Assembly: GCF_009914755.1 (NCBI RefSeq)
Contig: NC_060938.1
From: the human T2T-CHM13v2.0 reference genome, Homo sapiens
Strand: one strand, 5' to 3'
DNA length: 64,000 bases
Shown here: in pieces, positions 1 through 64,000 of the stretch
How the letters are laid out: each line of letters opens with the position of its first letter
How positions within the stretch are numbered: position 1 is the first letter of the stretch
Program-made: the position numbers and the translations under genes
The notes under the pieces: generated by a model
The model's database searches: none
What the model was told of the DNA's origin: nothing
Seen by the model: only the letters and a program-made list of their open reading frames with translations

Positions 1-64
1 TTCAGGTAAGAGGCACTCAGGAAACTGGGAGAGGCAGCGAAAGCACCTCACGCCTTAGATCACC

Positions 65-410
65 AGAAGATGCTCCCACCAGCGCCATGACAGTTTGCCA
101 ATGCCATGGCAGCACGGGAAGTCCCCACCCCTTGCCATGGAAACAGCTGGAAGTTACTGTTCATTTCTAGCTGTTTCTGAGTAACCCGCCCCTTAATTAG
201 CATGCCATTAAAAGTGAATTATAGAAATGACTACAAGCCACCCCTAGGCTGCTACTCTGGGAGCACAACCCACGGAGGGCTCCCTGCCCTGCCGGAGGGG
301 ACGCAGGGCTGTAACACCGCCAATGCCTCCATAGAGCTGCTTTCTTCCACCACAGGCTTGCTTTTGGATTTCATCCTGAGCAACGCCAAGAACCTGCACT
401 TCCTCAGTGT
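65..410 (+). mobile_element. ERV1 LTR fragment, MER41-family-like
   Basis: CTCCCACCAGCGCCATGACAGTTT..AATGCCATGGCA core recalled from MER41-type LTRs; U5-like end GCCAAGAACCT. Confidence 0.55.
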
Positions 411-1049
411 GACTCTTGCCTAAAACCTATCCCTGGTTTTCTCTTTTCCTAAGCATGCTCTGACTTGTTCTTTCATCTCCTCTGATCTTGCAATTGGTCC
501 TCAGTGACTCTATTCTGCAGATCCAGAAAACTCAACCTTAATCTTCCCAGAGCCCTGTTGTCTCCAATATTGGAATCTTTAGCCTTGTCTCAGACGCCTA
601 GATTTACCGGCCTCTCTCTTGAACACCTATTGGTAAGGTATCTGGGGATCCTTTAAATACAAGATGATTGGCAGGGTTTACATAGGGGAAATCAGTGTCT
701 GACAATTCGCCTTCCAGGATATGGATTGTCATTCCCTCTCTTTGTGGGCCGCAGTCTCTTATACATAAAAGTAGAGATTGTAATACTCATTTGGCTTGCA
801 GATACCTCACCCCGAACCCACCTAATATAATGTAAAAGTCAAGAATGCAACACCTTTCCTCACCCCGTGAAGGTAAAGTCCTCAGAGCCAAGGAGAGAAG
901 GCTCAAGGATGGTACCTGGGTGTTTCCAACACTAACCATGTATTGTAGTTTTTAGTGTTCAAGTTTAAGCTTCTTATGTTAAATTTACCCCAGTTTTAAT
1001 TCTATTGTAACAAGATTTATGTTTGAAATTCCATTTTTGGATTCAAGAT

Positions 1050-1250
1050 TTCTTGGTAAAGAAATACAGTTATTTTTCTATACCAATCTTATATAGTATT
1101 ACATTCCTAAATTTGTTCATGAGTCCTAATACTTTTTAGTAAATTTCTTATGATTTTCTAAATGCAAGATCACGTCATCCGTACATAAAGATAACTGTAC
1201 TTCTTCCTTTCCAATCTAGATGCCGTGTATTTATTTACATTGCCAAGTTT
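1050..1250 (-). mobile_element. Old L1 ORF2 fragment
   Basis: Resembles antisense L1 RT region (AAGATCACGTCATC..ACTTCTTCCTTTCCAAT..GATGCC). Confidence 0.5.
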
Positions 1251-1374
1251 TCCCAGCTACCACTGTTATCAAGTAAAAGGGGCTCACTGCCAAAAGCACT
1301 AGAAGCCGGTACCATGGCATTGAGTTTTTGAGAAAAGAAAAACTTTAAAGTCAAAACAAAACCTATAGGATACA

Positions 1375-1699
<325 letters not shown>

Positions 1700-2117
1700 C
1701 TATGGGATACAGTAAAAACAGTACTAAGAAGTAAGTTTATAGCAAAAAGCACCTCCATCAAAAAAAGTAGAAAAACTTCAGATAAACAACCTAATAATGC
1801 ATCTTAAATAATTAGAAAAGCAAGAGCAAACCAAAACCAAAATTAGCAGAAGGAAACATAGTAAGGATCAGAGCAGAAATAAATGAAATTGAAATTTAAA
1901 AATATAAAATGTCAATGAAATGAAAAGTTAATTTTTTTTAAAGACCAACAAAATCAACAAACATTTAGCCAGACTAAGAAAAAAGAGAGAAGACTCAAAT
2001 ACATAAAACCAGAGATTAAAAAGGAGACACTCCAACTGATACTGCGGAAATTCAAAGAATCATTAGAAACTATTATGACCAACTATATTCCAATAAATTG
2101 ATAAACCTGCAAATAAT

Positions 2118-2514
<397 letters not shown>

Positions 2515-3828
2515 CTAGCAAAGAAAAGTCTGGATCCAATGGCTTCACTGATTAATTTTACCAAACATTGAAGGAAGAATTACTATCAATCCTACTCAAA
2601 CTATTCCAAAAAACAAAGAAGACTGTAGTATTACCATACTCATTCTATGAAAAAGACCATTCATCATGTCTAAGTGGGATTTACCCCAAGAATGCCAACA
2701 TGGTTCAACATATGTAAATCAATCAATGTGACACATCATATCAACAGAATGAAGGACAGAAACCATATGGTAATTTCAACTGATGCTGAAAACGATTTAA
2801 TAAAATCCAACATCCCTGTGATAAAAAGAAACCCTAAAAAAAAAACTAGATTTAGAAGGAACATACCACAACACAATAAAAACCATATGCAACAGACCAA
2901 CAGCCAGTATCATCCGGAACAGAGAAAAACTGAAAGCCTTTCTTCTAAGATCTGGAACAAGGCAAGAATGTCCACTTCCAACACTGTTACTCAACATAGT
3001 ACTGGAAGTCCTAGCTAGAGCAATCCAGAAAAGAGAAAAAGAATAAAGGGCATCCAAATTGAAAGAAGTAAAATTATTATTGTTTTCTTGTTTGCAGGTG
3101 ATTTGATCTTATATTTGGAAAAACCTAAGGACTCCACCAAAAAACTATTAGAACTGATCAACAAATTCAGAGTCACACGATACAAAATCAAACTACAAAA
3201 ATCAGTAGTATTTCTAAATGCCAAAAATGAACAATCTAAAGAAGAAAATCAAGAACATAATCCCATTTACAATAGCTACACATAAATAAAATATCTAGGA
3301 ATAAACGTAACAAAAGAAGTGAAAGATATCTATCATGAAAACTATAAAACACCAATGCAAAAAAATTAAAGAAGACACCAAAAAATGGAAAGATAGTCCA
3401 TGTTCATTGATTGGAAGAGTAAATATTGTTAAAATACACATACTTCACAAAGCAATCTACAGATTCAATGCAATCCCTATTGAAATACTGATAACATTCT
3501 TCACAGAAAAAGAAAAAAAATCCTAAAATTTATATGAAACCATAAAAGACCCAGAATACCAAAAGTCATCCTTAGCAAAAAGAACAAAACTGGAAGAATC
3601 ACATCACCTGACGTTAAATTATACTACAGAGCAATTGTAAACAAAACAGCTTGGTACTGGCATAAAACAGAGACATAGACCAATGGAACAGAATAGAGAA
3701 CCCAGAAATAAATCCTTACATTTACAACTAACTCATTTTCAATGAAGGTGCCAAGAATATACATGGGGGAGAGAACAGTCTCTTCAACAAATTATTCTGG
3801 GAAAACTAAATATTCATTGGTAGAATAA

Positions 3829-4093
3829 TTTTTTTATTTTTTGAGATGGAGTCTAGCTCTGTTGCTCAGGTTGGAGTGCAGTGGTGCAATCTGGGCTCAC
3901 TGCAAGCTCCACCTCCTGGGTTCACACCATTCTCCTCCTCGGCCTCCCAAGTAGCTGGGAGTACAGGTGCCCCCATCATGCCCGCTAATTTTTTTTTTTT
4001 TGTATTTTTAGTAGAGACGTAGTTTCACCGTGTTAGCCAGGATGGTCTTGATCTCCTGCCCTCATGATCTCCCCACCCGGGCCTCCCAAAGTC
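3829..4093 (-). mobile_element. AluY-like element lacking its 5' end
   Basis: CACTGCAAGCTCCACCTCC; GTGTTAGCCAGGATGGTC; similarity stops after CCTCCCAAAGT. Confidence 0.88.
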
Positions 4094-4534
4094 TGAGGCT
4101 GAATAATTTAATTGGCAGAATAATTAAACTAGAACCCTCTCTTGTGCTATATAGAAAAATCAAATCCAAATGGGTTAAAGACTTAAGTCAAGGACACGAA
4201 ACTACTGAAAGAAAACATTAGGGAAACTCTCCAGGAAATTGGTCTGGGCACAGATTTCTTGAGTAATACTCCAAAAGCTCAGGCAACCAAAGCAAAAATG
4301 AACAAATGGTATCACATGAAGTTCAAAAATTTCTGCATAGTAAAGAAAACAATGGACAAAGTGAAAAGACAATCCACAGAATGGAAGAAAATATTTGCAA
4401 ACTATATATCTGACAAGGGATTAATAACCAGAATATATAAGGAGTTCAAACAACTCTATAAGAAAAAAACTAATAATCCAATTATTTAAATGGGCAAAAG
4501 ATCCGAACAGACATTTCTCAAAAGAAGGCAAACA

Positions 4535-4806
4535 GGTCAGGCGCAGTGGCTCACACCTGCAATTCCAGCACTTTTGGGAGCCAAGACAGGTGGACCACTT
4601 GAGCCCAGGAGCTCAAGACCAACCTGAAAAACATAGCAAATAATTTTAAAACCTACCTGGGCATGGTGATGCATGCCTGTGGTCCCAGCTACTCAGGAGG
4701 CTGAGGTGGGAGGATTGCTTGAACCCTGGTAGTCAAAACTACAGTAAGCCATCATCATACCACTGCACTCCAGCCTGGGTGACAGAGTGAGACCCTGTCT
4801 CAAAAT
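4535..4806 (+). mobile_element. AluJ-like element
   Basis: ACCACTTGAGCCCAGGAG and GAGGTGGGAGGATTGCTTGA. Confidence 0.85.
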
Positions 4807-5481
4807 ATGAGCAAAAACAAAGAAGAAGATATATAAATCTCATATAGGTATATGAAAAGATGCTCAATATCATTGATCATCAGAGAAATTCAAATCAAAA
4901 CTACAATAAGATATCATCTTACCCCCATTAAAATGGCTTTTATGCAAAAGACAGGCAATAACAAATGCTTGCAAGAATGTGGAGAAAAGAGAACCCTCTT
5001 ACTCTGTTGGTGGGAATGTAAATTAGTACACTCACTATGGAGAACAATATGGAGGTCCCTCAAAAAATTAAAAAAGGATTAGAACTATCATATGATCCAG
5101 CAATCCCACTGCTGGGTATATACCCAAGGGAGGGAAAATTAGTATATCAAAGAGATATCTGCATTCCCATATTTATTTCAGCACTATTCATAATAACCAA
5201 GATTTGGAAGCAACCTAGGTGTGCATCAACAGATGAAGGGATAAAGAAAATGTAGTACATACACACAATGGAGTACTCTTCGGCCATGAAAAAGAATAAG
5301 ATTCTCTCCTTTGCAACAACGTGGATGGAACTAGGGGACATTATGTTAAGTAAAATGAGCCAGGCACAGAAAGACAGACTTTGCATGTTCTCACTCATTT
5401 GTGGGAGCTAAAAATTAAACAATTGAACTCAGAAAGATAGAGAGTAGACTGAGAGTTTCCAGAGTCTGAGAAGAGTAGCGG

Positions 5482-6010
5482 TGTTACGGGATCTTTGGAG
5501 TGTCACTTTTCTGGACAGAAACCTCTATGGCTGGTGGCACCTTTACCTGAGTTTTGCTTGGTTCCCGCCCACTCAGCCTGGCAGGCTGTGCTCAGCTCAT
5601 GCTACCAGGTGGGATCCCATGTTTGCCAAGGGAGACTGCATGGAGTGGCAAGGTGTGTGTGAGCGAGCATGGGGTCTGGCCATTGTGCAGTCAGACTTGC
5701 TGGCTGCTGCAGTGGGGCAGGTAGCTCCAGGTGCCAACACGGGCGCCAGCTCTCCACAAGGCTATGGCTGGACCACGGGCACCTCAAGCAGCTTCCACAG
5801 CTGGCACATTGGGAACACAGTGGAACCCAGAAGCTTGGAGATACCAGGAACCACAGGGCCCCAAAGAAGGAATCACAGCCCTGGCTCAGGGAGCTCCCAG
5901 GTCAGGCTTCCCAAAGGGTCACGGCTCTTCTTTCCTTCTCTTTGCCCACAATGTGGCAAGCAAGGGGCATGTCTCAGCCCTGTTTGTGTTACAGCTCTTT
6001 CAGCCTCTTC
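5482..6010 (-). mobile_element. MER52-type ERV1 LTR, 3' ~530 bp only
   Basis: Minus strand ends ..AAAGATCCCGTAACA; GC-rich body matches recalled MER52 consensus. Confidence 0.75.
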
Positions 6011-6029
6011 CCTAGGATTTGTCATAATT

Positions 6030-6705
6030 AATTCCCATATTGTCTTATTTTTTTACATGTGTTTCAACTTCAGAAGATGTACGGATTTAAACAAAACATG
6101 ATGTGTTAGCTAGCTGCCATATGAATTTCTCCCTGTTTCACCACTATGTAGCCTAAAGTTATTCCGTCATCCATGACTATCCTGGCTAAGGAGTCTAAAG
6201 ATCTTTGTTTGGTAGCTATGGCTTCAGCTAGTTCATTTGCTAAGTTACCTACAGTGGTTGACAGATTTCTAATTATATGTTCATGAGAGGTTACTCCTCA
6301 CCATTGCAAGCGACTTCTGCCAAACATAGGATAAAATTCATCTCCTTGGTTTGCAGGTATGGTTTGTCTAATCCTGGAAAATAAATTCGATGAACTACTT
6401 CAGTGTTCAGAAACATTGGAGTTATAAACAGAAAGAAGAAGAGTCACATAACCTAATAGACAATTACTTCTCATATGCCAGCGGTCAATACATTCATAAG
6501 CCCATGGGTGGTTGATCCAGGGACCACACAGGGTCCCTGACAGATTCTGAAAGTTAAGGCTTTTGTTTACAGGTAACAGAGATAGGTTAAAGTACACGTC
6601 TTCAGTCTTGAGTAGAGTGTAATCAGTCTCATTTTTTTTAATGAGACAAACATCAGGTAAAGACCTTGACAAGAAGGAAGAGAAATCCCGAGATTCTATA
6701 ATCAT
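6030..6705 (-). pseudogene. env: Retroviral env relic (SU C-terminus and TM ectodomain)
   Basis: Manual translation past the stop at 6400: RIRQ (furin-like)..IRNLSTTVGNLANELAEAIATKQRSLDSLARIVMDDGITLGYIVVKQGE, then after a frameshift ANTSCFV*IRTSSEVET; degenerate heptad, ISD and CX6CC region. Confidence 0.8.
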
Positions 6706-7407
6706 AATAATCGAATTGTAATTGCAAGTTTGAGTAGTCCTTCAAAAATACATCTCATTCCTGACAGGATAAAACAAGTTTTTAAAATTATATTATATTC
6801 AGATTCACTAGGGAACAGTTGGAGCCAGGAAATAATTCAGGATTCAGCCGAAATTATAGCAAATAATAAAAACTCTAAAACAATCATCAGGGTTGGAATC
6901 TAATAGCATATGCCATAATTTTCTTTTGGAACATAAATTTTCTCTCTAGTCCATCATTTTATCAAAGACAAATCATAGTAGGACCAATTTGTATGCAAAA
7001 TAAGTTTTAGTCTTATCATACCTGGCCTGATTATTTCCATAAAGTGCATCAAGAATATTTATTGGCCATACGGACTTCTTAAAATTGGCTTTGTTGGAAA
7101 TTTTTAATAAGGAATCTTAGACTTTTAAGAGCCTTGAAGCTAGCCAAGTCAAAGATTTGCATCAGACTATGTCTGTAATAATTTTTTTAACCTACATTTT
7201 TTAAATAATACTTTAAGTTATGGGGTACATTTGCAGAATGTGCAGGTTTGTTACATAGGTATATATGTTCTGTGGTGGTTTGCTGCACCCATCAACCCAT
7301 CACCTATATTAGGTATTTCTCCTAATGCTATCCCTCCCCCTGCCCCCACCCCCCAACAGGCCCCAGTGTGTGAAGTTCCCCTCCCTGTGTCCATGTGTTC
7401 CCATTGT

Positions 7408-10400
7408 TCAACTCCCACTTATGAGTGAGAATATGTGGTGTTTGGTTTTCTGTTCTTGTGTTAGTTTACTGACAGTGATGGTTTCCAGCTTCATCCATGT
7501 CCCTGCAAAGGACATGAACTCATCCTTTTTTATGGCTGCATAGTATTCCATGGTGTGTATGTGCCACATTTTCTTTATTCAGTCTATCATTGATGGGCAT
7601 TTGGGTTGGTTCCAAGTCTTTGTTATTGTGAACAGTCCTGCAATAAACATACATGTGCATGTGTCTTTGTAGTAGAATGATTTATAATCCTTTGGGTATA
7701 TACCCAGTAATGGGATTGCTGGGCCAAATGGTAATTCTAGTTCTAGATCCTTGAGGAATAGCCACACTGTCTTCCACAATGGTTGAACTAATTTACACTC
7801 CCACCAACAGTGTAAAAGCCTTCCTATTTCTCCACACCCTCTCCAGTATCTGTTGTTTCCTGACTCTTTAATGATTGCCATTCTAACTGGCATGAGATGG
7901 TATCTCACTGTAGTTTTGATTTGCATTTCTCTAATGACTAGTGATGATGAACTTTTTTTCATAAGTTTGTTGGTTGCATAATTGTCCTCTTTTGAGAAGT
8001 GTCTGTTCACATCCTCCGCCCACTTTTCAATGAGGTTGTTTTTTCTTGTAAATTTGTTTAAGTTCTTTGTAGATTCTGGATATTAGCTGTTTGTCAGATG
8101 GATAGATTGCAAAAATTTTCTCCCATTTTGTAGGTTGCCCGTTCACTCTGATAGTTTCTTTTGCTGTCCAGAAGCTCTCTATTTTAATTAGGTCCCATTT
8201 GTCAATTTTGGCTTTTGTTGCCTTTGTTTTTGGTGTTTTAGTCATGAAGTCTTTGCCCATGCCTATGCCATGAATGGTATTGCCTAGGTTTTCCTCTAGG
8301 GTTTTTATGGCTTTAGGTCTTATGTTTAAGTCTTTAATCCACCTTGAGTTAATTTTTGTATAAGGTGTAAGAAAGGGATCCAGTTTCAGCTTTCTGCCTA
8401 TGGCTAGCCCGTTTTCCCAACACCATTTATTAAATAGGGAATCCTTTCCCCAGTGCTTGTTTTTCTCAGGTTTGTCAAAGATCAGACGGTTGTAGATGTG
8501 TGGTGTTATTTCTGAGGCCTCTTTTCTGTTCCTTTGATCTATATCTCTGTTTTGGTACCAGTACCATGCTGTTTTGGTTACCGTAGCTTGTATTATAGTT
8601 TGAAGTCAGGTAGCATGATGCTTCCAGCTTTGTTCTTTTTGGTTAGGATTGTCTTGGCTGTTCGGGCTCTTTTTTGATTCCACATGAAATTTAAAGTATG
8701 TTTTTCCAATTCCGTGAAGAAAGTCAATGGTAGTTTAATGGGGATGGCAGTGAATCTATAAATTACTTTGGGCAGTATGGCCATTTTCACGATACTGATT
8801 CTTCCTATCTATGAGCATGGAATGATTTTCCATTTGTTTGTGTCCTCTCTTATTTCCTTGAGGAGTGGTTTGTAGTTCTCCTTGAAGAGGTCCTTCACAT
8901 CCTTGTAAGTTGTATTCCTAGGTATTTCATTCTTTTTATAGCAATGGTGAATGGGAGTTCACTCACAGTTTGGCTCTCTGTTTGTCTGTTATTGCTGTAT
9001 AAGAGTGCTTGTGATTTTTGCACATTGATTTTGTATCCTGAAACTTTGCTGAAGTTGCTTATCAGCTTAAGGAGATTTTGGGCTGAGATGATGGGGTTTT
9101 CTAAATATACAATCATGTCATCTGCAAACAGAGACCATTCGACTTCCTCTTTTCCTAATTGAATACCCTTTATTTCTTTCTCTTGCCTGATTGCCCTGGC
9201 CAGAACTTCCAATACTATGTTGAATAGGGGTAGTGAGAGAGGGCATCCTTGTCTTGTGCTGATTTTCAAAGGGAATGCTTCCAGTTTTTGCACATTCAGT
9301 ATGTTATTGGTTGTGGGTTTGTCATAAATAGCACTTATTATTTTGAGATACGTTCCATCAATACCAGTTTATTGAGAGTTTTTAGCATGAAGGGCTGTTG
9401 AATTTTGTCAAAGGCCCTTTCTGCATCTATTGAGATAATCATGTAGTTTTTGTCATTGGTTCCCTTTATATGATAGATTACAATTATTGATTTGCATATG
9501 TTGAACCATCCTTGCATCCCAGGGATGAAGCCGACTTGATTATGGTGTACAAGCTTTTTGATGTGCTGCTGGATTCAGTTTTCCAGTATTTTATTCAGGA
9601 TTTCTGCATCGATATTCATCAGGGATATTGGTCTAAAATTTTCTTTTATTGTTGTGTCCCTGCGAGGTTTTGGTATCAAGGTGATGCTGACCTCATAAAA
9701 TGAGTTAGGGAGGATTCTCTCTTTTTCTATTGTTTGGAATAGTTTCAGAAGGAATGATACCAGCTCCTCTTTGTACCTCTCATAGAATTCAGCTGTGAAT
9801 CTGTCTGGTCCTGGACATTTTTTGGTTGGTAGGCTCTAATTAATGTCTCAATTTCAGAACTTGTTACTGGTCTATTCAGGAATTTGACTTCTTCCTGGTT
9901 TAGTCTTGGTAGTATTCGCTGATGATAATTTGTATTTCTGTGGGATCAGTTGTGATATCCCCTTAATCATTTTTTATTGCATCTATTTGATTCTTCTCTC
10001 TTTTCTTCTTCATTAGTCTGGCTAGTGGTCTGTTTTGTTGATCTTCGAAAAAAAACAGCTCCTGGATTCATTGATTTTTTGAAGGGTTTTTCGTGTCTCT
10101 GTCTCCTTAAATTCTGCTCTGATCTTATTTATGCCTTGTCTTCTGCTAGCTTTTGAATTTGTTTGTCCTTGCTTCTCCAGTTCTTTTAATTTTGATGTTA
10201 GGGTGTCAATTTTAGATCTTTCCTGCTTTCTCTTGTGGTCATTTAGTGCTATAAATTTCCCTCTACACACTGTTTTAAATGTGTCCCAGAGATTCTGGGA
10301 CGTTGTGTCTTTGTTCTCATTGGTTTCAAAGAACATCTTTATTTCTGCCTTCATTTCGTTATTTACCCAGTAGTCATTCAGGAGCAGGTTGCCCAGTTTC

Positions 10401-11134
10401 CATGTAGTTGTGAGGTTTTGAGTGAGTTTCTTAATCCTGCATACTAATTTGAATGCATTGTGGTCTGAGAGACTGTTTGTTATGATTTCCGTTCTTTTGC
10501 ATTTCCTGAGGAGTGTTTTACTTCCAATTATGTGGTCAATTTTAGAATAAGTGCAATGTGGTGCTGAGAAGAAGGTATATTCTGTTGATTTGGGGTGGAG
10601 AGTTCTGTAGATATCTTTTAGGTCCACTTGGTCCAGAGCTGAGTTCAAGTCCTGGATATGCTTGTTAATTTTCCGTCTCATTGATCTAATATTGACAGTG
10701 GAGTGTTAAAGTCTCCCACTATTATTGTGTGGGAGTCTAAGTCTCTTTGTAGGTCTTTAAGAACTTGCTTTATGAATCTGAGAGCTCCTGTATTGGGTGC
10801 ATATATGTTTAGGATAGTTAGCTCTTCTTGTTTCATCGATCCCTTTACCATTATGTAATGCCCTTCTTTGTCTCTTTTGATCTTTCTTGGCTTAAGGTCT
10901 GTTTTATCAGAAACTAAGATTGCAACCCCTGCCTTTTGTTGCTTTCCACTTGCTTGGTAAATGTTCCTCCATCCCTTTATTTTGAGCCTATGTGTATGAG
11001 ATGGGTCTCCTGAATGCAGCATATTGATGGGTCTTGACTCTATCCAATTTGCCAGTCTGTGTTTTTCAACTGGGGACATATAGCTCATTTACATTTAAGG
11101 TTAATATTGTTATGTGTGAATTTGATCCTGTCAT
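7408..11134 (-). pseudogene. Disrupted L1 ORF2 (endonuclease and reverse transcriptase)
   Basis: ORF fragments 10678 (NIYAPN, GDFNTPL), 10022 (SDH), 8895 (RQGCPLS, FADDM), 8593, 8027, 7579. Confidence 0.93.
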
Positions 11135-11197
11135 TATGATACTAGCTGGTTATGTTGCTCATTAGTTGATGAAGTTTTTTCATAGTGTCAATGGTCT

Positions 11198-12219
11198 TTA
11201 TAATTTGGTATGTTTTTGCAGTGGCTGTTACCAGTTGTTCCTTTCCGTGTTTAGTGCTTCCTTCAGGAGCTCTTGTAAGGCAGGCGTGGTGGTGACAATA
11301 TCTCTCAGCATTTGCTTGTAAAGGATTTTATTTCTCCTTCAATTATGAAGCTTAGTTTGGCTGGATATGAAATTCTGGCTTGAAAATTCTTTTCTTTAGG
11401 AATGTTGTGTATTGGCCCCCACTCTCTTCTGGCTTGTAGGCTTTCTGCCAAGAGATCCACTGTTAGTCTGATGGGCTTCCCTTTGTGGGTAACTCAACCT
11501 TTCTCTCTGGCTGCCCTTAATATGTTCTCCTTCATTTCAACCTTGGTGAATCTGATGATTTTGTGTCTTGGGGTTGCTCTTCTTGAGAAGTGTCTTAGTG
11601 GTGTTCTCTGTATTTCCTGAATTTGAATGTTGGCCTGTCTTGCTAGGTTGGGGAAGTTCTCCTGGATAATATCCTGCAGAGTGTTTTCCAACTTGGTTCC
11701 ATTCTCTCTGTCACTTACAGGTACACCAGTCAAACGTAGATTCAGTCTTTTAACATAGTCCTCTATTTCTTGGAGGCTTTGTTCATTTCTTTTCACTCTT
11801 TTTTCTTTAATCTTGTCTTCTTGCTTTATTTCATTGAGTTGATCTTCAATCTCTGATATCCTTTCTCCTGCTTGATTGATTCAGCTATTGATACTTGTGT
11901 ATGCTTCATGAAGTTCTTGTGCTGGGTTTTTCAGCTCCATCAGGTCATTTATGTTCTTCTCTAAACTGGTTATTCTAGTTAACAATTCATTTAACCTTTT
12001 TTTTCAGGTTCTTAGCTTCCTTGCATTGAGTTAGAACATGCTCCTTTAGCTCGGAGGAGTTTGTTATTACCCGCCTTCTGAAGCCTACTTCTGTCAATTC
12101 GTCAAACTCATTGTCTGTCCAGTTTTGTTCCCTTGCTGGCGGGGAGTTGTGATCTTCTGGAGGAGAAGATGCATTCTGGCTTTTGGAGTTTTCAGCCTTT
12201 TTGCACTGGTTTCTCCCAT
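11198..12219 (-). pseudogene. Disrupted L1 ORF1
   Basis: Fragment 11494-11796 (ENFPNLARQANIQIQEIQRTP); ATG at 12219. Confidence 0.9.
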
Positions 12220-13265
12220 CTTTGTGGATTTATCTACCTTTGGTCTTTGATGTTGGTGCTGTTGATACTATTCCTTTCTGTTTGTTAGTTTTCCTTCTAA
12301 CAGTCAGGTCCCTCTGCTGCAGGTTTGCTCGAGTTTGCTGGAGGTCCACTCCAGACCCTTTTTGCCTGGGTATCACCAGTGGAGGCTCAGTTGGAAATGC
12401 ATGAACCACCTGCCTTCTGTGTTGATCTCACTAGGTGCCGCAGGCCAGAGCTCTTCCTACTCAGACATCTTGCCAGCTCTCCTGTAATACTTTTATGAAT
12501 GAGTGTAGTCCTCTCTTCTCAAGGTCCCCAAATATCTTGAGGTTCCTAGGCCCGTCAGAAAGTGACATTCTTTACTTCTTACCAGAAGGACAGTGAATAT
12601 AAAGGACCCTTGTAGACAAGACACCAAGCCAGTCATTATAAGGGGCTTTGTATTGGTGCTATAAAGTCAACCTCAATTCCTTAAAGTGGTCTGGTTGTAT
12701 CTGCCATTCGAGTTAAAGCCTTGATAAAACAAACAGTGTCTCCAATTGAATCCTGTTATCAAAAACAGATTCATATTGAAATTATGCAAATAATTATATT
12801 GCCATAATTTAAGAATGCTCACTAATGGCTTCTGAATTCTGGAGTAATCAGTTAGAGAGACAGATAAATGGCTCAAATTTTTGTTCACAATGTAGTTTAT
12901 CTAATGTATTGTGAGTTAAAAATAGCTGAAAAGAAAAAAAAATTCTTGACTTTGGAAAACAAAACATAAAGAGAATCAACAATGTTTCCAATGAAAAGGC
13001 CATGAATAAAATCTTTTTCTTCTTTTATGAGTTCATTCCCATGTAACTAAATCTTGTTCTGTTTGATTTCAAATAGCAATTCTCATTCAGTTTTTTTGTG
13101 TTTTGCTTGATTTCAATTAGAAGTTCTCATTCAGCTTTTCAGAGTCCTGGAAGATTTTCCTAGTCCAATGGTATGATCCCCAAAGTTATCAGAAACCATA
13201 TTTAAGAGAACTTGTCAGAGTCCTTTCCATTAAAAGTAATTTAGATGATAGCTGATTGTAAAGGC

Positions 13266-13605
13266 TTTTTTTTTGAGGCATGGTTTGGCTCTATCACTCA
13301 GGATGGAGTGCAGTGGCATGATCTTGGCTCACCACAATCTCTCCCTCCCAAACTCAAGCCATCTTCCTACCTCAGCCTCCGAAGTAGCTGGGACCATAAG
13401 CATGCACCATCATGCCTGGCTAATTTTTGTATTTTTGTAGAGACAGGGTTTTACCATGTTGCCCAGGCTGCTTTCAAACTTCTGAGTTCAGCAATTCACC
13501 CAACTTGGCCTTGCAAAGTGCTGGGATATTTACAAGCGTGAGCCACCGTGCCCTGTGCCACGCCTAGCAACATGCCCTGCACAGCCTCCAGCACTGCACC
13601 CGGCC
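13266..13605 (-). mobile_element. AluJ-like element with expanded 5' end
   Basis: Alu body; TSD TGTAAAGG(C/G)TTTT. Confidence 0.85.
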
Positions 13606-13976
13606 TGTAAAGGGTTTTAGAGAAGAACTTAAAACAATCAACGTGGATGACAAAATTTTAGAATAGCCTTTGGTTAAAATCCAGTAGAAGTTCTCAACTG
13701 GTGAGAAAATTTAGTTACTTCTATTATATGTAGCATTTTATGATAACAGCCAGAATCATGACTGACGGCAACACATCTAATCCATCAGACTTCCACAAAT
13801 TTTACATAATCTTTAGAATATATATAGTAATAATATATCTATACACATAAAACTTTAGAAAATATTTAACATCATCAAAATTGTGATTTCTGCCATATTA
13901 GATTTTTATACTTTATATAACATTTAAAATATTTATATTAATAACATACCTATAAATGTAACCAAAAGAAGATTTA

Positions 13977-14269
13977 GGCCAGGCACAGTGGCTCATGCCT
14001 GTAATCCCAACACTTTGGGAAGCCAAATTGGACAGATCATCAGAGGTCAGGAGTTCGACAGCAGCCTGGCCAACATGGAGAAACCTTGTCTCTACTAAAA
14101 ATACAAAATTAGCTGGGTGTGGTGGCACGTGTCTGTAGTCCCAGCTACTTGGGAGGATGAGGCAGGAGAATCGCTTGAACCTTGGGGCAGAGGTTGCAGT
14201 GAATCTAGATCATGCCACTGCACTACAGCCTGGGTGACAAAGCAATATTTTTGTCTCAGAGAAAAAAAA
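13977..14269 (+). mobile_element. AluS-like element
   Basis: Dimeric Alu; TSD ..AAGATTTA. Confidence 0.9.
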
Positions 14270-14379
14270 GATTTAGTGTTACTTATCTTTTGGCAATGCT
14301 TCCCATACAATGTTATCAACTAAGTTTTAGCAAAGATGTCAAAAAATTGAAAACATTTGACCAAAACAGAATGACAGTT

Positions 14380-14685
14380 TATTGTTTTTTATTTTATTAC
14401 TTTTTTGAGACGGTCTCACCCTGTTGCCCAGGCTGTAGTGCAGTGGTGAAATCATAGCTCACTGCAGCCTCAACCTCCCAGGCTCAGGTGATTCTCCACC
14501 TTAGTCTCCCAAGTAGCCAGGATTATGAGCTCGTGCTACCACACCTAGCTAGCTTTTGTATTTTTAGTAGAGATGGGGTTTTGCCATTTTGCCCAGGCTG
14601 GACTTGAACTCCTGGGCTCAAGTGATCCACCCACCTTGGCCTCTCAAAGGGCTGGAATTACAGTTATGAGCCGCTGCACACAGCC
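14380..14685 (-). mobile_element. AluJ-like element
   Basis: ATCATAGCTCACTGCAGCCTCAACCTCC; CTCCTGGGCTCAAGTGATCC. Confidence 0.88.
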
Positions 14686-15858
14686 ACGTGTCATTTTTAA
14701 ATAACAGTCATTCATTTAATTAGCATGACAACCAAAATATATCAAAAGCAACATAGGTTACATGGATGTGAAAACTGAAAACCCTCAGTTTTCCCAAGGA
14801 ATTAAAAAAACAATAAAGGCAACACATGGATTATCTTGATAAAACCTAAAATCTTTATTACAGTCCAGTCATTTAAAGGGTAAATGCTCCTGTGGCATAA
14901 TTGTCTCTTTTTATGGGAAGGTAATTTATATCACTTGGAAGTCAAACCCGATGACAAGGAGACTTGAATTTAATTCGACATAGAAAGAGTGTGTCCAGGA
15001 TCATGAGTGAGCATAATATTACAGAGGAATGTCAACAGGAAAACCAGAGCATAGAGCCGTGGGGATCCATAGCTCACAGTGATAGCATAGAAGTTTCCTG
15101 GTTACATGAAGTAATTAAGACATATTTAAAAGCCAAAAGTACAAAATTAGACCTGATGAAAAAGCTGAAGGAGTTATCATCCCAGCCAAGCAGGAAACCC
15201 AAATCTTTTATTCCTTCTCAAGAAGGAACAGGAGACAATGATGTGATCTGTGAGTCATGTGTAACATGAAAGTACAGGAAAAGTTGAACTTCTGATATAC
15301 AAATCTGAAAACTTTTTATAGTAACAGATTTCAGGATTAAAAGTCAATATTTATTACCTCTTATTATGAGCAAATAAATACATTAAGAAAACCTTGTTAT
15401 TTTAACCACAATTTTTAGTTTTTTTATCACTATGTTTTTAATATTACAGCTAATTTAAATAAACTTTATAAACAGTCTATCTGATCTCAATCAGTTTTGA
15501 CCTCGAGGTAAGATTTACATAAACGTTTAATAACCTTGTATATTTTTTCCATCTTTCCCAACTTTTTATACACATTTAGTTTTATCTATCTTTTTTATTC
15601 CTTCAATTTAAAATAATCCTTAAAAATCTCTAAGCAAATTTACTTTCTCTGAAACAAAAACCGGTATACATTTTGCATACAGAATTGTTTCTCTTGTATC
15701 TAGTAGTCTTAATCACATATATCTACCAAGATATTAACACTTAGTAACCCTTATTTTAATAAAAAACCTAGGAAGCAAGAAGTCTTGAATTGTCATATAG
15801 CAGTATCTTACATATGAGAATAATTTCATAATTTAGAATTATGTGTTCCTAAAACATA

Positions 15859-16156
<298 letters not shown>

Positions 16157-16235
16157 TAAGTTTTAAATTGGAAATAACCCGGATATTTAATGAGTATCTA
16201 TTATTTAATTTAAAATAACTAAAATTTCAAAAATA

Positions 16236-16510
16236 GGCTGGGCATGGTGGCTCACACCTGTAATCCCAACAGTTTAGGAGGCCAAGTCAGGAGTATCATG
16301 AGACCAGCCTGAGCAAAATAGTGAGATGCTGACTCTACAAAAAAAATAAAAGTTAGCTGACCATGGTGGTGCATGCCTGTAATTAACAGCTACTTGGGAG
16401 GCTGAGGTGGGAGGATCCCTTGAGTGCAGGAGCTCAAGGTTGCAGTGAGCTGTCATCATGCCACTGCATTTCAGCCTGGGTGACAGACAGAGACACTGTC
16501 CCACAAAAAT
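16236..16510 (+). mobile_element. AluJ-like element with short internal deletion
   Basis: GAGGTGGGAGGATCCCTTGAG..CAGGAG. Confidence 0.82.
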
Positions 16511-16986
16511 TTCAAAAATACATTAAGATGTCTTGTATAGACATTTATCCATTTACATTTACTTATTTTTGACAGTTTATCTAGAGTATTTGTGAGAACT
16601 GAGGTATTAGACAAAGCTAGTCATCATTTCTAGGTTATTTTCTTGTTAACCATGTTATAGCCTGTGAATATCAGGTATTCATGTAAGTGAGGACTTCAAA
16701 GTTAAATACATGGGTATTTTACCAATAACTCAGAAAATTCCATTATTTTTGTTCAACAAACCTTATTAAATTTGTCTTATGTATTTAAAAAGTCACATAA
16801 ACAAATATTCTTTTTTTCTGTGTTTACAGCTTTATAACCTTCATGCCAAACCCTAGCACCTTAAAATATCTAACAAATGTAAATATAAAACACAGTCAAA
16901 AATGTATGCTGACAATTCTGAAGACATTTCTATTTTTATTTTATCAATACTTTTTAAATTATTTGTATTTATAAAAGAACTCTTTT

Positions 16987-17290
16987 GTCTGGGCACAGTG
17001 GTTCATGTCTGTATCCCAGCACTTTGAGAGGCTGAGGCAAGAGGACCACTTGAGCTCAGGAGTTTGAGACCAGCCTGCGCAACATAGTGAGACCCAATCT
17101 CTACTAAGAATAAGGTAAAAAATTGTCAGGCATGGTGGTGCATGCTTATTGTCCCAGATACTAGAGAGGATGAGGCAGGAGGATTACTTGAGCCTGGGAG
17201 GTTGAGATAACAGTGAGCTATGATCCCACTACTGCACTCCAGTCTCGGGAACAGAGTGAGAACTTCTCTCAAAAAGAGAAAAAAATAAAG
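16987..17290 (+). mobile_element. AluJ-like element
   Basis: CAACATAGTGAGACCC; GTGAGCTATGATC. Confidence 0.87.
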
Positions 17291-17528
17291 AATTGTTTTA
17301 TTCTTTTGTTTTTCTTCAGCCAAGTAACCTTGAATTGGTAACACCACAGACAGTAAGTCTTGTCTCAACATCAGTAGAAAAATCAGCAGATTCAAAGTAG
17401 GCAGGGAAAAAAATGATAGGCAAAAGAACTGAGACTTTTTAATTTTAGGGTTTTTAAAAATAGTAACTATTTGAGTTTTGAATTTTCTTTCATGTAATTT
17501 GGCCGTCAGGTTTAAAGTGTGCACTAGA

Positions 17529-18127
<599 letters not shown>

Positions 18128-18156
18128 GTGTATGTGTGTGTGTGTGTGTGTGTGTG
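18128..18156. repeat. (TG)n microsatellite
   Basis: Direct reading. Confidence 0.97.
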
Positions 18157-18869
18157 GCTAGAATGGTCCATAATATATAACCAACTCGAGTCCCAGAAAA
18201 CCTAGCAAGCTTAAGGTTAGAGCTTCTTGTTTTGGTCTTTTCAAGATTAAATCCTTTAGTAAGCCCTTCCCCTCTAGGGAGGTACTTGCCAGAGCTCTGT
18301 CTGAAGTTGGTTTTCTGATGCCCTGTTGTTTCTGTTCTGAATGGTTTATTTCTCATTATAAGAGCTCAGCAAAGCAGGCAGAGTTAAAAAGCAGAGACAT
18401 GAAGGCTTTAAAATCATGGACTTCACTCCTACACTGAATCTCAGGTTCCCAGAAAGACAGAAACACCAAGGGACCACAGCAAAGGCAGAAGGAGGAGTGA
18501 GATAGGGAGGTGGACAGAACAACAAACAGGAGTTGGCTCTCATTTTTTCACGCGTGCCATTTTCTTTAGGTTTTTCTAGTTTATGGAGTCTCTTTGTTCC
18601 AGTTGAGCACACAGATAAACTACAGATCTCACAAGGCTTTTGCTGAGAACATCAAAGGCTTTAACTTCTGTTGGGCCAAATATTTAGACCAAAAATACAG
18701 ATAGACACACAAAAGCCAGAACCAGACCAGATTGAGTAGCTCAGTGGCTACAGCCTTTATTCCCTTTATTCTTTAGGATTCGAACTCAAACCAGATTCAG
18801 GGTTCTAACCCAACCAGGACCCCCCTGGGGTGAAACTGAAACCCCACAGTCTAGACAAGGTTGGGGGTC

Positions 18870-19170
<301 letters not shown>

Positions 19171-19292
19171 TGCTTGTTCTTTTCATTTCATCCTGATCTC
19201 CGAATACAGGAGAGTAGCTGATTTGGTGTTCACTAACAAGCACAGAAGCTTTGTTACATTTACAGTGTCATTCTTGGCAAAACCTGAAGTTT

Positions 19293-19506
19293 TGCCTCCC
19301 GGGTTCATGCCATTCTCCTGCCTCAGCCTCCTGAGTAGCTGGGACTATAGGCGCCCGCCACCTCACCCAGCTAATTTTTTGTATTTTTAGTAGAGACGGG
19401 GTTTCACCGTGTTAGCCAGGATGGTCTCGATCTCCTGACCTTGTGATCCGCCCACCTCAGCCTCCCAGAGTGCTGGGATTACAGGCGTGAGCCACCGCGC
19501 CCAGCC
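19293..19506 (-). mobile_element. AluY-like element lacking its 3' end and tail
   Basis: CpG-rich, GTGTTAGCCAGGATGGTCTCGATCTCC; starts mid right arm, no poly(T). Confidence 0.9.
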
Positions 19507-19544
19507 AGAAGCTCTAATTTCAATGATGATTGTGCTTTTTATCT

Positions 19545-20535
19545 CTTCCTCAGCATCTGACTCATGATAAAATATCAGGTGTCTTGATGGTATCTAAATC
19601 AGTTGTTGATTCGGTCCTGGAGAAACACAAGCATAACCTCTATGCCAAGTTATAATTTTACCTATTTCCCAACTTTTTGTTATTGGGTCTCTCCACCAAA
19701 CCAGTTATTCTGCTTCTGTCTTTGCAGCTGGTTTCTGTAGATGCTGTTCAGCTGCTGGTAACATCTGGCCTTTGGGCAGGCTCAAAAATTTGAAAGTTAA
19801 TAATGCTAGATTCAATTGTGTATAGGCTATCCCATAATCCCTGTTTCTCCCCTTTTTTTTGTTTTTATTATCAGTTGTTCATCTGTATGAAATCGTAACT
19901 GAGCGTTTTCAATTCACTGTGTGGAATGAACCATGTATGAAGAATCAGAAATCACATTAACAGGCATATCAAAAGCAGTCAATACCTCATTTACAGCTAC
20001 AAGCTCCGCTTTTTGAGCTGAAGTATAGGGTGTCTGGAAAACTTTACCTTTTGATCCAGAATAAGAAGCTTTACCATTACTAGACCCATCTGTGAAACAA
20101 CGAAAACGCTTAGCAGGCTGCAGGTTGTTTACTGCAGGAATTGTAAATGCAAACCCTTCACAGTCTTGCTCAGCTAAAAGGGTAGTAAAGAAACAGTCTT
20201 TTAAATCTGTGCCTATTAAAGGCCAATTTTTTGGAATTATAGTAGGAGAAGGCAATCCTGGCTGTTATGTTTCCATAGGTTGTATAACTGAATTGATGGC
20301 TCTTAAGTCAGTTAACATTCTCCATTTACCTGATTTTTTCTTAACTATGAAAACTGGAGAATTCCAAGGGGAAAATGTTGGAGCTATGTGCCCATTTTCT
20401 AATTGTTTAGTAACTAATTTCTCTAAAGCATCCAGTTTCTCTTTGCTTAGCAGCCATTATTCTATCCAAATTGGCTTATCTGTTAACCATTTTAAAGGTA
20501 TAGGTTCTGGAGGCTTAACAGTGGCCACCATCAAA
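19545..20535 (-). pseudogene. pol: HML-3 pol with two large internal deletions
   Basis: [17 protein letters not shown] (RT) joined to CFTDGSS..SAQKAEL..ISDSSY (RNase H); then [35 protein letters not shown] (integrase C-terminus). Confidence 0.9.
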
Positions 20536-20539
20536 AATG

Positions 20540-21400
20540 GTATCCTAATCTTTGGCAGGAAATTTGTCTTTCCGTTTGAAGCAGTTCTTTTAAATCTTGC
20601 AATTTTTTTCTACTCCTATACCAGGGACATGCCCCATTTCGTGCATCATATGTTGACTTTGAGGGCTGTATAATTGTTATGGAATTAGAACTTGTGCTCC
20701 CCATTGTCATAATAAATCTCTCCCCCATAAATTTATAGGTACAGAAATTGCAATTGGTTGAACAGTCCCAGGTTGTCCATCGGGCCCTTCACAATGCAAA
20801 ATATATCTACTTTGATACACTTCTGGAGCTTTAGCAGTTTCCACTGTGTTAAATTGAGTGGGCTGAATTGGCCACATGGACAGCCAGTGCTGTAGAGAAA
20901 TGATTGAAATGTCCACTCCTACCAAAAAAAAAAAATAGTATCTACCAAACCTTTAAAGTTCTTTCCCTGGATAGTTATTTCACAGATAGGATGTTTATCA
21001 GTAATTTGATTTACCCAATAAGCTGCCTTGCCTTTTTTATTTGTGCTTCCAAATCCTCCAGTTCATTTAATTTCACTTTTTCCCATTCCCACATATGGCA
21101 CACTCAGGAGCTGTGCTATGCACACTCCTGGCTGTGCTTTCCAGGGAACAGAAGTAGATATCACAATTTGAATTTCTTCATTGTAATCTGAATCAATGAC
21201 TCCAGTGTGTATTTGTACCCCTTTTAAACTTAAACTAGACCTTCCTAAAAGTAATCCCATTGTCCCTCCTGGCAACGGTCCACAGACTCCTGTTGGGACC
21301 TTTTGCGGGGGTTCCCCAGGCAGAAGGCTCACAGCTTTTGTGCAGCATAAATCTACTGCGGCACTATGGGCTATGGTGGGGGACAGATAATGTATGGGGG
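20540..21400 (-). pseudogene. pro: HML-3 pro (dUTPase-protease), disrupted
   Basis: SAAVDL, GRSS, GVIDSDY and IAQLL dUTPase motifs; LVDT..GVDISII and INLWGRDLL protease motifs. Confidence 0.9.
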
Positions 21401-21419
21401 TGAGGGAATGGCCTGAGCT

Positions 21420-22750
21420 GGAAATGCCCTGTTTTAGAACAGGGCCTGGGATGGGCCCTTCAGGGAGTTTCCCAAAATCGGGTTCCCTTCTTTATCAAAC
21501 TTAGAGTGACACTGATTAGCCCAAAGTTTTCCTTTTTTACATTTTAGACATATTTCAGGATGAGCAGTTTTCTTTTTTCACCTATCTGGTGGCCTGACTT
21601 GCTGATTTTTTTTTTTTAATTCTTTTTAGTATGACCATGCTTCCCACAGTTAAAACAAGCTCCAGGAAATAGAGTATTTCCTTTATCCACTCTCAGTCCT
21701 GCCGTCGCCTGTGCCAACAAAGTAGCTTTATGTAGATTATCTCTGATATCATCACAGGCCTTGTTATAATCAACTAAATGTGCTTTCCCTCTGATAGGTC
21801 GCAGAGCAGCCTGGCAATAGGGATTAACATTGTCAAAACTAATAACTGCAACACTATATCCTAAGCAACCAAATCTGCAATCATCTTTTTAAGAGACTCC
21901 TGTAACCAAGCTATAAAATGCACATATGGTTCTCTTGGTCCCTGTTTTATAGCACTAAATGAAGGGTATTGTTCTCCATATGAAGTGATTTTTTCCAAGC
22001 TCTAATGCACACTCCTCTAAGCTGTTCTATGGCATCATCCTGCTTGACCACTTGTGCATGTAAACCAGCCCAGCCACCAACCCCCAAAAGTTGGTCTGCA
22101 GTTATATTAATTTGAGGTTGGGCCCAGGCATTGTGAGCAGCCTGAATGGAAGCTTCATCTGCCCACTAAGTTTTAAATTGTAAGAACTGAGCAGGAGTTA
22201 GACAAGCTAGAGTAAGAGTGTCCCAGTCAGTAGGAATCATCCGACTGGAAACAGCAACATTCTTTAACAGTCCCATTTCAAAAGGAGAACCTGGTCCATA
22301 CTGATTTATAGCTTGTTTAATTTTTTTGAGTAATTTAAAAGGAAAAGGCTCAAATGTAGCTATAATATTTCCCTGTTGATCTGGGGGGTGTATTCAAACA
22401 GGGAACTGCCAAGCCTCTAAATCCCACTTTTGTCTAGCTTGCTGAATTCCTGCCTGAATAGAACTAAGAGCAGTCGCTCAAGGCGGTGCTCGAACAGTCA
22501 CCAGGGCAACTACTTTTCACCCAGTGTCCTCCAGAAAAGAAAGATCTGGAGGGTCATTTTCTTCAAAATAATAATGAGGGGGTGCAGAAGGATAGGGATG
22601 AACCTCTCCCTCCTTTTCTGCTTTAGCTTTAGGTGACAAATAAACCTGGTCTGTAACCTCTACTGTTACTTTGTTATACTCTCCTTCCTCCTCATCATCA
22701 GTGTGAAAAAGTTCCAAGGTAGAACGAACCACAGCCCACACTTGTCCCAT
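21420..22750 (-). pseudogene. gag: HML-3 gag, disrupted
   Basis: MGQVWAVVRSTLELF..PSAPP (ORF 22517-22750); MHR-like KQGPREPY near 21925-21950; zinc-knuckle remnants near 21500-21670. Confidence 0.85.
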
Positions 22751-22875
22751 TGTTACCCTGATGCTTCCGAGCTCCCCTTCTGACTCACCATGGGGATTGC
22801 TTTAAGAGTACTCGGATGTCCTCCAGCTAGTTCCACATTCTCCAATCGTTGCTCCAGTGATCCTTTGACCTGTAT

Positions 22876-22899
22876 TCGAGCCCCCATGAATGGACACCA
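22876..22899 (-). promoter_or_regulatory. HML-3 primer binding site (degenerate, tRNA-Lys-like)
   Basis: TGGTGTCCATTCATGGGGGCTCGAA starts 2 nt after the LTR end (..TCTCAGCA). Confidence 0.65.
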
Positions 22900-22901
22900 C
22901 T

Positions 22902-23347
22902 TGCTGAGACCAGGTCGGTTGGGGAGACCCTAACCCAGCAGCACTGGAGGAATTAAAGACACACACACTGAAATATAGAGGTGTGAAGTGGGAAATCAGG
23001 GGTCTCACAGCCTTCGGAGCTCAGAGCCCTGAACAGAGATTTACCCACGTATTTATTAACAACAAGCCAGTCATTAGCATTGTTTCTATAGATATCAGAT
23101 TAACTAAAAGTATCCCTTATTCTTAAGGCACAGATCACTCATGCTATTGTTTGTGGCTTAAGAATGTCTTTAAGTGGTTTTCCACCCTGGACGGGCCAGG
23201 TATTCCTTGTCCTCATTCCAGTAAACCCACAAACTTCCAGCGTGGGTGTTATGGCCATCATGAACATGTCACAGTGCTGCAGAGATTTTGTTTATGGCCA
23301 GTTTTGGGGCCAGTTTATGGCCGGATTTGGGGGGCTTGTTCCCAACA
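22902..23347 (-). mobile_element. MER9 LTR (HML-3 5'LTR)
   Basis: TG..CA ends; starts TGTTGGGAACAAGCCCCCCAAATCCGGCCATAAACTGGCCCCAAAACTGGCC; minus-strand AATAAA at 23052-23057. Confidence 0.9.
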
Positions 23348-23529
23348 GTTCCTCAGGGTAAGGGTGCCCTAACTCCTGTGGGGACCTTCTTTCGTAGCTC
23401 CCCAGGAAGTAAGGAGATGGGAATTGTGCTGTAGAGGTCTACAGCAGCACTGCTTGCTGAGGCGGGGGACAATTGCTGTACATTTGTAAGAGCAGTGGCT
23501 GTGCTGGGTATGCCTCAGTTTGTTGAGGG

Positions 23530-25020
23530 GCTTGAGGCGGGTCCCTCTTCCTATTTCCTCAAAGAGGTTGTTCATCTTTGCTAAATTTAGAATGACACGG
23601 ACTTGCCTAGTGATTGCCTTTCTTACACCAGGGACATACACTGGGTCTTTTCTGTTGATTGATGGTAGTAGTTTTCGTGTTTTGAATTCCTTTCTACATT
23701 CCTTTCTTGTGTCCAATTTGCCCACAATTAAGGCAAGAGCCTGAGAAGTGAAACATATTTTTTCTTACTCTTAATCTAGCCATAGCCTGAGCTAAAAGAA
23801 TAGCCTTATGTAAGTTACCTCCAATGCCATCGCAAGACTTAATATATTTAGTTAAATGAGCCTTCTCTCTCAGATATCTAATAGCAGTTTGACACTCTGC
23901 ATTAGCATTATTGTATGCAAGAAGCTGTATTACAACATCCTGAGCTGTTTTGATCATTTACGGCTTTATACACAACCTCTTGGAGCTGAGCAATAAAATT
24001 AATATATGGTTCTTTAGGTCCTTGTCAGACAGAACTGAAATAAGGATACTTTTCCCCTGTAACATTTATCCTTTTCTATTCATGTAAGCACATGAAGCAC
24101 AGCTGAACAATGGCAACATCTTCCATTACTGCTTGATTCTCTAATCAACCCCAGTTAGGGCCAACTCATATTAACTGATCAAAGAAAACAGGCACAGGTG
24201 GCTGCAGGTGTGTGTTTTCTTTTGCCTGAGTTTGAGTTCATCAGCCTACCAAGTTTTAAACTGCAAGTACTGAGATGGAGTGAGAACAGGTTTTGTCAAA
24301 GTATCCTAATTATATGGTATTAATCTATTATCAAGAGCCATATTTTTAATAAAGATTGCGCAAAAAGAGAGTTCAGTCCATATTGACTAATGGCTTGCTT
24401 AAATTCTTTAGTAACTTAAAAGAAAAAGCAGGCTAATTAGCTATATTCTGTCCTACTTGCTGGATTATAGTAACGGGAAATTGCCATGCTTCAAGGTCTC
24501 CCTTGGCTTTAGCTTTTTGAATAGAATTTTGTCTAGCACCACCAATTGCTCCAGGTTTTAATGTTGTAACTACAGGAGCAGTAAGTTTTTCAGCTAATTT
24601 ATTTTCTCACCCATTTAGGGGAGAGAGAGGAGGTGGCCATTCACTTAATTCAGCAGGTGGAGCCAACGGGCTAGTAAAACATACTTTTTAAAGTTTTTCT
24701 TTCTTTTATTTAATCTCCTCCGGTAGCTGCTCCTCACACTCAGAATTTGAGGTTAGTTTTTTACACTCATCCTCCTCTTCCTCATCTGAATCTGCCTCAT
24801 CATCTGTTTGAAATGGCTCAAGGGCTGCCTTTATTAGTGCCCACACTGACCATATATAAACTGGAATTTCTGCTCCATCTTTATATGCCTTTTAAAAATC
24901 TCTTCCAATTCTCTCCCATTCATCCAACTTCATAGTCCTTTGCTCTGGAAACCATGGGCAAAACTGCTTTACTGTACTAAAGAGTGATAACAAATTCTAA
25001 GTACTAAATTTCACTCCCCA
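23530..25020 (-). pseudogene. gag: HML-1 gag, disrupted, N-terminus missing
   Basis: Manual translation TVKQFCPWFPEQRTMKLDEWERIG..VWALIKAALEPF; CA and zinc-knuckle fragments; no MGQ start seen. Confidence 0.82.
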
Positions 25021-25101
25021 TCTTTGTATGTCCTCGCGTGTCTTTTGATGATGTGTCCTCTGCTTTCATATGCTCTAGCCTTCCTTCACCGGGTCTTTGT
25101 C

Positions 25102-25119
25102 ACCCCATGTTGGGCGCCA
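25102..25119 (-). promoter_or_regulatory. Primer binding site for tRNA-Lys(CUU)
   Basis: TGGCGCCCAACATGGGGT vs canonical TGGCGCCCAACGTGGGGC (16/18), 4 nt after the LTR. Confidence 0.92.
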
Positions 25120-25123
25120 GGAA

Positions 25124-25410
25124 TGTTGGGGTGATCAGACCCAACACTAGGTCATGGGGGTGATGAAGTCCGGCAGAGTCAAAGGAATGAGAAAAAGACA
25201 GTTTGAGAGAGAAAGTGGGACCAGGAGACCATCACGAGTGTGGAGTCTGCAAAGTCCCCAAGCTCTGGGAGCCCACGCTATTTGTTGGTGCTCAAACAAA
25301 GAAACAGGTGGTGAGGATGTGGGGGTTAAAAGGAAATGGTGTATCAAGTGAATGAGAAACATATGGCCCTGCCTCAGCTTCTCTTCCAACACTCAGCTTT
25401 TCTCCCAACA
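25124..25410 (-). mobile_element. LTR14A-like LTR (HML-1 5'LTR) with short internal deletion
   Basis: TGTTGGGAGAAAAGCTGAGTGTTGG..GGTCTGATCACCCCAACA; terminal inverted repeat TGTTGGG/CCCAACA. Confidence 0.85.
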
Positions 25411-26200
25411 CATTCCCCTTATGAACAGGAATAAAATAGGGATGGCTGTTCTCCCCACTCCTGTTTAACAAGTCCTAGCCAGAGCAAGCAGGCAAGAGAA
25501 AGCGATAAAAAACATCCAAATAGGAAATGAAGTCAAATTATCTCTCTTCACTGATCATATGATTCTACACCTAGAAATCCCTAAAGACTGTGCCAAAAGG
25601 CTCCCAGAACTGATAAAAAAACTTCAGCAAACTTTCAGGATAAAAAAAAATCAACATATAAAAAGAAGTAGCATTGCTGTTCACCAAAAATATTTAAACT
25701 GAAAGGTAAATCAAGAGTGCAATCCTGTTTACAACAGCAACCCCCAAAATAAAATAAAATATAAGAAGAATATGTCTAACCAAGGAGGTAAAGGATATCT
25801 AAAAGGAGAACTGCAAAACGCTGCAGAAAGAAATCACAGATGTCGAAACAAATGGAAAACCATTCCATGCTCATGGATTAGAAAGATCAATATTGTTAAA
25901 ATGGCTATACTGCCAAAAGCAATCTACACATTCAACACTATTCCTATGAAACAACCAGTGTCGTTTTTCACAAAATTAGAAAAAATATTCTAAATTTCAT
26001 ATGGATTTTTAAAGAGCCCAGACAACCAAAGGAAATCTAAGCAAGAAGAACAACGCTGGAGACATCACATTACTTGACTTCATACTATACCCTAAGGCCA
26101 CAGTAGACAAAATAACATGGTACTGATATGAAAACAGACACAAAGACCAATGAAACAGAATAGAGAACCCCAAAATAAACACATGCACCTACAGCCATCA
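25411..26200 (+). mobile_element. L1 ORF2 fragment (host of the HML-1 insertion)
   Basis: ORF 25772 [27 protein letters not shown]. Confidence 0.88.
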
Positions 26201-26204
26201 GCTT

Positions 26205-26518
26205 TCCCAGGATAACACAAAGAGAGCCAAGTGGCACCTGCACATTACACTGTGGAAGAAAAACCCAAGCTCAAGAAACCCCAACTTGTGTTATTGGAAG
26301 TTCACTTGGCTGTATGCTTCCCAAGAGGGAGAAATTATCTGCATTATACTAGACAGTAAATAAACTTTTCCTTTGTTCCAGAAGGAGGTACTGGTTTTCT
26401 ATTCCAAGGCTGTTTTCTATACAAACATGCTTGAAAACAATCATTTGGAACAATAAAGTCAGCGTCCATACTTGCAAAATGTGCGGAAATTAAAGACCCA
26501 AAAATTGTTTCTCTACCA
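26205..26518 (-). mobile_element. Old LTR fragment (ERVL-type, MER54/MER76-like)
   Basis: CCAAGGCTGTTTTCTATACAAACATGCTTGAAAA..AGACCCA resembles recalled consensus. Confidence 0.4.
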
Positions 26519-26799
26519 ATTTCTATTTTTTAAAAATCACATTTTCCGCATATAATATGCTTTTAATATGTGATCATATTCTGAAATTGTCTTAGCATTT
26601 ACCCCCATTTCTGAGTCCAGAAGGATAAAATAGATTTAATTTAATTTAGTAACACTTCAAATAGTAGTGATTGTAATAGCAGAGCTAGTTTGTAGCATAA
26701 AGAAAAAATAATAATATTATTAGGTGACACTTACAAAAAATGCTAGTCACCATTTCTAAGTGTCATGGTAAGTACAGTGATTATTTTCTTTCTTTCTGA

Positions 26800-26957
26800 C
26801 TCTTTTTTATTTTTTTTTCCATAGGTTATTGGGGTACGGTGGTATTTGGTTCCATGGGTAAGTTCTTTACTGGAGATTTGTGAGATTTGGGTGCACCCAT
26901 CACCCGAGCAGTGTACACTGCACCCTATTTGTAATCTTTTATCCCTTGCCCCCTCCC
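26800..26957 (-). mobile_element. L1PB-like 3' end
   Basis: CCATAGGTTATTGGGGTAC..GGTGCACCCATCACCCGAGCAGTGTACACTGCACCC with T-rich tail. Confidence 0.8.
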
Positions 26958-27371
26958 TATTAAATAATAGACCAAAAATAATGGGTTTAGAATAAATGAG
27001 TTCAAATGAATTGTCAAACGTATGTGGGAAAAGTGGAATCAGTTTTTGAGAAAAAGCAAAAAAGTCAACAGAAATGCTGCTAAAGCATCATCCCTTCATG
27101 GCTAGAGCTGCCAGGACCCCAGAACACCAAAATCAGCTAGGGAAATTTTGTAGAAGTCCCAGATGTACTGGATGTTCTGTGAATACACAGAGACATAATT
27201 ATAACTGTTACCTGCATGTAGAGTAAAGATGAGAAGGCATTGGTCATAGTGGCAGCTACCTCAGGAGTTACAAAGCAGACGTGGTTCCAGGACAGTATAT
27301 GTCAGGGCAAAGCTGTCCTCGGAGGCTATTAGGAGCTGGTTATGGCACAGACATTGTAAGTCAGATGGTCT

Positions 27372-27418
27372 CATTACTTTCAATGACAAAACCAAAATTA
27401 CTTTTGCATCAGCCAATA
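27372..27418. mobile_element. Partial MADE1 (Hsmar1-derived MITE)
   Basis: CATTACTTTCAATGACAAAACCAAAATTACTTTTGCATCAGCCAATA matches the spacer and one TIR. Confidence 0.7.
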
Positions 27419-27719
27419 CAACGGCCTGGCAAGAGCACAGAAAAAGTCCATGTGGCTGTTAGGTGGGGACCTCTGATGCAGCACAATTCCTTCATTCCCT
27501 TCTCCAAAACCCCCTCTTCCAATTCCACTGAAGAGAGAATCTGATGGAAGTCCTGTGTAAGCAGGCTCAGATATATCTACCACTATAGATAGTAGAGGTG
27601 ATTCACAAATGCAAGCCTATCAAATACATCATAAATAAGTTACACGTTTAATTTTTTTTGAAATTAGGGATCATTATATGAATCAAAACTGTCACTAATG
27701 TTTAAAAAGAAAAGAAAAA

Positions 27720-28173
27720 AACTGAACAAATAGATTCAGAAAAGGCCTTGAAGAGAGGGTTCTCATGCTTCTAGGCCTGATAACAACTATCACAAAATAC
27801 CACAAAAACCACAACCTTGCACAAAGGCCATAGCAACCTTACACAAAATACACTTCTGTGAGGACATCTATCCAGCAACCGCCTGCCCAAACTTCAACTG
27901 ACATCGACCTTGTTGTTGATCTTTATAGTCAAAGGTAACTATATCAAAACAATTATAGAAGCCTCTTCATTTTTCCTTTATTTATTTTTTTCTACTCCCC
28001 CATACTTCCAGGTATCCAGGTTGATCATTTTTCTTTTAAAGACCTTGTCTTCCTTTACCATTTGAATCTATATAGTTTGCTTTGTCATGCATATTCCCAT
28101 TGCAGTGCCCTCCTCCCTAAGATGTGTCTTTTTCCTTTAGAGAGCCTTTCTCTGTTTGTTATTTAGGTTTACA
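27720..28173 (+). mobile_element. MER34-family-like ERV1 LTR
   Basis: CACAACCTTGCACAAAGGCCA..; 3' end AGAGAGCCTTTCTCTGTTTGTTATTTAGGTTTACA. Confidence 0.6.
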
Positions 28174-29477
28174 ATGAGAAGGCGTGTAAAGTATTTTTAC
28201 TGTCTTCCTAGGAAAAAATCACTGACTTACAGTATTTATATTTATTTATTTACATTCCTGGGGATGAGGAATTAAAGATTTCATATATTTTCTTATTGAG
28301 AAGATCCAAGTTTTCATGTGAGCAAAACTGAATATGTAAATTGATATGTAAATTATGCTGCAGATAATATGGTCAAATGTTTACTTGTATTTAATTTGTT
28401 ACACATGAATATTGCATATGTAAGATAATATACTAAGAAATTATCACATTTAATGAAATGTTTTAATCAAATTCCTGATTGAATTTTTGATATCAATATC
28501 TTTTTCATTGTTTAATCCATCTTTAGGTTGAACAGGGCTTTATAGGCCAAAGTTCTCACTTCTATCTAAATTGAGTTACAGAACTTTTTGAATTTATTAT
28601 GTTGTCACAGGAAGTTTCTTATTGCTGTTTAAAGGAGTCTCTCTCAATATGATGCAGAATGCAAAAGCACTGAAGGGCATATATCCTGAGTTTCTGTTAC
28701 TGAAGCCAAAGGTTGCCAATTTCTTGTAGATCCTGCTAGAGGTAAACTGCATTTAAGTAATTATTAAAAGCTGTATTTATTCCCTCACTTGAAATTTTGA
28801 TTTCACACTATTAGGACTAATCCTCTAAGTCTTTGTTAAGTTATGTTCCTCTTTTTCTTGTAGCTTGACTTTGATGATCTCTATATGCAACATCAATTGA
28901 CATAAATTAAAGTACATTCAGGGCAAGAGAGTTTCTTTAAATATTACTTTGTTATTCAAAATAATCACAAAAGCACTCATCGTAGGAAAACTTGTGAGGA
29001 CTCAAATATAGGGAAATACTTTTTCTTTCTAAGGCATAATTCTGTAAAGAAATTCACCTTAATTTGAATATACATGGGAAAATATCCTTGTTCAATAATA
29101 GTCTATATTCACTCTGTTTTCTTCCCTCATAGACCAGCCGGTTCACTATTATTCTCCAAATGATGTGTGCCTCTCTAGAGTCCAGGCTATCTACATATCT
29201 AATTTTCCCACAAATTACTGTTTTGAATTGCACTGAATTCAATTTAAGGGGATGTCATTTATAAAAAGTGCAAATATATACTGCACGAGGGATCTTAAAA
29301 ATCATACACATGGTTTGATCCATAAGCTCATATGAGCGTGCAATGTCAACTTTTTTCATGTTTTTTTAAGTCCACTTAAATTCTATTTTAAGCCACCATC
29401 TGCCTGTGCTGTTAGGGCAGTTAGCCTTAAATCATTTTAAGATGCTCCCTTCTAAGTACTGTGATAGTGATAGAGAT

Positions 29478-29875
29478 GTCACCAGTCAAGTGTCCTAGGA
29501 AGCCGACTCTGAGTTGGAGATTTGCATGCAAGGAGGTTGAAATGATATTCCCAACACCCGTGGAAGAGTGAAAGCAATAGGATTGGGTGGAGCAGGAAGT
29601 CGGCTGGAATGCAATCACTATCATGGCCGCAGTCCACTCTACAGGGATCTTGGTGAGTTTACCTAATGACCTCGAATTGGAGCAAGCAAACAAGGCCATT
29701 ATATTTCTGTACCAAGCAGTTCTCGGATGTGGGATGCCTTGAGAAGGGACATGGACTTGGATGAAGGAACTTTACTGTGCTGTGAGTATTGTTGACAGGA
29801 GTCAGCTGTCAACACTCCCAGGAGAAGGGGAATTATGCTTTAGTCACGGAGGCGGCATCTAGTGTCAGACCACAG
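29478..29875 (-). mobile_element. ERVL-type LTR (LTR33-like)
   Basis: GGAAGCCGACTCTGAGTTGGAGATTTGCATGCAAGGAGGTT..GGATTGGG. Confidence 0.55.
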
Positions 29876-30428
29876 CCTTGTTAAACAGAGCCAGAATTTG
29901 GAGGATGGATGGTGGGTTTAACATTCGGGGCTTGACGTCTTGCCCCCACAAGCTGCTGCTGGCCTCTTCCTTGTCCATTTCTGTGTGGCTTGTTTAGGCC
30001 CCCCAGCTTCCTGCTTCTTCTTTACCATATTTGGAATGCAAAAATCTACACGTAATTTGGCCCATGGTCCCTTCTGCTTAGACATATCCTTGTAGCTATT
30101 TTTTTTTAAAGATGACTATGCCTTCTACAATATTTCTAAGAAACTGCCGAAGTCACGACTGCTCACCAAGAGGCCTTCGTTTTTTCCTCTTCTTAAACAT
30201 GGGAAAGGAATGTAGGAGTGTAGGGAGTGGATATTTTCTAACCTGGAAAAAACTCATTTTACCCTATATAATTTTTTTTAGCAAATTCCTTCTTTGCACT
30301 TACTCCACAATCTTTCCAAATTCTCCCAAATGCTCAAGCTTTTAAAAAACAAAAGACAGAAAGGACAGCAAGTTATTAGTTTTTCCACCAAACCTTTTCT
30401 TTCTATTCGTTTACATCAGTGAGCTTAG

Positions 30429-30857
<429 letters not shown>

Positions 30858-33282
30858 TTGCTTTGTAATTTTTACATCATATATCCCGTGTTAGACCAAG
30901 AGCTTGTAAAAGCCAGAAGACATATACCATTTATAGTTCAATTAGAGATGTTCACTGATAAAACTGATTCTTCCATCTGAGGGTGGTATTTGTAGTTACA
31001 GTAATGTAGATGACAATCTAAGTTATGTTCTATAAACTGTGTCACTGACATCTCAATCTACAGCTAACTTTAATTTTTTAAAAGCAGAGGAGTGGGTTGT
31101 ATAGGTTTAGAAATATATCCATTAAGCTAGTTAAGTGAGATAGATTCAAACCTTCAACTCACTGGAATATTTACCAAATTGTCTATTCATTAGCTAAAGG
31201 AACCAAATAAACAAGGTACTTTTCAAAATTCAAAATTATGTAAGGTTTTATTTCCTTTTTATGCTGTTATGAATTGGATTGTAGAGGTTATAAGGTAAAA
31301 TAAGATTACTTTTACAGTAAAACATACAACACATTGTCACAAGAGGGCAGCCTTTGAACATGAATTTATTCTCAGGCATTCCTTGAAATTTTGAGACAGT
31401 TACTTTAATTAACACAACTAAATAATAAAACACTACAGAGGATTTAAGAAGATACTTTGACTTATGCATATTGTTACTTTTTTATTACTGCTAGTGGAAG
31501 ATGTAATCGATAAGGAAGGTAAGGGCTGAATTTGTTTTATCTAAAAAGACAAATTTCTTTGGGTTTGAGCTTTCAAATATCAACATAGCAGGTCAATGTC
31601 TAAATGAGTGTATCAAAGTTCTCACACTAGCACATGTAAATCCACCTCTTATCTACCCAAAACTCTAACCAAGCAAAGGCAAGTTGGAAGAATGTAAGTG
31701 CCTAGGATACATAAATGCCACTGGATTTTATGTTTTTAACTTTCAACCTCCCAAGTTTCAGTAAGAGACATGTTATTTGGAGAAGTTGCTAAAGTGTAGT
31801 TGTATGATGTCTCTGTGTACGGTTAGTCTGGACCTCTTTCTGTCCAGTGGTTGCCCTCAACTGATTGGAGTCACCTCTCTAAAGATCATGCTTATGTCCC
31901 TGGAGCAGTTCACAGCACTATCAATGTCTGATCTCCACCTTTTTCCAATTAATATTTCTGTACTTACTGAATTGGAAAACATACAGGTGATTTTTTCCTG
32001 GTCACTTGTGGTTTTACAACACTCCCGCCACTTCCCCACAACTGCCCCAGGTTATTTTGATGCCAGCCAAAGTGTGAGAACTACTGGCAGCTGCTGGCAG
32101 ACAGCAGCAAAGGCCCAAATCCTCGGTGTGATTTCAAGACCCATATCTGGTTTTCAGCCATATTTCCTTCTCCTTCTCACAGCAGAGCCCACTCCTCCTC
32201 CCTCACCACCTGTAGGCTATGCTTTCCAGCTTGTGTCCAGGATTAGTCCTTACGTAAGGCACATGGGGTTTAAGGATCTCTCTCTTCAGTCTTATTTCTG
32301 CACCATCTCTGACAGATATATTCCAGTTGTGATCATGGGGCTACCTCCTTTTCTTTCCAGTCCCATGCTCGTTTTCTCTATCACATTCTACCTTGTAATA
32401 ACCTAAATCTTCTGGTGGGCAAGCTTCTTCCTCAATCAAATTTGTGTTTATGATTGTGTTGGGGATTGGCTTAGTAATCCAGGTACTGCTACTGCCTTGA
32501 AAGCGGAGACTGCATCCTTCTGTCTGGATTTCTTGGGTTTCTGGATTGTAAACCTTATTAGGGCCCATTTTTCCTAGAATTGGAGCCTCTACTTTGTTCT
32601 TGCTACCTTAGTTCACCCAGAAAGCATGATCTCTGCCTGAATTTCAAAGTGTTGGCTAGTTTAAATATCCTTTTGTGAGACTTTTGTCTTCCTGCGGGGT
32701 GATTTTTTCATCTTGCATACCATTGCTAATCTTTTTATCTTGAATGTAATTGAAATAGTTTTAATCTGTGTTACCAGCAACAAGAACCCCTTTTATGAGA
32801 TGGAGAGGCCAGGTCAGTCTCATAACATGTGTCCCCCTCCGTGTGTTGAATTTATGTCAGAGCCAGGTTCTTTCCTATGTGATGTCTCTCACCAAATTCC
32901 AGTGTTTATGTCCTAGGAGGTGCCCAATAAATTCTAGAGTTGATACAAGCTGTAATTTTAGAGAAATTAAATTAGCAATTAGAATTAGATTACGTACAAT
33001 CTAATCACCTTTTCTTTTTCTTTCTGAGGATGACCAAGATTTGGGCTTCAGTGACAATAGCTGTCCCCTAAATATTTATACTCAGAATCTAGGATTACCA
33101 GTACAATGTTGAATAGAGGTGATGAACACACACATTCCTTTCTTGTCCTAATCTATGTAGTTTAAACATTTACGCTTTCACCATTAAATGTAATATTGTT
33201 TATATGTTGTGTTGTGGATGCTTTCCATCGCTTTGAGAAAATTTCTTTTTCTAGCTTGCTGAGAGGTTCTTTTTAAAATCAG

Positions 33283-33900
33283 CAATAGATATTTCTCCAA
33301 AGAAAATATCCAAATGACCAACAGATACATGAAAAAAATGCTCAGCATCACTAATCATCAGGGAAATGCAAATCAAAACCACAAAGAGATATTGCCTCAA
33401 ACCTGTTAGAATGGTCTTATTAAAAGAAAAAGATAACGAGTGATAACAATGGGGAGAAATTGGAACACTTATACAGTGTTTCTGGAAAAGTAAAACTGTG
33501 CAGCCTCTATGGAAAACAGTACGGTGGTTCCTCAAAAAAATTAAGAAACTAGAACTACCATATGATCTAGCAATCCACTTCAGGTTATTTATCTGAAAGA
33601 ATTGAGATTGGGATGATTCTCAGGCTCATTGCAGCATTATTTACACTAATCAAAATGTGGAAATGAGGTTAATGTCTATTGGCAGATGAATAGATAAAGA
33701 AAATGTGGTATATTCATACAACGGAATATTATTCAGCTTTAAAACAAGAAAGCCCGGCAATATGCAACATGGATGAACGTAGAGGACATTAATGCTAAGT
33801 AAAGTAAATCAGTCACAGAAGGACAAACTGTATGATTCCACTTGTATAAGGTATCTAAGATAGCCAAATTCATTAGAATCACATATTAGAATGGTGATAG
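33283..33900 (+). mobile_element. Old L1 (L1MA/MB-like) ORF2 end and 3'UTR
   Basis: ATGCTCAGCATCACTAATCATCAGGGAAATGCAAATCAAAACCAC; CAGTCACAGAAGGACAAA. Confidence 0.85.
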
Positions 33901-33904
33901 CTCT

Positions 33905-37450
<3,546 letters not shown>

Positions 37451-39459
37451 ATCAAATGTGTATTTAATTTTTTTTAGAGTTAACAGTTTTTTTCCCTGCA
37501 TTTGACTTAGACCTGAGCTACTATCGCATTTTGTAATTCAAACTTTTTTTCTAACAATGTTTTAAAAAACTCTTTATTTGGAGGGAATTCTCAAATTTCT
37601 AAATACTCTACAAACATTAGGATCAGGGCTCACATTCCCAGTTTCCCTTGTAGCCAGATGTACATATGGAAAATGACCTCAGTTAATGAAGCATACCCAC
37701 ATATTTGAAACTCAGAAAAGTGTTAAGAGGAACTGTAGATATCATGTTAGTTGATGCAAGGATGGAAAAAAATAACCAACTTTCACTGGTGAACTTTGTC
37801 TTCAATCATTGTTTTCCCGTGGGTAAGTGGCTAATTTTCTGGCCTAGAGGTGCAATTGGTGTGTTGGTAACAATTGATTTGATGATAACCTGCATTTGTC
37901 TTTTTAAAAATTGCTAATCCACCATTGTTTCTGGTCCTGTTTTATACTTATGCAGTGTATAATCTCTCATGCAAAATTTAGTTCTTTGTTTCTCAGCTTA
38001 AACTGGATTTTGATGAGCAGTTTTCACCTTCAAATGAAAGAAATGGCTTTGGTTGATGTTAAACAAAAATAACAAGAGGGAATTAAAGAAATATGTTTGT
38101 CATCTTGTAATATTAAATAAATGAAACTGAAAATTCAACAATTCTGCTTCATAAAAAAAGAAAGTTTCTACTGTTTTTCATTATTTTTGAAGCTATATGA
38201 TTAAATGAAATTTCCGCCTCATGGAAGGTTTTTAGAACTATGTAATAATACCATAGAGACCATTAGGAGAGAAATGAATAAAGACTGAAAGAAGTAAGCA
38301 CTGTGTGGTAAAGTAGATGGCACATAGTTGTGTGCGTGGAGCCCTAATACATTTTACCATGGAATTTATACAATAAATGTTAGTTTCCTGTGAACCTGCT
38401 AATTAATATGACTTTCTCAGACATTTCCTTAACCTAAACAGTTTAGGTTTCCTGTAGATAGACTGCATGTAATCTCATCTTTAACCTTTCCATAATCTTC
38501 CCTAATTACAGATGTCATTGGTTCTTAATAGCAAAAGAACAGCAGTAGCTTATAAAGTTATATTATTTGTTTTTTACTAATATGTGAAGTGATTTTGTCT
38601 TTCATTTCACCTCTAAAGCTAATTATGTCTTCTAAGTTAACAAAAATTCCAGATCATACCATCATTAGTTTAAACTTTACAATGAATTCATTCTTTCCAT
38701 TTATTACTAGCCTGCATTATAGCAATATTTAGCTAATGAATTCTCAAAATATTTCTTGAAAGGTGAAAGAGTACCTCAAGTAAATGGTGTAATTAATTTA
38801 TTTATCAGATTTTTAAATTAAGTGTTCTGTTTAATCTCAAAGGGGTACCAATGAAGTTAGGGCATAAGGAGTCCATGGTTAATAAAATGGCAAGAATTAA
38901 AAAAGATTATTACATTTTTTCCTCATACTATGATGGCTATAATTTTTTAAAACAGTAGAAATGTTTAATTTTTAAAGGCTACTAGTGTCTATTTCATTCA
39001 AAGATGTGAGGTCATCAGTTCAACTTGTTGTTTGAAATTTGAATAGCTTTTTCTTGCTCTTGTTCAATACAGTTATTAAACAGTCCAGGCAGGCCTCTGG
39101 AGTTACATATATGTATGTGGCTATGTGTGTATATATACATAGAAGTATAAATAGCATACAATCAATTTACCTAATACTTTTGCTTTTGATGAAAATTCTT
39201 CTAAAAGTGAATGTAAATTAATAGCATATGGAGCCTACAAAAATTGTCTAATAGGGAAGTAGGAAAATATAATTTGTGAAGAAAAAGTTGGCTAAAACAG
39301 ACTTTTTATTTTTACATGTAATAACTTTATATTGAAGGGTTTCCAGAAATATAAAATGTTATACGGCACTTATACTGAGACACACAAAGGAGACAAGGGA
39401 TAGAGCTAGGATGGAAATGAAAATAAAGGACAAATAGAGATAGATACTTAAGTGGAAAT

Positions 39460-39703
39460 GAAACACTGCATGTTCTCACTCATAGGTGGGAATTGAACAG
39501 TGAGAACACATGGACACAGGAAGGGGAACATCACATACCAGGGCCTGTTGTGGGGTGGGGGAGGGGGGAGGGATAGCATTAAGACATATACCTAATGCTA
39601 AATGACGAGTTAATGGGTGCAGCACACCAACATGGCACATGTATACATATGTAACTAAACTGCAGGTTGTGCACATATGCCCTAAAACTTAAAGTACAAA
39701 AAC
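39460..39703 (+). mobile_element. 5'-truncated L1PA 3' end
   Basis: CATGTTCTCACTCATAGGTGGGAATTGAAC, G-tract, CCCTAAAACTTAAAGTA. Confidence 0.92.
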
Positions 39704-41622
39704 AAGTCATCAAACAGGTGGTAATTTTAAAACATGGCTTTTCCAGGCAGCAAATTTTCTGAATGTATCGCAAAAGAAGATAAATTGTGTGTCTATGTAG
39801 ATCATGTCAATGAAATAAACAATAAAGGTTACTTATTGGAATATTGAAAGTGGTTGATAATAAATTAATTATTTATATTTATGGTAAAAGCAATAAACTT
39901 GATTTTTAGGGGGTTCAATGACTTCCTGAAAATATCCTCTCACAGATTTTCTCAGAGCGTCTAGTTGGCAAAAGCACAGCTCCAAATAGCTATTTCTGTC
40001 AATGTCTACAGAACATTTACAGTTCGATTTCCAAAAGTTTCCATTTCTACTGACCTTACAAATTTGTAAAATGAATGCCCACCAGGAAAAAATATTAAGT
40101 GATAAAATTAATTGGATCCTACAAGTGAAAATATAGGCAAGGAAAATCTTCCTTCTTAATGAATGATTTTTATGTCTCTTCCTTCTTGTCCTTCTAGGTA
40201 GAGCAACACTCTGGAGACCTTCTTTTGAGGCATTTCACCACCAGAGTAAGTGTGATGTATGACTAATTAGTCCACCCACAGGGAGCTGGTGAAATTAAAT
40301 TGGAAGTTATTTCTTAACTGGCATATCTTGGAGTAAAATTCATCTAATAATAGCTTTCATAAGAGAGCATAAGCTTAAAAGACAACATTTTTCATTCAAC
40401 TTTACCAAACAAAGTGCAAATTTAGGTGTCCAGTTGTGAAGTTTGGTTGTGTGTGGATTGTACAGTGAAGGTACCAGTGGACAACAGTTGCTCATCAAGC
40501 AAGTTTATACAAAAGCTTTTGGACAAGTCCAACTCTAGATAAAATTCTAAAGTATTTCATGCTTGTGTTCAGAGTTTCTTTTTCTCTCTCCAAGGTAACA
40601 CACATATCAAAAGACATATGGGTTGTGGGTAGAACTTCCTAAAATTGCTGGTGAGAAGTGTGCCATGCATAAACATACTTCACTAGCTTGAATTTTCTGT
40701 TAGTCTCACAGGAAACAATTACAATCCTGTATGTTTTTCTATCTCCACACACTCCTGAACATAGAAAGACCAAGTAACATCCTCGGTTAAGATGTGTACA
40801 GGTTACAAGACATGTCTAAATATATTCACCAAGAGGTTTATTATTTTAACAGTGGCATTCACTAAATCAGTTGTCAGTGTAGCATTACTCAAGGAATAAG
40901 CAGGGTCTTTAATTTATCAAAGTTTGGAGTCCACCCCAAGTTGGATCACTGAAGCACATAACTATAGATAAGGTCACTCAAAAACACAAATCCAGGTAAT
41001 AAATATTCAGTAGTAGTTTATATGCATTTAGCAATTTGAATGCTGGGAAATGTAGCCCAGAAAATCAATCGACATTGAACTATTAAAGAGGCATTCATGG
41101 CACCTGCACTTTGAATCTCTTCAGACTCAGGTTAAACAGGAGACACGGTAGCTCATGTATACTGCAAAAACCCTTCCTCTTTCCCTTTTTATCTATGAAC
41201 CTACCCTTTTCAATGTTATCTAGATGCCTGAAGGTATGAATACCCTTGATCTTAGTAAAAAATGGTACCACCCATCAGCAAAATCTCACTGATCAGTGTC
41301 TATGTTACCTCACTGAGTTAGCCTTTTGTGTTGTTGTGGCCCAGGATGACAATGTTGACAGATTCCAAGCCAGTAGTTGGAAAGTTAATGTTGGATACGT
41401 CTTTGACAATTGATGGAATGACCTGAAATCAAATGTGAGGCAGTGGAGACACAAGAATGCTATTCAGGCAGTGAGTGATCTGTGGAGATACTAAATGAAA
41501 TATCTGGAAGGAATTGTAATCTTGCAACTATGCTTTTATGTGTTTTTTGACGTAAACAGTTTCTATTTATGGTGGAGCTGCAGTGTTCATTTCCCATGAA
41601 GTTCCCATAGTGTTAACTAATA

Positions 41623-41993
41623 CAGTCATGTGTCACTTAATGACAGGGGTGTGTCTGAGAAATGCATTGCTGGACAATTTTATTATTGTATGAACATCAC
41701 AGAGTTTACTTACACAAACCTAGATGCTATAGCTGATTACATGCCTAGCTTAGGTGGTATAGCCTATTCCTCCTAGGCTACAAACCTGTGCAGCATGTTA
41801 CTGTACTGAATACTGTAGGCAATTGTAACACAACAGTTAAGTATATCTATACTTACTTATATCTATACAGTAAGTGTATACATGTCTAAACATACAAGAG
41901 GTACAGTAAAAGTACAGTGTTATGATTTTACTGCACCACTGTCATACATGTGCACTATCCTTGACCAAAATGTTGTTATGTGATGCATGATTG
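41623..41993. mobile_element. Tigger3a/MER7-like DNA transposon MITE
   Basis: TIRs CAGTCATG / CATGATTG flanked by TA; internal ACACAAACCTAGATG..CCTAGGCTACAAACCTGT. Confidence 0.85.
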
Positions 41994-42489
41994 TAACAAA
42001 AGAATTAATTAAATATAATATTGAAGTGCCTATTGAGATTTCAATGAAGAAAGGAATATTTGTAAATTCTGATTACCTTAAGTGGGAATTGACTTTCTTC
42101 CTGTTTCCATGGCTGTTCTTGTGAAAGAGCATAGCTTTCCAAAGACCTGAAATCTCTGACAAATCTTGCAATTCTCTATTGCCTGCATTATGAAGGTCAC
42201 CTGGTGTCAAATGAGGCAAAATGGTAGATTATAAAGACCTGTACTTTATTGTCAGTTCCTAAACATAGCAAGCATTGGTCTATCTTGAACATTTCTGCCG
42301 TTATAAACGAGCCTTGGGTCATGATTTTCTGCCTTTTTATCATAGACAAGATTTAATTTAGGAGATGTCCTTTTAATGTGTAATGTGAATAGTAAGTGCC
42401 ACTTATGAAGCCTATTTTCTTCCAGCCATTTTAATTGTCAAATCTGTCCAGTCAAGATGCATTGTTAGAGGCTTCACTGACAACACCGT

Positions 42490-42521
42490 CTGTGTGTGTG
42501 TGTGTGTGTGTGCGTGTGTGT
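42490..42521. repeat. (TG)n microsatellite
   Basis: Direct reading. Confidence 0.97.
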
Positions 42522-42933
42522 ATACATACATATGATTGAGCAGGATTTATTGTAAGTCAAAACAGTCTCAAATTTCTTAGGACAATACAGCTTCCTTAGC
42601 CATTCCCTTGGAGCTCTGAGTTGAGGAGCTGGTGATGTGTATTTCTTTTGCATGTTCTCCACATTATCCCTATGCAGGCCTTCCATGGGCTTGGTTTTTG
42701 AACCAGTGATGAGGAAGATCATTAGAACTGTCGTTCTCAAAAAGCTTCCTCCATTCTTCTGTATAAGCAATGGCAATTTTCCCAGACCAATATTTCTTCT
42801 TTTGAAATGGTAAATTTTGAATATTAACTGGTTAGTATAATCCCATAAAATAACAAAGTTTGAGCCCTATGATCTGTGTTTTAGGCTCAAGTTGTGTTTT
42901 ATGCTAAATCATCATTTACTCCTTGTATGATCT

Positions 42934-43110
42934 TTTTTTTTTTTTTTTTTTTGAGACAGAGTCTCACACTGTCACTCAGGCTGCAGTGCAGTGGCACAAT
43001 TTTGGCTTACAGCAAGCTCCACCTCCCAGGTGCACACCATCCTTCTGCTTCAGCCTCCTGAGTAGCTGGGACTACAGGTGCCCGCCACCACACCCGGCTA
43101 ATTGTTTTTT
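42934..43110 (-). mobile_element. 5'-truncated Alu (right arm only)
   Basis: Poly(T) followed by right arm, ending at the central linker CCCGGCTAATT. Confidence 0.88.
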
Positions 43111-44727
43111 AAGATTAAGGGCGAAATAAAAGCTGCTCCCCTATGTTACATTCATAAATCAGAATTATTAAAGCAAGCTATTTATTTATTAGAAACACAT
43201 ACTCCAAATTTAGCATCTAAGACATTACAGCCTTTGAAGAGACATCAATTTACTTTTTAGGGTCTATAGCTATATTTGTATTCATGTTATTGGTGTCCAT
43301 ATTTCATTAGATGTTCTGGGTAAATTGATAAATGAAAATAATGTATGTGATAAGGAGAACGACCTAGGCCTCCTGGAGGGCCCCTTACAACTCAGCTGGT
43401 GTTAGCAGAAATGCCTGGGTGTAACAGTGAGAAACAACTTTTCAAAAGTGTTGAGCAATTTTTCAGGCAGAGGAATATGTATACCAATCCAGGCATCAAG
43501 AAAAGTGGAGGTCAGTTAAAAGATCAGGGTGTGATTACATTTTTTTTTTTAGGTTTCTACTGAGAGAAAATATAACACTCAGTTATTATTTTCTCTGCAT
43601 ACCTCTGGTTATTTTGTCACAACCTTTTATGTAAGCTACTACCAAACACTGGGTTATCCAAGATCTATGGGTCGTATTCAATATTTTCTTTTCCCTCAAC
43701 TACTAACACATTTGATTCCCTTTGTAACTTTCTCTCCTATTTCTCCTTTCAACCTGTTTTCTCCAACCACACTGAGTTAATAAGCCTCCTATATACTCTC
43801 ATAACCTGTTTTATCTAAAGAGATTTCCTTTTTCTACTATTATACCCATCTCATTCCCTAATTTATTTATTCTTATTTCTCTCTCTATTTTTTATTCTTT
43901 TAGGTATAGCTCATGTCTCATGACTTTCAAAAAGTTTTTCTTCTGATATTCCCAGCTCGAATTAGGTACATCCCAATCAGTTTCCTTAGACTTACAACTC
44001 TGCAAATTATTGGCTTGCAACCTGTCTTAGGCTGGGAATTAGCTCCTTGTAGGCAGGGGCTAGAATTTATTTACTCTTATGTCCATAATGCCTGACACAG
44101 GAACTATTCTCACATACAAATTGTAGGGCCATAATTCCTGAGAACATATGTACATTGTGGTGACTCATAAAGGCTTGAAATAAATTTTTAAAATGATTAA
44201 TTGGGAAGTCCATGAACTTGACATCTTGATGTAGAAGAAAAGCAAGGGCAGATGAAGAAGTTATACACGATACTTGAAATACCAGAAGAATATAATCATA
44301 GAGCAATAAATTAATCCTAGATTTTTAGATGTGAAGAAGTTCTGAGAAATATTTGAAGACATGGCTCTAGGGATGAGTACATAACAGAGACCATTAGCCA
44401 GAGTCAGAGCTTTTCAGAGTGAAGAAATTGCATTGCAGGGGGAAAGACTGTTGTATACTAAATAGAAATTGTCATTAAATAGAGACTAAGAGGCTGATGA
44501 TCTGTGGATGACAGACGCAAAAAGGTGTGGAGATAGAGGTAAATGCCATAATCTTCAAAGAAGATATTTTTGTGCCAGAAAGAAATAATAGATCTAGAAC
44601 GTAATAAAAGATAAATAGTTAACTACATTGTAATGTGGTCTGAGAACTCACTGAAGGCATAGCCATTGATATTAACTTCCACTTCGCTTCCAGACAAAAG
44701 ATTTTAAATATCTTAAAAATTCCATTT

Positions 44728-44970
44728 GATATTGTATGATTCATCAAGACAGAAAGTAAAGTTGTAGTTGCCCTGGGAGGGCGGGGAATGGGGAGTCACT
44801 TTTTAATGGGTACAGGATTTCAATTTTACAAGACAAAAAGAATTATGGAGATGGGTGGTGGTGATGCTTGCACAACATTGTGAATACATTTAATGACACT
44901 GAATTGTATACTTAACAGTAGTTAAGATGCAAATTGTTGAGTGTGTTTTGCCACAGTTAAAAAACGGAAA
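44728..44970 (+). mobile_element. L1MB-like 3' end
   Basis: TTTAATGGGTACAG..GGAGATGGGTGGTGGTGATG..CACTGAATTGTATACTT. Confidence 0.78.
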
Positions 44971-45577
44971 ACAATAGTATTTGAAGATATAGCCCATTTC
45001 ATCTGGTAGCTAGCTGTATGTGTCTGCTCAGCTGTGGATAGATATTTATGCTGTTTCTGAACTGGAGGTTACTGGTATTCTCTAAGGTATAGGAAAATTG
45101 ATCTTATGTGGCTAACTGAGGTGGATATAGTTGTATCAGTCAGACAGTAATGATATAATCATGATAGATTACATTTAACACAACTTACATGTGTTATACT
45201 TTAGAAAACACTTCATAGATATTATTACTTCATACCACTTTCCCCTTACATATTTGTCTCTCCTTTCTCTGATGACTTCAGAAAATGTCTCTTCCACACT
45301 ACTCAATTCATCTCCTTATTTTGTCAAAACTTTAAGTCTCAGAGTCTCCAAAAAAAAATTGCAGACAAGTCTCATCAGCTTTCGGTCATTGATTAATCGA
45401 TATCCTTAGAGGCTTCCCCTTCTCAATTTAACATAGCTTCCAAATACACTTGCCAGTAAAACAAAGTTGTTTATATGGTTTTGTATTTCTTCCTGCTGAA
45501 TTATGAACATTTTTTCATATTGACATTGATTTCCATCTGGCCATGAAATACTCAAGGTGAAGACAATGAAACAAAAT

Positions 45578-45810
45578 TGTTAATATTTATCAAGAGCCAG
45601 GTACTGTTTTCAGTGTCCTAGAAGCATAAACTAGTGTAATGCTCACCAGCTCATATGAGAGGCAAAAATGGATGAAACTATAAAACCAAGACACAGAGAG
45701 TTAAGGGAAATTTCCCAAGATCACACAGCCACTGAGGATATGAACTAGATTTTGACTTCAGGCTATTTACCCCAGAACCTGTGCTTTCAACCATCATTTG
45801 TACTGCTTCC
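45578..45810. mobile_element. MIR SINE
   Basis: Core-like AAACCAAGACACAGAGAGTTAAGGGAAATTTCCCAAGATCACACAGC. Confidence 0.7.
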
Positions 45811-48800
45811 CTAAATTACACTTGACTACACTGTGACATCAAATTTCACCTATGACACTGATTATCTGGGGAACTTTGCAACTTATTCTGAATATAACTC
45901 AGTTTTCTTTTCTGTACAGAGATAAAGTCAGTATATACTCCATAGATTCGTTATAAGGATTATATGAAATGACACATGAGAAGGCTTTAAAAGGACTTGG
46001 AAAGCAATAAGCTTTTTTGTTTTCAATCATTTTTCAATAGGTTATCAGTGTTGTGAATGGTTCATGAAAAATGACTTTGGGCTCAGTGAGTAACTGAAAT
46101 GTTGTTGCTTAATAGTGTGTTTAATATTAATATAATAGTAACAAATGTCGTTATTGTTGAGTAATAGTTATTTGGCTTTTCACTGCTTTTCTTTTCTAGT
46201 GTTTTAGTCAGAGACTTCTTAAGTCCCCTCAAGTGTGTACACATTTCTTAAATTTGTTGGAAAGTACCAAATTTAAGATATCTTGAATTTTTCTTCTTCC
46301 TTAGCAAACACTAAATTCCATCACAGAGCAGAAAAAGGGCTCTGTTATTGTCGGTACAATGGTTTAATATTCACTTTTATTCCCTGTATCATAGTTCTGA
46401 TTTAATTGCTATTTAGAATAAAACTTGTTCCTTATTATATGCATTCATAATTATAAAATTTTTGTTTTAATGTCTTCTACACATATACTGTGCTTTTCTT
46501 TATTTCCTTATATCTTTTACTGTTTCATGATCCTGGTATTTGAAATCTCATTAAATGTTGTTTGGGGATTTGCTGGGAATGTCATCTACATAGTAATGTC
46601 TCAAGTTTGTAGCATCTTTAAAACATAATAGGAGATGGAATTCACAGCAGAGTAATAAGCCTCCCGCTTTAGGCAATGTATTTCTGATTGGTATGACTTT
46701 GTTCCCAGAGGGCAGTTAGCAACACAATATTAAGACTATGTGTACAAGGAAAACAAATTTTTAAAATCTCCTTTAAAAAAAACAGTTCCCTATCCTAACC
46801 AGTATCATGCACAGAATCCGTTTCCACCTCTTCATATGGAAGCAGCTCTGGGTGGACATCTAGAAAGTTGGATAACTATTTATCACATATGATCTGTAAA
46901 GGGAGAGATTTACAAGAAAGTGTTAAATTTAATCCATAGGAAAGCAAAGTCAAAAATCAATGAATTTTCCATTTGTAGTTTTCCCTAGGGGCTCCACTCT
47001 CAAGATGGCTTATATGAGTTAGAATTAATTGACTAGGCACAATTGTTTGTTAGTGACATAAAAGCAAGGTGAGTATTTCTGCTTTATGAGTCCAAGCACA
47101 GGGACACTTGGTTTTCTTTGGAAGGATATCATAAAGGCAATGTTTATGAGTAATCCCTCATTGTCTTTCCTTCTGTAGCATTCAATGGAATGTACTATAA
47201 TTTAGAAATGAAAACTACTTAAAGACCACTTGCTAAGTTTCATGTATTTCAAATTCTCAGATCCTGAGTGTTTAAATATGCCTATATTTCTTCATGAAAA
47301 AAAACATAATCTTTGCCAAGTTAGAAAAAGAAAAAGTCATATTCCCATTTTTATCTAAATGTAATCAGAAATTTGGACAGTTTTTAGCCTTCAATACATT
47401 ATGTAATTTGGGTAACAGGCTGAATAAAAGTAAGGAACTTCAGTTAAATTCAGAGAGAAGCTAGTAATTATTTCTAAGACTCAAATGTATAGAACAGATC
47501 TCTGATATTAAGGGTAAAACCCTCAAAGGTGACCCAAAATGGGTAATTGTGGGATTATTTTGGGAGGAATCATCATAGATTCTTACTGCTATAAATACAG
47601 TCAAATGTCAGATAAATATACTCCACTGAAATGTTTTCTAGGAATAATGTTGGAACCAATGTTGATAATTTTGAAAGTCATGGAGAGGATTTCAGATGAT
47701 ATAAGTCGGGCAACTATCCCAGGTTTAATAAATAAGCAAATGGTGAGTTCCAAAAATGCTGTATCAATGAGCCTCATATTGATCCTGAACACAATTTCAG
47801 GAAGGTCCATTAAATGGGTCTTTGGAGAGCACTTAGGATAAAAGGCTGGCAGCAGAGATTCACTAAGAGCAACGGTGCCAAGCTTGCCTCTTTGACATTG
47901 TTATCTGACTGATAAAGGTAGGCTATAGCGGTACACAATACAGATATTTCCAGGGTAAAGCTGTTGAGCTGCTGTAATTTTCCTTGCCTCTTCACTATCT
48001 TCTCCTATAGTTGACTCCCAAGGAAAAGATAGCTGACTTTTAATCTAGAAATGTATGTTAATTGGCAAAAACAAACAAATGAAACCATAAACTATCCTAT
48101 AGGCTTCTCTCTGCTCAGTTATTAGATCATATGAATGTGCCCTTAGGAAACACAGAAGACCCACAATACTATAGAGATAAATTTCTTACATTCTCTGCTG
48201 TTTAATGCTCTTCAAAAGACTTACCATACTTCACTAATTTGATTACCAACTACTTGAACACAGGGACCAATGTGCTTATTAAAAATTTTGCATATTATGA
48301 GGGCATTAACTTTTAAGTGTTCGATTGTTAAGACAATGCATATTATTATAAACCATAGAAGGCACACTTATTACCTCCTTAAGAACCAGTCTCTATTTCT
48401 CTGTTTCATAGATCTCCAAGGTCATAGAGGGATTGGACATTTGTGTCTTCAATTGGCCCTCTTCAGCCCTAGGATAAATAGTGATTAATCTAAGCCAATG
48501 GTTTTCGGCTCTGTCTGAGCCAATGCCTCTACTTCATAAGAAATTCTTCAAAGACCCCTTCGCTATTCTAAACTATTAGTGAGAACACAATGTATGCATT
48601 CAAGTTGTTGAAAATATTAATGTTATGCTGAAGCTAACAAAGGAGAAATAATTTACTGTCAATATATAATCCAAAATGTATATAATTGTGCCAGAACATT
48701 TACATATCAAATACAATAGAACATAATGAAATTTTCATATCTTCACCCATACTTTGAAACATTGTAAATAAAAAGCTACAAATATAGTTTCATTGAATAA

Positions 48801-48849
48801 CCAAATTCCAAAACTGCCATTTCTATTGTTGACATGATTGATCTGCATT

Positions 48850-49285
48850 GGTAAATGTAATAGATATTTCTGTTTGGCCCTTGTCCCCTGTTATACTCCC
48901 CTATTTACTGGCTTTTGTCCAAGTGGAATGGTCCATATTGAATATCTCAATGGGTTCCCTTGCTCATTGCCTTCTATGCATGTTCATGAGATTAAAGGGA
49001 AGGAGGAAATGAGATTGGGGGTTATTGCCTAAACTCCCTCTCTGCTAGGTCTCCTTGACCAATCTTTTTCATAAGAAAATTAGTGTTTCCTTGTGTGATA
49101 AGGGCAGTTTACTCCCCAGAACTCTGCCTACTGCTACTAACCCAGAGTTATTGTGGGGTGTGATTTCTGTGATTCCTTCACCCTTCTCCCCTGACATTTT
49201 CGTAAGTAGTCTCTTTGGAAATAAACCCATATTAAATTATCTTAGTTTGTGTGTGTTCTATTTTTCCTATTGAGACTCTGAAATG
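48850..49285 (+). mobile_element. Old ERVL-type LTR (LTR16-like)
   Basis: GGGTTCCCTTGC..GAGATTAAAGGGAAGGAGG..; U5-like end TTTTTCCTATTGAGACTCTGA. Confidence 0.4.
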
Positions 49286-49793
49286 AGTATCTAAATGAAA
49301 AAATCTACCGTCTTTTCTCATATACATAGTAGTTTCATTCTTGCAAAATTCATGGCATATTAAAACCATGCAAAAGTACTTGGCACTTAGGCAGTTACAT
49401 TTGGGATTGTATAATTAAACAAAGCAGGTTATTCGCCTTCATTACATTAGAAAGTCATTCAGGACATACAGCAATCCTTAATTAGGAGCGACTATCCCAT
49501 GTTACTGGACATATGGCATCCCTGTTTTCCAATCCTTAAAGTTTTTCCTTAAAGTTCCAAAATGTCATCACTTATTATTTCCTGCCATTGAATTTTGTCA
49601 CATGAAGTTGTAAGGCTGGGAATGCCATAGCCATCTTGAAAACATAGGTAGAAAGATAAGAGAATCACGAAGAAGTGGATCATGTTGAATTAACTAAGCA
49701 TTGATACCATCTATTTGTTGTGCGATTTGGTAAAAGTTGCTCCTTGTTTTTTTCTTCAGTTAGTTGACTATTCTGTTACTTGAAGCTAAAAAC

Positions 49794-50107
<314 letters not shown>

Positions 50108-50210
50108 AAAAACATTTCAACCAATAGCAAAGCACATTATTTAATTACATTTTTTCAAAAGTTGCCAGTAATTTCAATTAAAAATATTTTATAACATGTT
50201 TAATGCAATA

Positions 50211-50556
50211 CAAATGCTTTTCAATGTACAATGGGGTTAAGTCTTGAAAAGCTGATTATAAATTGAAAATACAGTAAGTTAAAAATGTATTTAATACCTC
50301 ACTTACTGAATATCACAGCTTAGCCTGGCATACCTTTAATGTGCTCAGAACACTTACATCAGCTGACAATTGGGCAAAATCATTGAATACAAAACCCACT
50401 TTATAATAAAGTATTGGATATTTTATGTAATTTGTTGAATATTGTACTGAAAGTGAAAAGCAGAATGGTTATATTCTATTCAAAGCTATCACTTTTGCTT
50501 CATCATAAAGTAAAAAAAAAATCATAAATTGAACCATTATAAGTTGACCATCAGTG
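50211..50556. mobile_element. MER47A-like (Tigger family) MITE
   Basis: GTGCTCAGAACACTTACAT..TTGGGCAAAATCAT..GTACTGAAAGTGAAAA. Confidence 0.78.
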
Positions 50557-50676
50557 TATATGTATGTGTGTGTGTACCTATATAAACATGTATGTTTATA
50601 TATATATTTGTGTGCGTATATATCCTCGGTGTGTGTGTATGTGTTTGAGAGTGTGTGTGTGTGTGTGTGTGTGTAT
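50557..50676. repeat. Compound (TG)n/(TA)n microsatellite
   Basis: Direct reading. Confidence 0.9.
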
Positions 50677-52038
50677 GAAATTGTAGGAAAGTAAAATTTC
50701 TTATCTTATAGCTATAGCATGTTAACATGTTGGTACCTATCCTCCTGAGATGTAAAATTTTACATGGATAGATGTGTACATTTACAGATGTACACAAAGA
50801 GAAACATATTCTGTAGGCTCTTTGTTTTTCCGCAGTTTCATTCAACACTATCTGGTTTATATGGATGATTACATATATAATGCTAGGATGAAAGTTCTTC
50901 TCTATAACTTTGAAACTTCCTTGATTATCAACCCTTGGTATATTCTTAGAATAGGATTTTATTTTAGAATTAAGATCCTTGTTTCAGGACTCTAGACTGT
51001 TAACACACAGAGCCAATAATTATTCAGAATGGTTGGGTTAGTTCACATTCCCACAGATGAGACATCAAATGTCCAGGCTGCACAGCCTCATTAACACTAG
51101 ATTTTCTGGACATTTTATATAGTATTTCATCTGATATAGAAAGTAGAATTCTAATTTAATTATGGTTGTTAATTTATTTTTATCTTTTTAGTCATTATGA
51201 AAATGTTTAACTATATGTAAAGCTAGGAAAGAGTTTTATTTTTTAAGTTAGTACTTCAGAAATATGTGCGATACTTAATTTTTAAAAATTAACTCTAAAA
51301 GAATCTTGAAATGTCTGTTCAATGAAATAGGATATAAATACTGGTCACATTAGTGAAAAATATTTGTTTAAAATTAAAATATCTGCAGCAATCCTGTAGA
51401 TATTAATAATTTTTAAAGAATGACATCTTCAAAATATAAATGTTCTAAACTTATAATCAGTTAAATATGTCTCTATTAATACATATAGATACATATATCT
51501 AAATAAATTTGAAGACTTCAAATTCCAGGTACAATATAATTTTTTTTCTATCCTGTGATTTGTCATTCAGTATTTTGTAATTTGAACAGAAATATTTTGC
51601 CCTAACCACATGTCTGTCTTTTCTCTTACCTAGAAATGTTCTTTTATGCAAAATTGTTTTAAAGGTCAGTTTGCATGTTTGAAAGCATCTTGTAGAATGT
51701 TACATAATATATTGCATATTTGGTTACATTGTTTTAACTGTGTAAATATGGTTTAAATCTATGATGCACTTTAGTGCTGATCATGATGCAAAGCAAATTT
51801 ATCTGTATAAAAGTCTCCTGTTATTTTTTTATTATTATATTTTAAGTTTTAGGGTACATGTGCACAACGTGCAGGTTTGTTAGATATGTGTACATGGGCC
51901 ATGTTGGTGTGCTGCACCCATTAACTCGTCATTTAACACTAGGTATATCTCCTAATGCTATCCTTCCCCCCTCCCCCCACTCCACAACTGTCCTCAGTGT
52001 GTGATGTTCCCCTTCCTGTATCCATGTTTTCTCATTGT

Positions 52039-55857
<3,819 letters not shown>

Positions 55858-55920
55858 TATGATGTTAGCTGGTTATTTTCCTCGTTAGTTGATGAAGTTT
55901 CTTCCTAGCCTTGATGGTCT

Positions 55921-56935
55921 TTACAATTTGGCATGTTTTTGCAGTGGCTGGTACCAGTTGTTCCTTTCCATGTTTAGTGCTTCCTTCAGGAGCTCTTTTA
56001 GGGCAGGCCTGGTTGTGACAAAATCTCTCAGCATTTGCTTGTCTGTGGAGTATATTATTTCTCCTTCACTTATGAAGCTTCGTTTGGCTGGATATGAAAT
56101 TCTGGGTTGAAAATTCTTTTCTTTAAGAATGTTGAATATTGGCCCCCACTCTCTTCTGGCTTGTAGAATTTCTGAGGAGAGATCAGCAGTTAGTCTGATG
56201 GGCTTCCTATTGTGGGTAACCTGACCTTTCTCTCTGGCTGCCTTTAAAATTTTTTCATTCATTTCAACTTTGGTGAATCAGACAATTATTTGTCTTGGAG
56301 TTGTTCTTCTCGAGGAGTATCTTTGTGGCATTCTCTGTATTTCCTGAATTTGTATGTTGGCCTGCCTTACTAGATTGGGGAAGTTCTCCTGGATAATATC
56401 CTGCAGAGTGTTTTCCAACTTGGTTCCATTCTCCCCGTCACTTTTAGGTACACCAATTAGACATACATTTGGTCTTTTCACATAGTCCCATATTTCTTGG
56501 AGGCTTTGTTCATTTCTTCTATTCCTTTTTCCCTAAACTTCTCTTCATGCTTTATTTCATTCATTTCATCTTCCATCGCTGATACTCTTTCTTCCAGTTG
56601 ATCACATCGGGTACTGAGGCTTATGCATTTGTCATGTCGTAGTTGTGCCATGGTTTTCAGCTCCATCTGGTCCTTTAAGGACTTTTCTGCATTTGTTTTT
56701 CTAGTTATCCATTCGTCTAATTTTTTTTTAAAGTTTTTAACTTCTTTGCCATTGGTTCGAACTTCCTCCTTTAGTTCAGAGTACTTTGATCTTCTGAAGC
56801 CTTCCTCTCTCAACTCGCCAAAGTCATACTCCGTCCAGCTTTGTTCCACTGCTGGTGAGGAGCTGCATTCCTTTGCAGGAGGAGAGGCACTCTGATTTTT
56901 AGAGTTTCCAGTTTTTCTGCTCTGTTTTTTCCCAT
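55921..56935 (-). pseudogene. Disrupted L1 ORF1
   Basis: ATG at 56935; fragments 56478, 56278, 55921 (..YQPLQKHAKL). Confidence 0.93.
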
Positions 56936-57944
56936 CTTTGTGGTTTTATCTTCCTTTGGTCCTGGATGATGGTGACATACAGATGGGGTTTTGGTGTGGA
57001 TGTCCTTTCTGTTTGTTAGTTTTCCTTCTAACAGTCAGGACCCTCAGCTGCAGGTCTGTTGGAGTTTACTAGAGATCTACTCCAGACACTATTTGCCTGG
57101 GTATCAGCAGCAGTGGCTGCAGAACAATGGATATTGGTGAACTGCAAATGCTGCTGCCTGATCGTTCCTCTGGAAGTTTTGACTCAGAGGGGTACCCGGC
57201 CATGTGAGATGTCAGTCTGCCCCTACTGGGGGGTGCCTCCCAGTTAGGCTACTCAGGGGTCAGGAACCCACTTGAGGAGGCTGTCTGCCCATTCTCAGAT
57301 CTCAAGCTGCATGCTGGGAGAAACACTACTCTCTTCAAAGCTGTCAGACAGGGGCATGTAAGTCTGCAGAGGATATTGCCGTCTTTTGTTGGTCTGTGCC
57401 CTGCCCCCAGAGGTGGAGCCTACAGAGGCAGGCTGGCCTCCTTGAGCTGTGGTGGGCTCCACCCAGTTCGAACTTCCTGGCTGCTTTGTTTACTTACTCA
57501 AGCCTGAGCAATGGCAGGCGCCCCTCCCCCAGCCCCACTGTAACTTTGCAGTTTGATCTCAGACTTCTGTGCTAGCAAACAGCGAGGCTCCGTGGGTGTA
57601 GGATCCTCCAAGCCAGGTGCTGGATATAATCTCCTGGTGTGCCATTTGATAAGCCTGTTGGAAAAGCGCAGTATTAGGGTGGGAGCGACCTGATTTTCCA
57701 GGTTCCATCTGTCACCCCTTTCTTTGACTAGGAAAGGGAATTCCCTGACCCATTGTGCTTCCCAAGTGAGGTGATGCCTTGCCCTGCTTTGGCTCATGCA
57801 TGGTGCGCTGCACCCACTGTCCAGCACTCCCCATTGAGATGAACCTGGTACCTCAGTTGGAAATGCAGTTATCACCTGTCTTCTGCATCACTCATGCTGG
57901 GAGCTGTAGACTGGAGCTGTTCCTATTCGACCATGTTGCCTCCA
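56936..57944 (-). promoter_or_regulatory. L1 5'UTR (internal sense and antisense promoter region)
   Basis: Complete ~1 kb UTR, CpG-depleted; YY1 site mutated (AACATGGTCG vs AAGATGGCCG). Confidence 0.75.
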
Positions 57945-59311
57945 TCCTCTAATTTTTAACTTTCAAACGATTAGATACATTTACCCTCTTCTGAATTTTA
58001 ATTCCTGATAGAAAGATTGTGAAATCTCAAGAGGATAATGAATCAGCTTCTGATTATATTCTGGAATTACCATTTGATCACCCATCCAAGAATGCGTATT
58101 CACTTTCCTTTACATTACACACATGCATAATACCATGCTGAGTGATGCTGGAAAAAGTGAGTCTTCAGTAATGCCCTCATGAAATTACAGTCTCACTACA
58201 CCAAGGTATTTTCTTTTTAACACTTTTTTTCTTTTCTGCTGTGAATATGTGCCTTCTAAGAGATGAACGACTGGGAAAAACTGAAAAAGAACCTTCATCT
58301 AATTCAGTAACTACCTTTTGTATCTTCTAAGAATTTTTATCTCCAGAAAGATCTAATCTTCATTCCTTTACAAGCTTTATTTCTCTCTCCTTTCCAACAT
58401 CAGACTTTTCTCTGTTTGTTTTCTATACCTTTTTTAGAGATGCCTACAATAGAAAAAAACTATGACATATTCAATACATCAGAAAAGTTTGCATTGCCAT
58501 AGATAGGAATGAATTATCTGTTTATAAAGAAAAAAACAATAAAAATATGAAGCAAGAAAGCACAGAAGGTAGTAACCACATTTAGATGTTTATCATGGAA
58601 TCATCTTTATAATCCATCTGTTACAATTCCACAGAGCAAATTCCAAGTAATTGTGAAGTTTCCCCTCATTTTATAGGTTTGGTCTTATAAGGCATACAAC
58701 ACAAATTTTAATTACTTTTCTTTTTGGTATTTGGATCTTAATTTGGTCAAGTGGCCACTGGGTAGATGATGGAGCCTCTTGAGACATACAGTCTTCTTCT
58801 AGCTTTGTTGATGTGAATATTACTGTGTAGTTTTCATTCACTTATTATTTTACAAGGCATGCTTCGTTAAAAATATGTCAGCATCTCATTGACAAATCAC
58901 AAAATTTAAAAGGCACAAGAAAAAAAACAATTTATTTGAAACATTCCTGTGTAAAAGTAGTCACCACTCTTACTATTCTTCAAATATTTTTATTATATTT
59001 AAACACAAGCCTAGTTTTATCTCGAGTGTCTGACCTTGATGATATTGTACACTTTAAACTTGGAAAAAATTGAACTCTTTTGGAAATTTCCTACAGACCA
59101 GCTTTTCTAGATGCCAAGTGCCTTGTTTCACCTGCGGTTATGACAGCAAATTGGGTTCTCAGGGATTCTGGCCTCTGGCATCATCTCAGTTGTTTATAAT
59201 TGAAGTTGGCTCTGACGAGAACTCAGCTTAGATGCATGGTTAGACTGCTGGGCTTAAGGCTGGCCTGCCAGGAGGTTGCATTGAGGTGTAACTAGGCAAA
59301 GAAAGAAGGAG

Positions 59312-59690
59312 TTTATTGAGGCACTACTGACAATAGCAAAGACTTGGAACCAACCCAAATGTCCAACATTGATAGACTGGATTAAGAAAATGTGGCACAT
59401 ATACACCATGGAATACTCTGCAGCCATAAAAATGATGAGTTCTTGTCCTTTGTAGGGACATGGATGAAGCTGGAAACCATTATTCTCAGCAAACTATCAC
59501 AAGGGGGAACATCACACACTGGGGCCTGTTGTGGGGTGAGGGGCTAGGGGAGGAAAAGCATTAGGGGATATACCTAATGAAAATGACGAGTTAATCGGTG
59601 CAGCACACCAACATGTCTCATGTGTACATATGTAATGAACCTGCAAGTTGTGCACAAGTACCCTAGAACTTAAAGTATAATAAAAAAAAA
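59312..59690 (+). mobile_element. 5'-truncated L1PA 3' end with ~70 bp internal deletion
   Basis: CAATAGCAAAGACTTGGAACCAACCC..CTTAAAGTATAATAAAA; TSD AAAGAAGGAG(G)TTT. Confidence 0.92.
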
Positions 59691-61284
59691 GAAGGAGGTT
59701 GGGCAAAATTACCAACAATCTTCAACTATGAATTTTTATGAGTAGGGGCTTCCCACACCATCAGGCACTCCAAGTTGGAGAAACAAGGGATGTTGAATTG
59801 AAAGTTTAATTTTTTAGGCTTGGTAGTCAGATTAGGGAAGTTTTGGGTACAACTTTCCCACTCTAGAGCCCTCTCCCCAACTCACGGCCAATATGGGACA
59901 TGGGCTCAATGGAAAAGAGTGCCGAGATCAATTAGAAATATCCATCATGAACATAGGAGGCAGGCATTCTGGCCAAGGGGTGCGTCTTCCCACTCTGTAA
60001 TCCAGAGTGCGATTTCTTCTTGCTATCTCTCCCTCCATAAATAAGTGTTGGGTGAAGGACAAGCTTGTTACAACTGAGGATGGAATGAGATTCTAGCAGA
60101 ATTGCAAAATGAACTGAAAGCCACAAAACTGTTCCTCTGTGAACCAGCAGAGAGATCTGTGGAAGGCAAAGGAATAGGAGCCAAGAGGCCAGATAACATT
60201 CCTGCTTCCCTTACATTGTGAGAGTGAAATTGTCAGCAACCTATATCAGTAATTAACCAGAGGCTTTTTAGAGAGTAAGACTTCTGATAGATACCTCAAT
60301 AGCTGAAGTTGCTCTTCAGTACTGCACATAACCTGTGGACAGATTTTCATCATTATTAATTCATTTATTCAACAGATAGATATTAAATTCAAGGCATAGT
60401 TCTAAACTATGCAGTCAATTACAAAAAAATAATGAAGGGCATTAGCTGTGCCTCATAGGATGTTAAAACTCTAGGTGCTGAATGAGACAAATAGGGTTCC
60501 CACATCAAGTGCCTGGGCTCCTGTTATAACCTGGACTGTGCTTCCAATGACTTCTCCTGTTTCTGTTTTGGTAAACCCATCATTTGGCTTAGTCCCTATC
60601 CTTGCCATGCTCACCCAGAGTAGGTGGACCTCCTTGACCATAACTACAGGCATAGATCTTTGATTGTTTCTTTTCAAATGTTTGCTTACTTTAGAGCTGC
60701 AGTCAAATGTTGTTTGGACTATAAGACTCTGAGGGTGTGTGTGGTTGAAACTGTCTTGAGACTCAAAGAGCTATTGAGGAAGGGATTTGGTAGCTGAACT
60801 CTTTTGAAGTTTTTCTCTGTCTCTCACACATCTGGGGCTCAATAGCTTAATATATTGTTTAATTTCTACATCAATGATAGTTTAATAGGCATTCATGCAA
60901 ATCAGTTCTGCTGGGAGTTTATTATCCTACTCCAATAGCAAGTAATGCATTCCTTAAATTTAGTGTACGTATAAATTCTACATGGTAAGTGAAGCTGTCT
61001 TTATGAATTGCTGCTATAGAATATACTAGATTGTGTAGGTTTTAGTACAATCCAGGTAATTATCAAGCCTTTGTAATATTTTCAGGAAAGGGATCCTTTC
61101 ACTTCAGTTTATGGAACTTGGAAAGTTTTCAATGGCCACCCACTTGTTAGATCATAAACTTAATTCTATGTATCTGAATTTATTTTTCTATTTATAAATT
61201 TATCTGGATGTTTTCTCAAAGGTTTCCCAGATTAAAAACCTATGGCTTTGTAAAATTAAAACAGAAGTAATAAGAATTGTGTTA

Positions 61285-61752
<468 letters not shown>

Positions 61753-61776
61753 AAAAGAGTCACTGAACACTGATAA

Positions 61777-62062
<286 letters not shown>

Positions 62063-64000
62063 TGCTTGTGATGATTTTCATTTAATGGTGTTCTACAAAG
62101 TGAGTTTAGGCAATGAAAGCGCACATGTCATCTATAGTTTACCAGAAAGTAGTACCAGTCACCAGCATTGAAGCATACCCCTAACACTGGAAAATTTCTT
62201 CAGCAGCCAGAATTAATCTCAGATTTTGAGACTGGAGCAAAGACTAATTTGGTATGTGTTCATTCAGATTAGTAAATCTCCATGGTGTTTGAACTGTATA
62301 ATATCAAATCTAAAATAAGTCAAAAGAGTTGAACAATGTCTCATCTCTGAGAAAAAAATGCATTATTTTCAACAGATTTAAGACTGAATTTAAAATCCAA
62401 CTGCCTATTCTAGTGTATGTTTCTCTAGAATAAGGCCAAGCCCTACAAATTCTGGATAGTGTCCTCCAAGTTGTGTTTCAGTGATAATTGATAAATCTAT
62501 GGTTTAGATACATATGGAATTCCATATAATTCTAGCTCCAGCCTTTGTGTGTAAAAATTGGCAGTGATCATGGCCTTAATGGAGGCATGTGGTTAATTGG
62601 AATTTTCGGTACCAAAAGTCGTCTTCTTAGTAGTTTATCAGGGTACCCTATAATAGTATCCATAACTCATTGCCCACTTGTCTGTTTTGATTTCTTTTTT
62701 AAAAAGACAATTTTAAACTTAGAGGATTTGTACCTCAAGTCACATATGTGGCACATTTATAAAATAATCATGCCTTTGCATATTTTTCCCTTGATATCTT
62801 AGCTATATATCCAAGCCATTTATGTTTTTTAATTGCCACAAATATTGCACTGAAATAGAGCACTAGTTGCAAAAATGCCTGGTATAACATTTCTTCTTGT
62901 TCTTGAAAGTTATTTTAATACCCCATGTTTAAGATATTCCTAGACAACTATATGTAACTATAATTATTTCTGCTAGGTAGAAACATCTTTGTGGTCAACA
63001 TTTGTGAAGCGCCTTGTAAATAAAAATATGCTTGAGTAGAAATAGTATTTTGTAAATATATCCCTAAATAGAGCTACTGATTTTACCAAGAATTAAAGAC
63101 TCCAAACTCTGTCTTTGTCTTTCAAATTAAGTTTATAGGATCATCTCATTACAATGAGCCAAAAGCCTATCTGATCATTAATGAGATAATTTTGACACTT
63201 CCAAATGACACAGCTAATTTGTACTAGGTTTTTGAAGTGCAAATTACATGTTTCTGTTTAAATAATGACAGTAAAATATGGACACTATCTAGTCACAGTC
63301 TATATACACAACTACAACATGTCTCTAGAAGAAAAGTTTAATTTTTCAGGTCTCATTCACAAAATGAAGTGTTAATAAGCTGTATCTTTATTCTCACTTT
63401 TAAGTAATTTCTTCTTAACCATCGTATAACACTACCAAAGTTTGTATGGAGATAAAATAAATCATGGTGAGAAATCCAGTTCTTTAAAAAATCATTTTAC
63501 CTTCAATCACTTTTAGGATGTCTATGGTTTCAGAGTAAGGACAAAAATTTATAAACATTGTTAAATTATGCAACTGTTTTTGAAGATGCTTCAAAATTAC
63601 ATTTTCCTTATTTTACAACTAGTTTTCATGTATTCACAAATGAGACACATGAGAATTATTAATGCAAAAGCAAAGCATATCAACAAAGTTTATAATGTAA
63701 ATGGTTTAGTTAGGAAAGAATGTAATGAGTGAATTATCAAAGCTATTTTATTGGTTCCTAGATTTACCATAGAAGAAAATAAAGCAGCCTTATAAAAATT
63801 TCTCAGCACTGAGTCCATTTAAGGTCTTCTTTGTATGCCGTAAGTTCTACAAAATGTTATTGCTGGTAAAAACAGGGTGCCTATCTAAAATTGTCTTTTT
63901 GAAGGTTCTCTCTTATTCTTCTTCCCTTCCTATGTGTGCACAGAATACTGTCATTGTCTTGATTGGAACACTGTCTCTCTTTCTCAGAGGGTGTACATTT

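What the first reader, a model, noticed from the sequence alone, without database searches (positions are those of the whole stretch)
12370..12481. Retrotransposed spliced L1 mRNA using an acceptor absent from modern L1HS
Seen: the minus strand reads GCATTTCCAACTGAG|CCTCCACTGGTGATACCCAGG (junction 12386/12385), about 95 nt from the element's 5' end. The intact L1 in this window has CAACTGAG|GTACC at 57852/57851 and TGTTCTGCAG|CCACTG at 57117/57116. The missing piece therefore corresponds exactly to a GT-AG intron (735 nt in that copy). TSD, tail and the ORF1 ATG are retained. Established: spliced integrated retrotransposed elements (SpIREs) use the +97 donor and lose most of the promoter. Inference: this acceptor lies in the ~129 bp UTR segment later lost from L1PA3-L1HS, so it is not one of the L1HS-numbered acceptors and may define an older splice class.
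Basis: partly seen in the sequence, partly recalled or inferred. Interest (0 to 1): 0.8.

Follow-up and report, generated by a model that had tools for sequence, protein, structure and literature searches.

The report
Spliced L1 copy of a published class
This is a dead L1 retrotransposon copied from a spliced L1 RNA, so it lacks most of its promoter; the splice type was described in 2018, but it looks several times commoner and older than the published list shows.

Summary
On the minus strand, an L1 spanning 12481..7182 joins its first 96 nt (…TTCCAACTGAG) directly to CCTCCACTGGTGATACCCAGG at 12386|12385. It has a target-site duplication, an A tail and the ORF1 ATG.

The missing piece is bounded by GT…AG in unspliced L1s. 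The same junction occurs at 74 L1 places in this genome, which fall into 47 different flank groups, against 0-1 control hits. [quoted passage not shown]

The class is not new, though. Larson et al. 2018 (PMC5860796) named it SpIRE97/853 and listed nine loci (PA4-PA6) whose printed sequences carry this junction.

What goes beyond the paper:
- 47 independent loci rather than 9.
- 14 of the 47, including this one, belong to an older L1 type, probably L1PA7/8 (inferred). Its intron is about 1.0 kb, not 735 nt.
- None of the nine published loci is of that older type.
- This locus exists in 28 copies spread by segmental duplication.

Verdict: a new member of a known kind, of modest interest.

The parts
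7182..12481 (-). Whole spliced L1 (SpIRE), 5300 nt. Coding capacity is lost.
   Evidence: blastn against the window's other L1. Coordinates. Every reading frame has 72-115 stops, and the longest ORF is 219 aa. A Pfam RVT_1 remnant lies at 8895..9293 (E 2.6e-15), and a weak endonuclease match, below the curated cut-off, lies at 10678..11088.
12386..12481 (-). Exon 1: the first 96 nt of the L1 5'UTR, ending in the donor exon sequence TTCCAACTGAG.
   Evidence: Unspliced copies continue with GTACC at this point.
12385..12386 (-). Splice junction GAG|CC.
   Evidence: The same junction is present in the passages shown from the published SpIRE97/853 sequences.
12220..12385 (-). Exon 2 start: the remainder of the 5'UTR downstream of the acceptor. 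It carries a family-private gap of about 56 nt near 12265.
   Evidence: Alignment with spliced and unspliced copies. Unspliced copies have ...TTCTGCAG immediately before CCTCC.
12217..12219 (-). ORF1 ATG, retained.
12482..12493 (-). 5' copy of the target-site duplication, AAAGTATTACAG.
   Evidence: It is an exact 12 nt in paralogs L031 and L035.
7173..7181 (-). 3' copy of the target-site duplication (TTATTACAG, one mismatch in this copy), preceded by a short A tail at 7182..7188.
51825..57940 (-). Comparison L1 with an unspliced 5'UTR. The donor GT is at 57851-57850 and the acceptor AG at 57118-57117. It is a younger type that resembles the PA5-labelled copies.

Best explanation
An L1 of an older primate subfamily was transcribed from its own 5'UTR promoter. 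The spliceosome then removed about 1 kb of the 5'UTR. It used the donor at position 96/97 (GAG|GTACC, the RUNX3-site donor of Larson et al.) and the acceptor TTCTGCAG|CCTCC. That acceptor lies in the UTR segment later deleted from L1PA2/L1HS. The spliced mRNA was reverse-transcribed and inserted by target-primed reverse transcription, leaving a 12-nt target-site duplication and an A tail. The product is a SpIRE of the published 97/853 class. It lacks most of the internal promoter and has since decayed.

The insertion happened once, in an ancestral duplicon. Segmental duplication then carried it to 28 places: the acrocentric short arms, pericentromeric chr1, chr3 and chr9, and chrY. The window holds one of those copies.

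Shown here: the junction, the GT/AG bounds, recurrence at independent loci, the insertion hallmarks, and identity with the published junction. Inferred: the subfamily (L1PA7/8-like), the age, and that this event was a fresh splicing rather than a copy of an older SpIRE.
For: Junction and anatomy.

Recurrence: the 37-mer with up to 3 mismatches gives 73 hits against 0 control. One further L1 hit was found only by the 16-mer. The other 3 of the 54 16-mer hits that the 37-mer missed are chance matches in Alu. Clustering of the upstream flanks gives 47 independent L1 groups.

Insertion hallmarks in other members: of the 10 independent members fetched at full length, 4 have an exact TSD of 9-18 nt right after the L1 3' end and tail (L032, L039, L040, L042). 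Three more (L033, L034, L041) have imperfect ones judged by eye.

GT/AG bounds in the element's own subfamily: 5 unspliced reference copies were examined. Four have GT after the donor exon, and 4 have ...CAG immediately before CCTCC, at +1092 to +1148. Genome-wide, CAG|CCTCCACTGGTGATACCCAGG with up to 1 mismatch has 1758 hits against 0 control. The unspliced donor 24-mer has 9595 hits against 6 control.

Acceptor inside the segment absent from young L1s: (1393 short-form copies).

Published class: Larson 2018 section 16, S1 Table sheet 5 and S1 Data passages. The printed sequences of loci -1, -3, -5, -6 and -9 match my loci L089, L010, L092, L007 and L022. The other four published loci match by chromosome and nearby coordinate only.

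Segmental duplication: 28 places share the flank and the TSD. Nine paralogs are 93-95.6% identical to the window copy over 7 kb, flanks included.
Against: One of the 5 unspliced references (L099) has AT instead of GT at the donor, and no acceptor was found in it at the threshold used. This is most simply decay of that copy.

The subfamily name rests on relative divergence from only 4 copies of the older type, and no RepeatMasker or Dfam library was available.

For 3 of the 10 full-length members I found no TSD. L036 is the published 3'-truncated locus. For L037 and L038 the L1 3' end was not found within the stretch fetched.

Nothing here shows RNA. That splicing occurs at this acceptor rests on Larson's RT-PCR with an L1PA4 insert, not on the older UTR.

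Counts come from one assembly, and the search tool states that its counts for repeats are lower bounds.
Confidence: 0.93

Rival explanations
1. A full-length L1 inserted first, and about 1 kb of its 5'UTR was later lost by a genomic deletion at a short AG microhomology.
For: A 2-nt AG overlap exists at the junction; the two blastn pieces overlap by 2 nt. All 28 paralogs carry the deletion, so it happened before the duplications. Taken alone, that would fit either model.
Against: The identical junction occurs in 47 groups with unrelated flanks, spread over three sequence types. It lies exactly at GT...AG of unspliced copies. It equals a junction obtained by RT-PCR from a reporter (Larson 2018, section 16). 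None of the 28 paralogs has an intact UTR.
Confidence: 0.01
2. The element was not made by a fresh splicing event. It is a daughter of an older SpIRE that was transcribed, for example from a neighbouring promoter, and retrotransposed again. Part of the class would then be a small lineage of spliced elements.
For: The 14 older-type members share sequence features, and 5 of them form one clade in the 1.4-kb tree. L012 and L023 share a 5' end variant and a gap of about 25 nt. A 2025 preprint (10.1101/2025.02.02.635956, passages seen) reports a 97/622-type SpIRE that regained mobility through a host promoter.
Against: The features shared by the older-type SpIREs are also found in unspliced copies of that type. 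The clade therefore reflects the subfamily, not a spliced master. The ATTGCTGG 5' end occurs in 41 other copies. Larson 2018 found reduced promoter activity and reduced retrotransposition for intra-UTR SpIREs (abstract). No joint tree with enough unspliced copies was built, so this reading has not been properly tested.
Confidence: 0.08
3. The window copy is the original insertion site, and the other 27 places are copies of it.
For: It carries the TSD and the tail.
Against: All 28 places carry the same flank, and the three paralogs whose TSDs were examined (L031, L035, L044) carry it too. The window copy has a mismatch in its 3' TSD that L031 and L035 lack, and nothing singles it out. A priori the chance is 1 in 28.
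Confidence: 0.05

Closest known systems
SpIRE97/853 (Larson et al. 2018, PLoS Biol 16:e2003067, PMC5860796)
   Same: Same donor, the GAG|GT of the RUNX3 site at position 97/98. Same acceptor, A851G852 in the 129-bp segment. The junction string TTCCAACTGAG|CCTCCACTGGTGATACCCAGG is identical in 3 of the 5 published SpIRE97/853 sequences shown (loci -3, -5, -6); loci -1 and -9 differ from it at 3 and 2 positions. Same hallmarks: TSD, A tail and loss of most of the promoter.
   Different: The paper lists nine loci, all PA4-PA6, found by BLAT at more than 95% identity to an L1RP+PA4 probe. This copy is not among them. It belongs to an older sequence type with a 5' end ...GCTGGCAAGATGG, a UTR intron of about 1.0 kb, and pairwise divergence of 12.3% against 7.7% for the PA6-labelled members. 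It also sits in T2T-only short-arm sequence.
SpIRE97/622 (Larson et al. 2018)
   Same: Same donor and the same kind of intra-5'UTR splice. It is the commonest published class, with 116 loci in PA1-PA6.
   Different: The acceptor is A620G621, far upstream of the one used here. The paper reports no member older than L1PA6.
SpIRE97/790 (Belancio et al. 2006, as cited by Larson et al. 2018)
   Same: Same donor. The acceptor lies only about 65 nt downstream of the one used here, by L1PA3 numbering (A916G917).
   Different: It is used only after the 129-bp deletion and is found only in L1PA1 and L1PA2.
Processed pseudogenes
   Same: A spliced RNA copied into DNA by the L1 machinery, with a TSD and an A tail.
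   Different: Here the template is L1's own mRNA, and the 'intron' is part of its promoter.

Membership tests
SpIRE (spliced integrated retrotransposed element) | L1 sequence on both sides of the junction, collinear with a full-length L1 apart from one internal gap. | tested here: met
   Two collinear blastn pieces against the window's unspliced L1. RT remnant. Alignment with other copies.
SpIRE (spliced integrated retrotransposed element) | The gap is bounded by GT and AG in unspliced copies. | tested here: met
   Window copy B. In the element's own subfamily, 4 of 5 references have GT and 4 of 5 have AG. There are 1758 genome hits for CAG followed by the exon 2 start.
SpIRE (spliced integrated retrotransposed element) | Hallmarks of L1 endonuclease-dependent insertion: TSD and an A tail at the 3' end. 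| tested here: met
   A 12-nt TSD AAAGTATTACAG and a short A run. The TSD is exact in paralogs L031 and L035.
SpIRE (spliced integrated retrotransposed element) | The same junction recurs at independent insertion sites. | tested here: met
   47 flank groups. 0-1 control hits.
SpIRE97/853 class | Donor G98U99 joined to acceptor A851G852 inside the 129-bp segment that L1PA2 and L1PA1 lack. | tested here: met
   The junction string matches the published S1 Data sequences. The acceptor lies at offset 83 of a 140-nt interval that is 12 nt long in 1393 young-type copies.
SpIRE97/853 class | Subfamily range L1PA4-L1PA6, as published. | tested here: not met
   The window copy clusters with an older type: a separate clade, 12.3% against 7.7-8.9% pairwise divergence, and a different 5' end. 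This is a range reported for nine loci, not a defining rule. The subfamily name itself is inferred.
SpIRE97/853 class | The splice is actually made on L1 RNA. | not testable with these tools
   Larson 2018 detected it by RT-PCR from a reporter carrying the L1PA4 129-bp insert (section 16). There is no RNA evidence for the older UTR.

The most novel reading that the evidence does not exclude
Splicing from the +97 donor to the acceptor in the ZNF93-target segment was a long-standing and fairly common by-product of L1 expression. It was already in use in an L1PA7/8-like subfamily, roughly 1.5 times older than L1PA6. It left at least 47 independent insertions, about five times the nine catalogued. 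That would make it the second commonest SpIRE class and the first SpIRE record older than L1PA6. A bolder extension has no evidence here: that the 129-bp deletion was also favoured because it removed this acceptor.
Probability: 0.7. Interest if true: 0.4.

Novelty: new member of a known kind. Interest (0 to 1): 0.3.

Why it matters
SpIREs are fossils of L1 RNA processing. They show which cryptic splice sites the host spliceosome used on L1 transcripts in past epochs. They also inflate counts of 'full-length' L1s with copies that were promoter-dead on arrival.

The published catalogue of the 97/853 class has nine loci, all PA4-PA6. It appears to have been limited by its search threshold of more than 95% identity to a young probe. 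A fuller count of at least 47 loci, 14 of them of an older type, pushes this splice back in time. It is relevant to the published idea that changes in the 5'UTR driven by KRAB zinc-finger pressure re-routed L1 splicing.

For this particular locus, the practical point is for annotation. It is a dead, spliced L1 that was multiplied 28 times by segmental duplication on the acrocentric short arms.

Tried and rejected
1. Post-insertion deletion: rejected because the junction recurs at unrelated flanks.

I then fetched 400-nt stretches for 38 hits and 1.9-kb stretches for 6 published loci. TSDs were therefore examined only in the 10 independent members, the window copy and 3 paralogs held at 7 kb. 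The tree was built on 1.4 kb from 25 copies. L026, L010 and L007 were dropped as truncated or rearranged. L022, L015 and L023 kept poorly aligned stretches and were left out of the distance table.

3. Naming the subfamily from Khan et al. 2006: the paper is not held, and no repeat library is available. Only a relative age is given.

4. A crude TSD finder gave spurious 8-9-nt matches for 6 of the 10 independent loci. I replaced it by inspecting the L1 3' ends.

5. The idea of a SpIRE 'master' behind L012 and L023: their shared 5' end variant turned out to be common, with 41 other copies, so there is no support. The printed matches were cut at 80 letters, so the junction state of those 41 copies was not seen.

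6. Search for a later catalogue: searches for SpIRE terms, 'SpIREs'+'L1PA7' and 'SpIREs'+'T2T' found none in the held library. Passages of PMC7110667 and of the 2025 preprint only cite Larson.

Full report
**Observation.** Read on the minus strand, the window holds gcatttccaactgag|cctccactggtgatacccagg, with the join between 12386 and 12385. A second L1 in the window (57940..51825, minus strand) has caactgag|gtacc at 57852|57851 and ttctgcag|ccactg at 57117|57116, so 735 nt separate the two points there. In blastn the first element aligns to the second in two collinear pieces: 12474..12386 to 57940..57852, and 12387..7197 to 57118..51825 at 83.9% identity.

**Anatomy of the element.**
- It spans 12481..7182 on the minus strand, 5300 nt.
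- Exon 1 is 96 nt (12481..12386).
- The ORF1 ATG is at 12219..12217.
- The 3' end has the usual L1 terminus, a short A run (7188..7182) and then TTATTACAG (7181..7173).
- The 5' flank ends in AAAGTATTACAG (12493..12482). In two paralogous copies (L031, L035) the two TSD copies are an exact 12 nt.
- All frames are full of stops (72-115 per frame), and the longest ORF is 219 aa.
- A reverse-transcriptase remnant is recognisable (RVT_1, E 2.6e-15).

**Is it splicing?** The junction recurs across the genome of the window (T2T-CHM13, searchable as G000).

| Junction probe | Hits | Reversed control |
|---|---|---|
| 16-mer, exact | 54 | 1 |
| 37-mer, up to 3 mismatches | 73 | 0 |
| 24-mer, up to 3 mismatches | 80 | 0 |

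I fetched sequence around all 73 hits of the 37-mer and around the 3 further 16-mer hits not already in hand; the fourth, an Alu hit, was already held as L004. Three of the 16-mer hits are chance matches inside Alu elements. The other 74 places are L1 5' ends joined to the same downstream sequence.

Clustering the 80 nt upstream of each L1 gives 47 groups with unrelated flanks. One of them, L079, is 5'-truncated within exon 1. Ten independent members were held at full length:
- Four show an exact TSD of 9-18 nt directly after the L1 3' end and tail (L032, L039, L040, L042).
- Three show imperfect TSDs judged by eye (L033, L034, L041).
- One is the published 3'-truncated locus (L036).
- For two (L037, L038) the L1 3' end was not found in the stretch fetched.

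A junction that recurs at dozens of unrelated sites, exactly at GT...AG, cannot come from local deletions.

**The boundaries in the right subfamily.** The window element has a 5' end of the form ...GCTGGCAAGATGG. The published members and most others have ...GTTCCAAGATGG. A 47-nt probe for the first form finds 255 copies at up to 2 mismatches.

I examined five unspliced copies (L095, L096, L097, L099, L100). Four have GT after the donor exon; L099 has AT. Four have ...CAG directly before CCTCC, at +1092 to +1148 from the probe start; in L099 none was found at the threshold used. The intron removed from this element's source was therefore about 1000-1056 nt, not 735.

Genome-wide, CAG followed by the exon 2 start has 1758 hits at up to 1 mismatch. 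The unspliced donor 24-mer has 9595 hits at up to 3 mismatches. The spliced form is thus a rare by-product, roughly 0.5% when about 50 independent events are set against about 9600 donors. The tool states that such counts are lower bounds.

**Where the acceptor lies.** In the window's unspliced copy, two anchors lie 140 nt apart, and the acceptor G is at offset 83 of that interval. The same anchors lie 12 nt apart in 1393 copies, and every one of the 100 listed shows the short form.

**Comparison with what is in print.**
- Larson et al. 2018 (PMC5860796) inserted the 129-bp L1PA4 segment into a young 5'UTR. By RT-PCR they detected a product joining G98U99 to a new acceptor, A851G852, inside that segment.
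- S1 Table sheet 5 lists the nine loci, all PA5, PA6 or 'PA4-PA6'.
- Passages of S1 Data show their sequences with the junction TTCCAACTGAG|CCTCCACTGGTGATACCCAGG or close variants.
- Five of the nine (-1, -3, -5, -6, -9) match my loci L089, L010, L092, L007 and L022 letter for letter in the stretches shown. The other four match hits on the same chromosome at nearby coordinates.

**What goes beyond the paper.**
- The paper's search required more than 95% identity to a probe built from L1RP plus the PA4 insert (Methods).
- Here 47 independent groups are seen, so 38 are not in the published list. I could not check which of them are present in GRCh38.
- By three sequence markers (5' end, AGAAGG against AGAAGA in exon 1, and CAGCAG...GCAGCAG against CAACAG...GCAGCTG after the junction), 14 of the 47 belong to the window's type. 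None of the nine published loci does.
- Over 1.4 kb downstream of the junction, 5 of these form their own clade.
- Mean pairwise divergence among 4 of them is 12.3%. It is 7.7% among the 4 PA6-labelled members, 8.9% among 13 PA6-like copies and 8.3% among 5 PA5-like copies. Transversions alone give 4.6% against 2.6-3.4%.
- The older-type SpIREs share their markers with unspliced copies of the same 5' type.
- With L1PA6 put at about 27 My (Larson), a factor of about 1.4-1.6 suggests 37-43 My. I read this as L1PA7/L1PA8-like. That name is an inference: Khan et al. 2006 is not held and no repeat library was available.
- Larson states that the donor is conserved from L1PA1 to L1PA10, so an older SpIRE is expected in principle.
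- Searches of the held library for a later catalogue found none.

**The locus itself.**
- The window copy shares its flank and TSD with 27 other places: chr1:127.9 Mb, chr3:75.85 and 95.6 Mb, chr9:76.76 Mb, chrY:11.45 Mb, and the short arms of chr13, 14, 15, 21 and 22.
- Nine of these, compared over 7 kb including flanks, are 93-95.6% identical to the window copy.
- All 28 carry the junction, and none has an intact UTR.
- The insertion therefore happened once, before the duplications, and the window copy most likely arrived by segmental duplication.

**Open point.** I cannot tell whether each member reflects a fresh splicing event or whether some are daughters of an already spliced element. 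L012 and L023 share a 5' variant and a gap of about 25 nt, but that 5' variant is common among other copies (41 hits). A joint tree with many unspliced copies would decide this.

**Verdict.** The class is already known as SpIRE97/853. This copy is a new and older member, and the class appears about five times larger than catalogued. Interest is modest.

Noticed in passing
window 7182-12493 and loci L001, L008, L024-L031, L035, L043-L050, L058, L061, L070-L078, L081, L083-L087: One SpIRE insertion, with its flanks and TSD, is present at 28 genomic places: the short arms of chr13, 14, 15, 21 and 22, chr1:127.9 Mb, chr3:75.85 and 95.6 Mb, chr9:76.76 Mb and chrY:11.45 Mb. Nine paralogs are 93-95.6% identical to the window copy over 7 kb, so the duplicon is larger than 7 kb and the duplications are old.
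   Followed up: partly
window about 12265 (minus strand), also L031: The window family has a gap of about 56 nt in the 5'UTR remainder, between GGAATAGTATC and AACAGCACCAAC, relative to all other copies aligned. Paralog L031 shares it, so it predates the duplications.
   Followed up: partly
window 51825-57940 (minus strand): A second full-length but coding-dead L1 (longest ORF 293 aa). Its 5'UTR is unspliced and still holds the segment missing from young L1s. In the stretch after the acceptor it resembles the PA5-labelled copies.
   Followed up: partly
L012 (chr5:98.2 Mb) and L023 (chr12:48.2 Mb): Two independent SpIREs share the 5' end ATTGCTGG and a gap of about 25 nt in the UTR remainder. 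This could mean a common source element, but the 5' variant is common (41 other copies), so it proves nothing yet.
   Followed up: partly
L095, L096, L097, L100: Unspliced L1s with the ...GCTGGCAAGATGG 5' end have the acceptor about 1.1 kb from the 5' end. That is about 280 nt further than in the window's PA5-like copy, so this older 5'UTR is markedly longer.
   Followed up: no
genome hits chr4:103845868, chr9:15572921, chr15:79445756: Three more likely members of the class appear only with the 24-mer at 3 mismatches. Their flanks were not fetched, so they are not counted among the 47. Three further new hits of that search (chr2:263499, chr4:25578937, chr7:154523630) look like chance or doubtful matches.
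   Followed up: no
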